In this document: one piece after another, positions 1 to 64,000 of the stretch
Numbering within the stretch: position 1 is the first letter of the stretch
How the letters are laid out: every line of letters begins with the position of its first letter
Program-made: the position numbers and the translations under genes
The notes under the pieces: model-generated
What the model was told of the DNA's origin: nothing
What the model saw: only the letters and a program-made list of their open reading frames with translations
The model's database searches: none
Source: Cetorhinus maximus
Lineage: Eukaryota
Direction of reading: 5' to 3'
Assembly (NCBI RefSeq): GCF_964194155.1
Contig: NC_135907.1
Location: 7,192,001-7,256,000, forward strand
Length of the DNA: 64,000 nucleotides

Positions 1-1680
1 TGTGGAGAGGGTATTCCAGGGTTTAGCGCTTAGACAATTGAAGGCACAGTCACTAATGGTTGAGCTGTTAAAATTGGGGCTGCTCAGGAAAATTAGATGA
101 GTGCAGATATCATGGAGGATCGTGGGGCCAGAGGAGGTTACAAAGATAGGGAAGTGCAAGGCCATTGAAAACAAGGATGAGAATTTTAAAAATCAAAATT
201 CTGCTTGACTGAGAGTCATGTGTTTTCCTTGATTTGAGAGGTTGGTGAGTTCAATGCATACATCAGCAAAAGGTGGCAGTGGATTTTATGAAATGAACAG
301 CTTTTGTCAAACAGAGACGTCTTTATCCAACATCAGAGGTACTGCTGTGTCCCTGAGGAAGGGCCATGCAAGCAGTAAATCTTAGAGACAACAGTGGTTT
401 CTCTATGGATACTGAGTAAAGAGTTTGCTATTCCACAAGGACACTTCTTTCACAAAATCCACTGCCTCAGTGATCTGTATGTTCGATGTTTTAAAGGACT
501 TGGTGCATTGCAGTAGCTTGTAATTTACAAGTGCCTCAAGTATATTTTACCATGCAAATACGTTGAGTCTCTTAAATGTTCGTTTTTGCGGATGTCCATT
601 TTTTGGAAGTGACCATTTATACAGGTTTCACTGTATCTCCATCGTAATATCACAGGTATGCAGTGTAATCTAGTTTTCCAAACTAATTCCTAGGTCGTTC
701 TCCAATAATTTCTTTGGGTTTCCAAAGATCAGTTTTATACAGAAGCTGTAAATCACTATCTTCCATTGGAGACCACTGTTGGGAGGTCATGGACCAATGC
801 TGAATTGTTTAAGGCCAATGAGCTCAAAAAAACTTTTTCCCCTTTCAGTAGCAGATAAACATGCTTAATTTTTGTTAGCTGAAAGAGCAAAGCTCAATAG
901 CATGTTAAATGCCTACCTTTGAATGATCTCAACTGTGGCAGCTTAATGGCCTTTCTAACAGTGGTCAAAACAAATGTGAATAAGAGAATCTCAAGCTCCC
1001 CTTACCCTCAGTGAGATTTCATGTGCACTAGCCGCCTGTGGATCTTGCCCAAGTGACTAGTATTCAAGCGCAAGTTTAGCAGTAACAGCAATTTGGGCAA
1101 CTGGGGGAGGTGGAGGAGTGATTCCAAGTCAATGCAGAACCTGTTCTCCACACACAAGAGCAGGATTCACCGCACCACTGTGGCCAGGAGGGGAACTGAG
1201 GCATTTGGGCCAATTGTGGTATCGCTTATCACGACCACTCGAGCAATCAGCTAACTTAAACACCAACCAGAAACTGAACTGTGACTTTTCCCAATGGCTC
1301 ACTCCTGCTCCTACTTCTTATGTCCTGGTGTTCTTTCTGGCCTGTATGGCTCAGTACCTGCACCACAGTCATCATCATCAAGTAACTGGGCTCAAACCTT
1401 CAGAATTCAGCCGTTGAATGATCTCTGTGTCCCCCATTTGAGCAAAAACTCATGAGAACAGTTCCAACAAACATCATCAGGGAGATGAATGGATAGACAA
1501 AAGCAGAACAAAACTAGGTCTCTGGCCAGGATAGGAAATGCCTTTCTCAGACAAAGCTTGGAATCCATAAAGCAGCTCTGCCACAGCTCCAAAGCACCAA
1601 TGGTTCATTACTGCGCCTGTCAAATTCAAGCTTTATTGGAGTTAAACAATGTAAATTAAAAAGATACCCAAAATTCTCAC

Positions 1681-1740
1681 CACATCTGTGGACAGCCACT
1701 GTTCAATGTCATCCATTAGATTGGTCTGAGTGACTGGAAT
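1681..1740 (-). CDS. TOM1: TOM1 coding exon 13, [20 protein letters not shown] (myosin VI-binding IxxWL motif)
   Basis: 60 bp, phase 0-0, acAG / GTGAGA; matches TOM1 [20 protein letters not shown]. Confidence 0.93.
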
Positions 1741-2558
1741 CTGTTACACATAAATGGGAAGGGCAGGAGGAAGTTAAACAACAATCAAAACTAAATAATT
1801 TAAAAATAATAAAATTGGTCTTTAAAATTCATATGTAAGCAAGGTATAAAATTCTTTTATTTTAATTTCTGCTCCATATAGCATGTCAATCATAACTGCT
1901 TCCCATTTAAGAATTTGGAAGGTGCTGATTTTTAAAATGAGGTTCCAAAGGATTCCTTCTGGAGCAGGTGGATCTCCAAGAACTTTATACCTTGCTTTCC
2001 AAAAAATAAACTGATAAAATTATAGTCAATTTCACCACACAAACATATACATCACTGATTGGTCACAATATTCCAAAAGGAAAAATAAATTCAAAATTAA
2101 TAATTTAATCAAAAAAAATGAGGAATAGGGTCAGCATGGTAAGAGAAGTTGATGATTGGACGGTCTAAAATAGTTAAGACATCCATCCAAAATGATACAG
2201 GAAGGATTTAGTTAACCATGCACTTATCCATGTGGACAGCCTGTTCATACACCACCTTCTTTTTCCACTACTGGGTGTTCAACTCTGTGGAAGTGAAACA
2301 TACCTCTTCTGTTGCAAACAGAGCAAGGCCAGAACTTGCTGGTTTGGTTCTCGCTCATCTCGCCAGTGCTGCTGCCACTTTACACCACCTGAGAACTGAA
2401 ACTCACCTGAGGTAAGGATAGTCTGAGTGATAGCTAAGCCAAGAAACCTTGCAGACAGCAGTCAGGCGATCAGCTGCTGCAGCTATACTCTTATGACTTT
2501 ATAGCAAGCCTGTACAACAGGACAATCTGGGTCTGAACATTAGTGTGTTGTTCTAGAC

Positions 2559-4198
2559 CAGACTTGTCCAACCTTTTCTCACTGGGGACCACATTTCAAT
2601 GTTTCTCACACTGGGGGGGGGATGAGCAAATTTCAGAAAGATGAGGTTTGGCGCAACATTAAACATGAATTTTTAAAAATAAACTGACATATGATTAGAA
2701 ACAACTTGCTGAGCAAAAAACAAACAATCACAACAATAAATTGATAATTAAAAAATGAGTAATAAATAAAGGCGACCATTCGAATCTGAAAGGGTGAGTG
2801 TGTGTGTCCAGCTAACTCCGAGTCTCAGGGTGCTCATTCACTCACCATTACCCACTTTGAGAGTGCCTATTGGTGTGAGAAGATAAGGATGAATGAGAAC
2901 CCCGTGACTGGGAGTGAGTCAGACATACACTCTCCCCTCCTTATCACCCCCCTCACTCTCACATACACACACACAGGTGCATGCGCTCACACTCTGTCAC
3001 ATATACACCTGCGCTTATCTTCACACGGTGCACTCCCTCTCCCTCACACACGCTCCCACCCACACTCTCGCACACTCCCTCCCTCATCCGTACACTCCCG
3101 CCCTCACCTGCACTCCCGCGCACTCCCGCCCCCACCCCCCCTCTCGCGCCCCCTCCCGCCCTCACCCGCACACTCCCGCCCCCTCCCGCACACTCCCGCC
3201 CCCTCCCGCACACTCCCGCCCCCACCCGCACACTCCCGCCCCCACCCGCACACTCCCGCCCCCACCCGCACACTCCCGCCCCCACCCGCACACTCCCGCC
3301 CCCACCCGCACACTCCCGCCCCCACCCGCACACTCCCGCCCTCACCCGCACACTCCCGCCCTCACCCGCACACTCCCGCCCTCACCCGCACACTCCCGCC
3401 CTCTCCCGCCCTCACCCGCACACTCCCGCCCTCACCCGCACACTCCCGCCCTCACCCGCACACTCCCGCCCTCACCCGCACACTCCCGCCCTCACCCGCA
3501 CACTCCCGCCCTCACCCGCACACTCCCGCCCTCACCCGCACACTCCCGCCCTCACCCGCACACTCCCGCCCTCACCCGCACACTCCCGCCCTCACCCGCA
3601 CACTCCCGCCCTCACCCGCACACTCCCGCCCTCACCCGCACACTCCCGCCCTCACCCGCACACTCCCGCCCTCACCCGCACACTCCCGCCCTCACCCGCA
3701 CACTCCCGCCCTCACCCGCACACTCCCGCCCTCACCCGCACACTCGCACACTCCCGCCCTCACCCGCACTCTCGCACACTCCCGCCCCCACCCGCACTCT
3801 CGCACACTCCCGCCCCCACCCGCACTCTCGCACACTCCCGCCCTCACCTGCACTCTCCCTCCCTCACAGCAGCCCGGGGGTGGGATGGGGGGAGCAGACG
3901 CAGCTGGGCCAGGGCACCAGCAGCCACAGGAAAGCATGGTGAACGTGTGCTTCAAAGTGTCTCTATCTTCAAATACTCGCAGTTGCTGATGTTCGCTGCT
4001 CCTCCAATCACATCCTGTTTCATGTTTGATGCTGACAGGCTCACTACTGAGCAGCAAAGCTGGGAGAAAAACAGGCTGTGATTGGAGAGCAGACCCTTGA
4101 AGAAATCTTCAAACACACTGAGCCATCTTACCATTTTTCAACAATCGTTCCAGGGGCCACATGGAGGGGCTTCATGGGCTGCGGGTAGAACAAGCCTG
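2559..4198. mobile_element. Non-autonomous hAT (Charlie-like) DNA transposon
   Basis: Imperfect TIRs CAGACTTGTCCAACC / GGTAGAACAAGCCTG; perfect 8-bp TSD TTCTAGAC at 2551-2558 and 4199-4206 (Charlie-type NTCTAGAN target). Confidence 0.85.
3090..3855. repeat. 20-bp C-rich minisatellite (CACTCCCGCCCTCACCCGCA)n inside the hAT element
   Basis: Over 30 tandem units, homogeneous core 3330-3740, variant units at both ends. Confidence 0.97.
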
Positions 4199-5528
4199 TT
4201 CTAGACCAAATAACCAGCTGCACATTATGGCAACGCAATCAGTCACAGACTTGCGCTTATGCCTTGGCACGCAAAACAGCCAACACTCAGTCATTTAAAA
4301 ATATCATTGTAAGTGATTATTTCTTTTTTGCACTGGTCAACGTAAGAATACAAAACCCTCAGGCTAAGTATGGGACAGTTTGAAAATGTAATGTACCCTC
4401 TATTCTGACCCAACCCTGTACTTCAGAAGCAGCAATGGTAGACTTGATGTGCTGAATATCCAAGTGCCAAGCAGTATAACATTTCTGGCTATTCTGTGCT
4501 GTGGATCCATGGCCTTCAGGATTTGGGCTGAATGACCTCAACTCTAGTCACAAAGGACCTGGAAGGGACTGTCATCCTGTGGTCAGAGAGCTTTGAATAG
4601 AGACTGAAAGTGAATATGGACCCATTCAAAATAGTCTTGCCCACCACTGATACCATCTCAAAAGCTTCAGGTTGAACACAGTGGTAGTATTTTAAGCTAT
4701 TCTGGACATTACAAGATTTGAATCAAATTTTTAATAACATTATCTTTTGGCAGCACTGGATGGTCACAATCCTTAAGTGCAGGAATCCTGAAGAAGCAAT
4801 CAGATGCCAAAAAAAGTAAAAGTCCACAGCCAATACATACACTGCTTTGCTTCTAGCAGTGGCTCTGATCTCCTTTCATTGAAATTTGAAAATAACTAGT
4901 AGAATTGATATGCATCTCGGATTCTGAAAGTTGTTCATATACATAGCACTTTAGACAGTGAGGAAGATTACATTTCAGAAAGGGCAATGGAAAATTAAAC
5001 ATTTCACAATAATTATTTAAAATAATCACAAGTTGAATAGAGCTTTTAACAAATGATTAATAAGTAACAACTCTACAAGATCACCCAACAACATAAATGA
5101 CCCAGCATTGGAATCAGCAAGTACAGAGGACGTCCTGCAATAGCCTCTGCTTCATCAATTGTTTAAGTGAAATAAATGCCTGTTGGAAAACCAAGTTGTT
5201 CCCAGTAAAGCAAAGTAGAAACACGCTTGCTCCAAATACCAAAAACCCAGACAGGTTGGATTGAGAGTTACAATACCCCAGGACACAGACAGTATTGAGG
5301 GACTTCCACCAGCCTAGATGTATACAGTTAGCAATACTAATTCTGCCAATAAAATATTTTTCATTCTCTGAAGACGAGAAGAATTTTACAAAGAAATCAA
5401 TCCAACAGGAGGGAGAGTGTTAGGCAAAAGGATTTAGTAATGTTTGTTCTTCAAAAAAATAAGAATGATAAAGCGACATCTACCAAGTGATTTTTAAAAA
5501 CAAACTAAACCAGATTGCTTTAATTGGG

Positions 5529-5832
5529 AACAGAAACAGAAATACCTGGAAAAGCTCAGCAGGTCTGGCAGCATCGGCGGAGAAGAGCACAGTTGGCGTT
5601 TCGAGTCCCCATGACCCTTCAACAGAACTAAGGAAAAATAGGGGAGGGGTGAAATATAAGCTGGTTTGTGGGGCGGGGGGGGTTCTCCCTATTCTCTCAG
5701 GGTCATTAGGACCCGAAACATCAACTGTGCTCTTCTTCGCTGATGCTGCCAGACCTGCTGAGTTTTTCCAGGTATTTCTGTTTCTGTTTTTGTTTTGGAT
5801 TTCCAGCATCCGCAGTTCTTTGCTTTTATCTC
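5529..5832. mobile_element. Fold-back Penelope-like terminal-repeat insertion
   Basis: Two inverted copies of the same terminus (AAATACCTGGAAAA..CAGCAGGTCTGGCAGCATC); perfect 14-bp TSD TTGCTTTAATTGGG at 5515-5528 and 5833-5846. Confidence 0.8.
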
Positions 5833-6586
5833 TTGCTTTAATTGGGCTTTGTTTGATTGTGGGGAGATGCAGGAATGGGGAAGAGGAGGAGAAAGAAAGT
5901 TATTCATGGTTCCTACCCCAACTGAGCTATCCAATGACTTTTGGAATTCACCTTTGAATAGGTGGCCAGCATCCAAGATATAGTTTGGGGGGGGGGGGGG
6001 ATTTTCTTGTTTACCTTTCCCAGTCCCTTAACTACCTTATAATCCTCTATGGAGTTATTTCTTAGGACCTTCCTTTCTAGGCTGAAAAACACATCTCTAA
6101 AGATATAAGGGATAAAGAAACAGAAGGATATGCTGATAGGGTGAAGTAGGTTGAGAGAAGGCATATGTGGCATATAAACACCAGCATAGACCAAGTGGGC
6201 CGAGTAACCTGTTTCTGAGCTGTAAGTACACGTAATTCGTCAGTTGTAGAAATCCAGATTATTTTTTAGGTTAATTCCTAGCAAGGCGCTTGTTTTTTTT
6301 GCATGCGAGGAAAGGAAGGGAATCGAGCAGCAATGTAGGCTTTGCAGTGAGAGTTGGAAGGGCAGGGGACGTACTGGATGGGAAGAATTTCATCATTCTT
6401 AATATTCAGGGAGCAGGTTTTTAGCCCCCAAATCCTTTCAATTTGATGTAAAACACAAAGACAACCACCGTGTCATCTCAGGTAAGGTCGTCACCTAACA
6501 CTGTCTGCGGCATCACCAAACAGCCCACAGGTCAAGGCCCTGAAGGGCAGAAGATGAACCAGCCAGAGAATATGGTGAACTCTCAC

Positions 6587-6652
6587 CAGTCCTTGGTTTA
6601 ACATCCAGGTGTCTATCGTTCCGTTCGTGTGCTCATTCAATGTATCCTTCGT
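6587..6652 (-). CDS. TOM1: Probable TOM1 cassette exon (12b), TKDTLNEHTNGTIDTWMLNQGL
   Basis: 66 bp, phase 0-0, aatAG / GTGAGA, open frame; ends in W-x-x-x-Q-G-hydrophobic like the optional exon I recall in long TOM1/TOM1L2 isoforms. Confidence 0.75.
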
Positions 6653-6749
6653 CTATTTCAGAGAAATTATCACTCAATAAAAAACAGGTTAAAGCAACTT
6701 TAAAAGTCTATACTCAACTCACCTGTGTTTTAAAGGACACTGTTTTTCG

Positions 6750-7665
6750 AGAACCATAGAAAAGTTACAGCATAGAAAGAGGCCATTCAGCCCATCATGC
6801 CTGGGCCAGCCCCCAAAAAAGAAGAAACCAGCCGCTCATTTTTAATCCCACTTTCCAGCACTTGGTCCGTAGCCTTGCAGGTTATAGCACTTCATGAGTT
6901 GAACGTTTCAGCCTCAACCACCAATTTAGGCAGTGAATTCCAGTCACCCATCACCCTCTGGGTTAAGAAGTTTCTCCTCAGGTCCCCTCTAATCCTTGTA
7001 CTAATCACCTTAAATCTATGCCCCCTGATAATTGACCCCTCAGTTAGGAGAAACAAGTCTTTCCTGTCTACCCTATTTTGGCCCCTCATGATTTTGTACA
7101 CCTCAATTAGGTCACCCTTCAGCCTCCTCTGTTCTAAGGAAAACAACCCTAGCCTATCCAATCTTTCCGTATAGCTGCAATTTTCAAGCCCTGGCAACAT
7201 TCTTGTAAATATTCTCTGTACTCACCCCACAGCAATTATGTCCTTCCTATAATGTGGTGACCAGAACTGCACACAAAATTCCAGCTGTGGCCTAACCAAT
7301 GTTTTATACATTTCCATCATTACATCCCTGCTTTTGCATTCAATACCTCGTCCAAAAGAGGAAAGCATTCCATATGCTTTCTTTACCACCCGTCCTGTCA
7401 CCTTCAGCGACCTGTGCACTCCAAGGTTTCTCATTTCCTCAACCCTTCTCAATAACCTTCCACTTATTGAGTATTCCCTTGCTTTGTTCACTCTCCCTAA
7501 ATGCATTACCACACACTTTTCTGACTGAATTCCATTTGCCACTTTTCAGCCCAACTCAACCAAACCATTGATATTATTCTGGAGACAACAGTTATCCTCT
7601 TCACTATCAACTACACAGCCAATTTTTGTGTCATCTGCAAATTTTCCAATCACGTCTCCCACATG
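6750..7665 (-). mobile_element. CR1-type LINE 3' fragment
   Basis: KFADDTKIG, LVRPQLEFCVQFWSP, RRLKGDLIEVYKI motifs; typical 3' tail. Confidence 0.9.
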
Positions 7666-8004
7666 TAAGGCCTTTTTTTGGGATGCAAGTGTTGCCGGCA
7701 AGGCCAGCATTTGTTGCCTATCCTGAACTGCCCTCAAGAATATGGGTGGAGAGTCGTGCTCTTTATAAAACTAAAAGCCACCTTTGAGCTATGCAGGTAC
7801 GAAGGACACAGATCTGTTGAGTTATTTGATCGCAGCAATAGGAGCACTGCAATTCTTGAAGTCTCTGGGTAATTGAGAGTAGAGGGAAGAAAATAAAAGC
7901 AACCAGTGTTCTTGCTAAACAACAACTTCAACCAAGAGCCTGTGTACATGGATGCCAGGTTAAGGACAGCATCAAGCTCAGCTGCAATTTTCTCAACAGC
8001 TGAT

Positions 8005-8055
8005 AGTTTAATGATACTATTAAGACTCCAGTTTAATGATACTATTAAGACTCCA
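8005..8055. repeat. 25-bp perfect tandem duplication AGTTTAATGATACTATTAAGACTCC x2
   Basis: Directly visible. Confidence 0.9.
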
Positions 8056-8189
8056 ATGATCTCTTGGCCAGCGTATCAGAGGAGAATCTCCACTGAAATG
8101 GGCCCCTTCAAGGGATCAATGTCTTCAGGAGAGAAGATTGGAAAGTAATCCAAAAATGCTTAAAGAATTTACTATCAACTTGAATGTCC

Positions 8190-8610
8190 TTGTGCTTTGT
8201 CGCCTGTATCCTGACTCACACTAAATCCTGTTCATCCATCACCCCAGTCTTTGCGGACGTACACTGGCTTCCAGTCCAGCAATGCCTTAATTTTAAAATT
8301 AATCCTTGCGTTCAAATCCTTCCACAGCCTTGGCCTTCCCTATTGCTGCAACTGTCCCCTCCTCTACAACCCTGAGAGAACTAAGCATTCCTCCTACTCT
8401 GGTCTCCTGCGCATCCCCAAGTTTTTTCAACTGTCTCAGCCCTCAGCCCTGGAAATCTCTTCTCCTTTTTGACACTCCTTTAAACCTACCTTCTTCACCT
8501 GTCCTAATATCTGTGGGTCAGTGTTAAACTTTGGGCAATAATACTCCTGCGAAACGTCTTGGGAGATTTCACTATGTTGAAGGCGCTATATAAATGTGAA
8601 ATATTATTGC
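8190..8610 (+). mobile_element. Degenerate L2-like LINE 3' fragment
   Basis: ITPVFADVHWLPVQQ-type motif and TGAAACGTCTTGGGA..TATATAAATG tail shared with other copies in the window. Confidence 0.6.
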
Positions 8611-9865
8611 CGTTTTCTACTACTTGAAAATCTCTGAAGTAGTAAACGATGGTTTTAGGAGAACTTTCTTTGTGATATTGATCCCCAGGATGTAAACGAG
8701 AATCAGCAAACTGAACTGTTGAAAGGACCCAAAACATTAAAGTACCTGGATCAATGCCTATAATCAATGTTGTCACTAATTCAGCTTCATCCACATTGGT
8801 TCTCTCCTCATTCAGTGTTGAGACAAATGTTAAACATCTTACAAAATAATCATCTTTTAAAATTGCTTTAAGTAAAGAAATGTTAATGACAAGTGCTGTT
8901 CTTCAGCCTCTGTTGTAGGGATATAGAGAGATCCAATATCCCCAGTGCCTCACCAGACATTGAATAATGAGTAGGGCACAAATACATACACCACCTGTTT
9001 AGAGTTCATTTGAAGTCATCATCTGGATAACTGAATGAGCCCTGACCAAGTGTTGCTTAGCTACAATTAATTATCTTACAGAAACTTGGAGCTTGGCACA
9101 GGTTTCTCTTTAGACTGAGTCAGGGGTGTGAATGGAAATTTAAATTGGATGGTAAAATTACTTTCATCTCATTCCTGGGGACCTTTGGAAAGTTAAACGG
9201 GCCTCTCTCTTGACCCACCCAAGTGACCTTTTAAGATACTTACGAATTTCCAAGAATAGTAATGAACAAGAACTGTAGTTATCCTGTAATAATTTCAATT
9301 AGTGTTTACTGTAAATGTATCATTAGAGATGGAGGCAGTGCAGCACAGGAAAAGTTTGTATTTATATAGTGCCTTCCACATTCTCAGGATGTCAAAGTGA
9401 TTCACAATGGTTTACAGGGTGTTATGAAGTTAATGTTAAGTAAATCAATTTTTTACTTTTCATTCCTCACCATCTGCATAAAGTGACATCACTATTGCCA
9501 GCTAGAATGGAAATGATGGTGGGGAATTTCCCCATCAATCACACTGAGTGACTGGGATTGGTTTTACACACAATTTGTATTATATAAATTATTCTCCACT
9601 CGCTGCATTTTCCTGGAGAAATAACTATGCTTTTATGAGGAGACGTTGCTGTAGCTTTTAGGTTATGAGTTCTGTTTTCTGTAGCTAGCAAAGATTTTTC
9701 TTAAACAGATTCTGTAGACCATTTGCTGTACTGCTCTGTTAACATAGAGTTGTTTGCAAAATAGACTTGCAAATCCTTCCTCAAGTCCCACCCAACTCAG
9801 TGGTTAGCACAGTGGTGTCAATAGACACTGTTCCTTTACCTCTGCTCAAGATCTCATCCATTGCA

Positions 9866-11770
9866 ACTGAAGGACCAGAGGGGAAGTGAAGAAACTAATA
9901 AGAAAAGCAAGGAGAGCGCATGAAAAGAGGCTGGTAGCAAACATAAAAGGGAATCCCAAGGTCTTCTATAAGCATGTAAATAATAAAAGGGTGGTAAAAA
10001 AAAGAATAGGGCCGATTAAGGACAAAAAAGGGGGCTTGCATGTGGAGGTTGGTTAAATGGTGGAGGTATTGAATGAGTACTTTGCATCTGTCTTTACAAA
10101 GGAAGAGCTTGTTACCCAGGTGAGAGAGGAGGTAACTGGTACACTAGAAGAACTTACAATTGAGAGGAAAGAGGTATTGGAAAGGCTGTCTTTACTTAAA
10201 ATAGGCAAGGTACCAGGACTGGATGAGAGGCATCCAAGGGTACTGAGTGAAGTGAGTGGAAATTGCAGAGGCACTAGTGATAATCCTCCAGTCTTCCTTA
10301 GGCACAGGGAAGGTGTCAGAGGACTGGGGAACTGCAAATGTTACACCCTTGTTCAAAAAGGGTTGCAAGGATAAAGCTGACAACTACAGGCCAGTCAGTT
10401 TGACCTCAGTAGTAGGGAAACTTCTGGAAACTATAGTATGGGATAAAATCAATAATCACTTCGAGAAGTGCAGGATAATTAAGGAAAGCCAGCATGGATT
10501 CATTAAGGGAAAATCATGTTTAACTAACTTGGAATTTTTTGAGGAGGTAACAGGGAAGGTTGATAAGGGAGGCTGTTGATATGGTGTATATGGATTTTTA
10601 AAAGTTCATTTGATACAGTGCCACTCAACAGACTTGTGAGAAAAATTCTAGGTTATGGAATAAAAGGGAAAGTAGGCACTTGGATAAGAAATTGGCTGAG
10701 TGACAGGAAACAGAGAATAGTGATGAATGGTTGCCTTTCAGTTTGGAGGAAGGCTTGTAATAGAGTTCCTCAGGGGTCAGTGTTGGGACCCTTGCTCTTC
10801 CTGATATATATTAATGACCTACACTGTGGTGTGCAGGGCATGATTTCAAAATTTGCAGATGATACGAAGGTTGGAAAAGTTGTCAACTGAGATGGAGATA
10901 GTCTTGAACTTCAAAAGGACATAGACATATTGGTGGATTGGGTAGACGAGTGGCAGATGGAGTTCAATGCGGAGAAGTGTGAGGTGATTCGTTTTGGCAG
11001 GGAAGATATGGTGAGACAGTATAAAGTAAAGGGAGAGCCTTTAGTGCAGGAACAGAGGGACCTTGGTGTATAAGTACATAGGTAATTGATGATGACAGGG
11101 CATGTTGAGAGAGCTGTAATTAAAACATATAGTATCTTAGGCTTTACTAATAGGGCCATTGAGTACAAGAGTAAGGAGGTCATGTTGAATTTGTATAAGA
11201 CACTAGTTTGGCCTCATCTGGAGTACTGCGTCCAGTTCTAGGTGCCATACTTAAGGAAGAATGTGAAGGCATTGGAGATGGTGCAGAGATTATTCACAAG
11301 AATGATTCCCAGAATGAAGAACTGTAGCTATGAGGATAGATTGAAGAGGTTCGGACCGTTTTCCTTGGAGAAAAGAAGGCTGAGAGGAGGCTTGATAGAG
11401 GTAGTCAAGATCCCAAGAGGTAAGGACAGGGTAAATAGTAAGAAACTGTTCCCACTCAAGAGAACATCAAGAACTAGAGGACGCGGATCCAAAATAATTG
11501 GCAAAAGGAGTAAATGTGATGTGAGGAAAAATTTTTTCACCCAGAGGGTGGTTGAAATCAGGAACAAATTTCCTGAAAGGGTGGTGGAGGCAGGTTCAAT
11601 CGAGGTATTCAAAAGGGAATTGGATGGCTACCTGAAAAGAGATAATGTGCAAGGTTACGGGGATAAGGCGAGGGAGTGGGGCTAGGTGAAATACTCTTTC
11701 AGAGAGCCAGTGCAGACTCGATGGGCTGAATGGCCTCCTCCTGCACTGTAAAGATACTGTGATACTGTGA
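9866..11770 (+). mobile_element. CR1-type LINE, 5'-truncated ORF2 (RT) with frameshifts
   Basis: NYRPVSLTSVVGK, SQHGFIKGKSCLTNL, VPQGSVLGP, KFADDTK; 3' short tandem repeat. Confidence 0.93.
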
Positions 11771-12147
11771 AACACACTGTCTAGGTGCTGAAGCCAGGCC
11801 CAAATCCTCCAATCTGTGGCACTGTGTTGGTCCACCAAACCCCACCCCTCCCAGGAACAACTTTATGTAAGAACATTTCAAAACTTTCAAATGCACAAAT
11901 TTCATCTGTATTTTGAAAATAAAATGGAACTACATTTTAACAACTAATAAGTCTCACTTGTTTGTAAAAAGCATTGAATTTCTTTAAAAAAAATGTTTAA
12001 TGATTTTGATGAAGTGAAATTCACTTTGCTTCAGCAAATACAAAACTGGACCAAATCCACAAATTAGAGAATAAATCAGTAGAAACCTATGTTCATTATA
12101 ATATTTAATGAGCTGTGTATAGGAAATAGATTTGAAGCAACACTCAC

Positions 12148-12223
12148 CGCTCCGGTGTTCTGTTGTCGAGTATCCAGCGCTCCTGCCAGTCCTTCAATTG
12201 CCTGAGGTTCTTCATATTTTACA
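12148..12223 (-). CDS. TOM1: TOM1 coding exon 12, (N)[25 protein letters not shown]
   Basis: 76 bp, phase 2-0, ttcttccAG / GTGAGT; closely matches TOM1 [25 protein letters not shown], not TOM1L2. Confidence 0.93.
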
Positions 12224-12529
12224 CTGGAAGAAAACCAACATTCTCTTGTTAGCAATGTGCTTGTTGATTAATCAGTCTCCATAACCAGCCTTAGAGGATG
12301 CAACAAATTGAAATGTTGACTGCCGGATTCACTATACCGAGAAGAGGAGGGAAGAAAAACAGCTCATAAATAGCAAGCTGTATCTAAATTCTTATCCTTC
12401 CATTCACATCCCTCCATGGCTTTGCCCGTCCCTATCATGTAACCTCCTCCATTCTCACAAAATCTCTGAAGTCCTCCAACTCTGATCTTTTCTGTACCTC
12501 TGATTTTTAAATCAAATAGTCATTTGGTA

Positions 12530-13060
12530 GTACAGAACTTGAGTATTGCTGTAAAAAAAAGCCATGTCTAAGCTTTTTGTCTTGCACTCATCAGGACACC
12601 AATATAAGGGAAAGACAACGATTTATACTGAATGTGAAGAGTGCTGATTGGTTGATAAGTTGCCATGGAGAATGCACCACTAATGGTGACTGACAGTTAA
12701 CTGCCAAGCATTGTTTGAAATTTAAACCAGACAGCTTGACGCCGATTCCTCAGGGCATTGCCTTGACCAATGAGTCAGCGAATGGCTGTTACTTATTTTG
12801 TTTAGCTGAAACAGGCGCAATGTATGTGCATGTTCTTCCTGTCTGCAAACAGGGTCCTGTGCATTATTATATGTAGCTTCCAATACATGCAAACGCGCTA
12901 CACTGTGAGTCCAACTGACCATCTTAAATTGGTTGTCAACGTAATTCTTAGCACATTGAGGATTATTCAGCAAATGTTGTCCAATCGCGGAATCACATCT
13001 AATGTCGGACACTGTGTTTTGGCTGGGTATGGTCTGTACCCTGCCCGTTGCACATTTTAA
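12530..13060 (-). mobile_element. Penelope-like element 3' fragment (family A)
   Basis: DSAIGQHLLNNPQCAKNY..LEATY similar to 41088-41363; ends in terminal repeat with hammerhead-like core. Confidence 0.85.
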
Positions 13061-14519
13061 ATCGCTCCACCATTCAATGTTTGCCTTCAGCCGCTGAAGC
13101 CCTAAGCTCTCAAACATCCTCTCTGAACTTCCATCTTTCATTCCTCCTTTAAGACACTTCTTGAATCCTAGCTCCCTATCTGCTCCAATATCTACTCCTC
13201 TGGCTCGGTGTTGGATTTTGTTTGATAATGTTCTTCTGTAGTGCTTTGGTACGTTTTACTACTTTAAAAGGTGCTATACAAATAAAAATTATTGTTGATG
13301 TTTATGTTTTTCTTGCACATGGTATAGTAACTGTTTCGATCCTTATCATATATTTTTTCCCTCCCCCTTTCAATACTTCAACTGAGTCAAAAGGATATAA
13401 ATTTCAACTCCTCAGAAGTGTCTGGTTAGGCCGTGCTAATAGGACCCTGTTAGGTAAAGAGCATCAAGAGTTAGAGAACCAAGAGAGGTAGGTGGAGTTG
13501 AGGCCAAGTTTTTGGCCAGGCTCTTCTAATGAGGTAAAAATGTCCAGTAAGCAGCTGAACTTTTATAGACTAAAAGATCTGATTTGATCCTTGGTTTTGT
13601 ATTGCCCAATCTCAGCCACATTTTATCCCAGTGGCCTCAGTTATTTAAGGAGTAACAAAGTAACCTAGTTCCTGCTCTGCTGTGACTGAACATGTTCGGA
13701 GAGGGCAGCATTACACTTCCTCTTTCCATTCCTCCACTGGAATACCCCATAGGTTATTGCGGTTAAGGCTTGCACAAATGACTCTTACTCAAATGTCTAT
13801 TGAACCATACTCCAAGCAACAAGACAATGATTTCAAAATGAAAAGGGGAAATGTGGGGTGAAGGGGATGAAGAGAAGACAGGCCACTTGGGTTGCTTCAA
13901 AAGTAAATGGCAGTGCAGTTTTAAAAAAAACCCAAGAAACAGTAATTACAATTATTAGTTCCCTCCAGTAAATGCAAGTATCACCACCTTACCAACTGAA
14001 CTGAAAGCTGATCAACTGAAGGCAGCAGCATTATATAACGTTAGTACCTAGAAACAGTACACTTGGCTAATCACGAGAGCACACCTATTCCCTTTCACCC
14101 ACTGGAATACATCCCTGAATAAAACAACATTATTCCTCCACATTCTAACAGAGCAGTGAGACTAAAGCAAGATGCAAAGGCAGCAGAGTACAGGTGAAAA
14201 GGCAATTTTAAATATCAATGGTGATTCCATTGCTAATTATATGCGATAAATTTGTATAAGAGCTTAGGGCATCTGAAGAGAGATTTAGTTTTTCTGTGTT
14301 TACTTAAAATATAATTGAAAACCATTTACAGAATACAAGAAAATGCTGATTATTTGGACACATCACACAGTGTAGCCAACACAGTAAATGCAATACAGAC
14401 AGAATAAAAAAGTAAAATATTGCAGATGCTGGTAATCCGAAATAAAAACAGGTTCTCTTTTCACAAAAGAGCATTGTACTTGGTTCAAACTTCTTGTGTC
14501 AACATGGATCTTAAATATA

Positions 14520-14756
14520 TCAATGAAAAAATAGAGACATGCTGTCAAAACCTTTCATCTTGCACTCATCAGAACAGACGCAAGAATACCAAATTTCAAA
14601 GGGAAACATAATTTATATTACATGAGAAAAGGGGGCTGATTGGTTGATTTATTGACTGTTTTTCCCTTTGAAATTTGGTATTTTTGCATCTGTCTTGATG
14701 AATGCAAGGCGAAAAGCTTAAGCAGCATGTCTTTTTATCAGCAATGCTCAAGTTCT
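14520..14756. mobile_element. Fold-back Penelope family A terminal-repeat insertion
   Basis: Inverted pair of termini, each with a hammerhead-like core; 13-bp TSD GATCTTAAATATA at 14507-14519 and 14757-14769. Confidence 0.8.
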
Positions 14757-15139
14757 GATCTTAAATATACACAGATTGCCAATGTACAGTATCTTCTGCA
14801 GCAATATTCCCTTTCATATAAATTCTTCTAGTCAGAAGATTCTTAACAATTTGATGGTTAGCACTTTAAAGTCAAAATCCAAATTATGGCACCATACACA
14901 CTGGTGACAGATTTGAAAGTAAAAGTCAACAGTAAAGAACAAGTAGAATAATGGTAAATCAGACATTTTCTAAGGAAACTATATATTAAATTTTAGATTC
15001 GAAAGTAGTTTGTTTTAATCTGAAACAGTGTTTTAATTTCAAGTTACCACTTCAAGCAAAATGGATGTTTGATAGCTCACTTTAAACAAGAGATTCCGAT
15101 GACAGCTTTTGATCATCTGTCCTAACAAACAAGGTTTCT

Positions 15140-15510
15140 ACAATCCCTGAAATTTAGAAGGTTAAGGGGTGATTTGACCAGATATTATGGAGGAGAACAG
15201 ATAGGGAAGATAGATAGAAACTAATTCCGCTGCATGAGGAATCTAGCACTGAGGCATAACCTAAAATTTAGAGCCCCGGCCTTTCAGGGAGTGTGGTTAG
15301 CAAACACTTCTATGTGCAAAGGGTGGTACAAGTTTGGAACCTTCTTCTGCAAATGGCAGTAATTAATCATTTATTAATTTTAACCTGAGATTGATGATAC
15401 CCTTTTGGTTAACAAAAAAAATCTAAAGCATATGAGGCAAAGGTGGTATACAGAGTTAAGCTGCAGATCAGCTATGATTTCATTACATGGTAGAGCAGAC
15501 TAGAGGGGAT
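15140..15510 (+). mobile_element. CR1-type LINE 3' fragment
   Basis: TTTAGAAGGTTAAGGGGTGATTTG..CAGATCAGCTATGATTTCATT as in other CR1 copies. Confidence 0.7.
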
Positions 15511-17369
15511 AGATGTTGCTCCGCTAAAGTGCAAGTGGGGAGTTTAATATCTGTACAGGCCATTCAGCCGATCAGCTACTTAGAGCCTTTCATCCATTTT
15601 ATGTTATTTGTACAATGTGTACACATTCAGGAGCAACATGACAATAAAAGTGATATTATACCCCAAGGAGGACCACATGGTCAAGTATCACACTGCTATC
15701 ATCCAGTTCCTCCTTTCAAATTTCCAATGCAGGAGGCAAAATGAAGCTAACAATTAACTCTTGCCAACAATGAAGTTTTAGCAGCACTGTGCAGTAAAAG
15801 TTCAAAAGTATATGAACAAAATGACACCTAATGAAACAAATTTGTATTAAAAAGTTGCCCAAATTAAGGGTCAGTTTGCATTTATGCAAAGCCTTTCAGA
15901 CACTCAGGACATCCCACACTGTTTCACAACCAAACAATTTCATTTCAGCATAGTCACTAGACAAACACAGCAGCCAATTTTCGCACAACAACATTCCATA
16001 CCCAGCATTTAAATAAATTATCAAGTATTTCATTTGATGAAATGGGGAAAAGGATCAATGCTGGTCAGGAGAACCAGAAGAAAGAGCCTCAGTTTAAGAC
16101 CACATCTAAAAGACAGTGTAACTATCCGTCAGGTCAGTCTAAATGACATACTCAAGCCTTGAAGTGGCTTAAACCCAAGATCTTCCAACTTAAGAGGTGA
16201 CGGTGCAACAAGTCCAGACTTAAGGCTCTTGACATCATATTCAACACAACATTGAGGTCATTTCAAATCATGTCCTAGACTTTAAGTACAAGCTCTTTTA
16301 AAGTGATACACATTATGGCACAAGAGTCGCATCATAACATTAAATGACACAGCATGTTCCTGAGGTGCTGCACATGAACACAAGGTAAGTCTTCCTTATG
16401 TTTACCTTTTACCTTGTCTTTGCTCATTATTAACAAAAACACCTCTAATTTTTTTCCCTTCCAATTTCATTTCCTCTTCTGAATGCCCTAGTGCTGGAAC
16501 TGATCTGGAGGACATTCCCAAGTAGTCAACTAATCACCCTCCAAGTGTGAGTGAATGCTATTGGCTATTTAACCACAGGGGCAATTACAACTGAGCAGAC
16601 ATTGGATAGGGCTCAGAAATAAGAGTCCTTGCTGACTTTTTACTTGCTATCTGGTGGGGGTGGTAGGAAACCACTGAATGAAGCAAAACCACACCTTGAA
16701 TCATGGAATCTTACAGCACAGGAGTAGGCCCATCATGCCTGTTGACTCGCTGAAGGAGCTATCCAATTAGTTCTGTTCCACCGTGCTCTTTCCTCATAGC
16801 CCGCAAATTGTTTCCTTTCAAGTATTAATCCAATTCTCTTTTGGGAAGTTACTACTGAATTTACTTCCTCCTCCCTTCCAAGCAATGTATTCCAGATCAC
16901 AACTCACCACCTAAAAAAAATCCTCACCTCATTTAAATAAATCAGGTTGATCCATTTAGATAAAGAATAAATCAAAGCATTCCTGGTTTACAGCAAGACA
17001 ACAGAGTTCAAACCTAATTTGTCATGACACACCTCATGGCTCAATACCCAAGACAGAGCACCCAGTTCAAATGCCTTGCAATAAGATGGGGAGATGGATG
17101 ATGGATCTGCATGACAAAAAATCAGAAGGACAGGAGAAACAGAGGCACTGTGTACATGTAAAGCAACTTTAGTAGCAGACACGGAATGTCATGCATTACT
17201 GCTTCAAGTCCATACATTACAGCTCTCTCTGACCCATTGAACAGTATTGTTGAGCAATTGCTTCAATATTTAAAAACATTTATTCAGACAAGTCTCAAAA
17301 AGAGTCCCAGTAAGTGTGATAGCACAAAGAAACTCTTGGACTGGTCACCACAGCTAAATGAGTAGATTC

Positions 17370-18160
17370 ATAGAATCATAGAATGGTTACAGTACAGAAG
17401 GTGGCCGGCCATTTGGTCCATCCTGTCTGTGCCAGTGCTCTGAAAGAGCAACTAAGTTAGTCACACTCCCCCACCATTTCCCATTGGCACTGCAAATATT
17501 TTCTCTTTCAGATAATTAGCCAATTCCTTTTTGAAAGCCCCGACTGAATCGGTCTCCACCACACTTCTGGGCAGTGCAATCCAGACCCTAGCCAATTTTT
17601 TTCCTCTTGTTACTTTTGGTTCTTTTGCCTATCACTTTAAATCCTTGTCCTCTGGTTCTCGACTCTTCTACCAATGGGAACAGTTTCTCTCTATCTAGGC
17701 TCCTCATGATTTGAGCACTTTGATCAAATCTCTTCTCAACCTTCCAAGGAGAAGGACTCCTGCTTCTCCATCTATCAATGTCACTGAAACCATTCGTATA
17801 AAACTTTTCGGCACCCCCTCTAGTGCCTTCACTCCCTCCCTAAAAGATGGTTGGAGAGTAAGATGCACTCCAGGGATTTCTACGCCACCTGCCTTGTCCC
17901 TCCTGGATTGTCTGGTGGTCACCCATTTCCCCTCTGTCTGGAAACATTTAAACCACATAGTGACCACGTCCAAAAACTACCCATAAAATTCAACCTTGTA
18001 GATGCACAGCACTGACACCTGCTGCTGCTCAAGTTCCAAAATCCAGAGCTCAAGTTGCTGGAGCTGACAACACTTCTTACACTTGTGGCTGCCCAGGACA
18101 TAAGCGGAATTGAGATGCCCAGCCATGGTTGAGGCAAATAGCATGGATGCAGTTACGGAG
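17370..18160 (-). mobile_element. CR1-type LINE remnant: 3' end joined to an ORF1 fragment
   Basis: CATAGAATCATAGAA tail at 17370; minus-strand HKCKKCCQLQQLELWILELEQQ and KWVTTR resemble the CR1 ORF1 zinc-finger/leucine zipper. Confidence 0.65.
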
Positions 18161-18351
18161 TAACTAGACAACCATGAAGGAGAAAGCAATAAAAACATAT
18201 GCTGATGGTGTTAGATGAAGAGGGGTGGAAAGAAGCTTGTGCGGAACTTGAATGGTCGACACAGACCAATTGGGCCAAATGGCCCAATTTTGTGTTGTAA
18301 CTTTTATGTAATTCTACATAAAACAAAATAAGAACATGCAAATATATTTAT

Positions 18352-19240
18352 TGTCAGGAAGATTATAATAATTTTCATAATGTTATTGGTATTTGTGAAG
18401 TACAGTAATAGTGGGATGTGTGTGTGCGTGCGCTTGTGTGACTTAACTGAATTAAAGGCAGCTGATCTGAAGCTTTGATGTATCAGAATATAAGCTGGGT
18501 TTGAAATTTTAAATAGGTAAACATGAGTAAAGTTTTAGAATGTGAGGTGTAAAGGGAGCATTTGCATTTTTAAATAAACCAGAGTGGCTTGAATTCAAAG
18601 AGGGGGATGAAATGTTACACCTAGCCAGAAGATGTTAAGAAACAGTGTGTTTATTTTTCCCAAAGATTACTGGTAAAATTAGTACTATGATAGATTTTTA
18701 TTATTAGAGAGGTAAAGTCCAAAGACATAGTGAAACAATGGGAATTTGCAATCAAAGGGGAAAATATGTATAAAGAAGAGAAGGCAGTGTGTAAGGGCAG
18801 GCATTTTAAGATCTAACACAAGTGTGAAAAGCCTCCAGCATCTAAGCCTCGAGCTGCTGTTTACAAAGAAGCTGAGAAAAACTCACTTGGAATTTGACTG
18901 TTCAGGGTATCGTGTTACTTTGCTTGGGTCTTTTAAAATGTATGTGTTTTACTGTTGCCTTAAAGGAGGTGTAACTGGGAGTTAGACTAACTAGGTGAGC
19001 TAGGAGTTATCATAGTAGTAATTTGTAAACCTATGTATGTGCTTAAAATCATTTTTTAAATTTAATAAAGATTTAATTTAGTTTTGTAAGAAACTTACGA
19101 GATTCAGTGGTCTTATTACTATTGAATTCAAGGCACACATCTCGAAATAAATACAAATTGTAAAATAGTTGTAGCAATTGTTTAAAGTTTCCCTCTGGGA
19201 TTTGAACAGCTCAGCATTTACTATCCACTGTGCCATAACA
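18352..19240 (+). mobile_element. Solo LTR, family X copy 1
   Basis: TGTCA..ATAACA ends; homologous to 30899-32459 and 63647-64000; no TSD seen. Confidence 0.7.
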
Positions 19241-19545
19241 CTTGTGTACATTGGGAGTTAACAAAAATCTATCCACGCAGAATTTGCTACTGACTTCCTC
19301 AAGATGCTAAAATGTTTAAACTTTAATTACTCATTCTGCCCAACTGCAGGCAATAGGATCATTGCATTAGAAAAGTTACAGTTTGGAATTAAATTCTGCA
19401 TCAATTGTTGTAAACTCACCTAAATAAGTAGTGCAGTAGAACAATTCCAGGATCTCGATCAAAACCATTGCTGCCATTTTATAAGCTTCAGCCAAGTTTC
19501 AAAACTAAAAGTTCTTAAATGAAGTGCTCAACCAAATCCATTTCA

Positions 19546-19762
19546 TCATATCCCAGTCCAATTAAGAGAGACTGGGTTGGGTCTTTGGCGGTCAAACTTT
19601 TCGAAAAAGTGGGGATCGGTGAACGGGCCACTGTGAATAATAGCATCAATGATGAAGAAAAGTGCAATAAGTAACAAACTGATGAGGAAAAATGGTACAA
19701 AGGGCTTCAGGTGTTTCAAATACATCTCCGTCAAAAGCTGAGGACTAAGAACTACTTTGCAA
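19546..19762 (-). CDS. Candidate alternative terminal exon or nested small ORF encoding a transmembrane helix (..LLTEMYLKHLKPFVPFFLISLLLIALFFIIDAIIHSGPFTDPHFFEKFDRQRPNPVSLNWTGI*)
   Basis: Unique sequence; AG acceptors at 19763-19764 and 19745-19746 both give an in-frame phase-2 join to exon 11; internal ATG at 19723-19725; double TGA stop; ATTAAA at 19322-19327. Confidence 0.45.
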
Positions 19763-20776
19763 CTGGAGAAGTATTTTCACACGACAGGCTCAAATCAAAA
19801 ATAGAACGCCTGAAAATAGAACACAGTGTACGTACACAAGGATTAAATTCAGAGATCTTGCTTTTTTTTTTAAATGACACCTCCAAATAATTGCATGGGT
19901 ACATATGATGCTTCACATGCTTTTGCTGTTTAGCAAGGGATCAAATTTTTATTGAGTACTCCAGATCATAGCACAGCGTTCCCTTTCAAGAGATCAATTT
20001 CCTTCAAATTAATTTGGCTTTACTACATACTCCCTCCATTTAAAGTCCACCCAGCATCATTCCCTATTAAAGAGGCCAGGCATGAAATGTGCTCTCAAGT
20101 CACACTCAAGTATTCGATATGAGTAGAAATTGAGAGAAGCATAGAAAGAGGAAAAGGCTCCCATGGGCTGGGGACTTTGCCAAAAAGTTGGGGAGACCCC
20201 AGGAGTGCAGTCCATCTCACCAGCCTTGTACTGATAGTGAAACCCCACCCAAGCTCTACCCCATACCTTCCCTACTCCTAGTATCTTTTTTGTAGCCATC
20301 TGCCATAATCCTAACTCAACAGCTTTTTGGGAGAGAGGGAGTGTTCCATATTTCCATTAGTGCTTCCTGACATCAACCCCAGTGGCCTAGTTCTAATTCT
20401 TAATGTTCTCCCCTCATGTGGGCTCTACCCATCAGAGGAAATAGTTTCTCTCTATCAATTCCTTTATCATCTTAAACACCCCAATTAGTTCCCTTAATCT
20501 TCCTCTACTCAAGAGAGTGGAAGCTTAGGCTATGCAACCTGTCCTCATAATTCAACCTTCTTGCCCTGGTAAATCTGTGCTGATCGAGGTGCTCAACATG
20601 TTAAACAGGATTTGATAGGGTAGATACTGAGAAACTTTTCCCTTGAGGAAATCAGGAACAAGGCGACACCATCTTAAAATTAGAGCTAGGCTATTTAGGA
20701 GGGAAATTAAGAGGCAATTTTTTCACACAAAGGGTAGCAGGATCTGGAACACTTTGCCTCAAAAGGCTGTAGATGC

Positions 20777-23700
20777 TGTTAACATGCACAGCAGGCATCT
20801 GGTAAAGGAAGAAGCTGCAGCCAGTCTGTTTTCAACATGTGCTGTACTGGGTTTAAGTGCAGACTACTTTTTCCTTCCACAGTTCCTCCCTCAAACAGTT
20901 GGAAACTGGTTCTTATCTATGTGCCCTAGCTTTTCCCCAATTAGTATCAGCTGCTCTTAATCACAACTAGAGCATGCACTCAATTGTCACAGCATTTGCA
21001 ACATTAACAAGATTCCCTTCTTTTGTAAAAGAAAAAAAACTACATATTTACAGACAAGATTTCAAAAAATACTGCAGAGAGAGAAATAAATCTTACACTC
21101 GCAAGGCTTGCATCATGAGGATTCCTAAGACTACCGGGAAGCAATCCTTTTGGTAAAACAGTCAGACAATTGATGGCTTGTATCTACCCAACTGAGGTTG
21201 GAGATTTCTTTTTTCTCCAACATTTGTTTCAAACTCGCAATATCAATTCTTAATCTCATCTCATTCAAACTTTTTATGAGTGTACACTATCCCAAAAAGG
21301 AACGACTGTCTTCATAACATTCAGTAGGCTTGGTTTCTTCATATAGCATTTCCCCTAACGTCTTTGATAAAAAGACTGCCATGTCAACTGCCTCAAGTGC
21401 AAGAGTTTCAGCAATCAGAGTACTTTTTACTATTCTTATTTTCTTGGCTTCCCAGGCCAAGGGGCAACATTTCTCGCTTTCTCCCATTAGAAATATTATA
21501 AAACCAGCTGTGCTCAAAAACCCATCACATAAGTTTTCATGAGAGGCATCACCAGAAACAATCAATTTTATATTCCTGGGGTCACCCAAAGATGGGAATT
21601 TCTGTACACATTTCTCCATTTTTTTTGCCCAAAAAATGTTCTCGACCTTTGTTTGTTTCATTACAGTACTCAGTTGTAAGACATCAAAATTTGCACTATG
21701 CCTTGTCTGTGTGCCCAGCCAATTCAAATGCCCAACTAGACTTCACAGCTGCTCCATCTCAGCTTTGGAAGCATCCGCATCTTTTTGTGAGGACCTGACA
21801 GAGTTGACTGTGATAGGCTTAACATGTTCTCAGTCAGATTGTTGTCATAAAGTAACATCAGATCCATGTTGCCTTGTTTCCAACCCAATATATTTAAAGG
21901 CCCAACTTTAATAAAACTGACTTAACTGAAAAATATCATACTGTGGAAGCATTGTTCAAACCACAGACACACTTATTTAACTTCCGAAGTCTTCCTTCTA
22001 CATCTGACATCTCCTTAGGAGGTTGGAGAAACACTTCCCTCTGGAGGCGATTCTCCTGCACAAATGCAGTTTTCATGTCCACTGATTTACATTCCCAAGA
22101 AAATGTTGCTTAAAAGGGCCAGTCTTTTAAAAATTACCTTGCCCATAAAGGGCAAGTCCATTCTGACCTCTATCTCCTAAGCAATCTTCAATACCCCAGG
22201 CCACTAACTAGCTTTGGCCTTAAGTTCCATCCAGTAGGACCTTTTCTATGCAGGTCCATCTATGTGGCTAATGCAGGCTGACCCCGATCTGAAAATACGC
22301 CAAACTTTCTGTTTAGCCTCACATTTGGCTTTATCTCCTAATTTGTTGGCAGCTACAAAAATGTCTCAGGTATGAGGGCTTCTGCTTCTACTAGTTTGTT
22401 GAGACGATGCTGCATTCTCCGTTCCACTGTGTCATCTAGTCAGACTATTGACCTCTATTCACCTTAAGTCTTTGCAGGCTATTGCTGTTAGATCCCATAT
22501 ACCCAATCTAAGCACCTTTCCACTGTAAATAAATGTTTCCTCAACTAGGACTCATCGCCGGACCTACAACTGGAATTCGAGCTATGTTATCTTATTTTCC
22601 ATTCTCACACACCATGCTCTCAGTGTATGGCCCTCACTCTTTGCCCATCATCCTGCACATTCAACCAATTTTTATATTTTCCAGTGGATTTCCCTTCCCG
22701 CTACTGCTGCATCCAGTTATTCGAATCTTCTGGATGGTACATTACCCAGGAACCCACTTTGGGCAGTTGGCCTCTACGTAAAATAGCCATTTCTGGTTCA
22801 TCATGATCAGTTTCTCTACTGGCATCCAACCTCTGATCTGTCATATCTTGTCCCTCAGGCCCCTACTCTGCAAAATGCATGAGTATGCGATGCACATGGT
22901 GTTTCGTCATCTATCATATTTGCAAAGAATTTTTAGCATGCATCACCCACGCTTGTGCCATTTGCAACTTGCAAGTCAGTTGGTCGACCAGTATCTTACA
23001 CAACATCTCGTCAATTGCTGCAGGATTCCTCTCTCATAAACCATTGCTGAATGGGCTCTTGGCCACAGTATTCCTGACTACAATATTCAAATACTTGCAC
23101 ATGTGCTGAAACTTACAAATTCTCCTCCACATTATCCTCAAAAACGTTGGTGTTCCTAGTCAGTACCAACCCATTTTTCCATGACCTTGTGGTTTGTTTG
23201 TCCCTGCCATATATCACTGTAGATAGGCTGAATCTAGTTGCCAGATCCACAAAGTGTAACCTCGATCTTTGTCCCATACCTTTAGGTCCATAGCCACTAC
23301 GTCTTTAAATTCTTGAGCCAGTGGAAGACTTACAACAGGACACGTTGGTGTCCTCCGGTATTTGGCAGAAATGTCGCATTGAGAAGTAACTTGCTCAATA
23401 AGTATTTCAAATCCCCTATCAACTACTCCAGCATCCCTCAGCAGAGCTTTTAATTTTTGCGACGCAGGATGTGCGAATAGTCTATGTATTTTTCAAATAA
23501 TTCTTTTCCTGTCAGCCAGGCTTTTATCCCCTAAAGCCAACAATACTGCCTGGACTTCTCGACAAGAAACATCTGGTTTCCTCAATGGTATGCAGTAATA
23601 CCCTGATCAAGTGAAACGTAAATCCATGGCTTTCCCGAAAGTGTTTTGTCATTTTCCATGCCTAGTTTCATCTGCGCTTTTTACATTGAAGACTTGCTCA

Positions 23701-25197
23701 ACAATAAAGGTATCTCATTGGAGACAACATCAGAGCTAATGAACAGACTTTTCCAGCTATTTTGCATGAACTTGAGCCTACTGTCATTCCAAAACCTAAA
23801 GCAGGTTGAGCTTTCATACTTTTTAACCTCATGTCTATCTTCCTTGTCTAGAGATTCCAGCAATTGAGCCAATTGCTGTAGAGCTGCAACTGCTATCCAA
23901 CACCACACAGTTGGACGAATCAATGACCAAAATGCTCATCACCAGGCTCAGGCTTTCCATTAACCAATACAATTCCTTCAGTCCAGTCTATCGTCAAGTT
24001 TGTATCATCAGAATTGTCTGTATCATGTGTTACCTCAAAGGCTCGATTTTTGTGCTTTGGACAATTCACTGCACTATGATTTTTAGAAAACGTCAGCTAA
24101 TCATTCCCCGTGCATTTCTAGGGTTTGTATGCCTGCAGTCACCATCTCAGTCCTGCTTTCTGTCTTAAACCACAAATTGGCCAAAGGTGCAACCATCCTC
24201 AGACCGCCTATCAGCAACTCCATCTTTGTACTGACGCCTGCATCTAGTATTCTGGTGGTGGTCTTGAAATTCAGCACACAAAGTCCTCCATTCTTTGCAT
24301 TACTGCAGAGCTGTCCGTTTGTGAGCTGATAGCAGCTGGAAATGATTGCTTTCCAAATTGTTCTTTTAGGGCAGCAGCCATTTGGTTTAAAAGAGAATCT
24401 GAAATTGAACCCCCATCAGTACCAGAAGTCTGTCTCTCTGTGGAATCTGTGCACAATCCAGTAACTTGAATGCAAGTACAGTCTCCAATCTCTTATACAA
24501 CCTATTAAAGTCTATAATATACTCTTACTTGGGCTGATTGCCCATCTTAAATTTATCAAAAGTGGACCACTCTTCATAGGTTTCCAACAGATCATCCTTC
24601 TTGTAAATCCTGTAATAGAAAAACTAATCCCTCTTCAGTATACAAGTCATCCACATCTAGCTCTGAAAATACTTTACTTCTAATCTTAATATTTCCTCAT
24701 AGTGACAAAGCCAAGGCTGTATCTTGCTTCCTCTTGGATGACGAGGTAACCCCAGTCCACATTTACATGTCATATTTCCATTGCTCATACAGTTCAGACT
24801 CCGGAAAAAATGGTGATAATCAAAGTTTGAGAATTTGCATCGGTTCTCAGTCATTTCTTACCAGAAGCTGCAGGGAGCATTACTTTTGTCAGAAGAAAGA
24901 GATAAAAATCTCTTATTCAGCTTCCATCCTCCACATTGATGTTAATCTTCTGCTACCATGATAACATGCTGAGCAGGTATCAGGTAACGGAATAAGCTGT
25001 AGCCAGTCTGTTTTCAACATAGGCTTATTCACAAAACCCAATATAACATAAGTGCAGGCTGTTTTTCCCTTCCACATAGTTTCTCCCCCACACAGGTGGA
25101 AACTGGTTCTTATATATGTGCCCTGACCTTACCCCAATTAGTATCAACTGCTCTTAATCACAACTAGATCATTGTCACAACATTTGCAACATTAACA
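20777..25197 (-). mobile_element. Full-length but decayed Ty1/copia LTR retrotransposon, GalEa-like
   Basis: LTRs 20777-21009 and 24959-25197 (TG..CA), TSD gatgc/gatac, PBS TGGTAGCAGA (tRNA-iMet) next to 5' LTR, PPT AAAAGAAGGGAA; order protease (VVLDSSCSST) - integrase (KIHRLFAHPASQKLKALLRDAG, VVAMDLK) - RT/RNaseH (PLAWEAKKIRIVKSTLIAETLAL). Confidence 0.9.
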
Positions 25198-26154
25198 GAT
25201 ACAAAGGACTAATTGGATCTTTCAAATCTGAGATGACAGGTTTTTATTGCATAAGGGTATCAAGGGGTATGGAGCTAAGGTGGGCAAATAGAGTTGAGGC
25301 ACAGATGAGCCACGACCTAACTGAATGGCCTACTCCAGTCACTGTTTTCCTAATGCTGCACCACACATGGGAAAAATTAATGTTTGACAATGAACGCAAA
25401 AAGTAGGAACAGTCAATTTCCAACACGGACATTGATTATCTCAACAACTAGAAAGGCAACATATCATCTACTACACCAAATGGTCTTTTGAAGATGAGTT
25501 TTCCAACAGGAAGCAAGTGATCAACTGTTATGCACCATGGATTCTCTGAGAATCTGCTTCAATTTAGTTGAGACTGATCTGTTCCCTCTACACAAAATTC
25601 AAACTTTATGTCTAGAATTAAGAGCTAAAATCCTACTTTTTTCCTTTTATTAACTATTTAGCAAGTTCCCTACAGTAAACAGGCAAATTTTAAAATGTCA
25701 TCGTGCCCTTTTGCCGGGCCATGCAATTTACAGAAAACTTAGTCTCAAAATTTATGCTGTACACAATCCTCTGGTCATCTAGGTATGTGAACCTTTCTTA
25801 ACATAAGGGGTAGGTCATTCGGCTCCTTGAGCTTGCTCTGCCATTCAGTGAGATCATGGCTGATCCAACTGTGGCTTTAACTCCACTTCCCTGCTTATCC
25901 CTCATAACCCTTGTAGATCATAAATCTGTCTTCAGAAGGTAGGCATGTAGGCCCATGGTATTAATAAACAGAAATAAATATAAATGAAATTTGATTAATG
26001 TTTAGAAAGTCAATTGAATATTGTGGTTAGGTTACAACCCATTCTAGTATTTCAGCAGGGAAAGCAAAGTCATTAAATTTTCTCCTGCTCCTTATTTTAC
26101 TGAGGCCCGCAGTCCACATTTAACCTTTAACCACCGACATCTCCTTACATATGG

Positions 26155-26363
26155 ATCAAAGCAAAAAACTGTGGATGCTGGAAATCCAAAACAAAAACAG
26201 AAACAGAAATACCTGGAAAAACTCAGCAGGTCTGGCAGCATCAGAGGAGAAGAGCACAGTTGACGTTTCGAGTCCTCATGACCCTTCAACAGAACTAAGT
26301 AAAAATAGGAAAGGGGTGAAATATAAGCTGGGGCCCCCCACCCCCCCTTAAACCAGCTTAAAT
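26155..26363. mobile_element. Penelope-like terminal-repeat fragment (family B) abutting the FBP1 retrocopy
   Basis: Nearly identical to the 5529-5832 element; short inverted TAAGCTGG..CCAGCTTA at the junction. Confidence 0.75.
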
Positions 26364-26620
26364 ACTATCCTCCTTTTTCACGGTCACATTCTTGCCCAGC
26401 AATATGGATTTCCTCAATGGCTGGATCCAGCATGGAGCTGCACACCCCATTTCCTGTAGATATGACCAGCATTGTGGCACTGCCATATAGGGCATAACCA
26501 GCTGCTGCAATGTAACAACCTGACTGTAAAGTATCCTTCTCATTTGGCTGATCATGTGTTACCTTTCTATAAATGGCAATGATTGTTCACATGGAAACAA
26601 GAACTGCATGCTGGAAGAGT
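26360..26620 (-). pseudogene. FBP1: Processed pseudogene fragment of fructose-1,6-bisphosphatase (FBP1-like)
   Basis: Reads [64 protein letters not shown], then +1 frameshift ILLGKNVTVKKEDSI; aligns to FBPase [64 protein letters not shown]; has a stop, a frameshift and no introns. Confidence 0.88.
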
Positions 26621-28029
26621 GTCAGAATCCAGCGATTCCTACAGGATTGGGAACCATGGTGCATTCTGTCCTTCTGTCCTCTCAAATGCCATGTCTGGTA
26701 ATTTACTCTTAGAAGTTTTTGGGCGAGATAATGTTTTGCCCAACTTCCCTCCTTTTCCTAATTTTTAAAGTAAACGCTATCGTATCCAGGTTGTCGATTT
26801 CATTCATCCTAATTGTTATGCAGGTTTAAAATGTAAAAGTAAAACTATTTTTTTTGAAGTCTGACATTTAAAGACGGATCTGCGAGCAGGTTTGAAGTTC
26901 AGATTCCTTTTTTTGAGGTTAGGGATAAATGCTGGCAGCGGAACATCATTCTGATTGGTTGAGGTTTACATTGTAATGTTGTGAGGTTGCTTACTTCCAA
27001 ATTTAGATGTGGTTTTTTTTTTGTCGATTTGGAATTTTGCCTCTCAAAATAGGGGGAAATTATTCATTCCCGACTTTCATCTGTGACACACACACTCCTT
27101 CATTAAAGAGTAATGCTGTAAAATGACCCAGCTGCCATGTGACACTGGCATTGGAATCCAAACCCTTGTCTGCAGTTCCGACCAAAAGGCAAAGATCTAA
27201 TGGGTTACCCTCCTGTTATTTCTGGCCAATGGCCCTGCTTGGACTGCAACAATGATCTTGTACCAACTTGTAAAGAATATGACCAGATTGCACAGGGGGT
27301 GGGTGATGAACAAGGTGGGCTGAGTTGCATAGCTGTAATCCAACCAACACTTTCCACAGTACAGAATTTCATGAATTGGCTTTTTCCGTTAAAATACTAG
27401 ATCGGGCCTCACCAAGGCAGATAACACCTGCATGCACTCCAGGCCCAGTGGGAAACCATGCTAGGTTAAGACTTAAAAGAATGGTTGTGAACTTGCGAAG
27501 GAAAAATATTGGTAGCAAGGAAGACGACAGGCAAAATGATTGAAAGTGAAACAGTTTTCAGCCACATCAAGCAATACAGTAGAAGTATTGTAAATGACTC
27601 ACCCTAATATACTCTACAGTTTAGATAGAAGGTTGCAAGTGAACAAGACCTTAATCAGGTCATGCAAAGCCTGCCATTATGACATCGTAATAAGGAATTT
27701 ATAGTTGCTGTAGGATAAACGGTCTTATTACTCTTTTCTAAAACAGGAATTTGAATTTGACCTGGGGAGACTGAGCTCAAGAACTATAAACTCGAGTGAT
27801 ATTGTTCTCATGATCAAATTAACTTGGTTCCAAGTGTTGAAGCATTATACCGTAAACAACGGAACATTGTTTGCGAGCATATTGTCTTAACCAGCATGGA
27901 ATTTGCATAAACTTACTAGTTAATGCCACCACATCATAAGGTGTGCCTGGTGCCAGTGCAGCGTGTGAGGGGGAAGAAAGCTAATAGAAAATAAATTCTG
28001 GGTGGACATCTCTCTGCCGTTTGAAAAAA

Positions 28030-29335
28030 GACTTGCATTTATACTGCATTCTCTCAACTTCAGGGCATCCCAAATGCTTTAGGCCAATGAAAAACTCTGA
28101 AGTGTAGTCATTGCTGTAATGTCAGAAACACAGCAGCCATTTGTGCACAGCAAGCTGCCATAAACAGCAAATGTTATGATGGCCAGGTAATTGGGATGTG
28201 GGCTGAGAGGTAAACATTGACCAGGACACCATGGAGAATTCCATTGCTCTTCTTCAAAGATTACCATTTGATCTTTTACCCAAGAGGGCACACAGGGCCT
28301 TGGGTTAATCTCTCATCCAAAAGAGAGCAACTCAAGTCAATGCAGCATTCTCTCATTACTATACTGGAATCAGCTTGAATTATGTGCTTTGTGATGCTCT
28401 GCGCCTTGCAAAAGCTTGTATTTGTGAGATATCCCTTTAATCCAAAGTCAAACTAAGCTGGTTCTGGGAAAGGAGTTTGTAATTGGATTTCTTAGCTGCG
28501 AGGTCAATTCTGAGAAATAGGTTGCTATACAGATGACAGCTTGACAACCAAAAATGACAAACATCAGCTAATTGGGTTCTAGGTTTCAGCTAGTGTTGTG
28601 TGCAGAACACACACACAGACACAGAGCCTCTGTTGGGGTCAGAAGCAGAGTTAGAACTTCTGGTGTTGAACCCAAACAGGGCTGTCAAGGAGTTGGTTTC
28701 TGTTCGGAAGAAAGAAACAGGCAGGGTTCTTGAGAGGTTCAGGTCAGGAGAAGGTGAACAGCTCAGTATGGTGAAGCTGTGAGTGGGAGATGGCTAAGGA
28801 AGGAAGTCTTGGGCAGCTGGGAAAAGATAACCAAAAAGACCGATTCCAGGATAGGAGGAGTGTTCCTGGAAGAGTATGCCTTTGGGGTATTCATGGAAAT
28901 TGGGTGTGGTAAGACTGCTGTCTGAAAGGACTTCAGGCCTGCCTCCTGTATAAGTAAAGGAACTGAATCTCCACCTGGGTGACACAGAGATTGTGTGACT
29001 AGGTGGCTGAAATTAATGCCATATATGATTTGGGCACAGTGGGGGGTGATGTATTTTTGAGACACCTATCTTTGTTGTATCAATTATTTAAAGTGCAATT
29101 TATCGTTTCTATTGAAATACAATTTATCCATTAATGCATACGTAATTTTATGTTGCTTTTGGGTTTGACTATTACAGTAAAAGTGAAAAGTTCCTTTCAT
29201 CGGGGTCATTTAGGGATTCCTTTTTTTTCATGTTATTTGTCTCTATGGGGATTGTAACAGCTTATATCTCTGGATTGTGGCTTGAACCCACAACCTGACT
29301 CAGAAGCAAGGGTGCTACCAATTGAGCCACAGTTA
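28030..29335 (-). mobile_element. tRNA-headed Deu-domain-like SINE split by a solo LTR
   Basis: Reverse complement of the SINE at 49264; head at 29264-29335, body at 28030-28389. Confidence 0.65.
28390..29259. mobile_element. Solo LTR, family Y
   Basis: TGTGA..GTAACA ends; 4-bp TSD GCTT at 28386-28389 and 29260-29263. Confidence 0.75.
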
Positions 29336-30518
29336 AATGATAAAATTTTTAAACATGGATGCAACAACAAAGATCTGGGGGTTCACAAGCCCAAATCCTT
29401 GAAGGTGGCAGGAAAAGTTGATAAGCCTGTTAAAAAAAGCATGTTAACAGATACAAAATGAGTGTACAAAAGCAAGCAAGTTATGCTAAATCTTTATAAA
29501 TCACAGGCTATGCCTCAGCTGGAAGTTTATGGGCAAAAGAGCATGGGAGTGGGAGTAAATCAGGCAACTCTCTCAAAGAGCAGGTACAGGCACAATGACC
29601 AGAGGGCTGAATGATTCTATAAGTTGGGCTATTATTTGGCCCATTCATTCAGGGGAAAACCCCCATACATCCTCATCACATCATCCACTACACTTATATT
29701 GTTCCAGGTTTTTACCTCCACTTTGCTAACTGGATATCCATTGCACACGTCTCTCTGGTGAAGGACTCTGAAACTTGCCAGACTGCATTTTGAACCCATG
29801 CTCACACCTCAACCTAACTCCCACTGAAGCCCTCACACAAGCCTTTGTCACTTGAACTCAATTACACTAAGGTTGTGCAAGCAGGAAACCTACTTCAGTT
29901 CATCCAAAATGTTCCTGCTCACACCATCTCACTTGCCTCGCACCCTCAATAACCCACTGCACCACCTCCCCTCCCAACAATTCAAATCTAAAATTCTCTT
30001 TCTTGTATTTAATTCCTCCCTCTCCATAATGTCCTCAAACCTTATAATCCCAACCTTCCCAAGCACTCTGTTCCTCTGGGTCCAACTTCATATGCATACT
30101 TCTCACCCTTTGCCTCACCTTTAGCAGCCGTGTTTTCAACCATGTACAACTCTGATTCGCCACAACTCTTCCCTTTCAAGGCCATCTTTAAAACTCTCTC
30201 TTCAACCAAGCTCCTGGTCACCTCTCCTATGCTCTTCTCCTTTAGGTTCAGCATCTTTTTTTTGTTGTCACCTCTGATGTGCTCGGAGACATTTTTCTAC
30301 TTTAATGCCTCAATTTTTAAAATTCGCATCCTCATTTTCAAATTTCTCGATAGCTTTGCCCCCTCCCTAATTCTGTAATCTTAACCAGCCCTAAAACCCT
30401 CCTACATCTCTGCACTCCTCTAATTCTGGCTTCTTGTGCATTTGTTTTTTGTTGTTCCACCAATGGCCCTGCATTCAACTGCCTCAGCCCTAAGCTCTAA
30501 AATTCCCTCCTTAAACCC

Positions 30519-30766
30519 GAGTATTGCTGAAGAAAAAGAAAGAAACATGCTACCAAATTTGAACAAAGCTGGACAGTTAACTGTTTCATTCCGCATTCTC
30601 CATGGCAACACCTTCACCAGAGTCCACTTGTTAACTACTCAGCACTCTCTTCTCATGCAGTATAAATTGTTGATCCCCCTTTACTATTGGTAACTTCTTG
30701 CGCACTGTCCTGATTGAGTGCAAGACGAAAAGCTTGGACAGCATGTCTCTTTTTTCAGCAATACTC
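30519..30766. mobile_element. Fold-back Penelope family A mini-insertion
   Basis: Inverted ends GAGTATTGCTGAA / TTCAGCAATACTC; hammerhead-like core CTGATTGAGTGCAAGACGAAA at about 30710-30730. Confidence 0.7.
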
Positions 30767-30898
30767 CTTACACCTTTCACTTCTCTATCTCTCTTTCCCT
30801 TTTTAAGACAGTCCTTAAAACCTACCTCCTCAAACAAGCTGTGGTCATCTGTTTTAAAGTCTCCTTTTAAGGCTTGATGACAAATTTTGTCTGATAAT

Positions 30899-32459
30899 TG
30901 TCATGAAGCTATTAATATAGATTATTGGAAATTATTTTTCTTTTAAGTCTGTGAGTGTGTCTTAATTGGATTAAAGCCAGCTAGTCTGGGTGCTTTGATG
31001 TACACTAGTTTTGAGATGTAAGAGCAGTAGAGCATTTTGTTGAATAGGGCATTTAAGAAGGGGAGTGAACTCTGGCACCTAGCTATCTGAGACCAAGCAA
31101 TGTTTATATTACTAATAAAATTGGTACTATGAAAGGGGTTTTACTGTTAGAAGAGGTGGAGTTCAAAGAGGCTGGTGATATAATGAGAATTTACATTCAA
31201 TGAGGTGTGCTGGGTATAACAAATAACAGTTTTGTGTGTGCAGAGCAGAGGCATGTAACATCAAAGCACCTGTAAGCCTACCACTGTGTCTGCAAGGAAC
31301 CAAAGTGAAAGGAACCTCATTTTGAATTTGTAAGGTGAAAATGCTTTGCCTGGTGTCTGCTTAAAAATCTATGGGTTGCTGTCGCCTTAGTGGCGATTAG
31401 TCTGGGAATTTGTTAAAAGTTATGATAGTAGTAATTTGTAGCCACGTGTATGTGTTTAATGTATTGTAACTTAATAAAATGTTTCATTTAGTTTAATATA
31501 AAAACCTCTCGAGAACTGGTGGTCTGATTCCTGAATTTAGAGTTGCATCTCAAGCATACCACTTTAAAATATAGGTTATGATAGTTGTTTAAAGTTTCCC
31601 TCAGGGATTCTTAAATAAGACCATAAGACATAGGAGCAGAAATTAGGCCATTCGGCCCATCGAGTCTGCTCCGCCATTCAATCATGGCTGATAAGTTTCT
31701 CAACCCCATTCTCCCACCTTCTCCCCGTAACCTTTGATCCCCTTACCAACCAAGAACCTATCTATCTTGTTCTTAAATACACTCAATGACCTGGCCTCCA
31801 CAGCCTTCTGTGACAATGAATTCCATAGATTCACCACTCTCTGGCTAAAGAAGTTTCTCCTCATCTCTGTTCTAAAAGGTCTTCCCTTTACTCTGAGGCT
31901 GTGCCTTCGGGTCCTAGTCTCTCCTACTAATGGAAACACCTTCCCCACGTCCACTCTATCCAGGCCTTTCAGTATTCTGCAAGTTTCAATCAGATCCCCC
32001 CTCATCCTTCTAAACTCCATCGAGTATAGACCCAGAGTCTTCAAACGTTCCTCATATGTTAAGCCTTTCATTCCTGGAATCATTCTTGTGAACCTCCTCT
32101 CCAGGGCGAGCACATCCTTCCTGAGATACGGGGCCCAAAATTGCTCACAATATTCTAAATGTGGTCTGACCAGAGCCTTATAAAGCCTCAGCAGCACATC
32201 CCTGCTTTTATATTCTAGTCCTCTCGAAATAAATGCCAACGTTGCATTTGCCTTCCTAACTACCGACTCAACCTGCAAGAGAATCCTGGACTAGGACTCC
32301 CAAGTCCCTTTGCACTCCAGATTTCTGAATTCTCTCCTCATTTAGAAAATAGTCTATGCTGCTATTCTTCCTACCAAAGTGCATGACCTCACACTTCCCC
32401 ACGTTGTATTCCATCTGCCACTTTAATAACTCAGCTTTACCAACTGCTGGGTCATAACA
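30899..32459 (+). mobile_element. Solo LTR family X copy 2, interrupted by a CR1
   Basis: TGTCATGAAG..CATAACA; 4-bp TSD TAAT; sits inside an L2-like tail. Confidence 0.75.
31619..32421 (-). mobile_element. Relatively young CR1 LINE 3' fragment
   Basis: 192-aa open frame ALVRPHLEYCEQFWAPYLRKD..RRMRGDLIET..FFSQRVVNLWNSL. Confidence 0.93.
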
Positions 32460-32639
32460 TAATCCTCCAATGAAGTGCCATGGAAGGTTTTACTATGTTT
32501 AAAGGAGCTTTATATACATAAGCTGTTGTTGGTGCTACAGCTTGAAATAAGGCAAGTCTGGAACACTTTCTATATACTTTAATAATTAATATTTGAGATT
32601 CCAGCTCAGTGGCTTCCTTTCAATACTGAGTAATTGTGT

Positions 32640-33410
32640 ATCATTCATGCCACACAAGTGCCGGTCAATGACCATCTCCAACAAGAAGGAATTTAACCAT
32701 CGCCTTGACATTCAATGGCATTACCATCGTTGAATACCCCACCAGTAACATCCTGGGGTTTACCATTGAACAGAATGTGAATCAGACTAGCCATATTAAA
32801 TACTGTGGCTACAACAGCAGATCAGAAGCTGGGAATTCTGTGGCAAGTAATTCACCTCCTGACCCCCCAAAGCCCATCTACAAGGCACAAGTTAGGAGTG
32901 TGATGGAACACTCTCCTTTGCCTGGAGGAATGCAGCTCCAACAAACACACAGAGTTGAACACCATTCAGGACAAAGCAGCCCACTTGATTGGCGCCCCAT
33001 CCACCACCTTAAATATTCACTCCTTTCACCACCGACGCAGAGAGGTAGCAGTGTGTACCATTCACAAGCTGCATTGCAGCAACTTGCCAAGGCTCCTTCA
33101 ACAGCATCTTCCAAACCTGCGACCTGTACCACTTAGAAGGACAGCATATGCATGGGAACACCATCATCTGCAAGCTCCCCACCAAGCCACACACACCATC
33201 CAGAATTGAAACTATAACACCATTCCTCAACTGTTGCTGGATCAAAATCCTGGAACTCTCTTTCTAACAGCACTGTGGATGTGCCTACACACCACATGGA
33301 CTGCAGTGGTTCAAGAAGGCAGCTCACCACCAAGTTCTCGAGATCAATGGTGGGCAACCGATGCTGGGCAGACCCAGCGATGGCCACATCCAGTGAAAGA
33401 ATAAAAAAAT
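32640..33410 (+). mobile_element. Non-LTR retrotransposon 3' fragment (distinct family)
   Basis: IYKAQVRSVMEHSPL, IQDKAAHLIG, HSFHHRR RT C-terminal motifs; A-rich 3' end. Confidence 0.75.
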
Positions 33411-33464
33411 GGTTAACAAATGCAGGTGGAGAGCATTGACTGTGTTGTTACTTGAGCACATACA

Positions 33465-33810
33465 AGAACATAAGAAACAGGAACAGGAGTAGACCATTTG
33501 GCCCCTCGAGCCTGCTCCGCCATTCAATAAGATCTTAGTTAATCTTCTTGTGTTTCAATTTCCACGTTTCCATCTAACCCCAATAACCTTTGATTCCTTT
33601 GCCTAACAAGAATCTATCTACCTCTGCCTTAAAAATATTCAATGACCCCGTCTCCACCGCCTTTTGAGGCAGAGAGTTCCAAAGTCGCAGAACCCTCAGA
33701 AAATTTCTACTCATCTCTGTCCTAAAAGGGCAACCCCTAATTTTAAAACAGTGCCCCCTAGTTCTGGACTCACCCAGAACAGAAACATCTTTTTGACATC
33801 TACCTTGTCT
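33465..33810 (-). mobile_element. CR1 3' fragment
   Basis: AAGAACATAAGAAACAGGAACAGGAGTAGACCATT tail as in other copies. Confidence 0.75.
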
Positions 33811-34129
33811 ATGGTGAGGGTTCAGTTAGGAGGTGTATACTTGTAATGCTTCACTCTGAACAAACCAAAACTGAGTAAATATTGGCCCTGGTGTCATTCT
33901 TCACCAACTGGTTATCAGGAGTTTAACACTAAGCACTCAAATTCGTCTGGTCTTTCCTCAGAACTCAGTCCTCATTCAGTAGGGATTAGTCTCCAACATG
34001 TATATTTACTTATTCTTCCTCTTTCAACACATAGGCACTGTATTTTCTGTTTTTGTTTCAACTTCTAAATTCAGGTAACTGGTGAGAAATTACAAATTGG
34101 AGCAACAAACCAGATGAGCCATTACTCAC

Positions 34130-34259
34130 TTCTTGCGCTGATCAGCCAAGGAGTTGCTTCTGGTCTGGGCAAACATGTCAAACTCTTCCTCCTCAGTTTT
34201 TGGATGGTCGTTGTTCTCCAAGGACTTCAGTGTTCGACTCACACTTTCTTCTGCAACAC
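34130..34259 (-). CDS. TOM1: TOM1 coding exon 11, (S)VAEESVSRTLKSLENNDHPKTEEEEFDMFAQTRSNSLADQRK
   Basis: 130 bp, phase 1-2, tttAG / GTGAGT; EFDMFAxTR..SLADQRK motif. Confidence 0.93.
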
Positions 34260-34519
34260 CTAAATATACACAAATCCCCAATGTAATACTTCTCAGATAA
34301 TATAATTTCAACAGACTGATTGCTCCACAATACAGGAGAAACAGGCCGGCGTTTTCAGCATTAAGCTGAACCTTACACTGATTTAGAGAAAGATTTTTAA
34401 CAAAAATGATTTATTGCATAGAATTTACAGCAAAAAATACAGCCATTCAGCCCAACTGATCTATGTCAGCATTTGTGCTCCATACAAACCTCCTCTCACT
34501 ACCCCTCATCTCACCTATC

Positions 34520-35730
34520 AACTACAGGCCATCAGTTTAACCTCTGTGGAGACATGATAATCTAGGACAAAATTAATAGTCACTTAGATAGGTGTCCAAC
34601 AGGAAGCCAGCATGGATTGTCAAAGGCAAATCATGTTTAAATAATTCAATTGAGTTTTTTATGATGAGTTGATATGGTGTATGTGGATTTCCAAAAAGCA
34701 TTTGGTGAAGTGCCACAAAACAGGCTTGCCAGCAAAGTTGATGCCCATGGAATAAGAGAGATATTGGCAGCATGGATACGAAGATGGGTGAGTAACACGA
34801 GAGAGTAGTGGTGAACGTTTATTTTTCAGACGAGAGGCACGGGTCGGCACTAGAACCACCACTTTTCTTGATAGATTTTAATGACCTGGACTTGGGTGCA
34901 GAGCACAAACTCAAAATTGGTGGATGACACAAAGCTGAGAAATACTGTGAGCTTTGAGGAGGATCGTGATAGACTTCAACAGGCTGGTAGAATGTGCAGA
35001 CACGTGGCAGGTAAAATTTCATGGAGAGAAGTGTGAAGTGGTATATTTTAGTAGGAAGAGCAAGGAGGGACAATCTAAAATAAAGGATACAATTCTAAAG
35101 TGGGTGCAGAAACAGAGACACCTGGGGGTTTATGTGCACAAATCGAAGGTATCAGGGCAAGTTGAAAAAGTGATAAAAGGCACATAGGAACCTGGGCTTT
35201 ATAAATAGCGTACAAAAGCAAGGAAGTTATGGTGAACCTTTATAAAACTCTGATTCAGCTTAGCTGGAGTATTGGGACGAATTCTGGACACCACAGGAAG
35301 GATGTGAAGGCTTTAGAGACGGTGGGGGAAAGATTTACGAGAATGGTTCTAGGGATGAGGGACTTTGGTTACGTTGATTGACTGCAGAAGCTGGAGTTGT
35401 TTTCCTTTGAGACGGTTGAGGTGAAGATTTGACGGAGGTCTTCAAAGTCACGAGGGTTGTAGATAGAGCTGATGGAGAGAAATCATTGGCAGAAGGGTTG
35501 AGAACCAGAATACACAGATTTAAGATGGTTGGTAAAAGAACCAATGGTGACATGAGGAAAAATATTTTACACAGCAATTAGTTAGGATTTGGAATGCACT
35601 GCCTGAGAGTGTGATGGAGGCAGATACAATCCAGGCTTTCAAAAGGGGACAGGATAAACACCTTAAGAGAAAGATTCTGCAGGACTACAGGGAAAGGGCA
35701 AGGGTATGGGATTAACTGATTTGCTATTGC
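34520..35730 (+). mobile_element. Degenerate CR1 ORF2 fragment
   Basis: ACTACAGGCCATCAGTTTAAC, AGCCAGCATGGATT, WQVKFHGEKCEVVYF motifs. Confidence 0.8.
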
Positions 35731-35744
35731 AGACAGGCTTCACA

Positions 35745-36230
35745 AGAATAAAAGAAATCGGAGCAGAAGTAGACCATATGGCCCCTCAAGCCTGCTCTGC
35801 CGTTCAGTATGATTACAGCTAATCTTCTGTTTCAACACAACTTTCCTGCCCACTCCCCAAATCCCTTACTTTCCTGAGACACCAAAAAACTGTCTATCTC
35901 AGCCTGAAATACACTCGACGATGGAGCATCCACAACCTTTTGGGACAGAGAATTCTAAAGATTCATAACTCTGAGTAAAGGGCTTTCTCACCTCAGTCCT
36001 AAATGATCAGCTCCCTATTCTGAGACTATGTGTCTGTGTTCTTGATTCCCCAGCCAGGGGAAACAACCTCTCAGTGTCTATTCTTCACCAGTTCTGAAGA
36101 AAAGTCATATTAGAGTAGAAACATTAACTCTGTTTCTCTCTCCACAGATACTGCCAAACCTACTGAGTTTATCCAGCATTTTCCGTTTTTATCTCATTGT
36201 CTATCCCATCGAGCCCCTTCAGAATCTGAT
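35745..36230 (-). mobile_element. CR1 3' fragment containing a Penelope family B mini-insertion (about 36082-36192)
   Basis: CR1 tail; insert flanked by CTCAGTGTCTAT / CTCATTGTCTAT duplication and containing CTGAAGA..GAAA. Confidence 0.65.
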
Positions 36231-37684
36231 GGCCTCCTCCATTCAGTAGCTGAACAGTCACCAAATGAGTTCCATAGACCATGCGAACCTCAGCAAATTA
36301 CTGTGGTGTTGTGTAACCATTCTATGATTTTATCACTGCATCTTTCTATTCCTTTCTCCCTCTTGTGTTTATCTAGCTTCTCCTTAAATGTATTAATACT
36401 ACTCACCTCAACTACGGTTTGCAGTATGGAGTTGTATGTTCTTCATTCTTTGGTTAAAGACGTTTCTCCTCTATTCCATACTAGATTTATTAGTGACTAT
36501 CTAATATTTATGGCCCCTAGCTCTGGAAACATGTTATTTACATTACTCATAATAGAATTATAATATTCATTACTATTGCAATGTATCAAAAAAAGTGAAA
36601 CTGTTGCATCTCCCGCCCAACTTTTTCTGAAGTCACCAACTCAGTTCACAGCCCTCTTGTACCTTAGTAAGTGATCAAATACTTAAATGCACTGCACTGT
36701 GAGGCACTGAGCCATAAACTAGGCAAGTCAAGCTTCAAATTCTGCTTTTGTCCTCAATCAGCAAGGGTTACAATTGTGGTGCTACATCCATATCTCTGGG
36801 CTAGGGAGGGAGAAATATACCAGGTCTGCGGCTTCTACTTTGCCGTTTTCTTTGGTTACCTTCAGCTTCCTGTGTACCTGACAGCTCAAACCTTTCAGCC
36901 CCTCAGTCTCAACCAAATAAATTTGTGCTATTCGATTTTTTTTTTAAAAGGAGTATATTATGACGAGTGGTCTTTGAAACTACCAGAAATCCATTGGTGC
37001 ACAGTAAAGCGAGTAGGATTGCTTGTCTTAAAACAAAAACTGTCCATTTAAAGTAATCTAACTGAGTTTCTGTAGTCAAGTGAAACTTCTTTATCCAGAG
37101 AGTAGTTAGGATGTGAAACTTGCTACCACATGGAGCAGTTGAAGTACACGGAACAGATACATTGGAAAGAAGTTATTTAAACACAAGGGGAGAAAGGAAT
37201 AGAATGGTTACGCTGATAGGGTTAAGATGAAGGAGGGTAGCAGGCAGCTCCTGTGGGCAGGGACCAATTTTTGTGTTGTAGATCTATCTATAACTATGCA
37301 ATCTTCAACCAACGTCTAATTTATTGAATGTGATATAATTGGCTTAGTTATTTGAGATGTTAACTAGGTTGAAACGCTGCCAATTTCAGGTGGAGTGGAT
37401 TCAGCATTCTGCATTGGGGAAGGCTATAGACTAAACCGTCAGGGCCTCAATTTAAATTATCAAGCAGGCAACTCCTACAGGGAACAGTAAAAAGACAGGA
37501 CCAGACTTGGCTGCAATATCTCCCAGAGGTACTGTGCAGACTTAGAAACAAAGAACAATCGCCTGTATGTTGTACTAGAGAGGCACTGCTGCCTGTGAAA
37601 CTATATGCAGTGATGGGGAAATGCAGTTTTGTTTAACCCCTTCTCAATGTTAATGATTTAAGGTAATTGGGAACCAATACTTAC

Positions 37685-37796
37685 TGAGCCCTGCCAATTG
37701 TGATGAGAGATTAGAGGAAGTCACTGGGGTGACAACAGCTGGAGAGCTTGGTGTAAGATTTATTAAATTGTCTGCATTCTCTGAACCACTGGGCAC
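37685..37796 (-). CDS. TOM1: TOM1 coding exon 10, VPSGSENADNLINLTPSSPAVVTPVTSSNLSSQLAGL
   Basis: 112 bp, phase 0-1, long pyrimidine tract + AG / GTAAGT; NLSSQLAG conserved in family. Confidence 0.9.
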
Positions 37797-38725
37797 CTTA
37801 ACAGAAACAGAAAGAAAGAGAGATTGAAAATTAACTTATTACAACATACTAATGTGAAACTAACTCAAGAGGAAATGTAGCGACAAATGAATTCTAAATA
37901 TGTGGAACCCTGCAATTGGGAAGTGATATGGGATGTCATCAAGTTGGGAAACTCTTTCGAGTTATCAACAGTCACAGATTGGAACTCTTTCGAGTACAAT
38001 CACAGTTCTTGGTTTCCAGGAGTGGGACATGAACCCACAACCCTCTGATTCAAAGGCGAGGGTGCTATGAGCTGAGCCACAGCTGACACCTCTCATCAAG
38101 TTGGGAAGGTGCACCTAGTCAGTCTGAAAAGGAAGTAAATTCCGTGCCTGTGGATATCATGGGTTGATTTTTCTGTATCTGATGTTCCCAAGTTGGCACA
38201 GTTTACATCTGGATTCATTGAAATGCTGAGCATTATTGGCTGCCAGTGGGATGCCAAGTCATAGAAATCATACAGCACAGGGAGACCATTCAGCTCATTG
38301 TGCTTGTGCTGGGTCTTTAAAAGATCTATCCAATTATGCCCGATCCTCTTCCCTTTCCCATAGTTCTGTAAATTTTATCCTTTTCAAATTTTTATCTCTT
38401 TCCCTTTTGAAAGTTATTATTGAACATACTTCCGCTACCCTCTCTGGTGATGGATTCCAGATCATGGTAACTCGCTACTTTAAAAAATTTCTCCGCTCAA
38501 CCATCTCACCCCTTCTGGATTTCTTTTGTTAATCATCTTAAATCAATTTTCCAGATCCATAAGAACTGCACAGTATGGTACAATCTTGCATCACACACAA
38601 TACAGACCTTCTTCAAATAACATGCGCACAATGTCATCTACCTTCAGTCTGAGATATTTGCCATGTGTCTATAGTGACTCAAACTAGATTAGTTGGCTTT
38701 ACTTCAAGAGTTGATCTGTACTCAC

Positions 38726-38765
38726 TCGATTAGCAGCATTCTGTCCAGTTCTGAACCTCTCAAAC
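38726..38765 (-). CDS. TOM1: TOM1 coding exon 9, (R)FERFRTGQNAANR
   Basis: 40 bp, phase 2-0, tccAG / GTGAGT; FERFRTGQ as in TOM1 (TOM1L2 has FERYRSGR). Confidence 0.9.
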
Positions 38766-39689
38766 CTGGATAAAAATGAGAAAGACAGAATCAATGAAAT
38801 AGGCACAAGATATAAACCGCCAAATAAATATTTGAAGGGAAAAATTTGCAGGGCTATGGGGGAAAAAAGCAAAGGGTGTAGGATTAATTGGACAGCTCAT
38901 GCAAAGGACCAGTACAGACATGATGGGTCAAATGGTCCACTGTATCATTTTATGATTCCATGAGAAGATACTGAGAATTTTCGGTCTTTAAAACTTTCAG
39001 TCAAATCAGGGACAGATTCCACAAGCACTATTAATTCTCAACCAGTCTAAAATCTTTCAAAACTCTTCAGCTTAAGAATGTACATACTAGGAATGTTGGA
39101 GATTAAAAATTGAGATAGTACTTTGGCAATGTGCTTAAATGTGGGTTGTGACAAGTGTGAGATATAAAAAATGATTTCATGTTTATCTGAATTCTGTACA
39201 AATGGAGCAGGAGTCACCAATTGTTCTGCCCTGTGCTCTTGAATTAAGGGTTTCTCCCATATAAACCAGAAAGTTCATGTTGGAAATTTCAGGCACAAAT
39301 ATCACACTCCTCCTGCTTTGTACAACATCGATGTAGGTTAGCACAACACAAAAAGCTGATAATAGGTTCCAAGCCAGGTGGTGAAGTACAAAACAAGATA
39401 CCAATCTTTTCCTTGCTGGTAGGTTTATTTACAGGGTGCAGCATTACAGATCTCTGCCTCATTACTACTAATTCCCAGTATCCCAGCACTCTCTTTTATA
39501 TTCTCTTGTAATAAACTCTCTTTTTAAGCAAAACAAAAATCAATAGATTAAACTAAAAAATCAATAAATCAGAGGGGTTGACAGCCCCTGGTGGGGCACT
39601 CCATTTTTATATGTGCTCCAAGATAATCAATCAATACCCACCACCTGTTTACCCCTAACCTTAACTACATAACTGACATTACAGTTACA

Positions 39690-40185
39690 AGGCAGCTCTT
39701 CAACCTATTGTGCCTGTGTCAGCTTTCTGAAGGAGCTATCATAATTAATCCCACACCCCTGCCTTTCCTACCCCTTCAAGTATTTATCTAATTCCCCTTT
39801 GAAAGTTACTGTTGAACCTGCTTCCACTGCTCTTTCAGGCATCGCATTCCAGTTCATAATTCACCGTGGAGAAAAATAATTCCCCTCATTCTCACCTGGC
39901 TCCTTTAACAACGTTTTAAATCGGTGACTTCTGGCTATCAACCCTCCTACCAGCTCCCCATCTAACCTACCAAAGCCCCTCATAATTTTGAGCAGTTCTA
40001 TCCCATTTCCCCTCTTTTGTTTTAGGAGGGGAATCTAAGCTTCTCTACTTGATTCACATAACTGAAATCCCTCATCCCTTGATAATTTAGTAAATCTCCA
40101 CTGCACCCTCTCTAAGGCCTTTGTATCTTTTCTAAAGTGTAGTGTCCGTAATTGGGCACAATTTAGCTATGGCCTAACCAGCGTA
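39690..40185 (-). mobile_element. Degenerate CR1 3' fragment
   Basis: Similar to other minus-strand CR1 ends in the window. Confidence 0.6.
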
Positions 40186-40269
40186 ATATGGTAGACTGGG
40201 TACTTTTCAGGGCCGCAAGTGACGGCCTTAGGCCCATTCATGAGTTTGCACGATATACAGTGCGAAATG

Positions 40270-41600
40270 GGAAACATGTCTTCGATGAAATGTCACGCAA
40301 TCTCTTACGCTTTGTATATTTCCGATATGTAGATGATATGTTCGCCATATTTAAATCTGCAGCTGCATGTATAATTTCCTTACATGTCTCAATGGGCTCA
40401 ATTCTGCACTCAAATTCATCTTTGAAATGGAGCAGTCAAATGAACTCCTTTTCCTTGATTTCTAGTTGAGAAATCTGCCGGGGGATTCTCTACCAAGGTC
40501 GACCGCAAGCCTACCTTCACTGGTTAATATACACATTGGGATCCTTACAGTTCCACGTGCTTGGAGATTGGCCTTATCGAAAATCTCGTAAATAGGCCCC
40601 AGCCATTTGCTCGCCATGCAAGCTTGATGCCAAAATAAGGCACATTAAAGGCATCCTGCAGGATAATGGCTACCCTAATCAGATCATTTCGTGCTGTATA
40701 TCATGCAATCTCATGAACAGACCTAAGGCCATCATTTTTGGCCCTGAAAAGTGCCCAGCCTACCTCAGATTACCCTGGAAGGGAAAGGTGTCTCAAAAAA
40801 ATTGAGCAGCAGGTGAAGCTGGCTGTTACATGCTGTGACTATGCAGTAGCAACACAAGTGGTATTCACCACTAACAGGGTGCTGCTGTCAAGCCAAAAAG
40901 ATGTTCTGCCTATCACACAAATGGGTAATGTGGTATATGAATTTCAGTGCCAGTGTGATGCTAGATATGTGGGCCGTACATCCCAAAGACGGCCGATCAT
41001 GTCAAATAGCATATCCCTTCCGCTGTTCACAATGGGCAAGGTACAGACCATACTCAACCAGCCCGTGCTTGCAAAACTCAAAACACAGTGTCCAACATTA
41101 GATGTGATTCCGTGATTGGACAACATTTGCTAAATAATCCTCAGTGTGCTAAGAATTATACTGACAACCAATTTAAGATCATCAGTTGGGCTCACAATTT
41201 GGCGCATTTGCGTGTACTGGAAGCTACATATATCAATAAACAGGGCCCTGTTCTTTGCAGACAGAAAGAACGTGTACACACATTGCACCTGTTTCAGCTA
41301 AACAAAATAAGTGACAGCCATTTGCTGCTTCATTACTCAGGGCAATGCTTTGACGAGAGTTAAGCTACCTGGTTTAAATTTCAAACAGTGTTTGGCAGTT
41401 AACTGTAGGTCACCATCAACTGGCGCATTCTCCACGGCAACAACTCTACCAATCAGAGTCCACTTGCCAGCCAATCAGCACTGTCTTCTCATAGTATTAA
41501 TTGTTGTCCCCTTTTAATTTGGTATTCTTGTGAATTGTCCTAACAAGTGCAAGACGAAAGGTTTTGACAAAAAACATTTCTTTTTTCGGCAATACTCAAG
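40270..41600 (+). mobile_element. Penelope-like retroelement (family A), RT C-terminus + GIY-YIG endonuclease, decayed
   Basis: YFRYVDDMFAIF (RT motif), NVVYEFQCQCDARYVGRT (GIY-YIG), terminal repeat with degenerate hammerhead core near 41540. Confidence 0.9.
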
Positions 41601-41815
41601 CACTAAAACAGATTAACTAGTCATCACATTCCTATTTAAAGGACACTGTTGAGCAATAATTGGTTGCCACATTTCCTACATAACAGTCACTTCAAAAACT
41701 GTAATTGGCTATGAAGTGCTTTGGGACATCAAGGTTGTGAAAGGCATTACATAAATGCAAATTCTTTTTAAAGAAAAGGATCTTTCAGTGTAGCTGTAAA
41801 GGTGCACTTGATTAC

Positions 41816-41949
41816 CTGTCATATCGGAGGAATATATTATTGAGGTTGTCATTGACATGCAATAGGTCCTCTGTCACCTGCTCATTGGTGACTCTTGAGA
41901 TAAGCTCCAGGATCCTCTGCTGCATTGCTCGACATGTTCTGTTCAACTC
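41816..41949 (-). CDS. TOM1: TOM1 coding exon 8 (GAT), [44 protein letters not shown](R)
   Basis: 134 bp, phase 0-2, acAG / GTAAT; translated by hand, not in ORF track. Confidence 0.95.
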
Positions 41950-43050
41950 CTGTTGTGGAAAATGTGTAATTACATGCAACTGCTAAAGATATGGCAGGCA
42001 AAGGTGAATTATCTTAAAGCAGGTGTTTAAATATTAAACCAACTTTCTTTTTTTTTTGAAAGTTCTGTTCCTCCCAAAAGTCTGGGCTCCTTGTATTAAG
42101 AGTACCAGTCACCTTTGCTGAAGTGGCTATTCTTCCTGCATGAGCCTACACAATATCAGCAGGCTCATTGGTGTTCTTGAGCCCGATCTTGTCCTTGCTT
42201 AATGCCACACATCAGCACTTATAGCTGCAGTCACTGGAGAGCATAATAAGATCAGTCTTCTCCTTAATCTCAGGGTACTCAGGCTAACTGTCACCCCTTA
42301 CTACTGACATCAATCAAGTTGACATGGGACAGGAATCCAAGAACTCAGTATTCTCTATTGTTCAGCTACAGTGTCGATAAACTTGCTGTGTCATTAGGGG
42401 ATGCCCCAGGTATTTCCATTTGAAGAGTGCATGATTGTCACAAGGGCAGGTTTTTCACATTTACTGTAAACTGTTCCAAATTCTGTTCACCACAAAATCA
42501 GAACTTTGGGGTTTAGGCGTACTAGCATATTGGTTTAAGAACATGATGTTTTAACTGATGCAAGGTGAAGACTAATCTGGTTGCTGAGACTTAGGTGTGG
42601 ATTACTAATACCCAAAAGATGGTTTAGGGTTTAATGGCTTAAGGTATCGAAAATTAAAGATGCCAAAGGGTATGAGTGAACTGACTCAAGGGCCAGGACT
42701 CTAAGTCAGAAGATGGAAGTGAATAGTACAGATTTCACTCCTTGACACTGTGTGGAACAGACCATCAAAGGAGGCAGTGGCAACAGAGAAGAAAGGGGCT
42801 AGCTTTTGACAATAGAGCTAATTGATGGGAGTTAAAGTATAGTTGATTTTTTTTGAACTGCAGGATTGGCCAGATGGGCCATGATGTTTTCCTCCCCAAA
42901 TCCAGTTCAATTCCATATTCAAGAAATATGGAGCCAAGGCAGGTAAATTAAGTTGAGATACAGATCCAGCATAATATAACTGAATGGCAATATAGGCCCA
43001 ACTGGTTGAATGGCTTACTCCTCCCGTCCTATGTTAAAACATTGTTTCAC

Positions 43051-43167
43051 CTGTAGCAGTTCAAGGTCAGAGGATTCTTCTTGACCCGGGACCATCTCAG
43101 TCAGCATTTCAGACATCACCTTTACATTACCATTAACAACATCCAGTTCACTCCGCAGTTTAGCGAC
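43051..43167 (-). CDS. TOM1: TOM1 coding exon 7 (GAT), [39 protein letters not shown]
   Basis: 117 bp, phase 0-0, ttgcAG / GTGAAA. Confidence 0.95.
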
Positions 43168-43659
43168 CTGCAAAACACATTTAAAATCTTGAAAAGTCAA
43201 GGATAATCAAGTGGGTTCTAACTGGCGCAGCTATGTTATTCTAACTGCTACCAGCAGGTGGCGACTGAATGACAAACCATTTGATAAGTTTGTTCGTCTT
43301 CATTAAAAATGACTAATAGTAAAGTGAGCACTTCAACCATTACGCAACGGGTGTTAAGATTCATTCTGTTCAATGGCAGCTAGCATTTCTCAATAGTTAT
43401 GACTAACCAGTAGAAACTGAATTGTGTTTCCACAGTTATATCTTATGTGTATTACAAGCAATAAATGCTGTCCTAGCCAGCGATGCCTACATCCCAAATG
43501 AATAAAAAAAACTAGCCTCAAATAACGGCAAACTGTGGATTGAAGACATTTAAAATAATCATTTAACCCGACTATTCTGTTTTAATTGGTAGAATGAGAG
43601 GAAGAAGGCACAATTATCAAAACAAGCCTTCCAGGACAGTGCCCCTTTCAATAATACCG

Positions 43660-44060
43660 CAGGATGAGGCGGTTTGGCCCATCATGCCTTTACCGGTTTT
43701 ATCTGAACGATCTATTAATTGGTTCCACTCCCCTGCTCTTTCCTCATTGCCTTGCAAATCTTCCCCATTCAGGTATTTATCTAGTTCCCTTTTGCAAGTT
43801 ACTACTGAGTCTGCTTCCAGTTTCTTTCAGGTAGTGCATTTCATTCCAAAACATGGCGATTCAGTGTAAAAGATTTTGTCCTCATGTCACTTCTGCCACT
43901 GGAAACAATATCTCCTTGTTTATTCACTCAAAATCCTTCGCAATTTTGAACATTTCTATCAAATCTTCCCTTAACCTTCAAAACTCGAGGGAGAACAATC
44001 CAGTTATTCTAGTTTCTCCACATAACCTGAGGTCTTTCAATTCTGGTACCATCCTAGTAA
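43660..44060 (-). mobile_element. Degenerate CR1 3' fragment
   Basis: Similar to 16700-16920 and 38260-38540 copies. Confidence 0.55.
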
Positions 44061-44285
44061 ATAGCAGGGGAAACATTTTCTCATTGTGGATTAAGGAGGG
44101 AAGGGTGAAAGATTGTTTCTATTGAAAAGCCTTCACATTCTATAACTGGTTTTCTAGTCAATGCATAAGGGACATCAAGCAGAAGAATCTCAAACCAACT
44201 ACTTAATTTGCTGTGTGTCAACAGTGAACGATGGCTGCAGTTGTGGTGATGCATTTGAGGAGGTAGAGTCTCAACTAGTTTTTAC

Positions 44286-44414
44286 CTGTTCGAGGGAGGG
44301 AGTGATTGCACCTTCTGTGGACACTGCTGGGATAGGCTGCTCAGAGACCGGGAACATCGCTGGCTGTGCTGGGGCAGAGTTTTGTGTGACTGCTGGGTCA
44401 ACTTCGGGAATAGT
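44286..44414 (-). CDS. TOM1: TOM1 coding exon 6 (VHS-GAT linker), TIPEVDPAVTQNSAPAQPAMFPVSEQPIPAVSTEGAITPSLEQ
   Basis: 129 bp, phase 0-0, ttttcAG / GTAAA; PEVDPA and terminal EQ match family exon 6. Confidence 0.9.
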
Positions 44415-45039
44415 CTGAAAAATAAAACAAGAGTAAAATGAACATCTGTACGCAAAAGGATGAGTGCAGTGGGTAATGACAAGCTTCCAGAATTAACGTC
44501 CAGGATTAACAACAGGACAAAATGAATAGACATCCATTTTGGATAAACGTCTGATGTTAAAACTCCCAAATTATGCAGGTTACTTGTAGGAAAGTAAGTC
44601 CTTCTCAGTTTACACAGCAGGATAACAAAAGTTTTAAGAGGTTCTTTAATGACTCAGCAAGTTCATCCAGTTAATTAGCTGAGCCATTATAAACCAGAAA
44701 GGTGCTTAGTTTGGAACCCTGCTCGGTGCTGAGCCAGCTGACCTGAACCAGGTGGTGTTTGGAGCCTTAACAGCCTCAGCATCTGAAGTTGCTGGAGATG
44801 GTTCCACAGGGTCTGGATTCCCTAATGTATTCCACCAAAGTAACAGGGTAACATGTATCACAGCTGACTCAAATATTGTCAACGCCTGGCATCCATGTGA
44901 AATCTTCCTGTCATGGTCACTGGACAGCAATCAGGAGCAAGAATCCTGGAAAATCCTCTCCTCTCTGTAGCTCAAAGGCAGAGGTCAATTGCTGCTCCAT
45001 ACTGAATTAACTCAGCAGAAACCAGGTTTCAAAACTGTG

Positions 45040-46215
45040 TAAAAGCAAAATACTGCAGGTGCTGGAAAACTGAAATAAAAACAGAATATACTGGAAAAAC
45101 TCAAGTCTGGCAGCATATGTGGAGATAGAAACAGAGTTAACGTTTCAAGTTTGTATGACTCTTCTTCAGAGTTAAAGAGAAGTAGAAATGTGATGGGTTT
45201 TATACTGTTTAAGAGGGGGTGGAGCAAGATAGAAGGTCAGGGATAGGTGGGAGCTCGGGAGAGATTGACAAAAATGTCACGGACACAAGACAAAGAGAGT
45301 GTTAATGGCAGTGTTCAAGACTAAAGAAAGTGCTGTTTGTGGCATAAAGGTAAGATAGCAGAATGTGTTAATAGCTGAACAAGTGTCAATGCTCTGTGAA
45401 GGCACAACAGTGGTTGGGGAAAAAGGATAAAAAAAAGGGTTAATTTTTTTTAAATTTTAAAAATGAATAAATAGAAAGAAATAAATAAGATAAATATATT
45501 TTTTTTAATTGGATTTAAAAAGGAATAAAGATGGAAAAGCGAGTTCATGGTCTGAAGTTGTTGAACTCAATGTTAAGTCCAGAAGGTTGTAAAGTGCCCA
45601 ATCGGAAGATGAGGTCTGTTCCTCCAGTTTGCATTGGACTTCACTAGAACATTGCAGCAGGCCAAGGGCGGACATGTGGTCGTACGAGCAAGATGATGTG
45701 TTGAAATGACAAGCAACAGGAAGGTCTGAGTCATGCTTGTGGACCGAGCGAAAGTGTTCCACAAAGCAGTCACCCAGTCTGTGTTTAGTCTCCCCTGTAT
45801 AGAGGAGACCGCATTAGGAGCAGCAAATAGTAGACCAAATTAAAGGAGGTGCAGGTGAAGCGCTGCTTCGCCTGAAAGGAGTGTTTGGGGCCTTGGATGG
45901 TGAGGAGGGAGGAGGTAAAGGGACAGGTATTACACCTTCTGTGATTGCATGGGGAGGTGCTGTGGGAAGGGGCTGAGGAGTTGGGGTGATGGAGGAGTGG
46001 ACCAGGGTGGCCTTGAGAATGGTCCCTACAGAATGCTGACAGGGGGTGGTGAGGAGAAGATGTGTTTGGTGGTGGCATCATGCTGGAGTTGGCGGACATG
46101 GCAGAGAATGACCCTTTGAATGTGGGGGCTGGTGGGGTGAAAAGTGAGGACAAGAGGGGCCCTATCATGATTCTGGGAGGGAGGGAAAGGGGTGAGGCCG
46201 GAGGTGCAGGAGATA
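45040..46215 (-). mobile_element. Penelope-like retroelement (family B) 3' part
   Basis: PCNHRRCNTCPF, FTCTSFNLVYY, HKHDSDLPVACHFN (GIY-YIG region); terminal repeat with hammerhead core at 45135-45169. Confidence 0.85.
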
Positions 46216-46619
46216 GGTTGGACATGTGCAATTTGGTCAAAACAGTACCTTTATTAGTGACCGTCTTACATTTATGGCCCTTGGTTTTGGTCTCTCCAAC
46301 AAGTGGAGACATCTTCTCTATGTCCACGCTATCAAATCCTTCCTTAATTTTAAAGATCTCTATCAGGCCACATTTCATGTTTTCCTTTTCCAGAGAAAAA
46401 TCCAAGCTTGTTCAATCATTCCTGATAGTTAAACCGATATCATCAAATTGAAACATTCCTAATCCAGAATAAGACTGCTAATGCTGATGCATTTCGAGAA
46501 GGGGCAGTTGTAGACTCAACCTGTCCAAAAAAGGGAAGTTTCATAATTCCAGTACAATCTTTTTTCTCTCCACTTGAGTCTCAACCCAAGTTTTTCAGAT
46601 ATCCTTCCTCAGCATCTGC

Positions 46620-47800
46620 GCCGAGTGATGTCTCAGCCTGAGTAACTTTAATCCCCATCTCATCTCATGCCATCTCCTTCAATTTCATTGTTCTCCTCTC
46701 CTTCCTTAATCGTCCCTTCCAAAAAAATCTCTTACTCGTTCATGGCTACCCCTCGACCTCACCGTCTCATTATGTCCTCTCCATCATCTGAATCATACAT
46801 GTGGCCACCTCTGACCACTTCCAACCCCGATTCCTTCTGCGTACATCCCTGTAAATGTGCTCCCTCACGTCATTAACAACTTCACTTTCAAGTCCCAACT
46901 GTCTAACCTTGGGCTCTCTGCCTGTCACAATACTTCTGCAGCTGGTCAGCTCAACCAGTCTCTCCCATGCACCTTTGATGCTGTGAGCCCTAATATTATT
47001 ATTTCCTAATCTCTGTCGTTTTGGATTTTCCTTCTGGTCTGTCCCTCTTTTTTTGGTCATAAGTCCAAAGGTACATGGAGTAAAGTATCTGGTGCACAAC
47101 TGGTTTAACTATTTATTTTCAGATCTGGCTGGACATCAAGTACTATTGGGCCTCACTTTTCTCTGGCAAAAGCACTTTCTACTCCAGGGTTTTCATGGAA
47201 AGCAAAGAAAACCTCCAGATCATTTTTTCCCCCAAGATCCTTAAACCCCTCTCTGCCCCGCTCCCTCTACCCTCACCTCCAACAAGTGCAATAGCCTCAA
47301 GAACTTCTCATCATGAAAACTGAGATCTGTTCAGCTGCCTGTGCCACATTTCTTAAGCCAAACGACCCCCAAGGTTCCTCCCCACCCTACCCTAGGACCC
47401 ACACTGTATTTTCCTAATCTCTCCCACATACCCCACTCTAAGCTCATCTTGTCCATGAGACCCACCACCTACTTTCTTGGTCCCTATTTCAAGGAAACTA
47501 CTAATCATCTAGTTTCCCACTCTGGCCCCCATATTAGCTAACATTATCTCCTCGGGTACTGCCCTCCCCTTTTCAAAGCCACTTTTATCATCTCTCTCCT
47601 CAAAACACACTCACCCTCAACCCCTCTTGTCCTCAGCAAATTACATCCCATCTCCAACATTCCTTTCCTCTACAAAATCCTTGAACGTATTGCAATCTCC
47701 CAAATCCATCACCAACCATTTTTTGTTACTCCATGTTTGAATCTCACCAATTAAGTTTGCACTGCTTCCACAGGTCTGAAAAGGCTCCAAACAGAGTCAC
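46620..47800 (+). mobile_element. Old L2-like LINE fragment
   Basis: Pyrimidine-rich degenerate ORF2, CCCATCTCCAACATTCCTTTCCTCTACAAAATCCTTGAA (PISNxPFLxKILE). Confidence 0.6.
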
Positions 47801-48019
47801 AAGTGCCAGTGTCCAATGTCTAAATCACTGGCTAGTTTATATCAGCGAGGAGCTGCATTAGAATTATGTTGCCAAATACTTAAAGCATCAAAGTCCTCTG
47901 AGTCACTGTCAAACCAGTTAAGTTGAAAATTTAAAGGTTTAACCATTTAAGCAGCTGAATTAAAATCAGCATAATATCATCAGGGGCAGTGCAATAACTA
48001 AACCCCAATTCATACTTAC

Positions 48020-48154
48020 TCTCTGAGGTGTGTGAATGGGAGACAGTGCATCAAGGTCTGTCATAGGGAACTCAAGCCCCTTCCTCCTCAGTTCTTCATA
48101 CACAGTCACTACCCCAGTGAGGTCTGGAGTACTCCGGAAAGCATCAGCCCAAGC
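48020..48154 (-). CDS. TOM1: TOM1 coding exon 5 (end of VHS), [45 protein letters not shown]
   Basis: 135 bp, phase 0-0, cAG / GTAAGT. Confidence 0.95.
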
Positions 48155-48257
48155 CTGCATTCAACATTAAAGCCATAGCATTACTATTTTATAAGTCATA
48201 TTTTATACATGCCTATCCCCAAGTTCCTCCCTATCTCTCATAATGGCATGGGCTCTT

Positions 48258-48740
48258 CATAGAATCATACAGTACAGGAGATGCTCTTTTGGTGCATCAC
48301 ATCTGTGCTGGCTCAATGAAAGATGATCCACTTAGTTCCACAGCCCTGCCTTTATTTAATTTATTATCTTTTGAAAGCTGCTATTGAATCTACTTCAATC
48401 ATCCTTTCAGGCAATAATTTCCAGACCATATAACTCTGCGTAAAACAAACATCTCTCCTCTGGATCTTTTGCCAATTACTTTAAATGTGTTCCCTCTGGT
48501 TATTTATCCTCCTGCAAGTTGAAAGAGTTTTTCCCTATCTACACTATAAAACATCAATTTTGAACACCTCTATTAAACTTCTCACTAAACTTTTCTGCTC
48601 TGAGGAAAACAATCTCCATATACTGAAGTCTCTCATCCGTGGCACCATTAATCTCTCCTGCAGTCAAGGCCCCACCCACATCCTTCCCAAAACATGGTGC
48701 ACAAAATTAGGCAAAATGCTTCAGCTTGTGCCATACCACT
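48258..48740 (-). mobile_element. Degenerate CR1 3' fragment
   Basis: CATAGAATCATACAG tail and internal similarity to other copies. Confidence 0.6.
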
Positions 48741-49263
48741 TCAGCATAGTTAAAAACTAATTTTGACTCTTATTGATAAATGGCTTCACAACCATTGTGA
48801 ATCATCTTGAAGCATTTTACAGATAGGCTTGCACAAAATCTACATGTGCAGTTTTCTGCACAAGTACTGAAAAGTGAACTCCAAGATACTAAAAACAGTT
48901 GCATCACACCCAACTGCTGTCTCAGCCAAGGTTAGTTCACAATACAGATCAGGGAATGATCCTCTCTACCACATCACTTTTTGAAGAACAGCATAAATGG
49001 AGACCAGGGAGGTAACAAACATTAAGTACCAAAATTCCCTGAAAAGTCCACCACTGTTGACCAGTATCCATCTGATTTGAATGGTATGCATCCCAGCCTC
49101 ATATTAAGAGTGTTTTTTTGGCCAACTATTTTACACCTTGCAAGAAAGATTCACACTATTGAATGTTTTTTGTGGTATTTAAACAGTTAACTGCTGCAAA
49201 ACAGAAAGCCTCATTAGAATTTTAACACAAATTACAAATAAAGCCTGCTGAAAACATTAAGGT

Positions 49264-49970
49264 ATCAGCCACAGCTCAGTGGGTAGCACTCTCGGCTCAG
49301 AGTCAGAAGGTTATTAGTTAGAGGTTGGACAGAGCATCGAAACTCAGGCTGACACTCCAGTGCAGTTCTGAAGGAGTGCTGCTTCTTTCAGGTTACTTCT
49401 TTCAATGAAATGTTAAAACTGAGGTCCCTTCACCTTCTCAGATGGATGTAAAGGATCCCTTTGCACTCTTCTGAAGAGTAAGGGAGTCCTCTCCCTGTGT
49501 CCTCGCCAATATTTATCTCTCAACCAAGATCACTAAAAGAACAGATTATTTGGACAATATCACATGGCTGTTTGTGGGAGCTGCCACGGTTTCTACATTA
49601 CAACAATGGCTACACTTCAAAAGTACTTTTTTTTCTTTATTCTCTCATAGGATATGGGTGTCACTGGCTAGGCCAGCATTTGTTGCCCGCCCCCAATTGC
49701 CCTTGAACTGAATGGCTTGATAGGCCATTCCAGAGGGCAGTTAAGAGTCAACCACATTGCTGTGGGTTTGGAGTCACATGTAGGCCAGACCAGGTAAGGG
49801 TGGCAGATTTCCTTCCCTAAAGGACATTAGTGAACCAGATGGATTTTCACAACAACAAATGATAGTCATCATCGTCACCATTACCAAGACTAGTTTCATT
49901 GGCTGTAAAATGGTTTGGTATACTCTGAGGTCATGAAAGGCATTGTAAATGTACAATCTATTTCTTTCTC
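49264..49970 (+). mobile_element. tRNA-headed Deu-domain-like SINE with a second repeat inserted (about 49630-49890)
   Basis: AGCTCAGTGGGTAGCACTCT A-box-like head; GATGGATGTAAAGGATCCC..GCCAATATTTATC..GCTGTTTGTGGGAG central domain; the insert recurs at about 60400-60650. Confidence 0.65.
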
Positions 49971-50644
49971 TCATTCAAATGCTGTACATTGCCCAAAGTT
50001 TCCATTTGCACTGCAAATATAAGATAGAAGATATTTGTAGATGAGGATTTTGCTTCACAGCAAATGAATCATTTTTGGCACACAGCCACTGTTGACATAC
50101 AAGCAAACAAACAGCCAATTTGTACACAAAGTGAGTGCTATGGGATCCTTTACATCCACCAAAACAGGTAGATGGTTTAAATGTCTCATCCACAGGACAG
50201 CATCTCTGACAATACTACACTCCCTCAGTCTCTGCACTCTGCTTCCAGAATGGGGCTTCTGACTCACGGTCAAGCGCTAACACGGAGCCAAGGAATTGAT
50301 GCATTCAGAGTGTGAAGCCAATATAGGCCAGTGGAACTTGGGTGCATTCAGTTTATGGAGGTTAAACTCTGTGTAGCCTCCTTCAACCCCAAAACTCTCC
50401 AACATCCTTGCATTCATACAATTCTGGCTTCTTGCATATCTCAATTTGAATTGCTTCACCAATAGAGGCCATGGCTCTGGTATTCTCTCCCTAAATCTCA
50501 CACCTCAATATCTCTTTCTTGTCCTCTAAAATGCTCCTTAAAACTTACCCGTAGTTCTTTGACTAAGCTTTTGGTTACCTGTCCCAAAATTGTCTTATTT
50601 GGCTCTGTGTCAAATTTTGTTTTATAACGCTGCTGTGAAGCGCC

Positions 50645-51405
50645 TAAGAACATAAGAAATAGAGGGAATAGGTCCTTTGGCCCTTCAAGCCTGCTCTGCC
50701 TTACAATAAGATCATGGCTCATCTGATTGTGGCCTCAACTTGACTTTCCTGCCTGCCTGCCCCCTCCCCCCACCCCCTTAACCCGACTCCTTTACAGGTC
50801 AAAAACCTAGGCTCTGCTACGCTCTGCGATAGAAAATTCCAATGATTAATAACCCTCAGAGAAGAAGCTTCTCCTTATCTCCATCTTAAATGAGAGAACC
50901 CTTATTTTGAAAGTGTGCCCCGTAGTTCTAGATTGTCCCAAGAGAGGAAACATCGTCTCAGCATCTACCCTGTCAAGCCCCCTCAGAATCTTGTATGTTT
51001 CAATAAGATCACCTTGACCCTGCTCAACCTTTCCTCATAAGATATGGAATGTTGGCCTTGATTGCAAGGGAAATGGAGTATAAAAGTAGGGACACCTTGC
51101 TACAACAGTACAGGACATTGCTGAGTCCACACCTAGAGTACTATGTATAGCTTTGCTCTTATTTAAGAGGGATATACTTGTATTATAGGCAGTCCAGAGT
51201 ACGTTCACTAGGTTGATTTCTGGGATTAAAAATATTCAAGCCCAATTTAAGACAGATTTTTGATCTACAAAGGAGCCAAGGGTTAAGGGGGGACAGGCAG
51301 GAAAGTGGAGTTGAGGCCACAATCAGACCAGCCATGATTTATCGAATGGCAGAGCAGGCTCAAGTGGCTGAATGGCTTACTCCTATTCCTATTTCTTATG
51401 TTTTC
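50645..51405. mobile_element. Two CR1 3' fragments joined head-to-head (minus 50645-51040, plus 51040-51405)
   Basis: AAGAACATAAGAAATAG at left, CCTATTTCTTATGTT at right: inverted tails pointing outward. Confidence 0.75.
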
Positions 51406-51464
51406 ATGACCTCTGCTGATTCGTCAGTTATCACAGACACGTATGAGCCATCAGTGCCACTTAC

Positions 51465-51614
51465 CTGAATTAAGCTCAGTACTTTATCCTGCACTACAGT
51501 GGGTGGATTGTTCTTAGGCAGAATGGTTTTTACTAATACATCCTCCACAAAGTCCCGACTGGCCACCATAACATGGAATCGATGGCCACAGTTCTTCACA
51601 CAAGTCTCTAGAAC
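51465..51614 (-). CDS. TOM1: TOM1 coding exon 4 (VHS), [50 protein letters not shown]
   Basis: 150 bp, phase 0-0, AG / GTAAGT; hallmark VHS motif [13 protein letters not shown]. Confidence 0.95.
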
Positions 51615-54008
51615 CTTTATTAGATAAAACATTAGACAAATTCAAACTGAGAATATATTGATCCATTAAGCATGAATTTTAATAGCATCCTCTATTCTAA
51701 TTTTAACTTGACTATTGTGGTTTACAATTGTGACTGGGCTGCAAACATGCACAAAGGGAAAAGTGATAGCGCAAATAGAAATATAGAAGTATGATCTGAT
51801 AGACATTACAGAGACATGGCTACAGGATGACATAGATTGGGACCTGAATATTGAATTCATATGTGACTTTTAGGAAGGACAGGAAGTTAGGAAAAGGTGG
51901 AGGGGTGGCTCTGTTATTTAACGATGGTATTAGCATATTAGAGAAAGTTGACCTAAGTTCAGGAAGCCAGGATGTAGAGACGGTTTAGGTTGAAATGAGA
52001 AATGATAAAAGCAAGGAGTCGCTTGTGGGAGTGTTGTACAGGCCCCTTAATTGTAACTACACAGCAGGACAAGTATAAAAGAAGAGATAATGGGAGCTTG
52101 CCAGAAAGGTACAGCAATAATCATGGGAGATTATTTAATCTACATATAGATTAGAAAAATCAGATGGGCGAAGGTAGCATAGATGAGGAGTTCATTGAAT
52201 GTTTTCGGGATAGTTTCTTAGACCAGCACGTTCTGGAGCCAACCAGAGAGCAGGCTATACTAGACACGGTGTTGAGCAACGAGATAGGGTTAATTGATAA
52301 CCTCCTAGTGAAGGCACCCCTAGGCAGCAGCAATCATAATATGATTGAATTTTTCATTCATTTTGAGGGAGAAACGAATGCGTCCAAGATGAGTATTTCA
52401 AACTTAAATAAGGGCAATTATGAGGGCATGAAAGCAGAGCTAGCTAAAGCGAACTGGCAGATGAGGTTAAGGGATATGTCTAAAAAAGTTTAGTAGCAGA
52501 CATTCAAAGAAATATTTCAGAATACACAGAATATATACATTCCAATGAGAAAGAAAAATTCTAAGGGGAGGGCCACCATCTGTGGTTAACTAAAACAGTT
52601 ATAGGCAGTATCAAACTTAAAGAAAAAGCAGATAATTACGTAAAGACGGGTGGCAGGTCAGAAGATTGGAAAGAATATGAAGAACAGCAAACAATGACAA
52701 AAAGATTAATAAGGAGGGAAAAATTAGAGTATGAGAGAAAGCTAGCTAGTAACGTAAAGATGGATAGTAAGAGTTTCTATAGATATTTAAACAAGAAAAG
52801 AGTTAACTATGTGAGTGTTGGTCCTATAGAAAGTGCATCTGGGGAATTGATAATAGAAAGTAGGGAGATAGCGGATGAATTAAACAGGTATTTTGCTTCG
52901 GTCTTCACTATAGAGGACACAAGTAACATCCCGGAAATAGCTGTAAATCAGGAAATGGAAGGGAGGAACTCGGGAAAATTAAAATCACCAGGGAAGTGGT
53001 ATTGAGCAAATTGTTGAGGCTGCGGGCTGACAAATCCCCAGGTCCAGATGGACTTCACCCTAAGGTCTTGAAAGAAAAGGCTAGTGAGATAGTTGCTGCA
53101 TTGTTTTTAATTATCCAAAATTCCCTAGATTCAGGGAAGGTTCCATTAGATTGAAAAATAGCAAATATAACTCCTTTATTCAAAAAGGGAGGGAGGCAGA
53201 AAGCAGGAAACTATAGGCCAGTTAGCCTAACATCTGTCATAGGGAAAATGTTAGAAGTTATTATTAAAGATTTTATAGCAGGGCACTTAGAAAAAATCAA
53301 GGCCATCAGGCAGAGTCAACATAGTTTTGTAAAAGGGAAATCATGTTTAACCAACTTACTGGAATTCTTTGAAGGAGTCACATGTGCTGTGGATAAAGGA
53401 GAATCAGTGGATGTACTGTCAATTTCCAGAAGGCATTTGATGAAGTGCCACATCAAAGATTATTGCAGAAAATAAAAGCTCATGGTGTAGGGGCTAATAT
53501 ATTGACATGGTTAGAAGATTGGCTAGCTAACAGGAAACAAAGAGTTGACATAAATGGGTCTTATTCTGGTTGGCAAGATGTGACAAGTGGTGCACCACAG
53601 AGATCAGTGCTGGGGCCTCAACTTTTTACAATTTATATCGATGTCTTGGATGAAAGAATGGTGGCTAAATTTGCTGACAACACAAAGATAGGTAGGAAAG
53701 TAAACTGTGAAGAGGATGTTAGGAGGCTGCAAAGTGACATGGATAGGTTAAGTGAGTGGGCAAAGATCTGGCAAATGGAGTACAATGTGGGAAAATGTGA
53801 AATCGTTCATTTTGGCAGGAAGAATAAAAAAGACTATCTAAATGGCGAGAGATGGCAGAACTCTTGAAATTCAGAGGAATCTGGGTATCCTAGTACATGA
53901 GTCACAAAAGGTTAGTATGCAGGTACAGCAGGTAATTAGGAAAGCTAATAGAATGTTATCATTTATTGTGAGGGGAATTAATTACAACGGTAGGGAGGTT
54001 ATGCTTCA

Positions 54009-54167
54009 AAAACAATAAATGCTGTAAAAACTCAGCAGGTCTGACAGCATCTGTGGAGAAAAAGACAGTTAATGTTTCGAGTCCGTATGACTCTTCCTCA
54101 GAGTTTTTCCAGCATTTATTGTTTTTGTTTCAGATTTCCAGCATCCGCAGTGTTTTGCCTTTATCTA
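54009..54167. mobile_element. Fold-back Penelope family B mini-insertion inside CR1
   Basis: 14-bp TSD GAGGTT(A/T)TGCTTCA at 53995-54008 and 54168-54181; inverted ends; hammerhead core on minus strand. Confidence 0.8.
54068..54101 (-). ncRNA. Minimal hammerhead ribozyme-like motif of a Penelope terminus
   Basis: CTGAGGA-A-GAGTC-ATACG-GACTC-GAAA-CATTAAC: CUGAnGA and GAAA boxes with a perfect 5-bp stem II. Confidence 0.55.
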
Positions 54168-55939
54168 GAGGTTTTGCTTCAGGTTTACAGGGCATTGGTG
54201 AGGCCACATCTGAAGGATTGTATACAGTACTGGTTTCCTTATTTAAACAAAGATGTAAATGCATTAGAAGCAGTTCAGAGAAGGTTTACCAGGCTAATAA
54301 CAGGAATGAGCAGGTTGTCTTGTGTCTGGGCAGGTTAGGCTTGTATCCACTGGAATTTAGAAGAGTAAGAGTCGACTTAATTGAAACCTTTCAGACCCTG
54401 AGGAGTCTTGACAGGGTGGATGTGGAGAGAATATTTCCTCTTGTGGGAGAACCTAGAAGGGGGGATTCACGGTTTAAAAATAAGGGGTCGCTCATTTAAG
54501 ACAGAGATGAGGAGAATTTTTTTCTCTTGAGGTTAGTGAGTCTTTGGAACTCTCTTCCTCAAAAGGCGGTGGAAGCAGAGTCTTTGAATATTTTTAAGGC
54601 AGAGCTAGATAGATTCTTGATTAACAAGGGAGTTAAAGGTTATTAGGGGTAGGTAGGAATGTGGAGCAGAGGTTACATTCAGATCAGCCATGATCTTAAT
54701 GAATGGTGGAGCAGGCTCGAGGGGCTGACTGGCCCACTCCTGCTCCTAATTCATATGTTCATAAGCAAGATATACGTTTCACTGTTATGTTGTTCATCAG
54801 ATCTTCAGAATGTCCCTCAAAAGAAGAGCTTTAAAATCAATAAATTACTTTTTGAACTTTTGATTTTACAAACAGCCCAAGGTGACTGGGAGGCACATTG
54901 CCCTCTGTACATAGTTCGGTTGCTCACATTCAGGCATTCATCCAGCTCACTTTTCAATGTCTGCAGCACAAGGATGCAACTTGTTCCGTTGGTTGATGAC
55001 TCGTGGAAAGAAGTACTTCCTGACATCTAACCTAATTCCATGCTTTATGGGACCTGATCTCCCGCTAACTTATCAAGCTCAAACAACCTGTCTACTTGGA
55101 CTGAATCTAATGCTTTCATTATTTTAACATCCACAATCAAATCTCCTCATGCCTACGCTTTCTAAAGTCAAAAAAAGCCCAGCTGTCTGTCAATCATGGT
55201 AACAAAGGGCCTTTTAAACTAGGTAAGGACCTCCTCAGAGCCTTTATCATACCTAAGTGACAACCATCATGTAAGGAAACCAAAACTAGGCACAATACTC
55301 TAAATAAGTCATAACCAAGGCTGTTGTCCAGAGACAGTGGCCCTACTATTAACGAGGATTCAAAGAGAGTGTGGGTGGAAAGCAGCAAGGCCAGGTGGGG
55401 GGGCGTGGAATCCGCTGACTGTAATGTCAGGATCGCGCTTGAATAATTTTGGGCTGACTCCTACCCAACAGCCAGCCAATCGGCTGTCTGGCTGGTGGAT
55501 GGGAGTGATATGTAGCAGAACGAGACCGCAGCCAGGGACACAAGGGCATGGCCCCTGAGAGCCAGAAGTTCTGTGCTGCAATCAGGAATGGGGATGCAAG
55601 GCTTAGTGATCGGGAACATGTTAGGAACTGGGAAGCACTCCTGCGCCTCCTGGCCCACAAGGAGTGTTTAAAAAGGGCAGGTCCTGTACTTGCCTTAGGC
55701 AGCCAGCTCCGCCTGTCTGGCATCTACCTCTGGGAATCCCCCAACTCAGGCCTCCTCAATCTACAGTTAAGTTTATATTGCACTGATGTCATCACTGGGC
55801 CGCAATCTTCGCATGTTCATTAGGCCCCCCTGCCTTTTGTGAAAGTCTCGATGGCTTGATTTGGTTTATCTTTTTACATTTAAATGGCAGGAGAATGAGG
55901 GTTGGATTGCTGGATCCCGATATTCTAATCCCAATGCCC

Positions 55940-56560
55940 CATGCTTCCATCCATCACAATTTCATCCAGCTAAATATGGAGATGACCAAAGCTATCATCT
56001 TCAAATTCCAGCCACATCCTCATTACTTTCCTGACCACAGTCTAGTGCTCCACCAGACTGTTTGCAACTTTAGCCCATGTACCACTGAAATCCTCAAGCA
56101 TGTCTTTGCTTGGAGCCAGCTACTCCAATACTCTCTTTGAAATGCTCCGATTCTCTACGGCTTGGTTTTAAGGTCGAGAAGGTTTTAAACTCTGCAGTCC
56201 TGCTTTACCATCAAGTCTATGCTTCCGATACTACATTGGCTCCCAGTCCCCAACTCCCTCAAATTTACGTCATCCATTTGCTCAAATCCTTTCCTGGTCT
56301 ATGTACCACCTCCAACTTGCTCCTGCACCATAACCCTCTCACCAAACTCTCCCTTTTTCTTACTTTGTCCTCAAATATTTCTTCCTTCTGCCCACTGTCT
56401 CTTCTGCCATTTAGGCTTCACTCTCTGGAATCCCCTCACTAAATCCTACCAGGCTCCACCTTCCTCAGCTCCTTTAAGGCCTTCCTCAAAACCTACCTGT
56501 TCGACCACACATTTTTGATCGTACTTTCTGATATTTTCTTTTTCAACTCAGCATCTAATC
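55940..56560 (+). mobile_element. Old L2-like LINE 3' fragment
   Basis: LHWLPV, LWNPL motifs; CCTTCCTCAAAACCTACCTGTTCGACC. Confidence 0.55.
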
Positions 56561-57252
56561 CTCCCTTGTACCGCTGCAGTCTGTACAAATTCAAAATAAA
56601 TGAGCTTCTAGTCACTAAATGAGAGACAGGTGCAAGATAGACCTAAATCTAACCTGCCTCCCTGAAATTATCAACTGCTGGATACTGCTTTGATCAATAG
56701 ATATTTTATTTCCTGAATTTATTTTATGAATAAAAGTGCCATCTGCCATGATTCAAGATTACAACAGATATTTTAAAAAGACAAAGGCAGTTATTTAATA
56801 ATAATGTTTGTTTCTGGTTCTTTAGTGTTGAGAGAATTGTAACGGGAAACTTCTTTCTCAAGCATGTTATGTGCTCAGTTGCTATCAGTAGTTGCTTAAC
56901 ATCTATTGAATTACCAGTACCTTCCAATGTACAAACTTCCTTCACCATGCAACAATATAACTTGTGACTGATATCAGGTTGACACTGTTTATAGCAGTTA
57001 GACTTTGGAGAATAGACCAACTGAAGTACAGTTCCATCTTAACATTAGAATGCAGTGTGTGTTACATGTATAATGATCCCAATATTACAAAACACTATCA
57101 TGCATGTTAGCAATTCTACTGTAGACCCACTTATAATATTACAAAGATGCAATATTACACAAGTCAACAGCACATAACATGCTTGCAAAAGTAGGTTCCA
57201 TTGCAGCATTCTTGTTACAAAAGAGCCCTGAAAGACAAATCACAAGACTAAC

Positions 57253-57331
57253 CGTTAGGCATAGCATCACCTCCCGAAAGTTTTTGTTTCCCGAAAGCCT
57301 CTTCCTCAAGGCCCTGATTGCATCCTTTGGT
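57253..57331 (-). CDS. TOM1: TOM1 coding exon 3 (VHS domain), [26 protein letters not shown]
   Basis: 79 bp; acceptor ..tttctcAG, donor GTTAGT; peptide and exon size match TOM1/TOM1L2 exon 3. Confidence 0.93.
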
Positions 57332-57839
57332 CTGAGAAACAAAACAGAAATCCATTTAAAATGAGGCAAAAAAAGCCCAACAGTTTACAAGACAGAATTG
57401 GCAGCAGGCTTTTAATTGTTGATTAAACATCCTATAAAAAATCCCTAAAAATTCAGTGAAGTTATCCAAAAATTAACTGAACCACAAGAGTCCAAGGAGG
57501 TCTCAAGTTTGATCCCCAGTGTTATGTAGGAATATGAACACTAAGTTTCAAACAATGCCTATCCAATGCAAGAAATATTGTATTCAAAAATTTTAATGTG
57601 CCATTTAATATAAGTCAAATGATCTCCTCCTTCCCCTCACTCCTGCCCCAAATCAACAATATTAGAACATTAGATCAAGATTTACTATCCCAGCCTAGAA
57701 TTTCAGATCTCGTGTCTAAGTTAGTTTGACTCACTATGTTCCACATAATCTGATCTTTAAGGCTGATTATTAACTAAGCTAGATCAGTCCCAGTAGGATC
57801 ATAGTGGAACACTGAGTGAAACACATGTCTCTTATTTTC

Positions 57840-57975
57840 CTGTTCTGAAGAAGTCATATTGGACTTGAAATGTTAATGTTATTTCTCACTCCACAGATGC
57901 TGCCAGACTTAGAGTTCTTCCAGCACTTTGTTTTTATTTCAGGTCTCCAGCATCCGCAGTATGTTGCTTTTATCT
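57840..57975 (+). mobile_element. Penelope family B terminal fragment
   Basis: CTGAAGAAGTCATATTGGACTTGAAA..CAGATGCTGCCAGAC..CCAGCATCCGCAGTA. Confidence 0.7.
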
Positions 57976-58394
57976 CTCGTTTGCCTGTTGGATGTCAGTC
58001 ATAGATGTATGAGCACTTTATTTGACTATATTTATAATAATCCAATTAATACAATTACAAGGTTCACTCTTGGGGATTACAAGGACAGTAATATTTATCA
58101 CAAATTAAGATCTACATTATAAAAGGCTCAACAGTAAACTTAGAAAGCAGCAATTCTCAACATTAGTTGGCATTGTCTAGTATAACAAAGTAATGTTCAA
58201 AGTCTAACATACAATACAGGCTAAATTCACTATCTAATTTTACCATAACATTGGTAGGCTTCTAGTGTTAATGTTATTATTATGTTGGTGTTAAGTGTTA
58301 ATGGATGATGTGTGATTTTCAGACTATCATTCACCTCATTCATCTCTCCTCCATCAAGATGCTTCTCAAACCTATCTCTTTCACTATCCTCTAC

Positions 58395-59340
58395 AGAGCA
58401 CTTTTAAGGTAGTAAAACGTTCTAAGTTACTTCACAGGAGGGTAAACAAAATACGACACTGAACCACCAAGGAAACATTAAGACAAGCGACAAGCCTAGT
58501 CAAAAGGAAATACTAAAGACAAATGACCAAAAGCTTGGTCAAAGTAGTAAGTTTTAAGGGGCATCTTAAAGGAGAGAGAGGTAGAGAGATTTAAAGAGGG
58601 AATTCCAGGGCTTAGGGCCAGGGGAGACAAAGGCATGGCCACCAATGGTGGAGCAAAGGAACTTGGGGATGCAGGGGCCAGAACTGGCGTGACTATCTCA
58701 AGAGTTGTAGGGTTGAAGAGGTTGCAGAAACGGGGAAGGGGAAGGTCATGGAGGGATTTGAAAGAAAGGATGAGAATTTTAAAGTGATGTTGCCAGACTG
58801 GGAGCTATTGTAGGTTAGCAAACACAGGTATAATGGGTGGACAGAGCATGGTGCGAACTAAGGTACAGACAGCCAGTGTGAATGAGTTCAAGTTTACGGA
58901 AAGTGTCAACGGGAGACCGGCAATGACAGCATTGGTGCAACCAAGTCAAGAGATAGCACAGGAATAGATTGAGAATTTCAGCAGATGAGCAGAGGGAGGA
59001 CAGAGACAGGCCATGTTACAGAGATCTTAGTAAAGGACTGAATATATGATCAGAAGCTTGGCTAAGGTTCAAGTAGGACAAGGTCATGAACAACCTTGTT
59101 CAGCCTCAGGTAGTGGCTAAGAATTGGAGTTTGCGGTGAGGCCCAAAGACAATGCTTTTGTCTTCCCATAATATAATTTGAAGATTCTCTCTATTCATCT
59201 AATACTGGATGTCAGACAAGCAGCATGACAAATCGGAAACAGAGGAGGGGTTGCGAGAGGTAGTAGTGAGGTAGAGATGGATATTGGTCAATGTACATAT
59301 GAAACCTGACACTATTTTCAGATGATATTGCCAAGGTATT
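58395..59340 (-). mobile_element. Old L2-like LINE fragment
   Basis: Reverse complement of the L2-like pieces; similar to window positions 1-220. Confidence 0.55.
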
Positions 59341-61467
59341 GTACTCCCCTCTCTCTCTCTCTGTGCCTAGAGCCACAAATGCTTGAATTAACTACTGTTG
59401 CTTTGAAGAGGACTTGGGACAAATTCTGCATTAACATCCTCAGGAATCCCTCTCCAACCTATGAAACTTCCATTTCATGCGCCCCCCTCCAATCCCCAAG
59501 TGAAAATGAAGAACACCAAAGTGTGGAAAAGCATCTGGCCACTCTTTGGCCCAGTGCACTACGGCAGCAATATTTCAGCTCCCAACCCATAGCATCAACA
59601 GGGGATTTCACATTGGTAATTACATTAACAATTTAGAGAGCTTTAAACTTTTAAATGATTGCACTTTTTTGAATGGACACGCGTGCATTTCCTTTGCTCC
59701 ACTAGAAGCCCTCTCACTCAGGCTCAAAATATTTTTGATTTTAGATCATCAATAATCAAATTATATAATCCAACTGAAGAAGTGCTACATTGTTGAAGGT
59801 GCCATCTCTTAAAATCAGACAAGTGGTCTTTGACACTCAGGATGAGCTGAAAATGATGAAAGGACCTTATTCCTTTTTTGACCTTAAAGTTGCATGGAAT
59901 CCTATCTTTAAAAGTACTGTTGTGATTCAATGCAGATGGCTCACAAAAGAAAGAGCATTTTGTAATTTTTTTAAAATACTCTGAGCTTGGTGTAAACTCT
60001 TAGAGTGATTTTACCTTCAGGGCTGTCTATACTTTTAGGGTACTTGAAATAAAGCACTTTTAATATTTATACAGATATTAAAATTCATAAAACATTAAAA
60101 AATATTTTAATGATTAATAGCAAACATTCTGCAGTGGGGATTAAAAACTCATGGCTTAAATTGGAAATTTAATGTTTCCCCAATCAATACAATAATACTT
60201 CAAAAGTAATACACAGAAGTTTTATTTAATGGGGACACACTAATGAGTGAGGAAATTGATGTATCTCATATTTTCCAATTAACTGGCTTGATGTTTATTT
60301 TGTTCACTTAGTCTTAAATCAATCAGCAGAGAATATTAATGATGCAAGTCAAAGACTAGTAATATCATACAGATTCTACAGCAGGCTGTTTTTCTTTTAT
60401 TAATTCATTAATGGGATGTGGGTATCACTGGCAAGTCCTGCATTTATTGTTCATCACTAATTACCATTGAGACGACAGTGTGGCTTGATTGGCCATTTCA
60501 GAAGGTAATTCTGTGGGTCTGGAAATATGTCACATAATTCAGACCAGGATAAGGACAGCAGACTTTCCCCCTCCCGCACCCCCAACACCGAAAAGACATT
60601 AGTGAACTAGCTGGATTTCACAACAATCCAGTAGTTTAATCACCATTATCAACGTTAACTTTTTATGCCAGGTGTATTTATTTAATTAGCTGAACTGAAA
60701 TCCCCTAGGTGCCGTGACCAGATTTAAATTCATGTCATTGGACGATTAGTCCAGACCTTGGATTGCTTGTACACTAACATAACCACTATGCTACAGTACC
60801 TAGTTAATGCCATATATTCTACAAACAGCCACATCTAGATCTCTGGAAGGGCCATGTATGGAAAGAATGCACAACTAGTTGCACTCACATGAATACTATG
60901 CTGTTCAACAACAAAGGGAACAGGGTGGCTTAGTTCTGCCACAAGACAGAAGCAATTCCACCCCAATGGAAGTTATAAACATCCATTATTGTCACAATAA
61001 CTATCAATCATCTAAAATCAAAAATCACATTTGTTCCTATTTTTGTCCCTGGGATTTTGCTGTGTACCAAATGGTTGCTGTGATATGGGTAAAACGTTGC
61101 AGTCAGAAAACCTCAAACTAATTCACCAGTGCTCTGAGATATTAAGGCACTAAGGCGCCAGATAAACATGTCCTCGTTTTTTATTCCCCAAAGAAAATAT
61201 AAAATGAATTCCGCAGTCAGCCGATGTAAATTTTGATATCTAATTGAATGCTGCACATCTAATAGAGCAAAGGAGCTTCACGTCTTGGCACAGTGTCAAC
61301 TGCAAGTCCTTAAATGTAATGCATTGTGGTTTCTAAATCCTTTTCTTTTTAGATACAGAAAATACTTTTTTTTTTCCCCAATCCTGGTTCAGGTAGTGTT
61401 CCTTAGGATTTAAGACAAAACATCGAAAACGCCCAGCTCAGATTGCATAATTGTTAAATTCAAAACA

Positions 61468-61565
61468 GTTTTATGATGGGCTAGATACAGCATGCATTAA
61501 TACAATGCCTTTAACAGCTTTATGATGGGCAGGATACAGCTTGCATTGATATAGTGCCTTTAACA
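61468..61565. repeat. About 49-bp imperfect tandem duplication
   Basis: TTTATGATGGGC..GATACAGC.TGCATT.ATA...TGCCTTTAACA occurs twice. Confidence 0.8.
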
Positions 61566-61711
61566 TGGAAAAAAATATCCCGAGTTGATTCACAGAAAAG
61601 AAAGAGGACACTCAGCCCTTGTGGGAGAATTCAGAGAGATGATTGAAAAGTTGAGTTTGGAGAAGATTTTAAAGAAAAGCAAAATGAGGAGCTTAGAGAC
61701 AGAGAGGCTTA

Positions 61712-62240
61712 CATAGTTACAAGGAGTCTATACAAGAGAAACAGGCCATTCCGCCCACAGGTCTATGCCAGTGTTTATGCGCCACAACTCACACTATCAG
61801 CATTTCCTTCCATGCCTTTCTCCATCAGGTGTTTATCCAACTTCCCCTTCAATGTATCTACGCTATTCACCACATATGGTGACAAGTTCAAATTCTAAAC
61901 ACCCTCTGGGTAAGGAAATTTCTACTGAATTACCTATTGGATTTCATTAATGACCATCATTTATGACCTCTATTTTTGGTCTCTCTCACCAGTGATACCG
62001 TTTTCTCTCTGCGAACTCTATCAAACTCTTTCATAATCCTCAAGACCTATATAAGGTCACCCTCAGCCTTCTCTTTCCCAGAGGGAAAAAGAGCCCCAGT
62101 CCTGTTCAGTCTTTCCTGATAGTTATAATCTCAGAGTTCTGGTCCTCGATCTTTTGCATCGCCTCAAGTGTCTCCATATCATTTTTCTAATACGGAAAGC
62201 AGAACTGTGCTCCAATTGTGGTCTAACCAAGGTTCAATAG
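61712..62240 (-). mobile_element. CR1 3' fragment
   Basis: ACAGGCCATTCCGCCCAC tail; AGGTCACCCTCAGCCTTCTCTTTCC body. Confidence 0.65.
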
Positions 62241-63646
62241 GTACAAGGGCTAGCGAAAGTTGCGGATCCAGGGTGACAACTTAAAACATATAGATGGTGA
62301 TTTTCAATTCAGTGTTTTCAGGCACATGAAGTCAGTGAAGCGAGGGGCAGGGGAAGATAGAGAGAAGAGCAAGCAACAAAACTATAATTAGAGTAAGCTG
62401 TAGGTCAATATTGTGATGGGATAGGGAACAGAACTTCACACATGAAATATATTGGATAAGTAGAGTACAAATGCCAAGGACATGAGGAATGTGACAGATA
62501 TGTTCAACACATTTCGCAAACAATAAAACTTCAGGGTGTTTCCAACCTACATGCCTCAATTTTCCAAAAATACTCACACCCAATTCTGTCACCATAAATC
62601 TGAGTTAAACATACACATCACTTCATTTGCCAATCCCATTACAAACCACTATCATAATACGTTACTAAAATATAAACAGCAAGCAATGAGCATTTAAAAT
62701 TACATATTCACTACAGCTTAAAAATTGAATGCCAGGAGTTATTACATTTTTCTTAAATAAATTCAATGGTTCATTATTGAAAGGGTTAAGGGATCAAAAT
62801 AAGAAAGGCTAGAGCACATCTCAAGCTGCTGGTTACTGAAATGTAAAGGGCTAACTGGCCTTGTCAAAGTTACTTCACACAAGTCCTTTTTAAAAAGATG
62901 ACAGCAAAGTGCAGGTAATACATGCCAACCGGTCAGCATTTTCACCTTGTTTCCACTTGTTAGTCTTTTTCAAGTTACTATGCTAAGCTGAATTCATCCT
63001 ATAAAGCGCCCCAACAAAGTTGGTTCTGCACATGTGCACTTGATTCAATAGCTTCCATATTGCAAGTGCAGCAGGACTCAGATACACACCAGTCAAAGTT
63101 ACACACAAACACTTTGTGATGAGGTCATTTGCTATCTCTGTCAAGCTCTGTGCTGCTCTTCCTTTCGCTGGCTGAATGCATTGGTTCTGATCAATGGGTT
63201 GTAGCCATAAGGTCAGTGTTGGGTCCTATCCCTGCTTTCAATGGATCATGGAGTCAAGGTTCAGAGGAGAACTAGGTGCCAGCATTTTATAGGGCTACAT
63301 GAATTTCAGGGAGAAATTTTTTCTAATCTCAGCAGTGCTTTAGTTCTGTTTCAGTGAAAAAGATGTTTACTCAAACAAGCAGTGCGTTTGTCATTCCACT
63401 GTCTCTCCTGAGGTGACACTGCCTGGATTCTAGTCTCAATGCAGGGTATGGGAGAGATTGAACTTGTAATGATCATTTGTTTCTACTCAATTATATGTGA
63501 ATTCAGGGACCAGCAAGTTATTGAATTCATTCCTGGAGAAATGTTCTCATATGAAAATAACAAACAGGTCATGGAGCAAACTGCATCATAGTTTTGGAAA
63601 ATACTTAAAACCTGTTACCGGTTTTTTTTTTTGCGGTTGCACCCTC

Positions 63647-64000
63647 TGTCATGAAGCTATTATGTATATAATGTTATTGGAATTTTTTTTATAGAGGTTT
63701 AATCTGTGTGTGTGTTAACTGGATTAAAGCTAGCTAGTCTGGATGCTTTGATGTATAGTAGTTTTGAGATGTACACAGAGGTAGAGGTACATTTGCATTT
63801 TGTTGAATAGAGCATTCAAGAGTGGGAGTGAAATCTTGCACCTAGCTAGGAGACACCAAGCAATGTTTATATTAATAAAAATTGGTACTATGAAAGGAGT
63901 TCAAAGGGCCTGTGATACAATGAGAATTTACATTCAAAGAGAAGTCCTGGGTATAACAAAAAGCAGCTGTGTGTGTGAGGAGCAGAGGCATGTAACATCT
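63647..64000 (+). mobile_element. LTR family X copy 3, runs off window end
   Basis: Starts TGTCATGAAGCTATTA; highly similar to 30899-31270. Confidence 0.75.

Follow-up and report, generated by a model that had tools for sequence, protein, structure and literature searches.

A conserved reading frame in a TOM1 intron of Cetorhinus maximus is probably a nested gene for a small membrane glycoprotein

The window analyzed here, 64,000 nt of Cetorhinus maximus contig NC_135907.1 (positions 7,192,001 to 7,256,000), carries on its minus strand a gene that we mapped as TOM1-type by Pfam, PDB and tblastn matches. Its VHS domain (PF00790) lies at 51465–51620 and its GAT domain (PF03127) at 41812–41952, while the exon at 48020–48154 matches Target of Myb1 (1ELK, E 1e-13). 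The last exon, which falls just outside the window (locus L007), matches the C-terminus of two proteins discussed below, P0135 and P0154. The C-terminal myosin VI-binding region is also present, with residues 103–128 of P0135 matching 6J56, and this solved TOM1 myosin VI-binding peptide maps to the last exons; passages of a 2026 TOM1 review place the motif at residues 392–463 (PMC13386808). An earlier sequence-only reading of this DNA had assigned myosin VI binding to an IxxWL motif. The solved peptide lies in the last exons and not in the IxxWL exon, but both are downstream of the intron considered here. Exon numbers follow that reading. The intron, 21,906 nt between exon 11 (34259–34130) and exon 12 (12223–12148), holds an open reading frame (ORF) on the TOM1 strand, and exon 11 ends in phase 2, as had been read.

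34130–34259, minus strand: exon 11 of TOM1, preceding the intron, with a phase-2 donor
19549–19725, minus strand: ORF of 59 codons with its own ATG; its product is predicted to be a type II microprotein that crosses the membrane once
19636–19701, minus strand: hydrophobic segment, codons 9–30, predicted transmembrane (TM) helix (KD19 2.97; helix in AlphaFold)
19573–19629, minus strand: conserved motif past the helix, codons 33–51, predicted luminal (81-sequence alignment)
19555–19563, minus strand: N-W-T sequon near the C-terminus, read from sequence, with tail sequons in relatives
19543–19548, minus strand: tandem TGA TGA stop, read from sequence
12148–12223, minus strand: TOM1 exon downstream of the intron (exon 12)

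The minus-strand frame is free of stops from 19776 to 19549, and the ATG at 19725–19723 has a G at −3. The 59 codons, start context, double stop, hydrophobic helix and sequon described in the sequence-only reading are all found in the sequence, and every coordinate it gave checks out. Basic residues lie on the N side of the predicted helix. The best 19-residue hydropathy of the peptide (KD19, 2.97) is the highest among all 144 ATG-initiated ORFs of at least 50 aa in the window, just one further of which reaches at least 2.3. AlphaFold models a long helix at residues 4–32, with pLDDT of 93–96 across residues 11–30, and a short helix at 42–46 (mean pLDDT 77); a homodimer prediction scored 0.03, which tells neither for nor against. 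A second hydrophobic ORF of 87 codons with an ATG runs from window position 62595 downward on the minus strand (KD19 2.56).

The ORF sits in a single-copy island of ~1.05 kb, from ~19246 to 20310, in agreement with the non-repetitive island described earlier. Repeat matches lie below 19245 and above ~20310, and one short match (20196–20301) falls inside. The peptide has one strong match in the 4-Gb genome, namely itself; a second match (L002, E 0.7) was dismissed as chance.

Searching 1.84 billion representative proteins with phmmer yielded 16 matches, 15 of which are to the peptide with 44–65% identity (best E 7e-19); the sixteenth, P0016, is a fasciclin repeat protein and was rejected as a chance match. 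A profile search recovered 103 relatives, 41–66% identical, among 6578 candidates. The 23 rows that carry a species name are all teleosts, and cluster look-ups added sturgeon, eel, arapaima, the frog Staurois and the skink Lerista. A further group of proteins of 58–89 aa resembles the skink sequence and is probably sauropsid. Proteins of the short group are 61–66% identical to the ORF, and stand-alone teleost models of 100–165 aa are 41–59% identical over the core. Across 81 aligned sequences, P11, F12 and I29 are invariant, as are G33, P34, D37, F40 and P49 of the motif past the helix. Judged by these comparisons, the ORF is an old coding sequence, with relatives beyond the shark in teleosts, sturgeon, frog and skink. 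Among the species-named relatives there is no mammal, most relative records carrying no species name; since no named relative is a mammal, mammals may have lost the gene.

Other collections were silent. Pfam matched none of the 81 members apart from three chance hits (E 0.03–0.08), the PDB sequence search and Foldseek returned no match to the peptide, and the viral and prokaryote collections contained no relative of it. The ESM Atlas gave one weak bacterial hit at 0.77 and no usable hit with P0045. A search of longer proteins with the single peptide, insensitive since it missed the sturgeon protein P0009, scored none of its 24 candidates. The teleost models AWP12043.1, KAK5864782.1 and XDV36667.1, each a "hypothetical protein," belong to the same family as the ORF, from which they differ by an N-terminal extension of ~45 residues and, mostly, a longer tail. 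Teleost family models go without names or are misnamed as TOM1-like, ZNF469 or smoothelin-like. The ORF has therefore already been predicted as a hypothetical protein in many teleost assemblies but not recognized as a family. Open-access literature on TOM1 isoforms, nested genes and fish micropeptides yielded no paper on the ORF, and seven passages of the TOM1 review that mention "isoform" or "transmembrane" describe neither a membrane isoform nor a nested gene (PMC13386808). Overall, the relatives appear to form a vertebrate family of membrane proteins that has not been described before, present in cartilaginous fishes, bony fishes, frogs and lizards.

Three sequences place the peptide within TOM1 in other lineages. 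In the sturgeon model P0009 the end of exon 11 is followed directly by the peptide, the skink model P0154 has the peptide between exons 11 and 12, and P0135, a Logan sequence nearly identical to frog sequences, continues from the peptide into exons 12–15 and lacks exon 11. Because it joins several exons, P0135 looks transcript-derived, whereas P0009 and P0154 are gene predictions that show position, not splicing. On these alignments the peptide lies between the same two TOM1 exons in sturgeon, skink and the frog-like sequence, so that its position is shared with the shark. No tom1 exon was found in either of two teleost loci (L003 and L004). A stand-alone turbot model of the ORF is nonetheless named "putative target of Myb protein 1-like," and across assemblies the family ORF is fused into TOM1 models in two and into BTB-protein models in another two. 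In the latter, from eel (P0012, KAJ8382417.1) and arapaima (P0013, KAL4641697.1), the TM peptide forms the N-terminus of a BTB-domain protein; these are probably neighbors merged by gene prediction. They suggest an ORF just upstream of a BTB gene, possibly without tom1 exons 12–15 in between. The BTB protein itself has only weak relatives in the genome of the window, on C18, C16 and C1130, and no match in 50 kb of neighboring DNA.

Selection was gauged between the two teleost loci, which come from metagenome contigs. For L003 and L004, dN/dS is 0.22 both for the whole ORF and for the N-terminal 49 codons and 0.07 for the core, indicating purifying selection, and codons 1–7 differ by three silent codon changes and one amino-acid change. 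Silent sites are saturated between the shark ORF and teleosts. Closer comparison was possible with organism B, one close relative represented by a single contig at depth 6. Relative to the window it carries 26 substitutions (a second tally gives 27; the analysis uses the 26) and four indels, every one of the indels outside the ORF, and it keeps the frame, ATG, stops and sequon, together with the three acceptors, the donor at 19419 and the ATTAAA described below. Its ORF differs at 5 of 180 sites (2.8%), four of them amino-acid changes (Y2F, I20V, V52I and S53P). With four amino-acid changes over 140 sites against one silent change over 37 (P = 1.0), there is no signal of purifying selection in this pair. 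In the proximal non-coding DNA, 7 of 621 sites are changed (1.1%), compared with 14 of 280 further upstream (P = 0.001, with boundaries picked after seeing the data), and the nearby non-coding DNA is thus better conserved than the ORF. Constraint is evident between teleosts, then, but not between the window and organism B, where only five changes are available.

The relatives also bear on topology. Net charge is higher on the N side of the helix than on the C side in 83 of 96 relatives. The tail carries a sequon in 70 of 88 teleost-like proteins, where shuffling gives an expectation of 20.2, and in all eight short proteins (1.5 expected), whereas the N side has no sequon excess (14 versus 21.0 expected). 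Of the 70 teleost tail sequons, 69 are NxT and 49 lie four residues from the end, despite twofold differences in tail length; as these counts come from related sequences and not independent events, they overstate independence. P0005, P0014, P0044 and P0101 have no sequon, and frog sequences lack it. Passages of one study describe extreme C-terminal sequons of type II proteins as STT3B substrates, with NxT favored (PMC3613688). The family resembles those proteins in its predicted type II topology and in an NxT close to the C-terminus, but its sequon is just 4–6 residues from the end, and those passages are silent on use so close to the terminus (PMC3613688). From charge and sequon patterns we infer that the N-terminus is cytosolic, the tail is luminal and the protein passes through the secretory pathway.

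Candidate signals for expression of the ORF lie within the intron. Acceptors were ranked with a rough matrix built from seven of the gene's own acceptors and applied to 1584 intron AGs.

19868–19882, minus strand: T-box-like octamer, then an A/T-rich TATA-like run; weak candidate for an internal promoter, found post hoc
19810–19811, minus strand: acceptor (exon from 19809), strongest locally, rank 16 of 1584, out of frame for a fusion of TOM1 to the TM segment
19763–19764, minus strand: acceptor (exon from 19762), weak, rank 289 of 1584, in frame with exon 11
19745–19746, minus strand: acceptor (exon from 19744), weak, rank 141 of 1584, in frame with exon 11
19414–19419, minus strand: consensus donor AG/GTGAGT, the sole such site in the 21,906-nt intron
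19322–19327, minus strand: ATTAAA, candidate poly(A) signal, unchanged in organism B

The sequence-only reading had joined exon 11 in frame to 19762 and 19744, called the acceptor at 19810–19811 the stronger one and expected it to give a short, stop-terminated tail. Each point holds: the in-frame junctions add 71 residues (at 19762) and 65 residues (at 19744), the ranking separates 16 from 141 and 289, and exon 11 joined at 19809 reads 18 residues before a stop. Other AGs lie inside the pyrimidine tract of the 19745–19746 acceptor. The ATTAAA that had been noted downstream is likewise present, at 19327. That reading overlooked the donor at 19419, which is 126 nt past the ORF stop and 92 nt ahead of the ATTAAA, so that the candidate terminal exon contains a consensus donor. 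Were the mRNA spliced at 19419, its stop would lie 126 nt upstream of an exon junction and would probably trigger nonsense-mediated decay (NMD), and a donor so close upstream of the ATTAAA could suppress the poly(A) site. Because the best acceptor and the sole AG/GTGAGT donor frame it, the 390-nt exon 19809–19420 is the best-defined exon of the intron. It is out of frame with TOM1, contains the whole ORF and, in the TOM1 frame, reads as a stop-containing cassette.

Upstream DNA gives tentative indications of a promoter. L003:1425–1470 and L004:1–45 share a near-identical block in which a TATA-like core is followed ~30 nt on by an initiator-like stretch, located ~300 nt upstream of the ORF in both loci. 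An octamer similar to that of the window precedes the TATA-like block in L003, the block itself being common to L004. Upstream in L003 there are, in addition, three CAGCTG E-boxes, three T-box-like octamers and MEF2-like motifs. Upstream DNA of the window does not align with that of the teleosts, nor do the short promoter motifs. Expression in muscle or heart is a weak guess from these motifs.

Whether the ORF is translated from its own ATG or as an extension of TOM1 can be approached by comparison. Of the 103 relatives, 88 were classed as teleost-like and 8 as short, and 7 without an anchor were left unclassified. A Met lies 40–54 residues before the helix in 86 of the 88 teleost-like proteins; gene callers start at Met, so that the fair test is provided by calls that run further upstream, and all 13 of these keep an internal Met 50–54 residues before the helix. 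Sequence ahead of this internal Met is not conserved. The residue right after the teleost Met is D, E, G or A in 82 of 86 proteins, which implies a G at +4. In both teleost loci the frame is interrupted by a stop two codons ahead of the ATG. Of the 37 short-group proteins, 14 reach beyond the site, and a Met 38 residues before the motif Gly is kept in 13 of these, although the 14 informative calls stem from few clusters; P0131 is without this tetrapod Met. Like the sequon counts, the Met counts come from related sequences and overstate independence. The distance from Met to the motif Gly is 32 residues here, 38–39 in tetrapods and ~76–80 in teleosts. By this measure the start Met is not homologous across lineages, which counts against an independent start.

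The headline of the sequence-only reading was a membrane-anchored TOM1, in which exon 11 is spliced to 19762 or 19744 and the mRNA ends at the ATTAAA. VHS-GAT would then be anchored in the membrane by a C-terminal TM segment, with a short glycosylated tail in the lumen, and the myosin VI site would be lost. A conserved TM-coding sequence is indeed present, and several observations suit such a fusion. Both in-frame acceptors are unchanged in organism B, N-in/C-out is the topology that the isoform requires, sturgeon P0009 has exactly this architecture, skink P0154 also enters from exon 11, and a phase-compatible AG occurs at codon 8 in both teleost loci; the turbot name noted above points the same way. 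Against this, the acceptors are weak and sit behind the stronger out-of-frame 19809, P0009 and P0154 enter the peptide at different, unconserved points, and the P0009 record bears the flag UNVERIFIED_CONTAM and gave no match to GAT. No acceptor common to different lineages was found among the DNA of the two teleosts and organism B and the models P0009 and P0154. Teleost codon 8 varies: of 35 relatives, 23 have Ser there, 11 have Gly and one has Thr. Coding constraint acts on the codons that precede it. A search with the sturgeon tail against proteins of 237–756 aa, with 11 candidates, found itself alone, a weak result as the search was blind to P0154, a non-representative cluster member. Nor does the fusion explain the conserved Mets. 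We therefore regard the anchored isoform as unlikely to be what this sequence chiefly encodes; were the exon 11 fusion true, TOM1 would have an integral-membrane form.

In contrast, the comparative data agree better with the second option of that reading, a microprotein initiated independently at its own ATG, given the conserved Mets and the upstream stops. The best-defined exon, which holds the whole ORF and stops in the TOM1 frame, also favors independent initiation. The sequence evidence as a whole favors it over the exon 11 fusion and remains compatible with a minor fusion isoform. In our preferred interpretation, the conserved ORF is thus likely a nested gene with its own ATG, encoding a small single-pass membrane glycoprotein, a predicted accessory subunit; that it specifies an independent protein nested in TOM1 is likewise the probable case. 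Transcription would begin at a promoter inside the intron, with a start site near 19840, or with a short upstream exon that uses the 19809 acceptor. In the resulting mRNA the first ATG would be that at 19725; none occurs between the 19809 acceptor and 19725 or between 19896 and 19725. The mRNA would either end at the ATTAAA or be spliced at 19419 onto TOM1 exons 12–15 as 3′ UTR. The peptide would be inserted N-in, C-out, with its luminal tail N-glycosylated, and the invariant motif past the helix together with the invariant helix start would form a partner-binding surface, as in regulins, FXYD and KCNE proteins.

Single-pass regulatory microproteins include phospholamban, sarcolipin, myoregulin, and the FXYD, KCNE and SMIM proteins. 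The peptide is like them in size, in having one helix with short flanks and in its strong conservation in and beside the helix, and regulins share the predicted N-in/C-out orientation; it departs from the regulins in its luminal tail, which is longer, conserved and bears a sequon. No profile, structure-sequence or fold match links it to the regulin, FXYD, KCNE or named SMIM families, and the likeness is put forward as an analogy of function only. Conservation is strongest at the helix start and in the luminal motif, which suggests that the peptide binds a fixed partner. Within the preferred interpretation, we tentatively suggest by analogy that the peptide assists or regulates a larger membrane protein as one of its subunits. 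The host, TOM1, is an ESCRT-0-like VHS-GAT adaptor; the ORF lies in its intron, on the same strand and with phase-compatible splice sites, but the peptide bears no likeness to TOM1 domains.

A broader view is that the exon is an ancient membrane-anchor module of non-mammalian jawed vertebrates used in up to three ways: as a lone microprotein, behind VHS-GAT as an integral-membrane, ubiquitin-sorting TOM1, and, in frog, before the myosin VI-binding tail. We consider this doubtful on present sequence comparisons. If true, a membrane-bound form of TOM1 would have been missed because mammals appear to be without the exon.

The best-defined exon admits another role, as a poison cassette: inserted between exons 11 and 12, 19809–19420 would stop TOM1 after 18 residues and lead to decay, the TM frame being a relic in this lineage or barely translated here. 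The strongest acceptor and the sole perfect donor of the intron do frame this exon, its flanks are better conserved against organism B than the ORF (1.1% against 2.8% divergence), and the ORF shows four amino-acid changes to one silent change. Yet five changes give little power, all four indels in organism B avoid the ORF, and the ORF is intact, 61–66% identical to the short group and saturated at silent sites against teleosts, so that protein constraint acted on it during most of its history. We judge the poison cassette improbable.

P0135 raises a different arrangement, in which the peptide serves as an N-terminal membrane anchor for the C-terminal tail of TOM1 (exons 12–15) and tethers myosin VI. 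This sequence reads in frame from the peptide into exons 12–15 and includes the 6J56 peptide, its break from the unspliced twin P0014 fits a phase-2 AG/GT splice to the first T of exon 12 (splice codons being inferred from residues), and frog sequences have lost the sequon. P0135 is, however, one sequence out of 103, and judging by the charge pattern its TOM1 tail would face the lumen, on the side opposite to myosin VI. In the window two stops precede the donor, so that the chimera cannot form here. We judge it very improbable as an account of the shark ORF. Finally, a chance hydrophobic frame or transposon debris, as might be suspected of an ORF that lies between repeats and belongs to no database family, is refuted, with negligible probability left to it, by relatives reaching E = 7e-19 in the 1.84-billion-protein library, purifying selection in teleosts and the same TOM1 position in other lineages, and by the single copy in the 4-Gb genome with no match to a mobile-element protein.

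In fish, frog and chicken, tom1 knockouts and expression data would be confounded by a nested unit with exons 12–15 in common with its host.

Several minor observations concern the rest of the locus. According to the splice-site listing, two TOM1 exons (window 41816–41982 and 44286–44445) have possible second, upstream acceptors. The intron between exons 12 and 13 contains a long low-complexity repeat at 2790–4108, rich in G+C and CpG, with several frames open on both strands. Downstream of TOM1, L009:1078–4157 holds broken frames that by eye resemble an LTR retroelement, and L010:5600–9576 holds duplicated pieces that by eye resemble a non-LTR element. Three tandem heme oxygenase copies lie ~0.9 Mb from TOM1 (C30:8168232–8177000); in mammals HMOX1 is a neighbor of TOM1.
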